Shown in pieces: positions 1 to 64,000 of a stretch of DNA of 64,000 nucleotides. The stretch comes from Zancudomyces culisetae HAW-14-8 (taxonomy: Eukaryota > Fungi > Kickxellomycota): assembly GCA_052426225.1 (NCBI GenBank), contig JBNJNM010000012.1, positions 186,001-250,000 on the forward strand, given 5' to 3'. The position numbers and the translations under genes were made by a program. Each line of letters begins with the position of its first letter. Positions within the stretch are counted from its first letter, which is position 1. The notes under the pieces were generated by a model. The model did not search any database and had not been told where the DNA came from. It saw nothing but the letters and a program-made list of their open reading frames with translations.

Positions 1-3000
1 CTGTAATTTGCAAATTTTCATTTTTTATCTTTATATATGTGAGTAAAACTACCAACATCTTAAAGTGCTCAATACAAAATAATCATCAAATCAAAGGAGC
101 GGGGTTATAATATACCTCAAAAAAAATGAGAAGCGAGCTTCAATCTATTTTATTTTATGGATATCTGAATTCTCTTGTTCATATTGATCTGATTCATGCT
201 AGGTTTTTTTCACTTGGTAAATCCGCAAACATCAATGTATTTAGTAGTTGGCTACTCACCACGCATATTTTGCTAAATTAGCGCAATAATAATTGGCGAG
301 TACATTTGGGGTGGGGGAAGGGAAAGACACAATAAATGGAGATGTTTAGAAATGAGCCTAGATTACGCCAGACTCATGATTTATACCAAAATGATAAAGA
401 ACGACTCCACATCAGTTCCCAAGTCAAACCTTTATCTACATATCAGCCGACCTTACTTTTTATTAAAATGCCATGTTAAATGTTTTTTAATAAACAATTT
501 TGGTTTGATGCCGAGGGCTAGGGGTATTTAAGAGTACATTTTTCGAGAAAAAGAAAAACAACGGTAATATTGGGTTCCATAAAGTTAACAAATTACTGTA
601 AAACGCAGTATACAATCCTATATCTCTGCACCTATCATGCCAAAGGGAAGTTTAGTGTATACAGAAGCTAGATCAAAGCTTTTGACCTGTATTTGCTCAT
701 TACAATATTTTTGCTCTTGTGGTAATGAAGTCAATGTGAATATCCGCTAGTTATTTTTATCCATTCAAAAACTGATACCAATTTATGGTGACACCGATTC
801 TCTTTTATTTCTCAGTTAGATACCAAAATCAGTATGAAGTTGTATGATGAGTATTGACACCAACACGTATAGCTAAAGGGTCTGATGAGCAGAAGTATTG
901 AGGTAATATTACCGTAGCAATATTTGTAATAGGTGTAATTATAGAATCAAAAAATGTGAGACCCTTTTCACAGAGATCATTTGTTTAGGGCTAATTAGCT
1001 TACAAAAATGTTATATCCATTTTTTTTTTAGCTCGCTAATATGTGTACATAAACTAATCGATGAGTACGCAAGTAAAAAAAAAATAAATCCAATTGGGTT
1101 GCAGGTATTGTGAAATTGGGATCAATTACATATGTGAATTGGAAGGGGAGGAGGGTATTTACTGCCAAAAGCTATATTCATTTATCGTGGAGATATCTCG
1201 ATTGGGGAAGGTGTAATGTTTTACCAAGCTGTAGCTACGATTGATTTTCACAGACATTATCCTTCGTCAAGCTACGAATATAATATATTGGTGCAAGCAT
1301 AAATATAAAAAAATGGTGGAAAAGTGTGTAAGACTCATAATGTTCTATAAATACGTCTAGAGGTCCGAAACTTTTTTTTTTTTTGAGAATACACCAAATT
1401 TCGGGTAGTACATCTTACAGAATTTACAGCAAATACCACGTATATTAGCAAAAAAAACATTAAAGCAAGTGAAAAAACTTTGCTAAAAGCAACAGTGATA
1501 GGTGGAATTAATTAGGGTTTTGTAGCTGGAGTTTGGGTTTTGGATGAACTATAAGTAATAGATTGATATTCGTATAAAGATCAACCCAAAAGGTTGAACT
1601 TTTTTAATATCACGCTTTTTCAAAAAAGTTTATTTTTAATAGTGTTGTTGAAATATAAATATGTATACGACACGGACAGCATACTAAATAATACAAGGTA
1701 GAGAACAATACTTCAACACAGAAACAAAGGGAGAAAAAAAGGCACTTTAGACCATAAATATCCAGAAACAGAATATTAGCAGTGTAAAGCAAAACAAGAT
1801 ACGAATTAGGGTTACAGGGGAAGACCTTATGAAAAATACAACCAAAACGATAATAAACACCGACATATTTATATAGGGATAATTTTGCAACTACAACTTG
1901 AACGCGGTATAACAACAAACACAAAAAAAAAAAGGTTAAAGGACTAGAAAATAACGATAAAAAGTGTTGTAAAGTGCAGGTTAAAAGCTATAACGCCATA
2001 TAGAGAAATCTCAAGCATAGGTGATAATAATCAACAGAAAGTATATCAAACAGATAAACAGCATCAATATACACAGAAAAAAAGTGAAGCGAAAACAGTG
2101 ACGATAGGAGGCACAACTGGGAAAATAAAATAAAAGGTATTTTTTTTTGTATGAAAACGTAGAGAGTAGATGTATGAGGCGACTTGTATTTTTGTGAGTT
2201 TGTAAATCAGTGATGTTTTTCTTTTGTTTGTTTTTGAGGTTCAAACCATTTGTTACCCAAATCGAGAAGAAAGAAAAGAGAAAAAAGAAAATAGGTGTGG
2301 GGCGGGGAAAAGTCTAAAACATGAAACGATGAGTTTTTTTAATAATATGTAACAAGATTTTCCCTGCTTTTAAATAGTGCAACGAAAAAAAAAGATAGTA
2401 AGGGAAAATAAATCAGGGAGTTGGGGTGACAAGATAAAACATTCGATAAATTAAACTTTGTAGTTCGGAATAAACTGGTAGAAGGTAAGGAGATGTTATG
2501 GGTTTTTTTTTGGGAGGAGCAGGAGGGAAAGAGAAGCTGATGGCGAGAAGAAGAATAGGAGAGTGATATGGTTATTATAATAGGTGAAGGTGATATTGAT
2601 ATTAGTAAAAGTATGGGAAGAGCAAAATAAGAGTTTATAAATGTTTTTTTTTTCCATTTGGATTACAAGTAATTTCGCTGAGGATTAGATAAATACTGTA
2701 TAATATTTCTACCCTTAAAAGGTATGGAGGGAAAGCACACTTGATTTTTATAAAGAAAAAAGAAAATCAAAACAAACAAACAAACAAAAAAAGGTTAACG
2801 GGCGAGTGAGAGAGAAAGGGGAGGTGTGATGTATGTCGGAAGAGAGGAGTTGAGATAAGCATCATATCAACTTTAAAAGTCAAACATTTTTTTATTTGTA
2901 TTCAACACATTTAATGACAAGTTTTAGGAATGCCAAACTCACAAGAAAAAGTTTCGGTTGGTGTAATACTTGTACCATCTACAGAGAAAGAAATGTGGCT

Positions 3001-5252
3001 ATTATAATAGCATTTGTGTGATTGTGATTGTGATTGTGGTTGTATGCGAGCTATATATTGCTGTTTAGTAAGTTTGAATAGAGCCTAACATATGGTAGAT
3101 ATTTCCACAATATAGAACGGATAAAAGTTGAGTGAAGAGGAAGCAATAAAGTCTGTACAGTAAACCGATATAACAAAGAAAACAAGGAAGTAGGGAAGGA
3201 GTGTGAAAATAAAAAAGAAAAGAGGTATGGCTGCGATTATGATCGAAACAAAATCCGAGGGAATACTAATTGTCGAAGAGGCTGGTGATGTGAATAGACA
3301 GGGAGAGGAGAGGGGGATGAGAAAGGGTGATGGCGAGGGCGAGGGCGAGGGCGAGGGAGCAGTGGAGAATGTAACAATATCGGTTAATAAGGAGAATATC
3401 GAGGCTGAAACAGAAAAATTCCAAAATGGAAAAAGGTAAATCCAAAATTCCAATACCAATTAAAAAACAATGCAAATCGGGTATATTTAATTTATATTGA
3501 ACATCCAAAAGAAAATTTAAAAAGTGGAAAAGTAATTAGGGGAGTGTGAGCGTGAGTGTGAGGGAAGAGTTGAGAGTTTTTGTACGTTTAAAAATACAAT
3601 CGGGTTTTGATCTTTGAGAATTTTAAGGGGATGACGCTGACTGTAAATAGAAAAGAGTGAATTGGTTTATTGGAAAGGGAGAAGTGTTTGTATTGTAGTG
3701 GATGACAGAAGGTGTGGAGAAAAGCAAGGAGATAAAAGAAAGGGGAGGGGGGAGGGAGGTATAATACAAACAAGTTTATTTAAGATGGGAAAATATAACA
3801 AGGTAAACTTTTGTCAAGGGGTAGAGGAGAAAGAGAGAAGAAGAGAGGAAAGTGAGAGGGAGGAGGAAGGTGAATTTATAGTTTGACACATGTTTACAAG
3901 TGAGAGGGGCAGCGTGATGTAATGTAATGTGATGTGGTTGTGGACAAGATATATTGTGTATAGTGACGTGGTGTAATATCTGTGTTGTGTTGTGTTGGTG
4001 GGGGCTCCTTGTCCTGTTTTTTCCAAAGATGGTTGTTATCAAAATTTATGGTAAAACTACAAAATCGGGCTATGATGTGATTTAGTTGAGATTAAAAATG
4101 TAAGAACTATTAATGCGTATATGAATAAATAAACAAAAAAAAACTGGTGAGAATTTATAAATGAGTTTTATGGATGTTTTATCTTAAATTACCAAATAAA
4201 ACCTGGAAAAAAAAAGTCCAATAGACTCATAGATAAAAGTGTAAACGTAAATGTAAACGTAAAACTATTAGATTAATTCAATGGATTGAATGGTTTTATT
4301 TTTATTTTTTTTGAGATATAGCAAGGAAAATTTTTTATTTTATTTTACGGGTTGTAGAGTGTGGATTATGATTGACTTTGTTTTGATTTACACTTGTGAT
4401 TTGTCAATTGAATTTACTATAAAATAAGTTTGAAGTAGTTTCAATCTGGAATGGGGTGGATAAATTAAACACGATGAGAAAAGGTGGTATAATCGAGAAT
4501 GAAATTAAGCAGCTTTTTTTTTTCCTTTTCACTTTGTTCCTGTTGAAAAAAAGAAAACTGATAAATTTCGGCTATAGAACATTTCAAACCAAGTTTATTT
4601 TTTTCAAGGTATTTTTGTAATACTCGTCTAAAGAAATTAATCAAGATCTTTTTGTGGGTATATTGAACAATTTCAAAGGAATTACTTGGATTATATAAAT
4701 TTGGTGCGAGAATAAATTTCTTCATGGTGAAAAAAATTTAAAAAAAACAAAAGCATTTGTAATAATACCAATGGTTTTGGGAGAGAAAAAAAAAGGGAGG
4801 TTAGTCGAATCAAAGTAAAATTAAAGGAATATGAAAAAAACGAAAAATGCTAATGAGAATAAAGGGAAGTAATAGGTGAATTAACGAGTTTATAATTCCA
4901 ATGGGTTTTTTTTTGTGGTATTGTAATCAAAGTGAAAACAGATGAATTAGCAGCCATCACTTCTATTTACGATTTAAATTTTTACACTTTTCTATAACGG
5001 ATGTATAGTAATATATTAAAGGAATAAGGCAAAAAAGAAATATAAAGAAACATACTACCCGGATTTTGTAATATAGTATATTATAGTAAAGTCAAGAAAT
5101 TTTAATAGAAAGCACGAATATAGTAATATACAACAAGCAAAAAAACTGATATATGAAATAGAGGGTGCCAAGATAAAACAAAAGATAAAAGGGATCAACG
5201 AGTCGAAAAAATATTATCAACTGGAGGTAGTGCTAGCAATAGAAAATCAACA

Positions 5253-8200
5253 GTGATAACAAGGGAATCGACGAGAAATATTGCTATAGTAAATGGGCAA
5301 GGTAATATCGGAAGGGGTAACGCCAACAAAATAAAAGAGTCTATACAAAAGCAACAGGTACAGGGAAAAGTAAAAGGGCGCGAAAGAGTGACAGAGAGTG
5401 AAAATACAAAGAGGGTAAAGACTAGCAGTTCAGAAAACATAGCACGGGTGTTGTTACAAAACAATCGAAATAGCCGGGCAAGTTTGATACCCAAGGTCGC
5501 AGGTAGGAAAAGGGCTGCAAGTACACGAACATTAGATATAGGGATAAGTGGTACTGAGAAGGCTCTTACAAGTACGACTACTGGAGAGATAAAAGAAACA
5601 AAGGAAAATACAAGAGAAAGAGTAAAAGAGAAGCCAACGACGGTTTGCAAGAAAAAAGCGCTTGTACGATCAAGAAGAGTAACAACAATTGGATCAACAA
5701 CACTAACAAGTGCAACAGTATTATTAAAGACGAAAAGTAGTCAAGGAAAAATAGACCAATTGGAGCGTGAAAATAGAAGGAAAAGTTGTTTTATAGAAAG
5801 AAGTACAATGTTACCAGAAATCACAAGACCTACAACTACAATAAGTAGTTTGGTGAATAGAGGTGGAGGGGATGATGAAAGGATTGGGCGTGGAAGCAGC
5901 CGAAATAGTAATAGGAGAAGTAATAGCAGAAGTAGTGATAGTATTAACGGTGGTCTAGGAGGAGGGGGAAGAAGTAACTATAGCGGTGGTGAGATGAAAG
6001 GTAATAATGGGGTTGCACAATCTTCAGAGCGACGAATATTTAGGAGAATGGGATCGGGGCTACTAGACCAAAATGGAAATAGAACAGATGGTATACAAGG
6101 TAAAAGAGTAAACAACTATTCACGAGGCAATAGTGCCAACGATCAGAACAATGCACCAGTAAAAGTAATATCGGTGAAAACATCAGCTACATCAATAAGA
6201 ACTTTGCGATCGAAAGCAGCCATGTCTACAATAACAACGGGGATAACAAATCCACCAACCTTATCAACAGCAGGGTCGACAGGAACAGCAGAGAAACTAA
6301 AGACAAAAACAAATGGGTTTTTGGATACGAAAAACAAGTTTGTTACAGGGGGAGTAGCTTATGACAATGATATTAAAAACAAGGATAAAATCAAAGAAAA
6401 GGAAAGAGAGCGAGAACGAGAAAAAGAGAGAGAACGGGAAAAGGAAAGAGAAAGGGAAAAGAAGGAAAAGGAAAGGAATGATATAAGGCGGAGGATAGAA
6501 ATGTTTGAATCAAAGACACCATCGACCAAAAAGCAAGAAATAGTTGTAACGAAACAACCAGTAGTAGTTAGTGATCGATTGATGGAATTGTCGCAATCAA
6601 GACCGAGAAAAGTAGCCGAGTCTATAAAAGTGAGGATGGAATTGGCGAAACAAACGGATAAAAAACAAAGTATATATAGCAACAGTAATAGCAATAGTAA
6701 TAGTAATAGTAATAGTAATAATACAGTGAACAACAATGGTAATAGCAATAGCAATGGTAATGGTAATAAGGTTTTAGTTGGAGGAGCTACAACAGAACCG
6801 AAAAATTATGCTAGAAAGAAAGGATCAACTATTCAAAGAGCAATTGGTAAAATTGACGGCAAGAATAATAATAACAAGGAGAATGAAAAGGCATTACCAG
6901 AATTAACATTATCAACATTTAATACAGGAATAAAAGACAAATCACCAGTAGCAATGGCGGTAATGAAGAAAGAGGGGATAGAAGAAAGGATTGGTTCTAA
7001 CAATAGTAATAAGGAGAGTGTAAAAGTAGGAATAGCAAGGATGGAGAGTAATACAGAAAAGAAGGAAGCGGGAGATATGAAATTACGAAATGATACAAAG
7101 AAAGTGGGTGTAGCAGGGATAGGAGGAGTAGCAGGGGCGAGAGGGATGTGGGCAAATTTAGAAAAAGAAGGATACAAAGCAATAGTAAAATCAAAGGCAC
7201 AAGGAAAAACAAGATGGAATGATATTGAAAAAGAAAGCGGAAAGGGTAGAATTCGAGAGGAACAGAGAGTAGTAGTTGAGAAACAAGTAGAAGAAAAAGA
7301 AAAACAAGTTCAAGGAATAGGAGAACATTTTGCAGTGATTGATGCATTTGAAAAAGCGACAAATGCTGTAAATGTAAATGTAACTGTAACTGAAACTGAA
7401 ACGAGTAAAAAAGAAGAAGAGAAACAAGCACAAGAACAAGAACAGGAAAAGGATCGAGAGCAGGAAAAGGATCAAGAACAAGAACAAAAACAAGGACAAG
7501 GACAAGGACAAGGACAAGGACAGGAGATGCATGAGAGTAAGCAAAAGAGTAGTACTGAATTCAAGAGTCAAGGAGTAAAAGAAAAGGAACAGGAAAAAGA
7601 AAAGGAAAAGGATAGAGTAAAAAGAGGAGAAGGAGGATTGGGTACAATAGTTAGAACATCAAGCAGTCGAGTTCTTAGTCAAGATATTGGAAGATTGTTA
7701 AGCTCAGAAAAATTAAGACAAGAATGCAAAAGTAAAAAGAAATCATTTAATGACCAAGAGCTTAAACAACAAATAAAGAAGGAAATAATGACGATGGATG
7801 ATGACATTACTGTCAAAGTAGAAAAAGAATTGCAAAGAGAAAGAGAAAAAGAAAAAGAAAGGGAGATTCAGAAGGAAAAGGAAAAAGAAAAGGAGGAGGA
7901 TGAAGTAGAGGCAAAAATAAATGCAATGATACAACGAGGACGATCACTTTCACAAAAGGATAGTGAGTGTCGAGAAGCAATAGTCGAATTACAACGAGAA
8001 ATCGAAAAGAATTATGAAATGATGAAGGCAAGTAAGCGGGGAGAAATTATTCGCGAAATAGCCGAGACAGAAATTAGCTATTTATCGGATTTATTGTTAT
8101 TACATGAAGTATATTACCAGCCAAGTGTGGAGAATAATATGGACAGAGGAGAAGGGAGTGGGAATGGAAACGGAAATGGATTTGAAGGGTTTAAAGGATT

Positions 8201-11200
8201 TAAGGGATTCAACATTGGTAGTGGGTTTGATGCTGAAGATACAAAACTTGTTTTTAACAACCTAGAGGAAGTAATCAAACTATCACACTGGATGATTTTA
8301 GAAATGCAACTTTGTATACGTAGCGAATTGATCAAGAACAAACCAACAAAAACAAAAGCAAAAGCAAACAATAGTAAAGAAAATGAAGGTAATAAACCTG
8401 AACCTCAAACCATGTCACTACTGTTTCTTACAATTGCTGAACGAGCAGAAAGTGTGTATTCCAAGTACTGTAGTGGATTCAAAACAGCGTTAGATACGCT
8501 TTCACGAATTACTAATATAGCAGGTAATGGCACATCAACAAATAGCGATGATAATAACAATCATAATGGAAGTGGTGGGGGAGGCAAGACAGTTACAAGA
8601 GCACTAAGTGTTTTACAATTAATGCGACCAAGCACAACCTTTATTGGTAACAACAACAATCATAGTAATAATGGTGAAGGTGAAAATTGTAATAATAATA
8701 ACAGCAATAGAGAATCGAAAGTATTTAATGTAGCTTATTGTCGGTCGGTAGTGGATTTTTTGCATACTCAGCAAGCATTATTAGCAGGACGAACATCAAG
8801 TTGGGATTTACGTTCGTTATTGATTAAACCAGTTCAACGAGTATTGAAATATCACTTGTTGTTGACCCGATTGGCAGAGAATACAAATGATGAAAGTAAA
8901 GTGTACTATTCTTTAGCTGCAAAACGGTACCAATTAGTTGCAGAAAATGTAAATGACTTGAAATTATCACAAGATGGTATTTCAGATTACAACTCTCATT
9001 CTCATTCCCAATCTAGTCATAGCCATAGCCATAGCAATTCTAATATTAGTATTCTTGGAGGAATATCAATATCCAAAAAACACCGAAAAAGTTTTATGCC
9101 AGCGCCCAATTCTTCTTTAATCTCAACTGACCCAAACAACAATCCAATCTCTAAAAAATCCATCTCTACAACATCAATCCCCAGAAACTCGCATACTGCT
9201 ATTGTAAATCAATTTTTGGGTCTTTCCAACTATCTTTCTTTGTTGCTGAATTATGTTCATGCTTGGGAAGAAAAGTATCGTCATTATTTGGCATTTATAC
9301 ATCATCAAAATATATGTCTAACCAACTTTTTAACAAGCACCAATCCCAACAACCCCTCTGCTACTACACCTGCTACCCCTATTTCCCCACCTCCTCCTAA
9401 CAATTCAATAGCTAGCATATTTACTTCTATTGGTCTTGTCTCTGATAAAAACAATTCAAAACGCTCTTCAACTAGCACTTTTGCTACCACAAACACCACC
9501 AATACTACAAATACTACTGACAGTAATAACAATAGTTATAGTCTAGCACGTGACCAGTTTATCAAATCTTCACTTCAAGTACTCAAAAACTATAGCTCTA
9601 AAACGGCTCAACTAACCAATAATTCGTATCCAAAGATTCTACATCAAAAGTTACAAAAGCAAGTATATATTCCAATTTTAAACTTGATAAAGTATTGCCA
9701 GGTGGCAAAAAAGACAGCACTAGATGATCAATCACAATCACAACAATCACAACAACCACAGTTGCAACTACAGTTAAATCAGCAAACAATGATGATGGCC
9801 ATAATGGGTCAAAACTCGACTTCGGATTCAGAAACTGAACAAAACAACAACAATAATTCTAACAAGCCGGGTGAAAATGAGCTTTTACAGCTAGTAGAGT
9901 TATTACAGTCTGCTACCGACATTCTATTCAGACGGCTGGTTCTGATAAACCGCGACTTTCTGCGCCACTGTTCTTCACAGCTGCTCTGTGTCGCTTTGAA
10001 TTTTTCCACTGAAATTCCTGCAGAGGAGGCTGATTCTGCTCGGTCTGCTTACCGTTCTATTGTTGGTTCTTTCTTTGATGACTATTCTGCTCCTTCAAAA
10101 GAACAGCTTGTTGTTATTGAATCATCTCCCTCCGTTCCTTCCATTTCCCCTACTCCTATTTTACCACATTCACCTTCATCCCTATTACAACCTCTACAAC
10201 CCGATCCCTTTATCTCTCCCCTATCTGAATCTACCAATGTAAAAATCAACGATTTTGTATTGGATTCTATTCCCTCTGCTCATCAATGCATTTTGTATCT
10301 AGGTGATATTTCCTGTCTATACAACAATCTATCTGGTTATCTTGTACATGGCTCCTCCCCTCCTCCTCCTTCTACCTCTACTTCTCCAAATGAACCCAGT
10401 CATCCTTTTGGTAATCTTTCTACAAATTCTTCTCAACCTCATTCCCAACCTGCTTTTATGTTTAAAAAACCAAGATTAATGCAACGCTTCAACGGCCTCC
10501 TGAATCCAAAATCAAGTATTTCTTCTCTTGGGAATTCCCCTGCTTTGCCAACTAACAGCGACCTTTTATCCGGCAATTTCGATGCTGCTTCTTCCACTTT
10601 TTCTATGGTTACTCCTAGCAATTCTCATCCAAACAACCGTAACACTCTTGCCACCATGAGTGTTTACGATCAATATGGTAACCGTAGTCACATGTCCTTC
10701 ATTGACTATTCTCTAGATGCACTGGCTGCTATTTCTACCACCACTGCTGCTAATAGTACTGATAGTGGTACTGTTACTAGTGCCAACAACGATACCCATT
10801 TTAATCTTGGTTCTAATGGCGCTTTTACTCATAGGTTTTCCAACAACCCTTATGTCTCTTTATCCGACCTGTTTTACAGCTCAAATCCTGAAAAACAATC
10901 CCCCAATCCTACAAACGATCAATCTTTTACTTTTGCATGCATAAGTAACAACAGTAGTTCTCACACTACTACTCCAAATATCGATTTAACTTCTTCCCTC
11001 AATTACCATAATAAACGTACCAGTAACCTCACTACTATTACTAACATGACGGCCAACACCTCATCCAGCAAAAATAATTTTGATCTTGGTTTAAGTCTTG
11101 GTTCTGATAATACCCCTAACCTCAGCCAAAATTCCAGCTCCAGCTCCAACTCCAACTCCAACTCCAACTCAAAAACTCAATCACATCTTCATCCTATTGT

Positions 11201-11489
11201 TCCCAATATGGATTTCGGTCTAAACTTTGATCCCGATTCTTTTGGTCATATTGAAATGTCTGATCAAACTCTTACTCTTCAAAATACCAACTCTTCGTCT
11301 CCCACTTCTTCCAATGTCGATTCTAATGTAAAGTCCATTTCATCACCCACTACTACTACTACTACTACTAATTCTAACGCTAACGCTAACGCTAACATTA
11401 ACGCTAATAGTATTGGTAATACTAACGCCAATGCCACTACTTTTTCTGTCTTTTCTCCTTCTGAACTTGACAACTTATTCAACTTTTAG
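5253..11489 (+). CDS. Large low-complexity Rho guanine-nucleotide exchange factor (Dbl-homology domain), possibly followed by a degenerate BAR-like helical region
   Basis: 2078-codon open frame with DH motifs KRGEIIREIAETEISYLSDLLLLHEVYYQP, VFNNLEEVIKL and LRSLLIKPVQRVLKYHLLLTRL. The start is uncertain: the listed start is GTG, the frame opens after TGA at 5154, the first in-frame ATG is at 5808, and an upstream exon is possible. Confidence 0.85.
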   Translation: MITRESTRNIAIVNGQGNIGRGNANKIKESIQKQQVQGKVKGRERVTESENTKRVKTSSSENIARVLLQNNRNSRASLIPKVAGRKRAASTRTLDIGISGTEKALTSTTTGEIKETKENTRERVKEKPTTVCKKKALVRSRRVTTIGSTTLTSATVLLKTKSSQGKIDQLERENRRKSCFIERSTMLPEITRPTTTISSLVNRGGGDDERIGRGSSRNSNRRSNSRSSDSINGGLGGGGRSNYSGGEMKGNNGVAQSSERRIFRRMGSGLLDQNGNRTDGIQGKRVNNYSRGNSANDQNNAPVKVISVKTSATSIRTLRSKAAMSTITTGITNPPTLSTAGSTGTAEKLKTKTNGFLDTKNKFVTGGVAYDNDIKNKDKIKEKEREREREKEREREKEREREKKEKERNDIRRRIEMFESKTPSTKKQEIVVTKQPVVVSDRLMELSQSRPRKVAESIKVRMELAKQTDKKQSIYSNSNSNSNSNSNSNNTVNNNGNSNSNGNGNKVLVGGATTEPKNYARKKGSTIQRAIGKIDGKNNNNKENEKALPELTLSTFNTGIKDKSPVAMAVMKKEGIEERIGSNNSNKESVKVGIARMESNTEKKEAGDMKLRNDTKKVGVAGIGGVAGARGMWANLEKEGYKAIVKSKAQGKTRWNDIEKESGKGRIREEQRVVVEKQVEEKEKQVQGIGEHFAVIDAFEKATNAVNVNVTVTETETSKKEEEKQAQEQEQEKDREQEKDQEQEQKQGQGQGQGQGQEMHESKQKSSTEFKSQGVKEKEQEKEKEKDRVKRGEGGLGTIVRTSSSRVLSQDIGRLLSSEKLRQECKSKKKSFNDQELKQQIKKEIMTMDDDITVKVEKELQREREKEKEREIQKEKEKEKEEDEVEAKINAMIQRGRSLSQKDSECREAIVELQREIEKNYEMMKASKRGEIIREIAETEISYLSDLLLLHEVYYQPSVENNMDRGEGSGNGNGNGFEGFKGFKGFNIGSGFDAEDTKLVFNNLEEVIKLSHWMILEMQLCIRSELIKNKPTKTKAKANNSKENEGNKPEPQTMSLLFLTIAERAESVYSKYCSGFKTALDTLSRITNIAGNGTSTNSDDNNNHNGSGGGGKTVTRALSVLQLMRPSTTFIGNNNNHSNNGEGENCNNNNSNRESKVFNVAYCRSVVDFLHTQQALLAGRTSSWDLRSLLIKPVQRVLKYHLLLTRLAENTNDESKVYYSLAAKRYQLVAENVNDLKLSQDGISDYNSHSHSQSSHSHSHSNSNISILGGISISKKHRKSFMPAPNSSLISTDPNNNPISKKSISTTSIPRNSHTAIVNQFLGLSNYLSLLLNYVHAWEEKYRHYLAFIHHQNICLTNFLTSTNPNNPSATTPATPISPPPPNNSIASIFTSIGLVSDKNNSKRSSTSTFATTNTTNTTNTTDSNNNSYSLARDQFIKSSLQVLKNYSSKTAQLTNNSYPKILHQKLQKQVYIPILNLIKYCQVAKKTALDDQSQSQQSQQPQLQLQLNQQTMMMAIMGQNSTSDSETEQNNNNNSNKPGENELLQLVELLQSATDILFRRLVLINRDFLRHCSSQLLCVALNFSTEIPAEEADSARSAYRSIVGSFFDDYSAPSKEQLVVIESSPSVPSISPTPILPHSPSSLLQPLQPDPFISPLSESTNVKINDFVLDSIPSAHQCILYLGDISCLYNNLSGYLVHGSSPPPPSTSTSPNEPSHPFGNLSTNSSQPHSQPAFMFKKPRLMQRFNGLLNPKSSISSLGNSPALPTNSDLLSGNFDAASSTFSMVTPSNSHPNNRNTLATMSVYDQYGNRSHMSFIDYSLDALAAISTTTAANSTDSGTVTSANNDTHFNLGSNGAFTHRFSNNPYVSLSDLFYSSNPEKQSPNPTNDQSFTFACISNNSSSHTTTPNIDLTSSLNYHNKRTSNLTTITNMTANTSSSKNNFDLGLSLGSDNTPNLSQNSSSSSNSNSNSNSKTQSHLHPIVPNMDFGLNFDPDSFGHIEMSDQTLTLQNTNSSSPTSSNVDSNVKSISSPTTTTTTTNSNANANANINANSIGNTNANATTFSVFSPSELDNLFNF

Positions 11490-11680
11490 TTTTTCTACTT
11501 TGTTTTGTTTTTTTTATTATTGTATCATTATTTAATATTTTTTGTCTTTAAAAACTGGCATACAAGTAAATAATAAATAATAAACCTCACATTTTATTTT
11601 CTTGTACCACAAACCAAATTACACTTCATATAAATATATATATCATCAAAAACAAGAAAAAAAATTCAGTTTCCTAGAAA

Positions 11681-12682
11681 TTAAAAGAGTTTAGTAAGTG
11701 GACTTTCTTTAGTTGGCTGTAGCCAGTTTCGTTCGTCATAGTCGTATTGCCCGTCAATACAGTGGAATGTGTAAATCCACCGAGAGTCTGGTGATAGATT
11801 GGGTTTGGATCTATGCAACACATTACCATGAATCAATACCAACGAACCGCGTTTGACGGGAATTGGTACATATGCACCAAACCTACGTTGGAGCGCCAAA
11901 TCTTCGCTTTCATCGTTACTTTCAGCATCATTTGAGGGCGAGGATGTTGGGTGGTCTCGGTCGGTTACTGTATCGGATGCAACATCAATAAACACAGTTC
12001 CGCTACCTGCAGGATTTCGAACCATTCTTTTGGTAACTGGCACAACATGTGATTTAGGAAGATACTCCAAACATCCATTTTCCAGGGTACAATCCTCCAG
12101 TGCAAACCAAAATCCAACTGCAGATTGTTTTGGTGATGTATACAAGAACGTCGAGTCTTGGTGTGGGGGGACCTCTCCTCCAATCTCGGGTTGTTTGAAA
12201 ATCAACATTGATTGTAGTACTAGTGGATCAACCATTCCAACTTCTCTTGCCAGCTGTCGAACATCTTCGTTCAGTGTTATTCCCTCAAATGGCTTGGAAT
12301 GCATATGTATTCCGTGTCCAATTTTATTGACAGCTCTTTCTTTTGGAACTAAAAGTTGTGGCTTAATATCCTCACCATTACCACTGCCATCATTGCTGTT
12401 GTTGGATTGTGGAATTTTTACTGCTCCTTCTTCAAGAAAATACCTTATTTTGTCCCCTGATGTCAAAAAGTAATCATCTCCAATATGTTTCTTCTCTTCT
12501 CCTGTACCAGTACTGAATACCGTCATAGGATGTGTTGTGACATCTAGTTGACTAAGGAGGTTACTAGCCTCTCCCAATAGCTCGCTCACCTTTTGTTGAT
12601 CAAGAAAGTCTGGAATTATTGCACATCCCTGCTTGTTGAAAGTTTCAACTATTTCTTGGACCTTTTCTTTACTCAATACCAT
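11681..12682 (-). CDS. Phytanoyl-CoA dioxygenase family (PhyH/PHYHD1-like) Fe(II)/2-oxoglutarate dioxygenase
   Basis: DDYFLTSGDKIRYFLEE, NKIGHG, QSMLIFKQPEIGGEVPPHQDSTFLY (HxD), WFALED..LENGCL, IHGNVLHRS...SR (distal His, Arg). Confidence 0.93.
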   Translation of the reverse strand: MVLSKEKVQEIVETFNKQGCAIIPDFLDQQKVSELLGEASNLLSQLDVTTHPMTVFSTGTGEEKKHIGDDYFLTSGDKIRYFLEEGAVKIPQSNNSNDGSGNGEDIKPQLLVPKERAVNKIGHGIHMHSKPFEGITLNEDVRQLAREVGMVDPLVLQSMLIFKQPEIGGEVPPHQDSTFLYTSPKQSAVGFWFALEDCTLENGCLEYLPKSHVVPVTKRMVRNPAGSGTVFIDVASDTVTDRDHPTSSPSNDAESNDESEDLALQRRFGAYVPIPVKRGSLVLIHGNVLHRSKPNLSPDSRWIYTFHCIDGQYDYDERNWLQPTKESPLTKLF

Positions 12683-15600
12683 TGTTTTCTCTTTTTTTTC
12701 CTATGTGTTTTTTTTTACTATTTCAAAATAATTTATTGTATCCTAGTAATTTTCATATATTTTATACTTTTTTTTCTTTTTTTTCTTTTTTTTTTCTTTG
12801 CCTTTTAAATATGTTACAAATTATATTCTTGCAGATTTATATCTTTGTTCCTTTTATTTCCTATCTTATTTCTACCCCCTTTTTTTCATTCTGTGATTAT
12901 AATATTCTTAATGTTAACAAGCACTTACCAATCCAATCCATTCCATTCCAAAAAATACTACAAAATTTTTACAAGTATTCGGATATTGTTTTATAATTTA
13001 TAATTTTCATGGTTTGATGACATAAAAAAAATGAGGCAATATTTTCAAAAATCCTATAAATTACCAATAAAAATCAAATCAAGGAGAACTTTTTAAACTT
13101 GTAAATTCCTCCCAAATGCCCCCCATATATGTCTAAAAGCTCTATATGCCTTTCCTTTCCTATATCACACACACACTCTCTCTTTCTCTCACCACACACC
13201 CTTTTTTATAGCTCTTGATATGACTTATCTCTCTAGTTAGCTTTCAAATAATTTGGAATTCCTCAAATTTGATCTGAGTAGTGGATCAAGTTACCAAACC
13301 CCACACTAACAATAGGTCATAAAAATTACCCATTTCCTTGTAAAACATTCAACGCTATTTTTTTTTCATCGTGCTCGGCTATTTTTTGATATCTTCATTC
13401 CCTCCCCACTCCTCACACTCCCCCCCCCTTCGCTCCCTCCCATTCCCCATACCTTCTTCTCTCTTTTCTGTTAGCTCAATATCCTTCTCATTCTCCTCGC
13501 TATATTTTAATGCTTACATTTTATATAATAAATCGTGCATTTCGTTTCCCTTTTTGTCTAAAATTGGCAAACAAAAACCAATATTAAAAAAAGTGGTATG
13601 ATCAACTTTTTCAATTCCAGCTCTAATGCTCTTCTCACACCCTCCCCTTATTTTCATTATAATTCTTTTTCACTTGGTACTGATATTGCTAGTTGATAAT
13701 AGTTGGTGTTTGCAAATATATCAGTGCCAAAATAATAAAATGTATACTTGACCAGTAAACGTAATCGGCGCTGTGCTTTTCTTTGGATCTATACTTTTTC
13801 CTGGTCACTACGTTAAATATCCAAAAATATCAAGCTTTTTTTTGTCACTATTCATCTAAACCTAAATTTCACCTTTCTCTTGACTTTGTAAAATAATTGG
13901 CTGTTTATGTTGTCGTGAACACAAAATTCACATGTCAGAAATGAAACAACTAGAAATCAAGGGGGGTGTGAAGAAGGAAAGGAGGAAAAGATGATTAAAT
14001 AAATAAATGAAAACTGGGTTTAAAAGAATTGATTTATATCTACTGGAAACAAAAAGCTAAAATAAAGAATACGTAGTATACTAATAGTAATATGCAATGC
14101 ATAGTAAGTATACAATGTTTTGTACTACCAATATACATAATTTAGCTGCTATAAATCTAAATATCTTGAGGGTATTTTTTGTTAGAGAAAACAAGAAACA
14201 ACAGCATATACACATTGATCCACTAAATATATAATATGTTTATATTTTATTTGGATCAAATAGCTTTATTCTTTGCTGCGCCCTAAACAAGGTAAAAATT
14301 TTTTTAGACAACCCAGAGTATTATACAATATACGCATAAATGTGTTTATAGAGATTGATTGCATTGCCATTCTTTCGGTGTACCATTTTATATACGTACA
14401 TTAGTTTGGGGAAAGGATGAGAATGACGATTTATAGAATTGGTGCGGCACTAATCAATTTAAAATTGGTACACAGTTTAGAATTATTGTATAGCAAATGA
14501 ACGAGATATATAGGGGAAAATCAAAAAAATTGTGGTTGGATGAACCGTCCTTATACATATATTCCAAAAAGCAATTTGCAACTTAAGCAAATTGTGTAGA
14601 TTAGTCAATTGTATTGCAGACTGTTACACATCATTTGAATGTGCATCCCTTTCTTGCATCCATTCATATATAAGCAATAACTGATATTCACTTACCAGCT
14701 CATGCGAAGGACATTTTATATTATGAGACATCAAATTATTTATAAATCAAGTGAAATACGAAAAAATGCGTGTGTGTTTTTTACTTTATTATTTTTTTGA
14801 GCGAAATACTACCATATTATCACCCTCCAAGTCATGTGTATGTACGACTTTTATTTTATTTTACAAATTTATCAGTCATAAGAAAAGTGAGGGAGATAAT
14901 TTTAGCCAATGGGCGTTTCAGAGTGAATAACAAAATGTTTGCGGTAAATACCAAAATCATGAAAAACCTCGTTAATTTTTATTACCAAAAAAGGAAATCA
15001 TGATGTGAAATGATGAACGAATGAAAAATAATTTCCAAACTAAAGTTTATATTTATTTTTTCTTGTAGGAATAGCAACACAAAAAACTTAATCCCAGCGA
15101 TTGTGCTAAAAACCAGTACCATCATCTCTTTGTGTTTAAAAAGTTTTAGTGAAGGAACCGAACCCATTTGAAAAGGAAATTTTGATTTCGATCTAATTCT
15201 TGGGACACTTTTTGAAAGAACCCAGAAAAGAGAATTATCAAAAGGGAGGGAGATAGGGTAAATGGGCGAGGCAAGTGTGTGCAAAAGTTGCTTATCCACA
15301 ATTGATATCGTGGACAATTTGTTCTATGGCTTTTTTGTTTTATTTTTATAATTGAGTAACCGGCCAAGGTTATTTGAAATGGACACATGATTTACAACCA
15401 ACTTTAACGCTCTCCGCCTCCACTGTCCATCATCACTGCTCCTCCCCTTTTCTATATCATTAGTGAAAGGTAAAGGTAAAAGTAAAGTAAACAAGAGTAC
15501 AATCTTGCTTGTATTCATGTTTGAGTACAAGCAAATCATAAAATGATTGGGTTAGCTGGTACTGCAAATATGGTATATATTTCTTTTTCTTCCAATTATA

Positions 15601-16682
15601 ATCTCATGGTGCGTGATATCGCGATCCTTACTTTGTCTTTTAAGAGCGCAACATGTATGCGTGGATGTTGGGCTAAAAGAGCTGGAACTATGAAATATCA
15701 AGTTCCTCCAGTTCATCATTAGCCCATTTTATGAAGTATAATTGCGATTCTAAAATAGTCATCAAATTAAAGCCACCACAATTGGTAACTGTGTTTATAT
15801 TTTTCTTTGTTCAAGTTCCATATGAGGAAATTACAGCCTTGAAGGACGAAAAAAACAGAAAAAGATAACCATTATCTTTTACTTGTAAAATGCGATGACT
15901 ATCTAAAAGAACAAAGATACTTGATAAAGCTCAACTCTTTTGATGTGCACAAAAATCTTTTCTTTTTTCTAAATGGTGAAAATGCCGTTAATTGGCAATG
16001 TCGTCCGTGTTTTTCCCAATCTTTTGATTATAAATTACAAGGGAAATTAATTTATAGTGCTATTGTTTTATTACGCAACAACAAATTTCTGTTAGCTGGT
16101 CAAACCACCCTTGAAAAGTGGTAGAATAATAATTATTGTGTTAATAGCTTTTCGCTATAAAACATCGATTTACTTTTCTTTAATTTCTCGCTTGCTAATA
16201 TTTAATAATTTTGCTTTGAGCAATTGTAAATGTTATATATAAGAGTTTTGGAGTATAGATAATCATACCAAGACTCTAAAAACGATCATATCAATAATAA
16301 AGAACGATATTTAATCCAGTACGTTCAACATAAGTGATAAATTAAAGCTTGAAAGAAAAATAGGTACAAATTAGCAACTTGCAAAGTGCATAAATCATAA
16401 GCATATACTAAAAAAACGGGGAAATTGGCTGTATCTACTTGTTTTACGCTAAAAATAATATCAAGGCCAAAAGGAATACAGAATTTAGATTCTAGAAATC
16501 AACAAGTTAATAAAGCAATGCGAAAAAGCAACTGAAATTAATTAAAGAGGTTATTAGATTTTGGCACATAAACAAAATAATACTGGAGACATAATAGACA
16601 TAAAACACCAAAGAAAGGCGCAAGGCATAAAGGTTTAAATATTGCAGTATCAAACACCAGAACTAAACACAGTAGCAATATA

Positions 16683-19600
16683 ATGTTTCAAGTAAGCACA
16701 ATGAATGGCAATAGCCACGGCGGTGAAACTAGAACCACCAACAAGTACAATTTGGTGAAAACACGTTTTGAGCAAACGTCAAATACTTTGTATTCACAAT
16801 TGCAAAGTATAAAATGTAGTAGGAGCAAAACCGAGGACTGGCCTTCGGTATTAATGAGAATGTGGCTACACAGCAATGAGCTGGGGTTTGGAGGGTGTGG
16901 AAGTAACGACAGGTATAACGAGTACTCAAATCTTGAAAAACTGTACAAACTATATACTGCATCTTCGTGCCTACTGCCCAATGGTACAAGAATAAAAAAT
17001 TTACTTTGGCGAGCCAACCGAAACAAGTCAACTCAAGGAGAAAGAAAAGCTCGGGAAAATAGCAGAAGTGCAAACTTACCGTGTGTAAAAGATACATTAG
17101 AAACAAATAATGGGTATAAGGATAAACTGTATATCTCAAAAAAGAAAAGCATTAAAGAGCTTGGGTCGTTATATGAAATGAGTACAAGGACCGTCGAGAT
17201 GGAGACTGCAAACATTTCTGCATTGCCCCGGCACTCAAACGACGGATCTTCAGAAACAAATGGAGGCTTATCCGATGTTACATATGATGGTTACGGAATG
17301 AAGCAGAATCCAGCAAAATTTACGCCAGTATTTGGTGGTTATTCACATGAAATGTATAGCAATGTATTTGAAAAAGAAGTGGATGCAATATCAAGTAATA
17401 TGAGCCTTTTTAATAATGATAATAGCGAGATTCACAGCGTATATAGCGACTCAATATCTCGATTTACAAACAGTGACGATAAAGAAAATGGGAACAGTAA
17501 TACTAGAAATAAAATTGATAGAGTTGATCACACTGAGCAAAAAGCACATCTAAATGAGACAAAGATGAATAGAATTGTAGATAGTGGTATGGATAATATC
17601 ATAACTAATCCTGCCAACTATATTGACTTGGCGAATGTCCATAGAAGGATGAAAAATTCTGGTGCCGAGAACGCTAACGGCATTGGATATTCAACGAATA
17701 CACTAGATCACACTAATATTTCAAACCTGACCAGAGATACAGATATAAGTCTACAAGTTTTCAATAGACTGAATAGTCACGGACCCGTCATAAACATTGG
17801 TAGCAGAATCAGTAACACAGATGATGGCAGCCGAAAAAACCAAGATGGGAGGTCAACTATCGACTATGATTCTTCAGATGCGAGTACATTTGCCTCAAAC
17901 CAGAATATGAGTGCAAGTAGTGGGGGAGCAAGTAAAGAGATGGGGGTGGGCGTGGGGATAGGAGATCCTCTAAATAATAGTTTATTGGATATATCCAGTT
18001 TGTTAGATGTCATTCGCAAGCTGAAATCAGAAAGTGATGCTGTTAAAGGAAAAACCGCCAATTCAGAGTTTTATTTTGATGACTTTGGATATTCAGATGG
18101 ATCTATATATGCACCAGAAAACGCATTTATGTTGTCCGAGCCGGGAAATGTCAGACATATTAAAATGATTTTAGATCCACAAAAAGGGCAAAACGTTTTT
18201 ACTCCCAACGAACACAAAAAATGTGCTTTAAAGAGGAAAGACAGAGAAAACAATGGTATATTGGAATCTGAAGGTGATACAAAAGGCTATCCTTCCACGG
18301 ACGCAGGGCCACACGACACCAACTTTCCTATTAATGAGGAAATTGGTAGAATATTCTATCTAGATCCATCGAATGCAGCAGCTTTGGGCAAAACCTATTT
18401 TAGTGATGAAGCCTTCACACGATTTCTGGACACACAGCTTCAGGCAGAGCGAGGAAGTCTACGTGAAATGCATGAAAAGGAGTTTTCTGGTAGTTCTGAC
18501 CAGCTGAATGCAATAGCCAACATACAAAATGGTAGAAATACTAGCCAGGAAACATTAGTAGTAAATGATAACAACGGTGAGCTTAGTCTTCACAGTGGTG
18601 GTATAAAATGGTCGCAGAACGCATTTTTGGATGCAAACTCGGTTTTTCAAGGAAAAGAAAGCGTAAAAGAAAAACCACAAGTCAAATTTCACGTAGACCA
18701 TGGAAAAGAAGGTGAATCCTCACTTTTATCTGCAAATACAACATATTATAGACCAGGAGACAGCTTGAGGAATGAAATCTTCGAGATACTACAGGGGAAT
18801 AATACAGAAATTGAGCCTTCAAAGTCACAAACACCATTAAATAAATCTATCCAGAATCACCCGCAACCAGATAATTTAAATATGCATGTAAATGAAAATC
18901 AAAGCACAAGAAAAAATACAACAAGTGAAACAGGGTCCATTGACTCTCCCAAGGCCACTCTTAAAAATACCATAGCATCCTTTGCCACTACAACAACTAC
19001 AAACCTGCAGGAAAAGACAGCCGGTGCAACCGAAAGCATTCAGATGCCCTCCTTTAGAAGTAGTTCTAAAGGTGGAAAGAGCAAAAACAGGAATAGCGTA
19101 AATTCATTTATCTCGCCCAAAGGGTCAAATGATCCTTTCTTAATCGCAGATCCTATATTAAGCAGCTTCTATTCTGCATTGGGCGTTACAACAGCCAAAG
19201 ATTATTTAGATTCTTCATCATCCACCGCTTCTGCAACTAGAAATAGACAACTGAATTCAGAAATAGAGGGAGAATCCACGAATGCTTTCAAAGAGAATAA
19301 GGCTTCGGACCCCTTGTTTACCAACCGTACTACAATCTCTGGCACACCTACCAACTTCGCTGCTACTGATGTTTCATTTTCGTTCATCAAAGATAATTTG
19401 AGACATTCGTCCAGTGTTGGCCAGGTTTCGAATTCACAGCAAAATTCATTCATCAAATGCCTGGAAATCATGAAAACGCATAAAATGAGCGAACAACTAT
19501 CGGATATAGCGTTTGGTTCGGACAAATATTCAATAAACAAAAATATCAGTGGAGTTGCAACAGCACTTCCGACTAGAGACTCGGCCAACCATTCTTTAGG

Positions 19601-20984
19601 TGGAGGTAGTAGCACATTCCAGTCTTCAAACATTTCCACCAAAGAATCACATGAACATACAAGCAGTAGACAGCTTGATTTTGGCACTGATAAAAATAAT
19701 GTCGATTTTATTTATGGTATGGTAGAATCCAAGGAAGGGGTCTTTGAAACTCATAACAATGCCAATAACAACAACGACATCGTCAACAATACCAACAGTA
19801 TTAATACCAATCATGTCAATATCAAAAATAGCAATACCAGCAATACTAATACCAGCAGCAATAGTAGTATTGGTTTTAACAATACTGATGAGAAACGTGA
19901 CGAAAATACAAGCAGTGAAGTGAAAATAACATGCACTAACTGTAAAGCATGGAAAACGCCACTATGGCGCCGAGATCCAAAGGGAAATCCGCTTTGTAAT
20001 GCCTGCGGACTATTCTTCAAGCTTCATGGTGTGATGCGTCCTCTCACCCTCAAGACAAACGTCATCAAGCGCCGAAACCGAAACAGCAAAAAAATAAAGC
20101 TCGAGAATATTTTTTCTTCAGCTCGGCCGCACCTATCCGATATCAATAACCATAACCTAGCACCTGCCGCAACCTCGACTCTTGTAGGTTCTAACAACCT
20201 TGAAATGAACTTTGTTACTGCGCTGAAAAGCAAAATTCCCACAATTCTTCCAAAGCCCTCTGAAACCACCGAGTTCCGACCATCGTTTTCTCTTTCCCAC
20301 TCATCCCATAGTTTGGTATCCGAAAACCCTAGCCAGCGATCGGAAAATACTGCCGATTCGTCTCCCGGAAACTCTCAGATCTTAAAGCATTACTCTTCTG
20401 ATGAGTTTGATGACTCCACCATTCCCACCAAACGCGTAAAAACAGATAATACTCCTATAGGCAAGTTGATCTCCCAGTCCTTGAGTGGGTCAATATCCAA
20501 CCAAAAAAGCTCTATTTCCACTTCTGATGGTCTAACATTGCCATCGGAAGAATTTCACCCAGAAAAGACTTCGCTTTCAAACGGGTCTAAGGGGAAATCT
20601 TCGTCTGCAAAACCTAAAATGCCATCAAAATTTACTTCCAATTCGGTGATTAGCTCAACCTCTTCAACATCTACCAAAATTACCACAATCCGGGAAAACG
20701 GGGCTCAAGGCTCTTTGGGTAACGCCAGCACACTGGTTAGAGTGAAGGATAACAAGTCATCGATAGCCGCACATATTTTGAAATCAATCTTAAAGTCCAG
20801 CTCTGATGCATACTCGAGTAATGGCCTTGGAAAAAAAAACAGGATAGTCACTGAATCGAATTTCAAAGTCAATTCTGTAAAACTGATTCACAAAGAAAAA
20901 CCCACCCCGAACACCTTGTCCTTATCTTCGCTGTTGAACAATAAGGATGGTGGTTTGGAAAAGACAGCTGAGTCAAAACCTTAA
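16683..20984 (+). CDS. areA: AreA/NIT2/Gat1-type nitrogen-regulatory GATA transcription factor
   Basis: Single GATA finger CTNC-x17-CNAC with TPLWRR and [26 protein letters not shown]-terminal DUF1752-like segment [24 protein letters not shown]. Confidence 0.88.
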
Positions 20985-22366
20985 TTACGTATATCTTTTT
21001 CTTTTTTTTTTGTTGACATTCCAATTTTTTGTAAGTAATACATTTTCTTTTTTCTTCTTTTTTGGTAAGTAATTTTTGTATCTATAAGCCCAATTTATAT
21101 TACTTTTTCACATTACACTAGAGTAAATACATCAATAACCATTTATCTGAATAAATATAGCTTCTCCGTTCTCATTTCATGAATAGATACAAATATGAGT
21201 GTAATTTACTATTAATGAGATATTTTTACTCTGGTCAATGCTATCGTATTGAAACTTTAGCTTTTCAATATGGTTCGTACCCTTTAAGTTGTGAACAAAA
21301 AAAAATGCTTCAAGCTAATAAAAAAAAACGCAAGTCAGAGCCAAATTTTCAACCAAGCATTCAGATCAATGGATAAAAAAAATCAGTTTACAAACCATAA
21401 ACGGTGTTGACTTTTTTTCTTAAACTGGGATCTCTGTATTTGAACAAAGATCTATGGTTACTATTTTTGCAGTATACAAAAACAAAAACATATCTTGGTA
21501 AAAACAATCCAGTAATATGGTGCTTACTGTCGAACCATCTGTTGAATAATGTAAAGTTTTACATATACCACTTGTCTTCTTTCCGATTCTTGGACTGTTT
21601 TCCGCTTTTTGAGTTTCTGACTATTTACATCGATTAGGTCAGCTAACCAAAAAAATAGCCCATATTCTTCTAATTGTATACAATACCCACGAGTTATATT
21701 GTTGAACCACAATTCAATTAGTTAGAACCAAAACAATATTTTAATAATAAAAAATTTTTTGAGCAAGTATACTTGCCTATTTGGTTTGGTATCCCTGTAT
21801 AATTATTTAAATTTGGTTACACAATTAAGCGATAACAGTGAGACAAGAGTATAAAAGGAGAATGGGTAATAAAATAAGACTAAAACAAAACAAAAGGCCA
21901 GAACTAAATTGATGAAATTGATTTCGGTTTGTAAATAAAATCCAAAGTTGGCAGGGGTTTGAATAATCGAAAACAATAATTGAAAAGGCAAGCCAAAAAA
22001 CGTAAATCAAGCGAATTCGATTTGTAAAAAGGCTTATTTATTACTAGTTTCTTATCAAAAATGCCATAATATTGCGAATAGAAAAGTTTTTTGATTTTTG
22101 CTTCCATCTCACTTTTGCTCTATTATACTCGATATTTTTTCTTTAATCACTTTACTTTAATTGGTAAAATAAAACCTACAACTACAGTGAATCTAAAAAC
22201 AATATCAACTTTGCTCAACTGAACAGAAAATTTTCATTATAAAAAAAAGGAACAAAGCTGCACTTCAAAAATAGGAAAACTACAAAATTAAAATATATTT
22301 TCGAGTTCTTTAGAATTATCCGGGCTCAAGATCCAAAAGAAATATAGCAAAAATTAGGATACGACA

Positions 22367-23179
22367 ATGGTAGCGTGGCCTCCAGCAGGAATAACAGTAG
22401 TACCTGAGGATATGATCCTTGGGTCTCTATCCAAGTACGTAATGCAACCTCAGTACGTACTGACCATCATCTTTACTTATGTCATTCTTGTTCATGTGTT
22501 GCAACCACCAAAGGAAAAATCAACAGTGTCAAGAATCGAAGCCAAGAAAAGCACCAAGGATATTGGAAAAGTCGCTAAGCAGAATAGTGCTCTTACTGCC
22601 TTTATCTTCTTGCACAACACACTCTTGTGCTTGTACTCTGCTTGGACATTTGTGAAGTCCGCACCATTGGTATATAAAGTATTTACAACAGAGGGTGTGT
22701 GTGATCCAAACAACGTATCGTGGAACAGTGGGATGCTTGAGATAACATACTTGTTCTACTTGTCAAAATACTACGAATTTGTAGATACTGCAATTATCTT
22801 GATGAAGGGACGTCGCGTGATAACCCTCCAAACATACCATCATGCAGGTGCAATACTGGGCATGTATTTGGGATGCCTGTTCATTCCCACACAAATCTAC
22901 TCTTTTGTCGTATTCAACTCATTTGTGCACACAATCATGTATGCATACTATGCGCTCACAAGTATTGGATTCACACCACCAGGTAAGAAATACATCACCA
23001 AGATGCAACTTACACAATTCTTCCTCGGTTTTGGAGTTGCTACAGTAATGTCATTCTTCGAACACTGCAACCAATTCACCAAAGTTTTGGCCACGTCTGT
23101 GAACTTGCTTTATGTTATCCCTCTTGTTTCCTTGTTCTTGGACTTTTCCAAGAAAACATACAAGAAAAAGGCAGAGTAA
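22367..23179 (+). CDS. GNS1/SUR4-family fatty acid elongase, paralog 1
   Basis: FYLSKYYEFVDT, LQTYHH (QxxHH variant His box), NSFVHTIMYAYY, ITKMQLTQF, C-terminal KKxx ER-retrieval signal. Confidence 0.95.
   Translation: MVAWPPAGITVVPEDMILGSLSKYVMQPQYVLTIIFTYVILVHVLQPPKEKSTVSRIEAKKSTKDIGKVAKQNSALTAFIFLHNTLLCLYSAWTFVKSAPLVYKVFTTEGVCDPNNVSWNSGMLEITYLFYLSKYYEFVDTAIILMKGRRVITLQTYHHAGAILGMYLGCLFIPTQIYSFVVFNSFVHTIMYAYYALTSIGFTPPGKKYITKMQLTQFFLGFGVATVMSFFEHCNQFTKVLATSVNLLYVIPLVSLFLDFSKKTYKKKAE
22375..22968 (+). repeat. Inverted-repeat arm shared with elongase paralog 2 (partner ~37747-38340)
   Basis: 22375-22839 is the reverse complement of 37876-38340 with one substitution seen by eye. Similarity is patchy up to ~22968, then the copies diverge. 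Confidence 0.93.
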
Positions 23180-24090
23180 ATATGCTTTGAATACTGACGC
23201 CTTTTGCAGATTTTGTTGTCTAGAAATAAAGTTGAAACGTTTGATCCTTTTAACATAGTTGTTGAGATTTAGTGTTTTTTTTTAGTTTCAATAAAGTGCG
23301 ACGTATTCTAACGATTAATTGGTTTGTAGAGGCTAATATTTCTTTTGAGATGAAGATACAAATAATGTCACGTGTTTCATCATATTAGCGCAATTAACTG
23401 ATCGACGAAGGGTGTATTGAATGCACACACTCTCGAACACTTTAATTTCTAAATACGTTTTTCTCTAAATCCTACCACTATTTTCGCAAAATTACATAAC
23501 TTACGCGTAAACTACAGCAGCGCATTGAGCAAGTATATTTTCATTGGCTAATAACAAAAATGTAAATCAAAGTTTAGAACCTAATCTTATCTGCCTAGGA
23601 TAATAACAAACAACCACACTCTCGCTCTCCGGAATACGCTTTTCGCAGTTTAAGATACGTAGGCAGACTATTTTTGCAGTGCTCAAAGGGATGAAACTAA
23701 ACTCTTTTATTTATAAAGACCCATCTACCAGAAATATTAAACTAGGAACTGATGCTACATGCTCTTACCCCCCAACCCCCTCCATTTCCACTGCGAAATA
23801 TTTTTTAATGACAGTAGAGAAAGCTTTTTAAAGATTCCTTCAGGAGAAAAACTCAAATTTCAACAATTTCAGTATGGTTATCAACAGGAATAACAGTGGT
23901 GCCTAAGGATATAATCTTTAAATCTCTACCTAAGGTGTTGGTCACTAGTTTATCTTTTGTACTACTTTTATCACATCCTTTTTGGGCTTCGTACGATAAA
24001 CATTTGAAGAGAAGAAAATCTAGTAAAAATTATTATTGCATAGGTTTTTCTATTCTTATCTCTTTTTTAAAAAAGCGGCACCATCAAATC

Positions 24091-24371
24091 TTTTTATGTA
24101 TGAAGGAATTGTATTTGGAACCACAAGGTAGCACCACTCTCTTAGTCGTAATAAAAGTGCTTATGAATCATACAATCACTATCAAATAGAGCTTCTGCTG
24201 TGTATGACACAAAGGTTAGGAGGTATTGAAAAGTTCAAACTGAGCGTATGGATCGAGATCATAGCCATGATCAGGTGTTGGGATGAGACTGTAATATGAA
24301 TACATGATGGAAATCAGGGCTAAAGCGAGCACCCGGAATGTGATAGATGTGTATTTGTGTATTTGTAATTT
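24091..24371 (+). repeat. Non-coding ~280-bp repeat R, copy 1 (inverted partner 39245-39541)
   Basis: Direct reverse-complement match with about 3 substitutions. This copy has 2 units of a TGTGTATT octamer versus 4 in copy 2. Confidence 0.95.
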
Positions 24372-27300
24372 TGAAACTTTTCCACTAAATAGTGCGTAAT
24401 AACCTTACTAATATAAGTGTAAGGGGTTTTTTTTTTGACTATTCTCATGTAACAGTTGCGGTCAGTTTTTATGATACTGTTTTTTTTGAACTCATTACTG
24501 TCCTAACCATCAATATTGCCATCACAACTAATATCCAAAATACATATATTACGTTATTTTCATTTACCTAATTCGTATCTTTCTAGACAAAGCAAATTAG
24601 TGTGGATTAATTTGTAGTGAGTATCATATTGCGTAAAACCCTGTTTTTATTCTGATATGATCCCGTACTCGAGAAGGTTGTCATGTATTTCTGTGTGTTG
24701 TAATGTTTCACCAGTTACTCCATTTGTCTAACCTGTTTTTTTTCTTAGAAAAAAAGCATTCTTATTTCACCTTTCTCCTCAACACTTTAGGAATTTCGGC
24801 AAAACCCAACCGGTTTTTGAGTCGAGTGCTTTGTGAATTTACAAAGACTTATAAGTACATATTGGAATGAGGTGCAAACAAATTTTCATAAATATTTATA
24901 ATATGAAGGAAATCAAAGTACGCTTTCTACACACGTACTTGGTAAGTGCCACTCGTAGCGCCATTTTATTAGGGACTTTTAACATTTATTGTGATAGTTT
25001 GTGGTCTCCCAATAGAACTTTTTGATGCGCATTTTTTTCTACAACTAAATCTATTAAATTTAATAAAATAGACAAAGCTGTAAATCACTAGAATTAACGA
25101 AATCAGCTCTTCCAGCACAGCCACATGTACATCAACAATGCAGGTTTGAAACATTTTCTTTTTCCCCAAACTTGTCTAAAATACGTCAAAACTGGGAATA
25201 CTATCAAACACAGGGTTATACAGTTTCATGTTGTCTATGTCAGATAGACATCTACTCTAGCATTTTATATCTACATTGTCTAAAACTTTCAGTCAGCATA
25301 TGTTCACCGTGTGCTAGAACTTGGTAATAATTATCTCGCATTAATCGTACATCGTGTTCTTATTGCGGTAAGAATATAATGACAGGGGTTTTATTTTATC
25401 GATAAAGATGGTTACATTGATACACAAATCGTTTGAAATATATTATTTGATCCCCATTTTAGCACATTGAATAATAAACACACAAGCTTGGTTTGTTGCG
25501 CATTGAAGTTGCTAATGGCTCGATTTTTTATACAAAAAGATACATATTATCTTTGTTGCAAATTCATAATTGAGTTTTGCTTCACGTCCTACATTGGTTG
25601 TGGGACACCGAAAGTAAATTCTCCAATCACAATTTGTAATTTCAAACGAAAAAATTCCTTTACATCTATTGTTTTATGATGGGGGTGTGTTTTTATGGAA
25701 TACAAAAAGTGACTTGCATAATATAAAAGTTTGTGCTTTTCAGACAAAGTGGCAACAAACTTTTTAGTAGAAACGATTGGCGGTTTGTCTCAAGTCAGGT
25801 TACTTTGAAATGTAAAGGATGTTTATAACTCTGATGTATTTATTCCCTTACAACCCTAGACCAAAGCTTCGCTGTTGTAAAGTGGGAATTTGGATAGTCG
25901 TAGATACATCTGAGCAAACAGTTTATTATTATTTTTTTTCATTTTGTATAGTATTATATTTGCTATAGTTTTATTGGAGGTATGTATCAATTATTATGGA
26001 CAAAATAGGAGTTTCTAATATTTATGAATTTTCCTTTCTTGTCATGTCGACAAGGTTGAAGGTTGGTCAGATTTAAAGACAAATTAGAGGTATGTTCGCC
26101 TTGTAGCCATAAGGTCCTTCTTCATTATGTGCATGCTAATCGCTCTTTAGTTTAAACTAAAAGATGAGGATTTAAAGTTTTTTTTTCTTTTCCTTTTTTT
26201 CCTGACTGTAATTTGAGACCGAGTCTTTTACCTGTGGTTATAAAAGAAGCCTATTTTTCAAAATAAATGGTGCCTAGATATGCTGTTAATAGAAATGCTT
26301 CATCCTGCCCCAAAAAAAGCGTTAAAAGTGCTTGGTATTGTTGGTCATGCTTTTATGTACATTTTTTGGATTAAACCAACAATAGTAAGTTGAGCTTATA
26401 TAGTTAATACGCGAAATTGTGGGGTATATTTCCTGAACGCGATTTGAGCTAAATTATATTGGTTTTCTACTAAATACCTACAGCATACTGATCACTTGAG
26501 ATTGCTTGACAGAGCGCTACAGCGTTGCAATGTTACCTTTTATTTGAACCCAATTTGTAACCGTTTTGTAACAATGAATATTAAATCTGGGAAGCCGAAA
26601 GAGAAATAAGTATCAACATTCTAGAGTTGGTTAGACAAATAAAAATTAGAAGCTCCGTTATTGATTTTTTGACATTTTACCAAAACAATTCCAAATAAAA
26701 CACAAAGTAATGGTATAAAATCGACATGAAGGATTATGAGGGCTCCGGATTTTAGTATTCAAGAGAACTTTTCAACTGTTAGACAAATAAATGGCTAGTT
26801 AGATAATAATATATAATACCCACCGTTTATAACGATTAAAAAAATCGATATCTGCGTAAACATTACATATAAAGTCATACAGGTTAAGACTAGGTACCTA
26901 ATATTTATTAATAGGTACACCCATGAATAACAAATTATAACAACAGAGGTATAAGCAACAGCAGCCAAAAAATAATTTTTAGTCATTGATAAAATAGAAA
27001 GATAAGCGGTTATATAGTATACAGAATAAATCAGCCTCTGGGCTAAAATGGTATCACTGAATAAGAATGTTATTAACGAGGAGGTACTTGGTTTACGTAC
27101 ACTACCGATAAAGGCAACAGATATCGATAGAAAGGAGCTTGTTGTATATTATTTGAGGTACCAATTATATTATTTTAGCAATTACCCTACTATCCTCTGA
27201 CTACATAGCATAATTTTACTTTTCTGTACTAACCAACGCGCCTTTGTATTCGTGCTAGAGACAAACTGAATGAGCTTGATCCAGTATTGGGAATAGCCAT

Positions 27301-28525
27301 AACTTCTATTTTTATCCTATCGAATCTGGTAGTAATCAGTGCAAAGGTCAAAGTCGTAAGTTTTATAGATAAGTTAGACATACTTTAATAAAGCGCCCTT
27401 GCGGTTACATCCTAGGTATACTTTATTGCATTGTTGTATTTATTTATTTTAAATGTGTAACCTTTATTCTCAATGCATATACAAAAAGGATACATCAGGA
27501 TTTTATGTTGAAAAAAAAATGATGTAAAAGTATTTATACCACAGCTATGTGCTACCAAATAGCTCATGATTCTTCAATGTCTTTTTTTATACTTTTCGAT
27601 AAAAAACTACCTAAAAGTGATAAACAGAGTAAACAATGTTTTGAAAAAAGAGGTATAGAAAGCGGCCACGTACATACTTTATCTAGCGTACCATAACTTA
27701 TAAAAAACGAAAAGATGCGCTATGGGTTTAGTAACAAAAGCGCTTGTGTTTACTCTGTTCATAAATAGAACCTAGACTCAAACTCAGCCTCAGGCTTAGA
27801 TTTGAACTTGGATTTAAGCTTTGAAATGGAATTGGTAAAGTTCTACAAAAGAAAAAATACGTTTGAAAGACAAAAGGCACCACTATCTGCGGTACTGTAA
27901 GTCGAGTTTTCTCATACAATTACACTTTATTTTTATGATAAAATAATTGTTGTTTAAAATTGTGAATAGCGATAGGCTATACAGAGTGTTTGATACCAGG
28001 GATACAATAGTAAATACATCAATATCAGATTATAAAGCGCCTTTGAGAGAATATGGAGATATTAGCAAGAAGGAATTAACGTTTTTCATGTAAGTGTTTG
28101 CCGATCCAAATTAGCTGTTTGGTACCACAATTTAAGCGAGCTTGTTTACCTTTTATATGGTAAATAAAAGCACTCGAAAAAACGGCGTACCTTATAAGCT
28201 ATTCCTGTTCGACAACCTATTTAACTCTTAATTAAAATACAAGAAAAGAACACTTTAAAGTTCAATCATATACTTCATTGTAAGAATTTCCTTTTAAAAA
28301 AAGCAAAAACTCCAACTATAGATGGTGTTCTCCTGTCCAGTTAGCAATGATCATGATGTTCAGTGGAAAAAGTCTTTTGTATTTAATGCCAGTCCTACTT
28401 ATTCAGATTGTACAAGTAACTAGATCTTTATTATCCTACTAATTGTACTAGCTCGAACACAAAGTATTTTAGTATCACATTAAGTTTATTATGTTATATA
28501 TGTTTAGAACTATAAGTACTGTGAG

Positions 28526-29230
28526 ATGTATATATATTTAAAGAAGTTCAGTGCTTTTGGATCACAAAACAGCCAGAGTACTTCAAAAGTTACAGTGGCA
28601 CCGATTGCAGGATCTTTTGTAAACAAAGATATACACGTACGGACCGATAACGTTCACAAAGAAGATTCAAATATGAAAAAATCACCTTCATCTGATAATT
28701 TTGCACGAGAGTATAGCACAAGTCATACCACGTCTTCAAAACTTGCTCTGTCGAGCTTACCTCGTAATCTAAGCAAAAAAACTCTTAAAAAGCCATTATC
28801 GGGCGAGAGTCAGGTCTTCCACAAGAATTACTCGAAAAAGAATCTGGGATACCGATCCATAGGAGCCGATTTAAATACGTATCCTAGAAATGGAGCAGTA
28901 AATGTTTCAATGTACTTCGAACATAAGAAGGAAAAGGCCTCCACTTTGAACCAAGCACTAACAAATTATTACAAAATTGAGTCAATTATCAGCAAGTCGT
29001 CTAAAAAGGCTGAGATAAGAAAAGATAGTGTTGTAGATAACAGTTCTAGAAAAATCAAAAGACGCAACACTCAACCAGATACCAGATCGGTTTCCAGTAT
29101 TAGTGGTGCTGCCTCCGAGATCTCTAAAGTCGGGTTTTACGGCGAAACGCTATGCGAAAAACTAAGTTTGGATTTTGATAAAGAATCAGCAGAGGATGAC
29201 TGTTATTGGTGGGAAGCAGTCATGCGGTAA
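28526..29230 (+). CDS. Hypothetical Ser/Lys-rich protein, probably with an upstream exon (ATG near 28322)
   Basis: 234-codon ORF with coding-like composition ending DDCYWWEAVMR. The 5' end looks like an intron acceptor region. No family recognised. Confidence 0.55.
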   Translation: MYIYLKKFSAFGSQNSQSTSKVTVAPIAGSFVNKDIHVRTDNVHKEDSNMKKSPSSDNFAREYSTSHTTSSKLALSSLPRNLSKKTLKKPLSGESQVFHKNYSKKNLGYRSIGADLNTYPRNGAVNVSMYFEHKKEKASTLNQALTNYYKIESIISKSSKKAEIRKDSVVDNSSRKIKRRNTQPDTRSVSSISGAASEISKVGFYGETLCEKLSLDFDKESAEDDCYWWEAVMR

Positions 29231-29834
29231 CTTGATGTTTTATTAGATTGCATCATGCTTGCCAGCTTGTACAAGTTCGCAAAATGTTTAGTTGGGTTAA
29301 GGTATATATATGCTTGTTTTAATAGTGAAGAATGCAAGCGTCGTTGTTAAAAATATAGATAGGTTTAGGATAGATAGAGGGTTTACTGCCATTTATTCAC
29401 CCGCTTGATAAGTGCACATTTGTTTCACATTGTTACTGTTAGGGAACTATCAACTTCCAATAAATATTCTTAAATGGCTCGATCTTAAACTAAAAATTAG
29501 ACTTGACTAGGTAGATTGGTGGGAGGGAAGGTGATATATTTTTCTGTTAGTGGTTTATCCAGTTATACTAATTCTCGCTTCTCAAACTTTACCATTCTAA
29601 TGTCTGTGATAATTCCTCAACTAAATATACCACATTTTAATGTCATTCGGATATAAAAATTAAGTATACTGGTTTATTGTTATATCAAGGTTTGCCAATT
29701 CTTGGTTTAAATCGCTGTTCCATGATTTAGTTATGAAAAAATTTACAAAGAGATGAAAAGAAAAACGCAAGAAAAAACAGAAAAAATCATCGTATAGATG
29801 ACCAAGTGGTATGTTTAATGTATGCTGAAAAGAA

Positions 29835-31220
29835 TTATTTTTTTAGCCATGCTCTCAACGTGTCAATTTGAGCTAGCACACTAGATTTGCTAGTTCCACC
29901 AGTGGACGATCTATTTTCAACACATTGAGTAAAGTTCCAAATGTTTGATACATCGTCAGTGAACAGAGGGTGTAGCGACTGCAAATCAGAAAGGGAAAGC
30001 TGAGAAAGCTGGACGTTCTTGGCTTCACAAAGGTTGACGGCGGAACCAGATACATGGTGTGCATCTCTGAATGGAAGACCCTTTCTCACAAGGTAGTCAG
30101 CAAGGTCTGTTGCCAAAAGGTCATCTGTTAAGGCGGCATGGGTATTCTTGGAGTTAATTTTCATTGTTGCAATTACAGCTGCAACGATCTTTAGGGATGA
30201 ATAAATAGTGGTATGTGAATCAAATACTGGTTCCTTGTCTTCCTGCAAGTCTTTGTTATACGAAGAAGGCGTGCCCTTGTAGGTCATCATAAAACCACTC
30301 ATGTTTCCAAACACTCTACCAGCTTTTCCACGTAACAGCTCAAGACTGTCTGGGTTCTTTTTCTGAGGCATAATGCTTGAACCGGTAGAATAGGCATCTG
30401 AAAGAGTAACAAAACCAAATTCTGCACTAGAGTATATTATAAAATCTTCAGAAAGACGACTGATATGGGTCATCACCAGCGAGCACCAAAACAAGAACTC
30501 TGCAACAAAATCACGATCGGATACCCCTGTGATGGAGTTCTGAACGACACCATCAAATTCGAGTAGCGAAGCTAGATATTCTCTGTCAACCTTGAATGGA
30601 TTCCCCGCAAGGGCACCGGACCCTAAAGGACACAAGTTTACTCTTTTGTAAAGTTCTTGTAACCTATCGTAGTCTGCTTGAAACAAAAACCCATAGCTCA
30701 GCAGCAGATGAGAAAACCGGATTGGTTGTGCTCGTTGCAAATGTGTATATCCTGGCAATAACACATCTATTTCAGTTTCAGCACGGACCAATATCACCTC
30801 GATGAGTTCCTTGAGAATTGTTGAGAGCTCTTTAAGTTTTTCTCTCATCCATATTCTAAAATCAGTCACGGTCTGGTCATTTCTGCTTCTTCCTGTGTGC
30901 AATTTCCCTGCAACTTTTCCTACAAGTTCGCCTAACCTTCTCTCATTTGCTGTATGAATATCCTCATCACCCATTTTGATTTCAAATTTACCTGTCTCCC
31001 ATTCCTCCAACACCTTATCCAAACCATCTGACAACACTTTAGCTTCATCGCTGGTCAATATTCCAACTTTCTCTATACCTTTAACATATGCCTTTGAACC
31101 AATTATATCGGCCTTGTAGAAGGCCTTATCAAAGCTCAGCGATTCATTAAAGGCTTCCATCAATGGATCTGTGGTTTCCGAGAAACGACCACCCCATAGT
31201 TTTTTGAGATTTGAGCTCAT
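29835..31220 (-). CDS. ARG4: Argininosuccinate lyase
   Basis: KLWGGRF, EDIHTANERRL, KLHTGRSRNDQ, PGYTHLQRAQP, and signature STGSSIMPQKKNPDSLEL. Confidence 0.98.
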   Translation of the reverse strand: MSSNLKKLWGGRFSETTDPLMEAFNESLSFDKAFYKADIIGSKAYVKGIEKVGILTSDEAKVLSDGLDKVLEEWETGKFEIKMGDEDIHTANERRLGELVGKVAGKLHTGRSRNDQTVTDFRIWMREKLKELSTILKELIEVILVRAETEIDVLLPGYTHLQRAQPIRFSHLLLSYGFLFQADYDRLQELYKRVNLCPLGSGALAGNPFKVDREYLASLLEFDGVVQNSITGVSDRDFVAEFLFWCSLVMTHISRLSEDFIIYSSAEFGFVTLSDAYSTGSSIMPQKKNPDSLELLRGKAGRVFGNMSGFMMTYKGTPSSYNKDLQEDKEPVFDSHTTIYSSLKIVAAVIATMKINSKNTHAALTDDLLATDLADYLVRKGLPFRDAHHVSGSAVNLCEAKNVQLSQLSLSDLQSLHPLFTDDVSNIWNFTQCVENRSSTGGTSKSSVLAQIDTLRAWLKK

Positions 31221-31403
31221 TCTGCCTTGTATTTTCTCTTTTTTTTTCGTTTGACTACCCTTTTTGGTATTTAATAAACTAGCTACAACATCAATACTTT
31301 AAAGCTAAAAGAATGCTTTTATGGGCTTTTTTATACAATTCTACTCGGTATCAAAAAAAAAATTTCCTGTTGGGGGTTTCTCCACTTCTTTGTTGTTTCT
31401 TAG

Positions 31404-31410
31404 TGACTCA
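31404..31410. promoter_or_regulatory. Gcn4/Cpc1 (general amino-acid control) consensus site TGACTCA
   Basis: Perfect TGASTCA ~184 bp upstream of the ARG4 ATG. ARG4 is a known Gcn4 target in yeast. Confidence 0.6.
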
Positions 31411-32171
31411 GGATACCTAAACAATGAATAATCAGTGGAGATCGAAAATCATTAAAGCCGATCCTATTGGCGTCAAGTGATAAAAAACTGATACTTACAT
31501 ACCATTGGCCTGAACCAAGATTGTTCTATTTTTGCGGTTCGCAAATCGTTGTTTTGTTTTTGTTTTTGTTTTTGGATTATTATTATTAATTTATATTTTA
31601 CCGTAATTTTTTTTGCGTCAAAAATCAAAGTAAAAATAAAGATTTGAAATCTGTTATATGACTGTCAAGAATTTCAAAAAACAAAAACGCCAAACGAAAA
31701 GTTTGTTATTAAATCAGAAATACTTTAGAAACTGTTTAATGTCTGCTGAAGAGTGGTGTTCACTTAGCCCTTTATTTAGATGCAAGGGACTATATATTCC
31801 TAATCAAAGGGTGTATCGAGTATCAATGTGAAATGATACCATAAAAAACATCATACTTCTTTAATATGTCTGAGATTCGGAGGCTAGAGTTGTAAACACA
31901 ATGCTTATCAATTTACAACCTCATGATATTTCTATAGTATAAGTAATATCAATTATGTGCTATCAATCAGCCAAAATAAACATAAAGTTTTGTGTACAGT
32001 TGTAATTACGCTCTTCAAAGTGATACCCATAAACGCAAGTCAAAATATAAACACAAGTATTTATCAAAGTTGGTCTTTACAAGAATCCGGTACTAAACGC
32101 TTTCGTAGTCACGGAAACACAAACAAAAAGGTAAAAACAACAAAAAAAGGTGTACATCTGGATCGATGTCA

Positions 32172-33100
32172 TTATGCTAGAGATATATACGTTGGTTTCC
32201 TGTAACTGGAGTCCTCTTCATCATCATCATCATCATCATCATCCCCAGTGTCATCGCTTTCATTGGTTTTTGATGGCTTAGATTCAATAGCACCAATGCT
32301 TCTTAGATATCCCTCCAGACCTAACATTAAATGAAGAACAGTTTTGATTACTGAGGTTCAAACTTGAATACAAACTTAAATCGCTACGTATAAGGTATCA
32401 ACATAATTAAAACATATATTTGTATTTACAAACCTTTTTTTTTTTGTGTTCAATCCACCCAAAGAGCTTAGACCCACCAGTTGAGCCCTAACATCACCGT
32501 CTTTGTAAATTAGCAAGGTGGGAAGATTAGAGTCTGGATAGTTGGGAATGCACTCTGATCCTACAATCTTTACAAACTTTGTGGACTTATTTTCGGCAGA
32601 TACTTCATTTAGCAACTTGTTTACTAGCTTGCACTCAAGAATACTATTCATTATAATGTATACGCATTTATTTCCAGAGTACTTTCAATCGCTGGATACA
32701 TAATATTTATAAATACAACTCGACAATGTGCACATATTTACCTGTCTCTATATAAATGAACAACCACCCAGCATGTTTCACTAGCGTCAGTGACTTGCCG
32801 TTTATAGTCAGGCTTAGATATTGCAACCACTCCCTCTCCATATTTTTCAGTCTTTTCTTTGGCAGCGAGCTCACTTAGTCGTTGGCGTCTATATGACTCC
32901 AACACATCATCGTCTTCAAGATCTTCAAGTTCATCGAGTTCATCCAAATCCAATTTTGATAGTTTTTCCGCTTCATATGCATCACGCGCTTCAACTGCCA
33001 AATCGAGTAGCTCGTTTGGATCAACTTTGGGCTTTTCTGGAATAATCCCCATTTTACGCAGAGCATCGTTCCATTCTGTATCTTCATTTATGTCTTGCAT
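32172..33100 (-). CDS. PLP2: Phosducin-like protein 2/3 (CCT co-chaperone), 3 exons: 33100-32742, 32643-32434, 32320-32172
   Basis: MQDINEDTEWNDALRKMGIIP, VVVHLY, KFVKI...CIPNYPDSNLPTLLIY, LEGYLRSIGAI and an acidic tail. Introns are GT-AG. The exon 2/3 phase is off by one base at an A11 run. Confidence 0.9.
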
Positions 33101-33510
33101 CTTGAATTTCAGGTATCTCCTTTATTTTCCTTATAAGAGTGGCTGTTCTTTTATTTTTATACAGTCTTTTTCATTCAATATAGAGTGGTTTTATAGATTT
33201 TAATATATTATTCTAGTTGTAAATGTTTAATGACATTTGCTGATTTTCTTCTAAGGTTTACACAAACCAAAGTTGTAAACGCAATTAAAAACTGTAGCCA
33301 ATAAAGGTTCTTCAAACACAAAAATTATATTTTTCTAATTATTTTGCGTCTGTTTAATTCATTTTTCCAATATCTAGTAGCTCAGAAACCTTTCAATGGC
33401 AGATAAAATTCAGTGCTAAATAATTAAATATTTATTATACTACCCCCAAAAATTAAACAACATTAATAAAACAAAGCAAACAAATTCTCTATCAACAACG
33501 TATCGTTAAA

Positions 33511-34634
33511 ATGGTGGGGCCATCAGTAAAGTAAGTGTCTGACAATTCATACTCTTTTGACTACAATCACTCCCCTCATATTTCATTTTCTTAAATTTTA
33601 TAAATCGAAAAAAAATAGGTTAAGCCAAACCTTGAATCTAGATCCAGGTATGGGTATTCTGAATTAAAAGTTGGGATCCAGTGAACCACGAGTACTTACG
33701 CCTCTAGATATATTTATTCTACTTGCTATAATGACTGTATATAAAAAAATAGAGATTAGAGAATGGGTATTATTCCCGATTATGGTGGTGATGATCTTGG
33801 TCGGCGTATTACGACATCAACTGACCGTGTTATTCACTAAAAAACCCAAGCAAAGCCCAACAAAAGCCATGCGACAAGGGTAAGAGAGTATATCTTTGTA
33901 TAACGCTTTTTTAGAACAAAGGGATTCAAATGTATATATTGATGTTTTATAGGAACATGATGCTTAGAGCGGGAACCTTGATAGAACATGCCGGCCATGT
34001 TCCTCAAAATTCATTCGAGGAACGTAGAGTTGCATTTTGTAAGGCCTTCGAAGATGGTGAATATTTAGAGAACAAAGAAAATAAAGACAAAGGGGCACCA
34101 AATCCCATGTCAGATCCCAAAGCTATGGAATCGATGCTTGATGGAGTCAAGGGTCAAATGATGACGATTGTTCCACAGACAATAATTATGGGATGGATCC
34201 AATATTTTTTTTCTGGATTCATACTAATCAAGATTCCATTTCCGCTAGGAATGAGCTTTAAATCGATGCTTCAATCGGGAATTAACACACCATATATGGA
34301 TGCAACTTGGGTTAGCTCTCTATCATGGTATTTTCTTAATCTCTTTGGGTTGGGAGGTATTTTTACTTTGATTCTTGGTGCAAATAGTACAGGTAGTGGA
34401 TTACAGGATATGCAAGCGATGAGCAGTATGGGAATGCCACAGCAACAACAACAACAACAGCCTGGTCCGCAAGATTATCATAAACTATTTTTGGGGATCA
34501 AAGAGAATTTGGAATTGGTACACTACCAATGGGATCTTGAAGACGTTGAGAATAGGGTTTTAAAGATGTATGGAAAGAAAAACCACGATCTTGGTGATTC
34601 TGCCTCCCAGCTAAATTCAAAGAAGCGTGCGTAG
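33511..34634 (+). CDS. EMC3: ER membrane protein complex subunit 3, 4 exons: 33511-33530, 33619-33647, 33753-33879, 33953-34634
   Basis: Spliced LDPEIREWVLFPIMVVMILVGVLRH, FFSGFILIKIPFPL..FKSMLQSGI, WVSSLSWYFLNLFGL. Splice phases are consistent. Confidence 0.93.
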
Positions 34635-34743
34635 ATCTGTATATTTTTGTTTCCAGTTCTATTATTTATATCTAATATTTGTTTTTAAATAACTATGGTA
34701 TTCAAACTGCAAATAAATGAAATCATACCTCAAACAAATGTCT

Positions 34744-34775
34744 ATTGGACCAATTGGCTTATTGGCTAATTGGCT
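34744..34775. promoter_or_regulatory. Cluster of CCAAT boxes (ATTGG x4 plus CCAAT) upstream of the enoyl reductase
   Basis: attggaccaattggcttattggctaattggcta, ~490 bp before ATG 35265. Confidence 0.4.
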
Positions 34776-35264
34776 AAATTCAATTTCGTCTCAAATAATT
34801 TGAGCTAATAATTATCAGTGAGAGAGGGAGAAAAAGATTTGGAAGGCGAGAAAAGCTTGAGGATAGTTGGAAATGTAGGTTTGGTTTCAGTTACATTCTC
34901 CTTGATGGTTTGTGGTTGACAATTTGTTTAGGGACGCTGTTTGGTAATTGCTGGATTTACGCTATGACTTAATGTGATTCTGAAATTCTGTAACTGATTA
35001 CTAATAGTTTTGCATGTGTTTCTGGGCAGAAAATACTGATAGCTCTTTACACACAAGGTTCTGTGTGCTTATTTTATGCTATCGAAAATCTAATTTAGCT
35101 CAGTATTTTTCAACTGTGCAGAGAATCAACTTTTCAGTTAAATAGACGAAGGTCGCTATAAACTTTTTTCTATCTATTCGTTTTTGAACAGAAGCTATAT
35201 ACACTAAGAGTAAACTCACTCAATAAAAAATCAATAATTCTAAACAACCCAGAGTAAGGACAAA

Positions 35265-36377
35265 ATGGAAAGCAAAAGAGTAGGAAAGTACATTGTTTTT
35301 TCAAAAAGAGGTGAACCAAAACAAGTTCTTGAAACGCATGACGTAGAGATAAAACCCGTGTCTCCGAAAAAGGTAATGGTAGAAATAATGTATGCGCCTA
35401 TAAATCCTTCAGACCTGCTCCAAATCAAAGGAGAGTACCCAAATTTTAAAAAACGGGCCCAACTGACTACAACTTCTGCCAAAAGCGTTGAAGGACACGT
35501 GGCAGGGCATGAAGGTGTTGGTAGAATAGTGGAGATAGGAAGCGAGGCAAATGCAAAAGACAAACTCGGGGAAAAAATTGAGGTTGGCGACTGGATTTTG
35601 CCCAGAAGTATGGGCACAGTAGGTACATGGGCAACTCACATCGAGCTCTCGCCTTCAGACGTTATTGTAATAAAAAACAAGAAGGGTCTGACACCAGCAA
35701 AAGTAGGTTCAGTTGTGGTGAACGGGGCGACGGCATACCTCATGCTTGATTCAATAGTAAAGCTCAACCCAGGAGACTACATCATTCAAAATGGTGCAAA
35801 CAGTGGTGTTGGTCAGCTTGTGATCCAGCTGGCCAAACTATGGGGATTCCGAACCATAAATATCATTAGAGAACATAAAAACGGTAACAATGAAACTGAA
35901 GTTTATTTAAAGAAACTTGGTGCTGACATCATCATAAAGGAGCATGAGTTGGAATCTGCAGAAACTAAAAAGATAATCAAAAATTTGCCTGGGCCCCTAC
36001 GCCTGGCGTTTGATTGTGTAAGCGGGCCTGCTGCTGCTTCGCTTGCAAGAATCCTCCCAAATAGATGCGTTTTTGTAAATTATGGGATGATGTCCGGCGT
36101 AAACTCTATTGCAGTTGATGTCCCACTGCTTATATTCAAAGATATTAAGGTTTGTGGTTTCTGGTTGACACATTGGTACAGAGAAAACTCCCTAGAAGAC
36201 TGGCTAAAGGTATGGAACCATCTGTTTGATTTGTTGAGAGAAGATCGCATCGTCGCGCAGCTCGCAGAGCCATTCAACATGTTTGACCTTGAAAGCAAGT
36301 CCTCATTCCAGTCCCGCCTGCTTGACGCCATATACTCCCCAAAGAAGGCAGCACTTGTTTTTACCAGCAAGCTCTAA
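35265..36377 (+). CDS. ETR1/MECR-like trans-2-enoyl-thioester reductase (MDR superfamily)
   Basis: APINPSDLLQIKGEYP (catalytic Tyr region), GHEGVGRIVEIG, GTWATH, NGATAYLML, IIQNGANSGVGQLVIQLAK, VNYGMMS, LIFKDIKVCGFW. Confidence 0.92.
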   Translation: MESKRVGKYIVFSKRGEPKQVLETHDVEIKPVSPKKVMVEIMYAPINPSDLLQIKGEYPNFKKRAQLTTTSAKSVEGHVAGHEGVGRIVEIGSEANAKDKLGEKIEVGDWILPRSMGTVGTWATHIELSPSDVIVIKNKKGLTPAKVGSVVVNGATAYLMLDSIVKLNPGDYIIQNGANSGVGQLVIQLAKLWGFRTINIIREHKNGNNETEVYLKKLGADIIIKEHELESAETKKIIKNLPGPLRLAFDCVSGPAAASLARILPNRCVFVNYGMMSGVNSIAVDVPLLIFKDIKVCGFWLTHWYRENSLEDWLKVWNHLFDLLREDRIVAQLAEPFNMFDLESKSSFQSRLLDAIYSPKKAALVFTSKL

Positions 36378-37532
36378 GCCGGGGTTTCCCTCTGCACTAT
36401 ACGCCAGCCCTAATGAAGTCCGTCTCCAAATATCAACAGTATTCCATATATGCAAAGTTTAGTGCTGTACAGGCGCTAAAGCCTCTGCTTTGATCTGTGT
36501 CCAGTCTATTTTTTCATCTAGCTCCTTTTCTACTTTTCCTACTATTGCGCTATATATTTCATTATCATTTAATAAATTGCGAATGTGTTTGATTTATCGA
36601 ATACCGTTAGCTTTAAAATGGTTTTCAACAACTATCGATATAAACATGGCAAATTGAGCCTGAAAAATACTTCAAGTATAAATGCTTTACACTTCATCGC
36701 CTCTGATAATGTATGCTCCTAATTCGATAAACTCACAGCCTGTATCTTCACTGAATACCCGTTCATGTGTATTGTTAAGTATTAAATTGGTTGAACTATC
36801 AAACCCCACCAAAGTCCCCTATATTATTTTGCAAAAGTACGTAGCTTGTGTCAGTCGAGCTGTAAATATCCCATAAAACATTACAATCGAAACAAATAGA
36901 AATAATTGCTTTCATTTTAAAACTAGAATATCATCTTGAACTTACTACTATAACTCTTCCATCGTTTGTGACGACACCAACTTTGTCTAAATCATAAAAT
37001 CAAAATTTTAGAATCTCTTTAGCATTATTCGAAAAATATAATCATTTAGTACCGTTTAGAAAGCTGCTTAGATCCACCATTTTTCAGTTTATGACGTTGT
37101 CTCAACCTGTATTTGAAATAAGAATTTTGAAAAGGGCAAGGTAAATATAGCTTGATATTTTCAAAATTTCTTAAACCCCCTAAACTTTGAACACTTTTAA
37201 AGTCTGAAAAATTTCAATTCCGCAAAAATTATCTGAATAAACATAATAAAAAAATTTCATTTGAAGAAAATCCGGTATCCAAAGGGAAATGGTATTTGGT
37301 ATTGACGATCATGTGTTTCATGGCCAAGCTTTATAAACCTTCCCCTTATTATGATACAGCTGTCGTATTTGCTTAATAAAAAGGTGGACATGAGAATATA
37401 TCTGCTTCAAGTTGTGAGGGATAGTAACGCTATATGAAAAGAACTAAAGCCTGAAGTATAGTTTATTTTTGGCATGAACCGCTTAGATTTTTATTATCTG
37501 CAAACTCCAAAAAAAAAGCTAAAAAAAAAAAA

Positions 37533-38348
37533 CTACACCGCTTTTTTCTTACGATACGTTTTTTTGGAAAAATCTAAAAACATAACTGCTAAATAAACCA
37601 CATATGCTAGATTCACAGACGTGGCCATGACCTTATAAAAGTCGTTGCAATGCTCCATACAGTTCATGATAATACCAGCAGGGACTCCTGTAAAAAATTG
37701 AACAAGTTGCAGTCTTGTAATGTATTCTTTTCCGGACGGAGAAAACCCAATACTTGTGAGCGCATAATATGCATACATGATTGTGTGCACAAATGAGTTG
37801 AATACGACAAAAACAAATATCTGTGTGGGAATGAACAGGCATCCCAAATACATGCCCAGTACTGCCCCCGCGTGGTGGTATGTTTGGAGGGTTATCACGC
37901 GACGTCCCTTCATCAAGATAATTGCAGTATCTACAAATTCGTAGTATTTTGACAAGTAGAACAAGTATGTTATCTCAAGCATCCCACTGTTCCACGATAC
38001 GTTGTTTGGATCACACACACCCTCTGTTGTAAATACTTTATATACCAATGGTGCGGACTTCACAAATGTCCAAGCAGAGTACAAGCACAAGAATGTGTTG
38101 TGCAAGAAGATAAAGGCAGTAAGAGCACTATTCTGCTTAGCGACTTTTCCAATATCCTTGGTGCTTTTCTTGGCTTCGATTCTTGACACTGTTGATTTTT
38201 CCTTTGGTGGTTGCAACACATGAACAAGAATGACATAAGTAAAGATGATGGTCAGTACGTACTGAGGTTGCATTACGTACTTGGATAGAGACCCAAGGAT
38301 CATATCCTCAGGTACTACTGTTATTCCTGCTGGAGGCCACACCACCAT
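37533..38348 (-). CDS. GNS1/SUR4-family fatty acid elongase, paralog 2
   Basis: Same motifs as paralog 1. The first ~200 aa are nearly identical and the last ~70 aa are diverged. Ends KKAV (KKxx). Confidence 0.95.
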   Translation of the reverse strand: MVVWPPAGITVVPEDMILGSLSKYVMQPQYVLTIIFTYVILVHVLQPPKEKSTVSRIEAKKSTKDIGKVAKQNSALTAFIFLHNTFLCLYSAWTFVKSAPLVYKVFTTEGVCDPNNVSWNSGMLEITYLFYLSKYYEFVDTAIILMKGRRVITLQTYHHAGAVLGMYLGCLFIPTQIFVFVVFNSFVHTIMYAYYALTSIGFSPSGKEYITRLQLVQFFTGVPAGIIMNCMEHCNDFYKVMATSVNLAYVVYLAVMFLDFSKKTYRKKKAV

Positions 38349-38977
38349 TATTCCTTTTCTCGTTTATTTTTTTTCTCGTTATTGCTACGGACTTTTTGAA
38401 ATGACCTTGTTATTAGGTTGTTTTTCAAGGCCAACTTTAGTAGTTATAATATCCCAACTGGTGTTTTGTACTCTAGTTGCTAGAAGTTTTATAAAAAGCT
38501 ACAATGCTTACTTTTTGCGCCTTAAATGTTAATTTGGCTTTTACAATCTGTAATTAATTTAAACTGTTGATTGGGGCTTGATATTTAGGTTTCGGAAAAA
38601 AAACGAGAAAATTTTTTAATTAGATTACAAACACATTTGGAAATATACGAACACAATTTCAGAGCTTTCATTGTTTTGCCTAGCCTTTGAAAAATTCACA
38701 TTGGTACCCCATTTACGACATGGGCTTGGATATTCCGAAAAACGAAATTAATTATTCCGCGCCAAATATCACAATCATTTTTTTTTTATAGCAAATAGCA
38801 TGAAAGTAAAATTCTTCAAGTAGCTGTATCGGAAGCTAATTTGCGTAAATCCACGCATCAAAGGCCAAATAATAAAAACGTTTCAATGTCCATCGATAAC
38901 TCATAACAGCATTTGATAAGTAGAAAGAACAACCCTCCTATAACCCTAGCAACTGCCTTAACGCAAAATAAGGCCAA

Positions 38978-38982
<5 letters not shown>

Positions 38983-39009
<27 letters not shown>
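38983..39009. repeat. (AT)n microsatellite in the upstream region of elongase 2
   Basis: About 13 AT units seen directly. Confidence 0.9.
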
Positions 39010-39244
39010 CTATGTACCATGTTGATCCTGTTGAGGTATCTTTGTTCATATAATATTTGGATGTATCCTTCAAATAATTAGAAAGCACACAGATAAGCCA
39101 GCTAGCACTGAGATTATTTTTTTTTTGCTTGTGAACGCAGTTGGTTTTATTGCTTTACCACATCAGCTCAAAACAGAAAAATTCTTTTCACAGGAAATTC
39201 AAAATGATTGCGATCTGGTTAGCAACCAATAAGAAGCAAAGTTG

Positions 39245-39541
39245 AAATTACAAATACACAAATACACAAATACACAAATACACATCTATCACATTCCGGG
39301 TGCTCGCTTTAGCCCTGATTTCCATCATGTATTCATATTACAGTCTCATCCCAACACCTGATCATGGCTATGATCTCGATCCATACGCTCAGTTTGAACT
39401 TTTCAATACCTCCTAACTTTTGTGTCATACACAGCAGAAGCTCTATTTGATAGTGATTGTATGATTCATAAGCACTTTTATTACGACTAAGAGAGTGGTG
39501 CTACCTTGTGGTTCCAAATACAATTCCTTCATGTATAAAAA
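39245..39541 (-). repeat. Non-coding repeat R, copy 2 (inverted)
   Basis: Reverse complement of 24091-24371 with two extra octamer units (16 bp). Confidence 0.95.
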
Positions 39542-39732
39542 TGTGAAGATATTCGCACTCTAAAGGAGAAACTCTTGTCAAAAAATTATTGCCATTAATA
39601 TAGGTTGTGGATGGCAGTAGCTATTTGTATCATTACAACTTTTTTTGTGGGGATTCGATGACTATTATGTTTAAATACCTAACTAATAGCCAAAAATAAG
39701 AATTAAAAAAAAAATCAAAAAACACTATTAAT

Positions 39733-42297
39733 CTAGAGTGTAAAGTTACGAATATCCATCTGTGATTTTGAAAGAATAGCAGCAAAATCACTCTCTAAGA
39801 CGTCGAAAAATTCGTTAAATGAAGCAGGCTGTGTTTTTGAAGATATTGTATTATTGATAGTAGAGAGAGTACTACTGATGTTGATGGTACTATTACTGGT
39901 GTTCTTAGTCGTATGGGATCCGCCGGTATTAGCCTCAGTAATGGCATCTTCGTTAATATTAATTCTAAGGTTCATACTGTCTTCTGTGTTGGTGGGCGCG
40001 ATATAGCTATTGCTCTGATTAGTACTTTCATTTATGGTGTCAATAGAAACATTACTTGTTTCATTAATATCATTTGTATTTAAGGCACTGGCAGCATTTT
40101 TTAGGGTCTCTGCCTGGGTGTCCTCTAATAATGATGTAGTGCTGCCAGCACCAGCATCAATAAAAATACCAGTACCAGTATCAGCACCAGCACCAGCATC
40201 AACACCAGCATCAACACCGGCATCAACACCGGCATCAACACCATCATCGTCATCTGATAGCGTCAAGTCTACAACATCGATGCTTTTTTTGGAGGGCGTT
40301 TTAGTAATGCTATTGGCAGTGGTTTCATGAGGTGATGTTTGTGGCACTGCACCACCGTTGCTAGTAGTGGCTGTAGTGGTACTAGTGGGATTTGGCGAGT
40401 AGACATTGGAAACAGGAGGACGGGATGAAGGTGAAGTCAGTGAATCCCCTGAAACTGTACAAGATACAGTATCAGACATACACGAAGCTTCAGCCTTGAG
40501 ATTTGTGCCACTACTGGTACTGTTTATACCGCCACTTTCTATTTTATCCATAGTGGGACTGTGAAGGTCTGTACCAGGTTTGTTAATTATGTTGCCATTT
40601 GGACAAGTATATACAAAATCAACATCAGTTGGCGACTGATTCAGTAAATCCTCAAAGTAAGAGTCAATGTACAAGTCGCTCCAGTCTTTGTAGTATACAT
40701 TACAAACAGGACATTGCCATGTCATGTATGCTTGATTCGAATCTAAAAATGAAAGAGCATCAAAACACTGCAAATGGCTACATTGTTTAAACCTGACTGG
40801 ATCCTTAATTCTAATCATTCCAATAGGACATCTTAACGACAGTTTTACGTTCAGCGGGATAAGCTCATCTTCATTTGCTTTATCTTTCAGGCGCGCAAGA
40901 ACAAATTCCTTTGTCATCACCCGTGTCTGCTTCAGTTTCTCCAGTAAATCTGTAATGGGAACCGTTCGTACCAAATTCACTCCTGCTACTGTATCCTTAA
41001 CCTTATCCCTGTAAAACATATCTAGTTTGATAATGCTCCTATTTGCATCTATAAATTGTGTAATGTCTATGGGTAGCAACTGTGCATGCTTATATTTTTT
41101 AACTGATAGCTTTAAAACTTCTCCGTTTATTCTTATTTCAAACTCCTCGGGGTATGATATTTTGGCCCCCTCGTCACCAGGCAAATACGACCTGTTCACA
41201 CAACTAAGGTTTGATGTAAATATCTTGATTTTGTATTCGTGCTGTGTATCCCTCAGTTTTTCTGCAATCTCGGCAATATTAACAAACCAGGAAACAGTTT
41301 TTGGCTGGTCTCTCGTCACTATATATTTTTAAACAAGATGAATCGGTATAATTGGGATTTAAAAGTTATATACATATATAATATTACAAGCATTTCGCCC
41401 ATTTGTAAATGTTAAATCCAAATAAAAAAGAATACAAAAAAAAATTCAGAGATTTACTGTATAATGCTTGGTAGATTCCGATGTGTTTCTCGATCGTAAA
41501 AAATGGGATTTCAGCAAACTTTATATTTTTAAACCTTTCAAACACTCCCGTTTCTCTACCTCCCACAATACCAGTACTACTACTTGGATTTCGCATGCTG
41601 GTATCACCAGCACCGCCGCCAAAATTCTGATACATTAGTTGCTGCTGCTTGTAAATTTCATTCGTGGAGCTAATACTTTGATTATTTACATTATTACTAT
41701 TGGGCGTGTTTCTGTAGGAGTTGGGCTGGGGATAGTTGCGGCTGGTATTGGTAATACTATTGTAACCATCGTTGCCTCTTTGTATATCGCTCGCACAAAA
41801 ATAGAAATTACCAGTTCCTTGCTGCAAAGGAATGTAATTTACGAGATATTCATTGTTATCCCGCCACATAAAGTGGGTATAAGGATTGTTTTTGGTAATT
41901 ACCAAAGCACGCAGCGAAAACATAAATGAAAGCAAACGAGAGTAATCTTCGAAAGTTCGAAGGTTATAAATGTATTTGATTATATTGTACAAGTCCACAA
42001 TTATGTTTTCCCTCCTGTCTTGCCCCGTGCACCCATGTTGGATAATCTTTTCCTTAACGAGAAATTTCATAATCGATTTTAACTCGCCAATTTTGAAATG
42101 TTCTAATTCGATCTAGTTTATTTTATCATGTTTTATTTTATGTTGCAAAACAAATGTAAGACTCAATCACTCGAATCTGTTTAAAAATTTCAAATTTTTA
42201 GTGGAATTCGAGGTTATATAACAAGTCAATATGCGTTCGAGATATCAGTTTTTGGACTACCTACCCGATCGATGAAGGCCACCCTTTTTTCGCTCAT
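39733..42297 (-). CDS. SIZ1: SIZ/PIAS-type SUMO E3 ligase, 3 exons: 42297-42265, 42112-41458, 41318-39733
   Basis: SP-RING LSLRCPIGMIRIKDPVRFKQCSHLQCFDA...WQCPVC, PINIT-like ISYPEEFEIRING/PIDITQFI, SIM IDVVDLTLSDDDD, SAP-like FKIGELKSIMKFL. Splice phases are consistent. Confidence 0.9.
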
Positions 42298-43108
42298 TTT
42301 GGTGAGTGTTATTCCCGTCGTGATTATTTTTATACTTTTGTTATAAATGATTTATAAGAATCAACATTATTTTGCATCCCTGACCCTAATCGGAAGTGTA
42401 ATGAAGAAAGAGATATAAATAATTTTCTTTGCCTATATACCTACAATATCTCGCAAACAAAACACGAGCATTTACGAAATGCCCTTTAAACAGTGAAATT
42501 TTTTATACAGATTCCAACTCTACGATTTAGCGTGAAATTACATAAATAACAAGCGCAAATTATTATGAGGAATTGGTGGAAATAAAAATATGACCCTTAG
42601 ATTTCTCTCCTTCAGTCTGTTGTGGAGAATTTTCAATGTACATGAAAATATTGTACCATCTATACAAGTTTCTAGTCATTATGTTGATGTAGACATACAT
42701 ATGATTTTTGAATACTAGGGGCTTGAGCAATTCTATGATGAATGTTGAGTATTTTTATATTGATATGCACTGAGTAAAACTTGTTATTCTCGAAAGTATT
42801 CATATGTAGGTTGAAGTCTATATTTATTAGGTACAAGAGTTATACATTAGCCCTGATATGCACCTGCTACTATGATTCATTTTCTCAAACTATGATTCTA
42901 CAAAGAATAAAAGTAAAAAAAATGAAATCCAAACAAAACGAAAGAAAAAGAAAGGAAAAGAAAGAAAAAAAGAAAACCAATCCTTGCGTTTGTCTAAGTT
43001 TTTTTGTTGTCAATTATTATTGCAGAATTATCAGGAACCAACAGAAAAAAAAGGGGGTGATGCGAATGTCAAGATACCAAAAAAAATATTATATAGAAAA
43101 AAAAGCAA

Positions 43109-44879
43109 TCAGGCAAGGTCTTTGGCTTTATACAAAGTAATGTATGCAGTATGCCAGTCTCCGCCACCTTCTAGCTTCTTAATATCATTCTCAGAAACAA
43201 TGGATACATTGTTGTCATCAAATTTGTACCACCAGTGAGAAGTGCCACTAGGAGGGCTGGCGCCTTGAATTTGGTTCGATCCAGTTACGGGATCGTTCTC
43301 ATGTCGGACCCATGCAATGTAGTGTCCGGAGTTTGCGTTTCTTCCTATGTGGGTCAATACAGCAACAAGCTCATAGAATCCAGAGGGATTGCAGCCGATG
43401 TCGGATTTCAGTGATGGGTGGATTAATGCATTACAGTCAGTTGTGGATGCAGATGTGAGGCCAGGAGATCCTGATCGAGATGGCGGAGTGTCTACACGCT
43501 CTCGTTGGATGTTAAGCTGTCGATCGTTCTCCTTTTGAATCTCGAGCCTTGCACGTTTTTTCTGGGTCTCCTCTTCTACAGCAGCGTTTTTAAAATAGGA
43601 ACGCAATGGAGCCATTTTCTCCATCAGATCGGATGTTACAAATTCACCAAGATCGAGCTCAGTTGGGAATACAACTCGCTTGACAACTTTTGCTTCTACT
43701 GACTCCTTGGTCTTCCAGAAAAATCTGAGATAATTTACTGTTAAATACTTGGGTAATCTGGAGATCTGTGAACTTGCAATATACTCTACATCCTTGTTTA
43801 AGGTCTCTGAATGCTTTTCGATTGTTTGGTTTAAGCTAAGCTTCAGTCCTTGTTGTAAATACAGGACAGATTTGTCTATCCTACAGTCCAACTTTCTAAA
43901 AGCATCGACCTTTGTTGTTTCCATTTCGTCCGGTGCTTCTTTACACTTGTAGGTTGTGACCATCTCTCCGCCAAAATAACTGTCAATCAAATTCTTACTA
44001 CCTCCTTCAACTTTAAGCTGTGCTGCTAACGTATTCATTATTACGTTCCAACATTCCTCCGCATCCTGTTGTTTATAAGCCATCCCAGACTGTTCCCTCT
44101 CTGCGAACTGTGGATACAATGCTTGCAAACTCGACAGTAACTTCACTGGACTTATAGCTTCCTGGTCCGTCGTATCCATGCTACTAAAGACTTGTTTTAC
44201 TGACTCCAAAAGGTTCTTTTGCAATTTGTCTGAGGGATTTGTTGTTGCTGTTGAAATTTGTGCTGTTTGTGGCTTGCTTATCGCCTCTTTCAGTTCCTTT
44301 GATGCTTTCATACACTGAAGCGTAGCGTTAAAGTAGCATGTATTTCCCAGATTTACCAAACCTACAGGAATATTTAGCGCCTTGTTGATTTCTTCAGTTG
44401 ACATGTCTTCATAGAATTTCGTAGGAACTGGCGGCGGCGATGGGATTTTAGTGGTTGAGCCCATCATCTATAGGTATATTCAAATATTAGTGCTTTGAAC
44501 CAAATATCTACTGCTTTCGGAGAAAAAACAGCAATAATTTATAAAAAGAGAGTAAAAAATATTGTGCTGTTGGATTTACCATCAAGATCTGATTTGGCGT
44601 TAGCTTAAAAATGGCCAAAGGGTCCTCGTCTTTTATCTGTTTACCCTTGACTAAGATTTTCTGGCGTTCCGGTTCGACCCCTGTAAGTGAGTACAACATT
44701 GCTTTGAGAACTTCTCCCTTTTGTGTTGTATCTACATCTACCTCGTACTTTTTTCCTTGCCATTTTACTATAACTATTTACAAGTTGTTTATATTTACAT
44801 TGTTTAGTACATGCTATTGCTATTATCAGTATAGAAAATGTTGTGGATTCAATCCTTTATTACCTTTAATTTCCTCCAT
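43109..44879 (-). CDS. UBP6: Proteasome-associated deubiquitinase Ubp6/USP14, 3 exons: 44879-44864, 44773-44580, 44467-43109
   Basis: UBL domain (VKWQGKKY...YSLTGVEPERQKILVKG), Cys box GLVNLGNTCYFNATLQC, QQDAEE, His box SGHYIAW, end GGGDWHTAY. Confidence 0.96.
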
Positions 44880-45245
44880 CCTTTTAACTATTTATTTTGC
44901 GTTCTCTTTGTATTCTTTGGAATTGAAATAGGTGTTTGCGTAATAAAATAAACATGGCTTTATATTCAAATGTCAAGTCAGAATAAATACGCTACGCCAA
45001 AATTTATTGGACTTTCCCAAACTGGAAATTTAGAAAAACGAATCGCAACCCAAAAAGAGCAGCAATTATGCTGGTTATTGGTGCAATGCCAATTTCAAAT
45101 GACTGAAATTAAAGGAAAAAAGCAGTTGAAATATATTTTCAGAACCATGACCACCTATTGTGGTATTGTTGTTAGCTATACAGTTATTGACAAAAATACA
45201 CATTCTCAGTTATTGATAGGTTTAATACACCCAAGCGCCAACAAC

Positions 45246-48200
45246 TTATACTTCATCTAACAAAGCAAACGAAACATAATTTCCGCTTGAAAAATCCACA
45301 ACACAAACTCTAATGGTCTTTTCGTGTACGCTACAACAGGAGGTACCGCCATGGATATCGCTGCTTGTACATATTCTAATATCTGAGTCGGTCTTGAATA
45401 GATCCAGTCTACTTGCCAACCTAACATTGAGGGCCTCAAAGTCCTAATAAAATAAATTTGTTGATTATTATACATCGCCCGTTAAAAAATGATATAGTAA
45501 CCCACCACAACATACCTTTAGTTTTGATAATGTTGACGATAGATTATGCACATCAGAATCGACAGTACCACCATTCGAGATACAATGTTCCGATGTTTTA
45601 GCAAGATCCAAGATATCAATCGAAACCAACCAGCAGCAATCATCACCTATAAAGCACAGTACAAAGAAATAAAAGAATAAATAAATATGACACTCATTCT
45701 AGCAAGTAAAACGAGTGTTCAGGGTTTTATATGATTTGGGCTATTTGCATTGTACACTAAGCCTATTTATTTTTCCATTTCCATCTTTGTAGACTCTTTA
45801 AATGTTTACCTTGTATCTTCAACAACCCCAATAGGTAAACTGCGCCTGCCCTCTCAATTAGGGTAAATGCCTTCAGCCCTAAGTTTTCAAGAGGCAAAAA
45901 CAGTTGCGAACTGATAGCCGGCAAAGTGTCAGCCCTTTTTTTTCTTCCACAGTTTTCACCATTCAACAACAATACTACTGGGTTATACGGCCCGCCTTTT
46001 ACCCCGGTGTTATTACTCTGTAGCGGTGTTATTGATAACAAGTTGAAGTTGCGAGATGCATTATTTGTACTTGCTAAAGTATCATTACATTGGTCGATAT
46101 TTTTGTACGTCTCGCAGCATACCATGTAAACTGAGTCAGCTAAAGACTCTAACGAAGCTGCAACTTCATTTTTATCCTGTATTTTTCGCGAAATAACGAA
46201 ATCACAACCTAGATCATCAGATACCGCTCCAATATGAAAAGCAGATAGGTTTGTTTTGGAATCGAGATTTGTACAGGGATGATGGCTTTGTAAAAGGTTT
46301 CCACAAAGTACAATCTCTTTGAGCTCTGGGACAGACTTAAATAAAAATTCATTGAGCCTGTTACCTAGATAGTCCAGTGATTCGTCCTGTGATGGTACCA
46401 TCAATAGTTTTTTAATGTCATCAGGTTCGCTATCCTCGGTTATACCTGGATTTGATCTCACCAGTGAATTTAATGCCGATACTAGAACAGCCTTACTATG
46501 AAATTGAGCTTTTGGGAGTACTTCCTCTAGAATAAGTGCACTATTTCCGATACGAGTATGTAAGCCTGCGTTTCTGGCAGCTTGAATATACTCATGCATA
46601 TCACCCTGTTGAGCTAACTGTTGAAAGTACAACTTTACAAATTCTACTCGAAACCGCTGTCGATCATCCGTTGAGCTCATTTGCATGTCAAAATTTTGCT
46701 CAGTTTCGTCTGCAATTGTAAAAAAGTGTTTGATGAGAAGGTTTGTGTCAGATTCATTAGCCGCATCATAAAATCCTGCTATAAGCTCATCAAAAACGCT
46801 CATATTTCGGTCAGATTGCCTTTTTTTGCTTTTAGTTTTGTCTACATCCGTGTATTTTGGTGTGTACAGTAATTTTTTAATGATTTTTCCTAATACGGAT
46901 CGATTTATTGTCGGAAGTTCGGGTCTATCCCTTAGAAACGTACCATCGTTGCCTGGTTCGTACGAATTTTGCCACTCAAGCTCCTTTTTGACATATATCA
47001 AGTACTCATACATAGTTTTATACTCTCTGTACCTGGTGTTCAAATTTTCTATTAACCACTCGTACCGTTCGTACAGCCAAATCAGTGTGCTTTGAATTGT
47101 TTTACAGTCTTCTTGGTGATTTCTACAACAAAATGGTAAATGACATCAGTACTTGCAGCTATAAGTTCTTGTGTAGCACAGCCAATATGTACGCTTACAT
47201 ATTTCCTATATAAACATCGCCTCCTATCCATAGCACGTTTAAAACACTCTAGTTTCTATTAAACAACTTTATAACACTCACTCGGTACGATCATTTAAAG
47301 ATCCGGTTACATCCACAAGCAACTCTTCCAATGTACGTTGGATATCAGTAATTACTGTCTTTACAAGTGTCTCACTAATAAAGCTCATTTCCCCCATACT
47401 TGTTTTAATTTCCTATATTTGATATCAAAAACATCGATACGTGTTAATATGCTCAAGTACATAATACCCCATCAACTTATCTTGCATTTCTTCTTGTGCA
47501 AGAAAAAAAATTGTGTAGAGTTCATAAACCTAAAAGTGAGTAACATTTGGTGCTTACGTTTTCCTGAAACTTTGACAAAAAAAACGAAATGGTAGCCTCA
47601 CTTGATTTCCCAGTCACCACCATCCTAATCAACTCGGAATACATGCTAAGCGTGTTTTCTAATCCATTATCAATCATAACATGCAAAAACAACTCATTAA
47701 CCCTCCTCAGTTTCAGAGTTTCGTCTTCAAACAGTTTATACAGTTCATGACATTTTTGTATTCCAAGCTTCAATCGATAAAAGCGCTCAAGAATCCTTGA
47801 ACTTTTAGCTGTTTTTAAATGGAGCTTCCCAACCGCTTTAGCTATCTCTGTCTCACATTTATAAAGACACAACATGCTATTTTTTGAACCAACCTTTTTA
47901 TGTTCTTCCCTATAAGTCATTGATCCAACTTGCAGCTTTTTTTCAAATTCAAGCAGATCTTGATCTTGTGCATGATTCTGTACTAACGCTTTGATATACA
48001 ACGTTCTGAGGCAAGACCCTGGCTTAACATCCAAAATTCTGACACTTTCAGCTCTGCCTACCATTTCACTCCCCAGTTTTATTTTTGCAACTTTCAACTT
48101 GTAACACCCATCAATATATACGTGTATATTTCCCTTTGTAGTTAGAAATATTAACGCATCGGTTTCATTACCCTTTTCGATATCCTTTGTCACCATACCA

Positions 48201-48751
48201 CCCTTCATTAACTCCTTTGGTTTACCACACAGGTTTACCCATTTCATACTAAAATCTGCGACTAACTCCACGCAAGGTGCCTTAGTACGACCGGATTGCT
48301 CCTCATTCTTTTCTACACATAGATCAAGCTGTCCTTTTACATTTCCTTGCTGGAATTCAAGTATTTCGCAGTATAATTGGTTATTGATTATTGCCAGCTC
48401 TCGCCCGTTTGGTCTCCAGCAGATTCCAATTATTTTGTTTTCGTGCGACCTATCATCTATCTTACTGAGACCACGCTTTTGGGAAAAACAAGTGTGCGTC
48501 CACATTACTCTGTTATCTTTTGATCTAATAACCTTGACGTGTCTGTGGTTTATTAACACTGCTATTAATTCGTACACAGGATTCAGTACGATTTTGATTC
48601 CACTGTCCTTTCCAGGAAAATCTTCGCCTTTCAATCTTTCTGTTAATGACCAAAGTCTCCCATTGAAAACTACACTTTCTAAATCGCTCCCTGCACTACC
48701 ATGCTTAATTCTAAATCCTGGAATTGATTTTCCATTTACTTTTAGTACCAT
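45246..48751 (-). CDS. APC4: Anaphase-promoting complex subunit 4 (multi-exon; includes ORFs 47522-48751 and 45763-47043; internal exon boundaries not all resolved)
   Basis: LNPVYELIAV...WRPNGRELAI (ANAPC4 WD40-like) and ELIRMVVTGKSSEATISFF (APC4 long-domain-like). Donor at 47557. Further GT-AG exons lie near 45650-45520 and 45440-45246. Confidence 0.72.
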
Positions 48752-49467
48752 CTCAGTTTGATCTGATTTTTCTTAAAATATAAAACTCAACAAATGTTTT
48801 GAATCGGATAGCCTTCGTGAATGATTATTCTTTTGTTTCGAACAAGTGTATGATGTATTGGCTACTTTGAGGTATATTTAGGCTTTAAGATTATAAGAAA
48901 ATCGGTTGTTACCAGCAACAGCATCCAAAAATAATATTACAATGGGTTTTCCAAAAATTGATCAATATGGTTGCACCAATTTGCATCAAGTCTAAAAAAA
49001 TACAACCTATTGGCTACTTCTGTTTACTTTAAAGGAGGTGCTAATCAACGTATAAAAGATATTAGCTGGTTGTACTGTAGCTACTCAGGAATTGCAACAT
49101 AACTAGCTGTGGTTGTGTAACAATTGAAAGAATAGAAAATGATTCCCATACCAACATGTGCCTGCAGTCCAGGCGTTTGATGGGGTTGTATGTTGCAATA
49201 TTAGAGCCACTTCCATCTTTAAATATTTATATTTTAAGACAAGCTTACCCTCGGTTTGAACTTTTTATTTATTAAATAAGCTGAAGCAACAGTTAAACCA
49301 CAATGGTGTAAAGATCACTGCATTCACTTAAATATTGGATTATAAAAACAGATGAATAAATGCGAATAAAACGCTGCATATATAATTTTAGTAAATAATT
49401 AAAGCATATAATCTGACCCACCATGTGGTTGTAAAATATGTCCAACTATGTGAATATACGAACCCTC

Positions 49468-49538
49468 TCCTCCTCCTCCTCCTCCTCCTCCTCCTCCTCC
49501 TACTACTACTACTACTACTACTACTATTACTACTACTA
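49468..49538. repeat. Compound microsatellite (TCC)11(TAC)~12
   Basis: Seen directly, ~8 bp downstream of the helicase stop codon. Confidence 0.95.
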
Positions 49539-49546
49539 GAGTGATA

Positions 49547-52196
49547 CTAGCCTATGAAAATGTCATTTTTGCGGGCTTTAGCGAGCTCAAGGTCGTAAGC
49601 GATTCTTGACTTGACTTGATTCTTGTTTGAATCTGCAGCGCCAGATATTAGTCGAGCAATCAGATTGGAAACCGCACCACGAGTTAAATTTATAGAACTA
49701 TACTTTCCAATTGCTCCGCCGAAATGATTGTTCATATTTGAATCGATAGGCCCAATGTTTGCATCAGACTTTCTCGCTGGTTTTATCCTAACATGTTTGG
49801 GACCGCCATAGCTAGATAGAGGCGCACCCAACTCTTCCAAAAACATCGTCTGTCCCTTGGTGGGAGGCAAGGCCCTCCATGGGTTGCTTCGTTTGTAATA
49901 TTCATAGTCATTTGAAGAGATTTTCGAACGAAGGAAGGCGTCGCAGGCGGCAAAGGCATCGGACAAATTATTCGCTTCGAAATTTATTTTCTCAAGACGA
50001 GTATTGGACTGACTAGAAAAACGCTTTTTTCGAATAGTGTTTGCAGGATCGTGCGAACACACAGCGGTGTATCTCGACCCTTTGGTGTTCTGCGAATTTT
50101 CGCCAGCCTCCTTGGTGGACTGGGCTCCGCTCTTCTCAGAAATTTTCTGCAGATTACTGGAAACATAGTTGTCTTCAAGAGTGATTTGGAGACTTGGGTG
50201 TGAAAATGTATATTTTCCATCGGGTAAAGCAACCCAGGACAGCTGTGACCACATTGCTATACGGGGATCTCCAGTAGTCAAAATATCAATGTCATGTGGC
50301 GAAAACCGATTTCCGAAATGCGAGCTGAATTCACGTAAATCATCTTCATTTAAATCAAAGATAAAGTATGGGTCAAGCAAACGAGTACATATATGCTTGA
50401 TGTTTGAGAGTGCCGGGTGTGTTTTTTTGTCGGAAACAGGAACAGTATGGAGCTCTGGCATAGCATTGTCTTTCTTTTTTTTAAGTTGGTTAGTAATATT
50501 AAAATTTTCAATTTTACTTTTAGGGTCAAGACCCAGGAGCGTAGGAAAGTTGATCATACTCGCTTTTGAATTAAAGACATCCACAAAGTCTATTATCATA
50601 CAGTCTTTTTTACCCTCATGTAGACGCATGCCACGGCCTATCATTTGTTGGAACAGGACTGAGCTGCGCGTGGGTCTTGCCATTATAATGCAATCTATAT
50701 TGGGTATATCTGTTCCCTCAGTTAAAATTTCACAATTTACCAGAACCGGAAACTTTTTCCCCCTAAATTCTCCAAGTAGAACAGCTCTATCCTTTTGTGA
50801 TGTTTTTCCAAATACGTCTCTCGCATCAACCCCTCTCTTCCGAAACGTATTTGTCAAACTTCTTGCGTGTTCAACGTTTACGGCAAATACCAGTGTGGAA
50901 TCTCGCTTTTTACCTTTAGAGGCTTGTGCAAATTGAAGATATTTATCTACTACCAAATTATTTCTCTCATCAGTATCCACAGCTTCTTCGAGTGACTTGA
51001 GATTAAAATCTCCCCCAAACTTTTTTACTGCTGACAAATCCACAACTGTTTTAACTACAGTTACTGTTATGGAGGAAAGCCAACCTTCTATAATCAAATC
51101 GGTAAAGGCCTTGTGGTAAACGATTTTGCTAAAAACCATACCCAGAGAAATATCGTCACTACGTTTCAGAGTTGCCGAACAACCCCAGACTACTGGACCC
51201 GTTTTTCTTTTTCTTCCTGTTGTAATAGCTCCAGATTCATCATTTCCAGTACTTTTACTACTCTCACTTTCCTGCCGTTTTGGCATGAAGTACTCAATAA
51301 TCTTGAGGTATGAGTTCGCAGTTGCGTGGTGGGCTTCATCTATTATAATACACTTGTAAAATGCCGGATTGTAAAGCCTTAGTCTCTCTCCATCGCACCT
51401 TGCCAGCGTCTGTACACTAGCAACTACCACGTCTGCTGCAGCACTCGCCCTGTTCGATCCTTGTTCTAATTCCACTCGCAAGTCAGGTGCTGCCTTACGA
51501 ATATGATCACAAGCTTGATGAAGTAACTCCTTTCTGTGTGCCAATACTAAAGTCTTTGTTGCCTGTGGAGTATCACCCTTGAGTTGTTTTATCATGTTGG
51601 AAAATATTATCTATATTTACGTTTTCAGTATCATTTGTTAGTATTGACTTGCCCACTCTCCCTTCACTAAACCCAAATAGGTATTCAGTATGGATTCTAA
51701 GCGAAGGAAACAATAGTACAAAAAAAAACCAGACCGTTTATAAATTGCTTAAAGGTGCAAGAGTAGCCCATGAGGATATATAATGTATAAAAAGCAATAC
51801 CGTTTTACCGCTCCCTGTTAAGTACAATCAAGCCATTCAAGAAGTTGTTAGTTTGGCCTTACAATGTAATATTTTTTAGGTATATTTCACACCTTAATTA
51901 AAAAAAAAGAAAATAGAATTACCGACTGGAAGAGATACTGCGATATCTCTGTAGCCCTCTTTAATAGCCTCCAGTGACTTATCGATGCATTCCTGCTGAT
52001 AGTACCTTAAAGTATGCCCCGTGGATGAAGAAATTGGCCCATCCTTACCAGAAAAGGCTTTTAAACTGGAATCATTTCTTTTCGATAGTTTCAATTCTGA
52101 TAGTTTTTTAGATACCTCATCTGTCCCCAAAGCATCCACTCGCTTTTCGATTTGATTTGAAATTTCCTTGGTCATTTTTATTGGAATGTAGAACAC
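49547..52196 (-). CDS. IRC3: IRC3-like SF2 DEAH helicase. Exons include ...-51923, micro-exon 51814-51801 and 51610-49547. 5' end unresolved.
   Basis: LRYYQQECI (Q motif), spliced SLPVGSGKT (Walker A), LAHRKELL, IIDEAHH, SAT, LTEGTDIPNIDCIIMARPTRS, QMIGRGMRL. Confidence 0.88.
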
Positions 52197-53190
52197 CCTC
52201 TTGCTGTGTTTTAGACAAGAGGATATGTGTTTATCAGTTTATCTTTTATATAAAGGTAAATATGGCATACAAGCTATATTCCAACTTTTTACACCCTCTT
52301 CTTTTTCAACCTTTCTAAAATTCCTAGTAATAAAAACAGGTTTGAGTTACACAAGCTTTTTTAGTTTTAGAATAATGTAAACTCGCTCAGTTTGCACAAC
52401 ATAATTGGTGCAAAAATATCCTTCTCTTACTCGCTTGTAACTTTGATGTAGTTTTTGAAATAAAAAGGAGACAAAAAAATATAGTAACCATAAAAAAGGG
52501 TAAAACATGACATAATGGTTTGTAGCTTTTATTTTGTAATATGGGCTATTATTTTTTTACCCAAACCCTTGGCTGAGCATCCCCTTGTTCTGTCATTTGC
52601 TGAAATTTGATGCTTAATAACATTGCATACCCGTAAGATTAAATATTCCAATAAAAACGACTAGTCTCTTATATTTTCTACTCGTCTGTTCAAAGGTGAT
52701 GTTTTTTCCGGAGTTATCATATATGTAAAACCCTCTAGGCTTATATATATTTTTTTGAAAAGGGTTATCATGTTTATTATCCTGCTTAAATATAACTGCA
52801 GTAACGGTAACTATCAGTACTCGCCTAGTCACATGATGCCCCGCACCCAAAAACCTAGCGTTTTGTAAACATTCTTGTTTAATACTTGCCTTTTTTTTCT
52901 TTGTCCTGACCTGCTCTGCCCAGCTTTGTTTTGCTATGTTTTATTTTAAGGGGATACATCCCGTTGTGTTGGGCTGATCTAGAAATCAACACCCTAGAAC
53001 AGACAAAACAAGTAGAACGACATCTGCCTGTAGTAGCTTAATAAGTAGCTTTATAATATGTACACCAACTGATCTTTGTCATCTGCTCTAGAAAAATTCT
53101 TCTTTAGGAATATTTACATGTTTAAACAAAAAAGACTATCTAAAACTAAGTCTAGTGAAATTGTAGAATGATGTTGGCTGTTCACGATTT

Positions 53191-54210
53191 TTACGCTTGT
53201 AGTGCGTCAACAATGGCTTTTGCTCTCTTCGCCGTGGTGCCATCAGACCCACCTCCACTTGACTGCTCTGGGGTTTTCTTGTCATCCAAATCACCTCCCT
53301 GTTCTGATGCCTCTGGTTCATCGCCACCTTTGTCCTCCCCATCATTTTTAGGACTTTCCTCGACAGTACAAAGTTTATTAGCCTGCTCCAGTATCACTAC
53401 CCGCTGATTTCCTTTGATGGAGCCAAGATATTCGACTAAAATATCGAAAACCACAACTGGAACCTATAGTTGTTGTATTAAATTATGTTAAACTAATGCA
53501 TCACTTCTACCATAATAATGTTATATCTTGGCACCAGCAATCTTTTGATATGTTGATTTGTAAATATAGGTGCGCAAGGTCAGCAAGCTGTAAACTATAA
53601 TAAAAAGCAGCACAATTACCTTTTCTGAATCATATAAATGTCGAAGCAGCCAGTTTTGCCTAGCCTTTTGAAATTTCCATTGCTCTTTGGAATTTTTCCA
53701 CTGTAATAGATATCTAAGTGATGCCTTGTGTGATCCGGATGCATCATCCAAGGATAGATCCTCCTCTGTTACCTTCCTAGCATTTCCCGACTGCTCATGA
53801 GTTTCATCTTTGCTTCTCTTTTTCTTTTTATCTCCTTTTGATAGGCTTTTAGTATCTTCCTCCTGAGAACGCTTTGAATCTTTGGATTTCTTAGTTTTTT
53901 TGGATTTCTTGCTTGGATCTTCTGTTATAGAGATTTCAGATTCCGCCTTCGCATTCTCCTCATTGGCCGTATTTACTATCTTTTCATTCTTCTTTTCATC
54001 ATCTTTGTGTGATTTCTTTCTTTCCTTTCCGGATCCCGTTTTTATCTTTTTTGATTTAGCGTGATCTTCCTTCTCTTCCTTCTCTTTCTTGGCGCTGGCT
54101 TTAGGAGTATCGGCATTCTCTTGTATTTCCTCTACTCTCTTGCGCTTTTTTGCTTTTTCAATGCTTTTAGAGGATGAGGTAACCTCGATTTTATTTACCT
54201 TTTCCTTCAT
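53191..54210 (-). CDS. WKF-domain (DUF2373/C7orf50-like) protein with Lys/Glu-rich N-terminus, 2 exons: 54210-53620, 53463-53191
   Basis: YLLQWKNSKEQWKFQKARQNWLLRHLYD spliced to VPVVVFDILVEYLGSIKG. Confidence 0.85.
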
Positions 54211-54859
54211 TACTAATATATTGTTTTTCTTAATTGTGTAATTTCTGTACTTTGTTTTTAGAGCTATTTCCTATTTCACCAAAAAAAAATATTTTCCAAA
54301 ATCAAAATCAAAATCAAAATCAAAACGATCCAAACCACCAAGCGTTTTGAATTAATTTTGACTACAACGCCGAAACAGCTAACCAACCAAACTGAGCTAT
54401 TACCTAATGATCTAATGGATGATAAAAACAACACTTAACGATTTCACATCGAGATTTTTTCCTGTTCAGTCGCAACCACTTTAACAGTAGTTGGAGCATA
54501 GTAGATATAAACGTATCTTACCTCAGCATACAGATAGCAAACTGATTCATTTTTCTCAAGCAATCACATTGCTTGAAAATATTCACGGTTACACTTTTAC
54601 GAATGCATGCGTCAATACAAGGAAATTAGCTTTACTGTATTAAGTTTATTATTTTATACTTCGTACTACAAAATACGTATACCATTCTTAGTCGATAGTA
54701 ACAATGAAGAAATGAATTGCGTTAATGGCGTATACTCTGTTTTGTTTCTTTATTTTACAGTGCTGAGTTTAACTTAATCTTGTAATATTGAAAGTACATA
54801 ATTACCTCAAACGCAAAAAGAGTTTATAAATAAAAAAAATAAAAAAAGTGCTATATTGA

Positions 54860-56662
54860 CTAAAGATGTGTTTCTGAAACCTTAGTAACTTTTCTGGCAC
54901 AACAGGAGCCGCTTGAGTAATGCCTATTGAGTGCATCAGTTCTAGCAAACCCTCGAAAGCAAAACTCACATGTATACGGCTTGTCGCCTGTGTGGATTTT
55001 TATATGCCGTTTCAAGTCGTGGTTTCGAGTAAAGGCAACACCGCAATATTTGCACTCAAACGGTCTCAGGCTTGAATGGGATAATATATGAGACTTCAAA
55101 CTGTACAACTTCTTGAACTTTGAGGTACAATTTTCAACAGGACATTCAAAATCAGAATTGGGATTCCGACCCTTTATTTTTTTTAGCTTGAAATTTGGTG
55201 GGTTCATCAGGTTTATATATGACAGTAGATCGTTTCCAGATAAAAGATTCTCTCTTAGAAGCTGTCCAGCAAAAGGTGCTGCTTTATCGTCAAGGATTTT
55301 TATTTCATATCCCAGATTTTTTTTGCTTGATACAAGTGACTTTATTTCAGTATAATTATCTACCTGCTTCTTGGTTACTGCAACGTCACATACGTTTAAA
55401 TGATCCATCCCAACCTGTACTAAACCGTTAAACTTCGGTATTGGATTATCAGAAGCATTAGGTTCAGTGCTTGTTGGAGGGTATCTAGGTATGTAGATGT
55501 TATTTTTGTACTGAAGACCACTATCGCTTGCTGTAGTTTTGGCATTACAAAAGTTAGTTTTACGCATTGCTGCATTTATTAGTTGTGGGTTAAATTTGTT
55601 TTGCAGTATCGCGTTGATCATATCCTTACTCTTTGTGCTCTTTGATCCCACCCTTCTTCCTCTGGGAGGTTTTTTTGAAAAAAGAAGAGAATTGGGTGTT
55701 GAGTTTAAACTCCTTGAATACTGTGGCTCATACTTCCACAGTACATGCTCAGCATCATTTTTGAAGTGGTTCTGTCTATTTATCCCTTCATGATTAAAAT
55801 TGAAACCAGCTGGAATAACTGTTTGTAATGTATGTGTTTGATCTACACGCTCAGAACTAATACCAGTAATACCAGAGGACCCAAGTGTGAGTGTCTGGGC
55901 ATCGAGCATTTCATAGTTTTTGATAAAGGTATCAACCTCATTGTTATGCATCGCATCATTTATGTCACTTCCAAGAGTGGCTGATAATATCCCAACATCC
56001 TTATTCTTTGTAGTAAATATTGTATCATGATTAATCTGCATGTCAGGCTGTGGTGTAAAAATCATGTCTCCTTCCACTTTATCACCAAATCCGTAGCTTG
56101 GCTTTTGATTTTTTTCTAAAACTTGATTAGCATCTCCATAAAAACCAACATTCAGAAATGGATTTGGATTTTTATCAAAAATTTTGCTGAAAAGCTCTTC
56201 ATTATAGTTGACAAGATTGTAATTTGTTTTATCCGAAAGTTTTTTGTTTGTATCCAGCGTTAATCCAGCGAGTTTATTTACATTCTCTGTGAATATCGTG
56301 GTATTATCAAAGTTAGTACTGCTACACACCGACTCATCACTAAATAAGGGCAAATCACTCGTCTTAAAATTGTAAATTTGTGAATCTTGTTGACTATCTG
56401 CGTTTACACTCCCTACTTGCAGTGCAAGTATATCATTATTTATCGCGGATATTGTATTTATGTTTTCTATTGCATTGATAGCATCAATTTCGTTTATACG
56501 ATAGGGATTTTTATCAAATACGTTTTGATAATTAATGAAAGAAGCGTTTGCTGAAGTTCCCACGTTGTTATGATCGTTTTCAAAATAACCCTTGGTATTT
56601 CTACCTTCTAAATGCAACCGGTTTAAACGCTCTTGGTTCCCCTTAATATGAAACTGATCCAT
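54860..56662 (-). CDS. C2H2 zinc-finger transcription factor with three C-terminal fingers (Crz1-like finger array)
   Basis: CPVENC...HILSH-SSLRPF-CKYC..FTRNHDLKRHIKIH-TGDKPY-CEFC..FARTDALNRH, with an Asn-rich N-terminus. Confidence 0.9.
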   Translation of the reverse strand: MDQFHIKGNQERLNRLHLEGRNTKGYFENDHNNVGTSANASFINYQNVFDKNPYRINEIDAINAIENINTISAINNDILALQVGSVNADSQQDSQIYNFKTSDLPLFSDESVCSSTNFDNTTIFTENVNKLAGLTLDTNKKLSDKTNYNLVNYNEELFSKIFDKNPNPFLNVGFYGDANQVLEKNQKPSYGFGDKVEGDMIFTPQPDMQINHDTIFTTKNKDVGILSATLGSDINDAMHNNEVDTFIKNYEMLDAQTLTLGSSGITGISSERVDQTHTLQTVIPAGFNFNHEGINRQNHFKNDAEHVLWKYEPQYSRSLNSTPNSLLFSKKPPRGRRVGSKSTKSKDMINAILQNKFNPQLINAAMRKTNFCNAKTTASDSGLQYKNNIYIPRYPPTSTEPNASDNPIPKFNGLVQVGMDHLNVCDVAVTKKQVDNYTEIKSLVSSKKNLGYEIKILDDKAAPFAGQLLRENLLSGNDLLSYINLMNPPNFKLKKIKGRNPNSDFECPVENCTSKFKKLYSLKSHILSHSSLRPFECKYCGVAFTRNHDLKRHIKIHTGDKPYTCEFCFRGFARTDALNRHYSSGSCCARKVTKVSETHL

Positions 56663-58336
56663 ATTAGATATCTAAGGTTTATACACTAAAACTGATAATA
56701 TGAAAAGGATAAATACAGTTAGTGAAGTTTGGGGGATAAGGGTGGATTTCTTTAGGTTCTGATTTACAACTTAAGTCTCGATGTGCTTTTGGTTGTTTCT
56801 TTTGGAGGGGTAGTTAAATATACTGCTGGTTACTAGAGATAGTTCTTTTTTTTTCTAGCTATATATTTAATTTCTCGAGTCGGTTTATGATTTAATTTTC
56901 CGTTTTGATTAGTGAATGTTTTAAATACGACGACTTCCTAATAGCTATTTCTATGCTACTATGAATAAAAGGTAGAGATCTATTAAAAAAATGTTGAAAT
57001 TATGCTTCAGATTGCCTTGAGAGTTATTATCAGAATGGAATTTAGTTTTTTTGCATAATAAACTTTCCGTGACTTATATACGTTTCCATGAAACCGCGCC
57101 AACACTTGAAGGTGTTATTAAGTATATTTAAAAGCCGATATCAATACGAGTTAAAGCAATAGAAATGTATACTGTTTTTCTGGCTAACTCCTACATTTCA
57201 TTCATTATTCATTTTGAACAATATCACTATTGTTTTGAATTCTAAGTTTTAAAATAATAGAATCTTGAAATCTTTAATTTTATCCGTCACTCCTATTCAT
57301 TCTACAATCTGGATTTGTTGTATTGTTTTCTTTTTCTTTTTTTAGTATCCTCCTTGTTCATTCAAATCGCAAAATTATATTGTTAAAGTACAGCTAAACA
57401 ATTAAAACTTTTTTTTGTTCTATTTTACCCATTAAATCTGTGTAATCTTTTTTCTTTAAATTTGCATTTTAAAATTTAATTGTTTAACAAATTTTGGAAA
57501 AACAATAAACTTGGAATTGAAAAAGTCGGCCAGATATCATCTCTTTAATCATCACCCCCCCCCCCCCCCCTACCCTCCTAAAAAAATATTGTCTATATGT
57601 ATTTCTATCCAGTTGAGCAATTAAATAAATGGAACAAAAGGGAAATCGTAAACCCATTAGTAGGGGTAAACATGAATAGCACAATTATTGTACAATATTA
57701 CAATAAACTAGAACCGAACAAGTTGTATCATTATCTTTTCTTTTCGAGTATACAATTTTTGTTTACGCTACCAATAAAAGTAAATAATCAGAGGAAATAC
57801 CTATGCTGACAATCGTCCTCCCCTCTTAAGTAACTACAAATTTCCATAATAAACACAAGCACTTGAGTAGCTATCGGGGTAGAAGCAGAGTAGTAAAGTG
57901 CATTTGTTTCTAATGATTTACTCCATGTTAATGGAAGTGCTATTGAAAAGCGTTATTGTATTTTAACGAAAAAAGTGAAATAGGAACACTTGTATACCAC
58001 AAAAATGGTTTGAGTTCATCAAAACAGCTAATATTACAATCAGATCATATCACTAAGCCTTCAGCGTGATAAGATACATTCAAAGTAAACGAAACCCTTT
58101 ACATGCAAAAAAAATGCCTGTTCAATTTAACTATAAGTCAAAACTCTACATCCAAATTGTATATCCTGTAATTTTTTTAAAAAGAACAGGAGAGAAAAAA
58201 AAAGAAAAGTCGCGAACATCAAAAGGGGATGATAAGTTTATTCAAGGCTCCCACAGAGCTAAGTAAGTAAGCAAAGACTAGGAGTGCAGAAATACCAAAA
58301 TCTTCAGAAAAGATCATAATTAAGGGTTCTAAAAAC

Positions 58337-58795
58337 CTATTTGTATGAAATTTTTCCTTTGTATGATCCAGAGAAGCCGCAGCTGTAGATTGAGCGACGG
58401 TCGTCATCACAGTCCTCAGTTTCAAAGCTTTCGAAGGTGTAGGTTTCGGTTTTGCATCCATTTATCGTGAGATAGAACTCATCCTCATTAAATGTAATGA
58501 TAGGAAGGTCTGTGGTATCAGAACTAGCGCAGTTACCAACCTCACCACAACTATAAGCACTGATTTTACAGTCCCTTTTCCAGCAGCCATTGCCTGACTT
58601 GAAGGCCCACTTGCTGTTTTTCCATGTTCCATCGAAAGAGTAGCGGAAGTAGACGCTTCCCATATCGTTTGAATCAGCACCAATGTAGATTTCAAAATCA
58701 TTGCCATCGAAGTTGCAGGTCTTTTTCTTCGAGCTGGTACGTGCACCGGCGACGGAAAGAACTTGCAAGATTGTGGTAAATACAAACAGCTTCAT
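58337..58795 (-). CDS. Small secreted Cys-rich protein, paralog A (152 aa, 8 Cys)
   Basis: Signal-peptide-like MKLFVFTTILQVLSVAGA, homologous to 61283-61708, TATAAATA at 58998-59005. Confidence 0.85.
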   Translation of the reverse strand: MKLFVFTTILQVLSVAGARTSSKKKTCNFDGNDFEIYIGADSNDMGSVYFRYSFDGTWKNSKWAFKSGNGCWKRDCKISAYSCGEVGNCASSDTTDLPIITFNEDEFYLTINGCKTETYTFESFETEDCDDDRRSIYSCGFSGSYKGKISYK

Positions 58796-59577
58796 TTTTC
58801 TAGGTTTTTGTGTGGTGTTTTTCTTTGGTGTTGTTGTTTACTTTAAACTATGATTTAGTTTATGCCTGTACTTTTAGATTGTACTTGTGGTTGTTCTTGT
58901 CCCTAAGACTTTGTTGCTTTTTTGCTTTGTGTTTGCTATGCAAATTGCTATGTGAATGAGTTGATGATATTTTTGAGAATGTGCGAACTTTGTTCCATAT
59001 TTATATCTAAAATCGTCATATTACCCGGGTATAGTACTTTAAAATATTTTTAAATTATTGTTATAACATGAGGTTATGAAACCATTATAGCAAAGTTTAT
59101 ATTTAGACACTTTTACAGTTTACGCTTTATGGTTAGAAAGAAAACGTCTAGTTTTGTAAGACTACAGTAATGATTACAAGAGAACAAACTTGGTATGCTA
59201 ATGGAGTTCATTTAGTTGTGCAACCGAGCTGTACTGATTTATGCTGTACTAAATATAGATGCACCAGCTACTAATATATTTGTAATCGCAAAAAATCTAT
59301 TTTTGTAAATGGGCGTTCTAAAGCAGCAATTGAGATTATCCAAGATTATAACAAAAAAAAATGTCTAAAATTAACCGATGCTTGTACTTTTATGTAAATG
59401 CTAGTAAGTCGGCAAGTGTCTAAATAAAGACATTACATAACAAAATAAAGCATGGAAATTACATACAACCACAGTAGAATAGAAGCAAAAGCTAAAAATG
59501 GAAACATGGGGATATGGGGGGGGGGGGGTGGAACTCCGTGATATATTTGAAGACAGTGTAGCGAAAATGGTGTGTGA
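58738..59577 (-). repeat. Left arm (840 bp) of promoter+signal-peptide palindrome
   Basis: Reverse complement of 60505-61340 with about 4 substitutions and a G13 vs C9 homopolymer difference. Confidence 0.97.
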
Positions 59578-60504
59578 GAGCATATGCAGTGTCAAGTTTG
59601 TTTATTTGTCTAGTTTTCGTTGTCCAAATTCACGAGCCTGGATCAAAATATAATATCCATTTCTATAGTACTTGAAACACTTCTAAAATATGCTACCTAC
59701 TCAACATGTAGCTTGATGTGATTTAAAATGGGCTTATTAGCATACAATCTTGACCTCCAAGGCAAGAATTACTTTAAAATTACCGTACATAATGTTCACG
59801 TTGTATGCAACCAAGATTGAACGAATGTAGGTTAAGTACGGGATGCCTCGGAAGTTTGCTTTTTTTACCTAACTGTCCGTACAGTCTACTCTATTTGATT
59901 GGATTTTTTTTTGATATGGGGCGCGGTCTTAATGAAGTAAATTCAAAAATGCCATCCGGTTAATATCATTGACTTTTTTTTCGAGTTTGCTAAATTTTTT
60001 GCAATATTAAGCCGACCAGTACCTTATAATATACCCAATTTGATATGACTTTATCAATGTTTATAGCATATGGATTAGGTTCTGTACTCTAGACAACGTA
60101 TAATGTGATATAATTTGTTAATCTGTATGTACTACATATACTCTGTTAGTCTGCATTGCCAAGTTATATTTTGGTAAAAGCAGAATGCGATGGCACGCAG
60201 AAGATTCTATTACATGAAGGAGATTATCTTTTTAGTATTTGTAGATTTCTTATGGCTAACAATTTTCAACTAGTTTGTAGGGTTTTTTCGAAGCATGTTA
60301 GATAAATGTGCATTTTAAAGGGGAAAATTCCAATCCTATAATTTGTCTAGGGGTCTAGAGCTTATTTGTTTTTATTAGCAAACTACATTGATAGGATGGT
60401 ATCTTCTAATAAATCTTTATCTTTTTTGGATTTGTATAGCTGTCCAGTAGCAATCATTTAAAAAGTATTTTCTTAGACTTCTAGTTTATACCTTTGCAAG
60501 TATG

Positions 60505-61340
60505 TCACACACCATTTTCACTACACTGTCTTCAAATATATCACGGAGTTCCACCCCCCCCCATATCCCCATGTTTCCATTTTTAGCTTTTGCTTCTATT
60601 CTACTGTGGTTGTATGTAATTTCCATGCTTTATTTTGTTATGTAATGTCTTTATTTAGACACTTGCCGACTTACTAGCATTTACATAAAAGTACAAGCAT
60701 CGGTTAATTTTAGACATTTTTTTTTGTTATAATCTTGGATAATCTCAATTGCTGCTTTAGAACGCCCATTTACAAAAATAGATTTTTTGCGATTACAAAT
60801 ATATTAGTAGCTGGTGCATCTATATTTAGTACAGCATAAATCAGTACAGCTCGGTTGCACAACTAAATGAACTCCATTAGCATACCAAGTTTGTTCTCTT
60901 GTAATCATTACTGTAGTCTTACAAAACTAGACGTTTTCTTTCTAACCATAAAGCGTAAACTGTAAAAGTGTCTAAATATAAACTTTGCTATAATGGTTTC
61001 ATAACCTCATGTTATAACAATAATTTAAAAATATTTTAAAGTACTATACCCGGGTAATATGACGATTTTAGATATAAATATGGAACAAAGTTCGCACATT
61101 TTCAAAAATATCATCAACTCATTCACATAGCAATTTGCATAGCAAACACAAAGCAAAAAAGCAACAAAGTCTTAGGGACAAGAAAAACCACAAGTACAAT
61201 CTAAAAGTACAGGCATAAACTAAATCATAGTTTAAAGTAAACAACAACACCAAAGAAAAACACCACACAAAAACCTAGAAAAATGAAGCTGTTTGTATTT
61301 ACCACAATCTTGCAAGTTCTTTCCGTCGCTGGTGCACGTA
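60505..61340 (+). repeat. Right arm (836 bp) of promoter+signal-peptide palindrome
   Basis: See left arm. The arms are separated by a 927-bp unique spacer (59578-60504). Confidence 0.97.
61073..61080 (+). promoter_or_regulatory. TATA box (TATAAATA) of secreted paralog B, mirrored at 58998-59005 for paralog A
   Basis: Canonical TATA ~200 bp upstream of the ATG, followed by an A/C-rich leader. Confidence 0.55.
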
Positions 61341-61708
61341 GTAGACCTTATGATGGAAAATCCTTCAAAGGATCAGTAAAAACCAGCGCCTCAGACCCAG
61401 ACTACATGGATTTCTACTTGGCTATTGATGGAAGACGTATATACAAGGACTCAATAAAACTTTACAAGTCAGATCCCGACTGTACTTCAGAAGACTGTGT
61501 ATTCGACTCAGGAGTTACTAACGCACACATCTCTTTTGACAACAAGCAGTTCTTCTTGTACATTGCTGGTTCCACAACAGAGATATACGACTTTGCAAGC
61601 ATCACTGATGATGACTGCTCTGGTAAGCCAATAAACGAATGTGACTTCACAGGTACATTCAATGGTACAATCTCCTTTGATGAGGATTCTCCAAGCTCAT
61701 TCAATTAG
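61283..61708 (+). CDS. Small secreted Cys-containing protein, paralog B (141 aa, 4 Cys)
   Basis: Identical first 19 aa to paralog A. Mature-domain motifs align with A (ISFDNKQFFLYIAG/ITFNEDEFYLTING; TEIYDF/TETYTF; DDC...CDFTG/EDC...CGFSG). Confidence 0.85.
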   Translation: MKLFVFTTILQVLSVAGARSRPYDGKSFKGSVKTSASDPDYMDFYLAIDGRRIYKDSIKLYKSDPDCTSEDCVFDSGVTNAHISFDNKQFFLYIAGSTTEIYDFASITDDDCSGKPINECDFTGTFNGTISFDEDSPSSFN

Positions 61709-64000
61709 GATTACAGCTACACGAGAAACAGGGTTGTATTTCAGCGAGTCTAAATTCGCTATCCTGACCGCTGGGTTCACTTTTTCTCCACATACTAGCG
61801 TATTTTGACATGGTATTTTGTTTCTTTTATGATTTTTTTATTTTTATTAGAAACATCTAAAAGTCAAGCGCCGATTTTCATGACTTTTTATCTTTGTTCT
61901 AATAAACATGTCTTTTGGTTTGCATAAAATATTAACTACAGTTTTTGTTATAGCAAATAATGTAATTCACAATTATTTCGAAAACAAACAAGTTTTAACC
62001 AAGTTGTATTATGAATAAAAGAAGAGGTGTAACGTCCCCTCTAAAGTATATATGGTGGCCAGTGCAACTGGAAGTGTACATGGTGCTAGTCTATTGCATT
62101 TATAAAAATAGATACATGTATCTAGAGCCTTTTATTATTTGTTCCAGTTTTTTTTTTGTATTCGCACTTGGTGCCTTTGACAAAACAACTAGTCGCACTG
62201 TCTATAATTTCACGTTGTGGAAAATATATAGATCCAAGTAACGCTTTTCAGCACAAACCTAAATTATAAACCAGATTTAAGCCAATACAAATGCATAAAT
62301 GTATACCATGGATAAAGATGAATATATACGTCGATACTTTAATTGGCTGGATAGTTGTGATTCTCAGACCTGACAGGTGACCCACAAGATCACTTCATCG
62401 ATAACGTAGTGTGTCAATGTTTCGAAATAAAATGTGAAATTCTGTACCAGCCTTGTCATCAGTAATTCTTTGTATTGTGACTTTTTTTGTTCACCTCCAC
62501 TTGCCCCTGCTTTTCCCCCTTATCGATGCTTATAAAACAAAGGACAAGTTTCTTGTGTTATTAAAATATGACCAAAAATGCTTTATAGGTACTTGAGTAT
62601 TATCAGGATGTCTAATTTTGGCAGTTTTTTATATTTATGTATTTTTCGGACAATAAAACCTAATTGCCCAATACGGATGCATGTTGTCAATGATCCCTCC
62701 TAAACTTAATAATGGTCTCGACGAAAATACGTATAAAAGAATTGTGAGCTGTTATATTTCTGTATATTCTGTCTTTTTATCAGATTGTTCATAATTGCTG
62801 TGCGTATTTTTTATCATTTGTCAGGCTGGGCAACCAACCTGACAAATGTTTCTAAATGAAAGACCCATAGCTTACATTAGATATATGTTGTAGCAATATT
62901 TGCTAGTGGTACAGCTTATGGAAGTATTTGAATAAATGCTATGCTAAAAGAAAAGGGAAAAACCACATAGATATTTTAGACAATCTGAATGGACACATTG
63001 TTGCAAAAAAAAATTTTTTTTTTCATTGTGTGACATAATTTGGAACACTGAGATTGATATCTTTGGTCTAAAATGTGTACTATAGTAGTATTGATATAGA
63101 ACGAGAATATGGAAATAAACAAGTGGGAATGTGGCGATGAGTGAGCACGGAGACTAAAATCAATCTGAAGCAAGGTTTGTGCGCATAGTTTCATCTGGTC
63201 ATAATATTCAGCTTGGTGGTTTTCTTTGAATGTTACATACTTGAGTTGAAGGGGTATGTCTAGTTGAGTGGAAAGGATTTTTTTTATTAGTAGTATAGTA
63301 TATTTATCAATATAACACCAGTATATAATTTGGATATATTTTTTATTGATTTAAAATTGCTTGCAAAACTAAGTGTTTTTTAACATCCAATTTGCTCTAT
63401 TGCTTCTGATCTAACATTAGCTGGCCAAATCATGGTTTTTATTGCTTGAATATTGTGTAGTGATTTTTGTGGTAGATTTAAATAGGGAATTAGCGGGCGG
63501 AGGGTAGTTTACAATTGGCATTTATTTGAATTTCACAGCAAAGCAAAAATAAACAGGTCTCCAGGTGCTATCAGTCCAAAAAAAAGAAAATAATGGAGTG
63601 AGAAAACAGCGGAGATTTGATGGGAGATCTTTATCGCTTAAAATCCATTGGAGAGTTGGTTTTTTTCGAGGCATTTCAAACAACATTAATAATAATCACG
63701 TTTCTAAGATTGTCTTCAATTGTATTTGGTCAGCAATACAGAAGCTAACCATTATTGGTAATAAAAAGAATATTCATACCTAGAGCATGCTTTCTATTGG
63801 CGTAATAAAAAGCATTTATTACCTCCAAGCCTGTTACCATTCAATTCAATTAAAAAAAGTGTAATTTGATTTGCCTATGTTTTCAAGCATGCTAAATCGA
63901 ATCAATCTATGGGTATTTATTGGCACTAAAAAAAAAAAAGTCTTTCGAGGGCTTTTGCATACTGAAAATTACCAATGCTAAACTAAGGAGAAGACTGGAG

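What the first reader, a model, noticed from the sequence alone, without database searches (positions are those of the whole stretch)
58337..61708. Palindromic secreted-protein cassette: constant promoter and signal peptide fused to hypervariable mature domains
Seen: two divergently transcribed small secreted-protein genes share ~840-bp inverted arms (58738-59577 / 60505-61340; about 4 SNPs plus one homopolymer indel) around a 927-bp spacer. Identity covers ~780 bp of upstream DNA plus codons 1-19 and stops abruptly at AGAR|, the predicted signal-peptide cleavage region. The mature domains are still homologous (FDGNDF/YDGKSF, C...DC, ITFNEDEFYLTING/ISFDNKQFFLYIAG, TETYTF/TEIYDF, DC...C.F.G...G.IS; all 4 Cys of B have counterparts in A) but heavily diverged, with A carrying 4 extra Cys and an insertion. 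A single recent duplication cannot give this step change. Inference: either arm-to-arm gene conversion homogenises the expression/secretion module while the cargo diversifies, or cargo domains are swapped behind a standard promoter-leader cassette. This resembles the conserved-leader/hypervariable-cargo logic of toxin and effector families. It may be an undescribed co-expressed effector or toxin pair, possibly a heterodimer.
Basis: partly seen in the sequence, partly recalled or inferred. Interest (0 to 1): 0.85.

Follow-up and report, generated by a model that had tools for sequence, protein, structure and literature searches.

The report
Promoter-leader palindrome kept identical by recombination
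Two back-to-back genes for small secreted proteins in the mosquito-gut fungus Zancudomyces culisetae share a mirror-image 840-bp promoter-plus-signal-peptide block, and a second copy of the locus shows that recombination between the two arms keeps that block identical; this is a clean example of a known process, not a new kind of cassette.

Summary
The arms at 58738-59577 and 60505-61340 differ by 4 substitutions and one homopolymer length. Identity ends one base after codon 19 of both genes, and the mature domains are old paralogs (49% nt identity, dS saturated).

The genome is Zancudomyces culisetae. The arm occurs only four times: here, and in a 99.5% identical segmental duplicate of at least 0.5 Mb on contig C6. 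That duplicate decides the mechanism:
- Five substitutions and one indel are shared by both arms of a locus but differ between the loci. This shows arm-to-arm gene conversion after the duplication.
- The 927-bp spacer is flipped between the loci, which shows a crossover between the arms.
- An inverted ELO gene pair in the same window lacks the shared-variant pattern and serves as an internal control.

There is no cargo swapping, because only A and B ever follow the arm. The cargo is not currently hypervariable: A is identical and B differs by 1 aa between the loci.

The proteins belong to a family found only in Harpellales. The fold is a confidently modelled all-beta barrel (pLDDT 91) that weakly resembles the fungal Alt a 1/PevD1/Tsp1 barrels (Z 5-6), with no sequence link. 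A heterodimer or toxin role is unsupported. This is a known mechanism in a new and well-documented instance.

The parts
58337..58795 (-). Gene A: 152-aa secreted-protein precursor. It has 8 Cys in the mature part and a Cys-rich insertion.
   Evidence: ORF. Identical copy on C6. AF2 model with pLDDT 76, the same beta topology as B and a low-confidence insertion loop.
58739..58795 (-). Codons 1-19 of A, the predicted signal peptide (likely cleavage after AGA). They lie inside arm A.
   Evidence: basic n-region, hydrophobic core with mean KD 2.16, small residues at -3/-1. Not run through SignalP.
58738..59577 (.). Arm A of the inverted repeat: 782 bp upstream DNA plus 58 nt of coding sequence.
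59516..59528 (.). G13 homopolymer near the inner end of arm A. Its partner is C9 at 60554-60562. Both C6 arms carry a shorter, interrupted run.
59578..60504 (.). Unique 927-bp spacer. It has no ORF over 52 aa, no internal symmetry and no RNA family match, and it is inverted relative to the flanks in the C6 copy.
60505..61340 (.). Arm B of the inverted repeat.
61073..61078 (+). TATA-like hexamer 210 bp upstream of the B start codon, with its mirror at 59000-59005 on the minus strand for A. This is a candidate core promoter.
   Evidence: The only transcript-derived contig begins at 61134. The match is to a consensus only.
61134..61393 (+). Stretch covered by a 260-nt metatranscriptome contig (2 mismatches). 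It bridges arm B (5' leader and signal peptide) into B-specific coding sequence.
61283..61708 (+). Gene B: 141-aa secreted-protein precursor with 4 conserved Cys.
   Evidence: ORF. 99% identical to NCBI OMH86397.1 of Zancudomyces culisetae. AF2 model with pLDDT 90.8 and pTM 0.83, nine beta strands.

Best explanation
A and B are a head-to-head pair of old paralogs from a Harpellales-specific family of small secreted beta-barrel proteins. Their 5' halves (about 780 bp of upstream DNA, the 5' leader and the 19-codon signal peptide) form an inverted repeat that is kept nearly identical by intrachromosomal homologous recombination between the arms. Non-crossover events (gene conversion) copy variants from one arm to the other. 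Crossover events flip the spacer. The outer limit of homogenisation sits where the sequences have become too different to pair. That point coincides with the signal-peptide/mature-protein boundary. Signal peptides are interchangeable, whereas chimeric mature domains with different cysteine frameworks would probably be selected against.

Shown: at least one conversion and one spacer inversion occurred after the C6/C12 segmental duplication. Inferred: continuous maintenance since the original A/B duplication, selection as the reason for the boundary position, and co-expression and co-secretion as the consequence.
For: 1. Arm alignment of the four copies. At arm positions 57, 239, 355, 442 and 523, and at a 3-nt indel at 54-56, both C12 arms share one state and both C6 arms share the other. 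Parallel mutation cannot produce this pattern.
2. Spacer orientation. The spacer matches C6 at 915/927 in forward orientation, while both flanks match C6 in reverse complement. An independent search agrees: spacer on C6 strand +, arm B and cargo B on C6 strand -.
3. Internal control. The inverted ELO gene pair in the same window keeps 33 paralog-specific differences in both loci and has no locus-specific shared site.
4. The arms are not collapsed copies. They differ at 3-4 private sites within each locus.
5. The mature regions are saturated at synonymous sites, so 99.5% identity over 780 non-coding bp cannot be conservation.
6. A and B are sisters in the family tree, support 82/76. This fits a local inverted duplication.
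7. The arm-cargo junctions also appear in an independent Illumina assembly and in a metatranscriptome contig.
8. The assembly is haploid-like, with 3 nuclear Rpb2-type genes. Of the 9 helicase-domain genes found on C12, only the two at 236,621 and 682,771 have a counterpart on C6. C6 is therefore a paralogous block, not a second haplotype.
Against: Conversion is not frequent. Within-locus arm differences (3-4 per 836 bp) are about as many as the locus-specific shared ones. The informative shared sites span only arm positions 54-523, which is about 260-730 bp upstream of the ATG, so post-duplication conversion of the proximal promoter and signal peptide is not directly shown. Site 830 (codon 16) has stayed A/B-specific in C12, in C6 and in the old assembly. 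No outgroup species carries the pair, so long-term maintenance is an inference. No raw reads were available, so all of this rests on one long-read assembly plus partial support from an older one. There is no GC enrichment of the arms (0.32 against 0.32 in the spacer), so no sign of biased conversion.
Confidence: 0.8

Rival explanations
1. One-off recent event. Shortly before the C6/C12 duplication, the promoter and leader of one gene were copied in inverted orientation over those of its neighbour. The arms are simply young and are not maintained over the long term.
For: Arm-to-arm divergence within a locus (0.36-0.5%) is similar to the neutral C6-versus-C12 divergence (0.41%). No outgroup shows an older palindrome. 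Relatives in Smittium and Furculomyces are single genes.
Against: At least one conversion and one flip happened after the duplication, so exchange is recurrent. A homology-independent copy would not be expected to end in frame at the exactly homologous codon of a colinear paralog. A homology-dependent copy needs pre-existing similarity, which implies earlier homogenisation. A and B are sisters.
Confidence: 0.12
2. Modular cassette. A mobile or standardised promoter-leader unit is placed in front of different cargo domains (cargo swapping), or the arm is a transposon/LTR end.
For: Only the abrupt boundary at the signal-peptide end.
Against: The arm occurs only four times in the genome, as two arms in each of two copies of one duplicated block, and always with cargos A and B. 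The other family members (C15, C10, C11, C21) have unrelated upstream DNA and different signal peptides. No transposase or recombinase ORF lies in the spacer or arms.
Confidence: 0.02
3. Assembly or polishing artefact that creates the palindrome, the shared variants or the flipped spacer.
For: No raw DNA reads could be examined (one search returned a single RNA run). The older Illumina assembly breaks inside both arms.
Against: Two separate loci have the same architecture and boundaries but distinct sequence. The arms are not identical within a locus, so they were not collapsed. Cross-mapping during polishing would homogenise all four arms rather than make pairs by locus. The ELO control pair shows no such pattern. 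The arm-cargo junctions are seen independently.
Confidence: 0.04
4. Purifying selection alone keeps 780 bp of regulatory DNA identical.
For: None specific.
Against: Selection cannot explain locus-specific variants present on both arms. It also cannot explain 99.5% identity across 780 non-coding bp next to coding sequence with saturated dS.
Confidence: 0.01

Closest known systems
Sex-chromosome palindromes of primates, maintained by arm-to-arm gene conversion (X palindromes: PMC8981503; Y palindromes from my own knowledge)
   Same: Inverted arms more than 99% identical around a unique spacer. Identity is maintained by intrachromosomal conversion. Spacer inversion occurs by crossover between the arms.
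   Different: The arms here are 0.84 kb rather than roughly 10 kb to 1 Mb. They hold only the promoter, leader and signal peptide, and the gene bodies lie outside them. The organism is an early-diverging fungus. No GC-bias signal was found.
Hessian fly SSSGP salivary effector families (PMC2955719)
   Same: The promoter, 5'UTR and signal-peptide coding region are highly conserved, whereas the mature-protein region is strongly diverged. The authors propose concerted homogenisation by short conversion tracts together with selection on the mature part.
   Different: Those families are tandem arrays of many genes with a conserved intron and 3'UTR as well. Here there are only two genes, only the 5' side is homogenised, and the cargo shows no recent diversification. 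On the other hand, conversion is demonstrated directly by the duplicated locus.
Divergent inverted heat-shock gene pairs (Drosophila Hsp70Aa/Ab, C. elegans hsp-16; from my own knowledge)
   Same: Head-to-head paralogs inside an inverted repeat, homogenised by conversion and co-regulated from mirrored promoters.
   Different: In those pairs the coding regions are homogenised too. Here the homogenised tract stops at the signal-peptide boundary.
Alt a 1 / PevD1 / Tsp1 fungal secreted beta-barrels (PDB 4aud, 5xmz, 7cwj; PMC6322577)
   Same: Small secreted fungal proteins of about 120-130 mature residues with an all-beta barrel and a few disulfides. They are the best whole-domain structural matches (Z 5.0-5.9, about 102 residues aligned).
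   Different: There is no sequence or profile similarity. Z is below the level that separates true relatives from common beta arrangements, and rmsd is 4.3-4.6 A. The AA1 family is reported only from Dothideomycetes and Sordariomycetes (PMC6322577).

Membership tests
Palindrome maintained by arm-to-arm gene conversion | Inverted arms of very high identity around a unique spacer | tested here: met
   Arms of 840/836 bp with 4 substitutions and 1 homopolymer indel. The 927-bp spacer has no internal symmetry.
Palindrome maintained by arm-to-arm gene conversion | Arms of one locus are more alike than the corresponding arms of a duplicated or orthologous locus (concerted evolution) | tested here: met
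   5 substitutions and 1 indel are shared by both arms within C12 or within C6 and differ between the loci. The ELO control pair shows none.
Palindrome maintained by arm-to-arm gene conversion | Spacer inversion through crossover between the arms | tested here: met
   The spacer is forward on C6 while the flanks are reverse-complemented.
Palindrome maintained by arm-to-arm gene conversion | Direct observation of exchange or orientation isomers in reads or pedigrees | not testable with these tools
   Only one RNA run holds any of the sequence. No DNA reads were available.
Conserved-leader / hypervariable-cargo effector or toxin family | Many different cargos behind the same leader or promoter | tested here: not met
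   The arm is present 4 times, with only cargos A and B.
Conserved-leader / hypervariable-cargo effector or toxin family | Accelerated, positively selected change in the mature region | tested here: inconclusive
   dS is saturated between A and B, so omega cannot be calculated. Between the two recent locus copies A has 0 changes and B has 1 non-synonymous change. A has the longer tree branch.
Alt a 1 (AA1) family, Pfam PF16541 | Match to the family profile | tested here: not met
   No Pfam hit for any of the 11 family members even at E 10. No PF16541 match anywhere in the genome (though the control genomes hold no member either). No PDB sequence hit.
Alt a 1 (AA1) family, Pfam PF16541 | Characteristic beta-barrel fold | tested here: inconclusive
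   PevD1 Z 5.9, Alt a 1 Z 5.0-5.4 and Tsp1 Z 5.1 each cover about 102 of 122 residues, but at rmsd 4.3-4.6 A and below Z 8. The best Foldseek E-value is 0.019, and PevD1 has prob 0.63 and TM 0.30.
Transposable element / LTR | Multiple dispersed copies, terminal repeats or a transposase | tested here: not met
   Arm and spacer are found only at the two copies of one duplicated block. No ORF over 64 aa lies in the arms or spacer.
Site-specific invertible switch (Hin/Fim/FLP type) | Dedicated recombinase gene next to or inside the invertible segment | tested here: not met
   The spacer has no ORF over 52 aa. The neighbouring genes are a C2H2 zinc-finger protein and a WKF-domain protein on one side and an NAD kinase on the other. 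The 840-bp arms fit general homologous recombination.

The most novel reading that the evidence does not exclude
The identical promoter-leader modules are maintained by selection, not merely tolerated. A and B would act together, for example as a heterodimer of Alt a 1-like barrels (Alt a 1 itself is a dimer), and would need strictly equal transcription and secretion. Alternatively or in addition, the asymmetric 927-bp spacer would act as a recombination-driven switch whose orientation shifts the A:B expression ratio. That would be a eukaryotic, recombinase-free analogue of bacterial invertible promoters.
Probability: 0.07. Interest if true: 0.7.

Novelty: new member of a known kind. Interest (0 to 1): 0.4.

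Why it matters
This is an unusually clean natural experiment on partial-gene concerted evolution. The whole palindrome was duplicated as part of a block of at least 0.5 Mb, so the two copies serve as replicates. They show directly that arm-to-arm conversion and spacer flipping occur in a zoopagomycete fungus, and that homogenisation can stop precisely at a functional boundary (signal peptide against mature protein). It also defines a previously unnamed Harpellales-only family of small secreted beta-barrel proteins. These are candidates for the poorly understood interaction between gut fungi and mosquito larvae. It does not reveal a new mechanism or a toxin system.

Tried and rejected
- Complex prediction of mature A with mature B scored 0.00 and gave no verdict. 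It is neither evidence for nor against a heterodimer.
- The ESM Atlas look-up of B gave only sub-threshold hits (0.87 or below) with no family.
- Foldseek against the PDB found nothing at E 0.001 or better. The galectin rows have TM 0.2 and were rejected.
- Profile search of the PDB sequences and Pfam at E 10 gave only noise.
- Rfam over 57500-62500 and a tRNA scan found nothing.
- Search for remnants of symmetry in the spacer, or of homology in the 3' flanks, found nothing.
- The test for GC-biased conversion found no difference.
- Metagenome searches for other strains failed: the family alignment was too diverse to seed, and an exact 37-mer of the leader gave 0 hits.
- Public reads: one metatranscriptome with a single informative contig, and no DNA reads, so spacer isomers could not be counted.
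The outer limits of the C6/C12 block were therefore bracketed from the helicase-domain hit pairs instead.
- The TE/LTR, invertible-switch and cassette readings were rejected, as set out under membership tests.
Full report
**Observation**

The inverted repeat is real and lies at the stated coordinates. The arms are 58738-59577 and 60505-61340, around a 927-bp spacer. Within this locus the arms differ at four substitutions and by four bases in a G/C homopolymer (G13 against C9).

ORF A (58337-58795, minus strand, 152 aa) and ORF B (61283-61708, plus strand, 141 aa) start 58 nt inside the outer ends of the arms. Identity runs through codon 19 plus one base. It then falls from 0.98-1.00 per 60 columns to 0.45.

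The mature parts remain homologous: BLASTP gives 37% overall identity, E 2e-23. They are nevertheless old. Nucleotide identity is 49%, third-position identity is 37.5%, dN is 0.65 and dS is saturated. The spacer has no internal symmetry, and the 3' flanks of the two genes are unrelated.

**Organism and copies**

B is 99% identical to NCBI OMH86397.1 of Zancudomyces culisetae, a Harpellales fungus of mosquito larval guts. The window is contig C12:186001-250000 of a 27.1-Mb, 25-contig assembly.

The arm occurs only four times in the genome: the two arms here and two on contig C6. The C6 copy belongs to a large block that is collinear with C12 in reverse orientation:
- The block is continuous over at least 130 kb at 99.4-99.6% identity.
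- Mirrored helicase-domain hit pairs show that it reaches at least C12:682,771 / C6:2,169,510. The C12 helicase-domain hits from 1.11 Mb onwards have no C6 partner.
- With three nuclear Rpb2-type genes, the assembly behaves as haploid.

C6 is therefore a recent segmental duplicate, not a second haplotype. Neutral intergenic divergence between the two blocks is 78/19,241, or 0.41%.

**Mechanism**

The duplicate acts as a natural replicate, and it gives three lines of evidence.

1. In a four-way arm alignment, both C12 arms carry one state and both C6 arms carry the other at arm positions 57, 239, 355, 442 and 523 and at a 3-nt indel. Five further sites are private to single arms. Variants shared by the two arms of a locus but not by the corresponding arm of the other locus can only arise if sequence was copied between arms after the duplication.
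2. The spacer aligns to C6 at 915/927 in forward orientation, although both flanks align in reverse complement. An independent genome search places the spacer on the + strand of C6, and places arm B and cargo B on the - strand. One of the two loci has therefore flipped its spacer, which is the expected product of a crossover between inverted arms.
3. As a control, the inverted ELO-family gene pair in this same window (22367-23179 and 37533-38348; Pfam ELO) retains 33 paralog-specific differences in both loci and has no locus-specific shared site. The pattern in the secreted-gene arms is therefore not a general artefact of assembly or polishing.

The arms within each locus are also not identical. 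This rules out a collapsed repeat that was traversed twice.

Site 830 (codon 16, GCC in A and GCT in B) is A/B-specific in C12, in C6 and in the older Illumina assembly. It marks the outer edge of recent tracts.

**Limits of the evidence**

- The informative shared sites lie 260-730 bp upstream of the start codons, so conversion of the proximal promoter and leader after the duplication is inferred rather than shown.
- Conversion is infrequent, because within-locus differences are about as many as the shared ones.
- There is no outgroup with the pair, and no DNA reads were available.

I still favour continuous homogenisation since the original inverted duplication, for two reasons. A and B are sisters in the family tree (82/76). 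A late replacement would also have needed either residual homology or an improbable in-frame, position-homologous junction.

The position of the boundary is best explained by heteroduplex rejection once the mature regions had diverged. Selection against chimeric mature domains, which have 4 against 8 cysteines, would reinforce this. That step is inference.

**Independent support for the junctions**

The older Illumina assembly (GCA_001969505.1) holds A with 636 bp of arm and B with 497 bp of arm. Both contigs break inside the arm, as expected for a repeat.

One environmental metatranscriptome contains a 260-nt contig covering 61134-61393 with two mismatches. It bridges the arm into B-specific coding sequence. 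Its one listed difference (61185, A to C) is the state of the other three arms. The contig begins 61 nt downstream of a TATA-like box at 61073. This is consistent with transcription, but a contig cannot prove a start site or RNA origin.

**The proteins**

Pfam finds nothing. An exhaustive HMMER profile search of 1.84 billion representatives found convincing full-domain relatives only in Harpellales fungi. These are paralogs in Z. culisetae (on C15, C10 and C11, plus a 241-aa member matching C21) and proteins of Smittium angustum and Furculomyces boomerangus. All are annotated as hypothetical. In the other species the genes stand alone.

All members have a hydrophobic N-terminal segment of about 20 residues, followed by a domain with four conserved Cys. 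The shared leader of A and B has a basic n-region, a 14-residue hydrophobic core (mean KD 2.16) and small residues at -3/-1 (AGA, then R). No signal-peptide predictor was available.

AlphaFold2 with the 11-sequence alignment gives a confident all-beta model for B (pLDDT 90.8, pTM 0.83). For A it gives the same topology with a low-confidence Cys-rich insertion (pLDDT 76).

The fold searches gave the following:
- Foldseek finds no clear PDB match.
- VIA-align ranks PevD1 (Z 5.9), Alt a 1 (Z 5.0-5.4) and Tsp1 (Z 5.1) among the best, each over about 102 of 122 residues.
- All three are small secreted fungal barrels, but Z below 8 with rmsd above 4 A is only a lead.
- There is no sequence or profile link.

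I therefore describe the family as an unnamed Harpellales secreted beta-barrel family that possibly resembles Alt a 1. It is not an AA1 member.

**What is not supported**

Cargo swapping or a mobile cassette is not supported, because there are four arm copies and two cargos. A TE or LTR is ruled out by the lack of dispersed copies and of any ORF. A site-specific switch is ruled out by the absence of a recombinase gene.

Present-day hypervariability is not supported either: A is identical and B differs by one residue between the loci. A toxin identity has no support. The heterodimer idea was tested once and returned no verdict.

**Comparison and verdict**

Mechanistically this is a miniature version of the palindromes that sex chromosomes maintain by arm-to-arm conversion (PMC8981503). 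In gene-level pattern it matches the conserved promoter and signal peptide with diverged mature region described for Hessian fly SSSGP genes (PMC2955719).

What is new is the instance. This is a promoter-plus-leader-only palindrome in an early-diverging fungus, with direct replicate evidence for both conversion and inversion. I rate it a new member of a known kind, of moderate interest.

**Unexplained**

The palindrome has diverged between the two loci two to three times faster than neutral intergenic DNA. The spacer shows 12/927, or 1.29% (Poisson P 5e-4), and the arms show 7-8/836. Mutagenic break repair at the palindrome is one possibility. Suppression of inter-locus exchange by the inversion is another. 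Neither was tested.

Read laying was given 4,501 letters.

Noticed in passing
window 22367-23179 (+) and 37533-38348 (-): A second inverted gene pair, about 15 kb apart, of two ELO-family fatty-acid elongase paralogs. A 657-bp core is 95% identical and contains a 465-bp tract with no paralog-specific difference. All 33 paralog-specific differences are conserved in both the C12 and C6 copies, so any conversion there predates the segmental duplication.
   Followed up: partly
whole window; C12:166372 to at least 682947 against C6:2702999 down to about 2169510: The entire window lies in a reverse-oriented segmental duplication of at least 0.5 Mb between contigs C12 and C6. Identity is 99.4-99.6%, with a 5.7-kb insertion on C6 at 2587125-2592878. 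The duplication ends before C12:1.11 Mb.
   Followed up: partly
window 58738-61340 against C6:2622047-2624639: The palindrome has diverged between the two loci 2-3 times faster than neutral intergenic DNA. The spacer is at 1.29% against 0.41% (P 5e-4), and 8 of its 12 differences are transitions. The cause is unknown.
   Followed up: partly
G000 contig C24 (outside the window), about 14-103 kb: Four copies of a unit recur at 26,032-bp spacing, two in one orientation and two in the other. Each encodes a divergent multisubunit-RNA-polymerase beta-like ORF (1095 aa) and an SF2 helicase ORF (592 aa). This could be a concatenated extrachromosomal, plasmid-like or virus-like element. It was not examined.
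   Followed up: no
L041, L042, L043 (Furculomyces boomerangus and Smittium angustum contigs): Family members from F. boomerangus and S. angustum fall in the same 90% clusters and differ by about one residue. S. angustum carries the P0009 locus twice, with identical neighbours. The two assemblies are surprisingly close, and S. angustum also shows recent block duplication.
   Followed up: no
window 59516-59528 and 60554-60562: The G/C homopolymer near the inner arm ends varies in length: 13 and 9 in C12, and a shorter interrupted run shared by both C6 arms. It is a fast-mutating site and a possible fragile or recombination-prone spot.
   Followed up: partly
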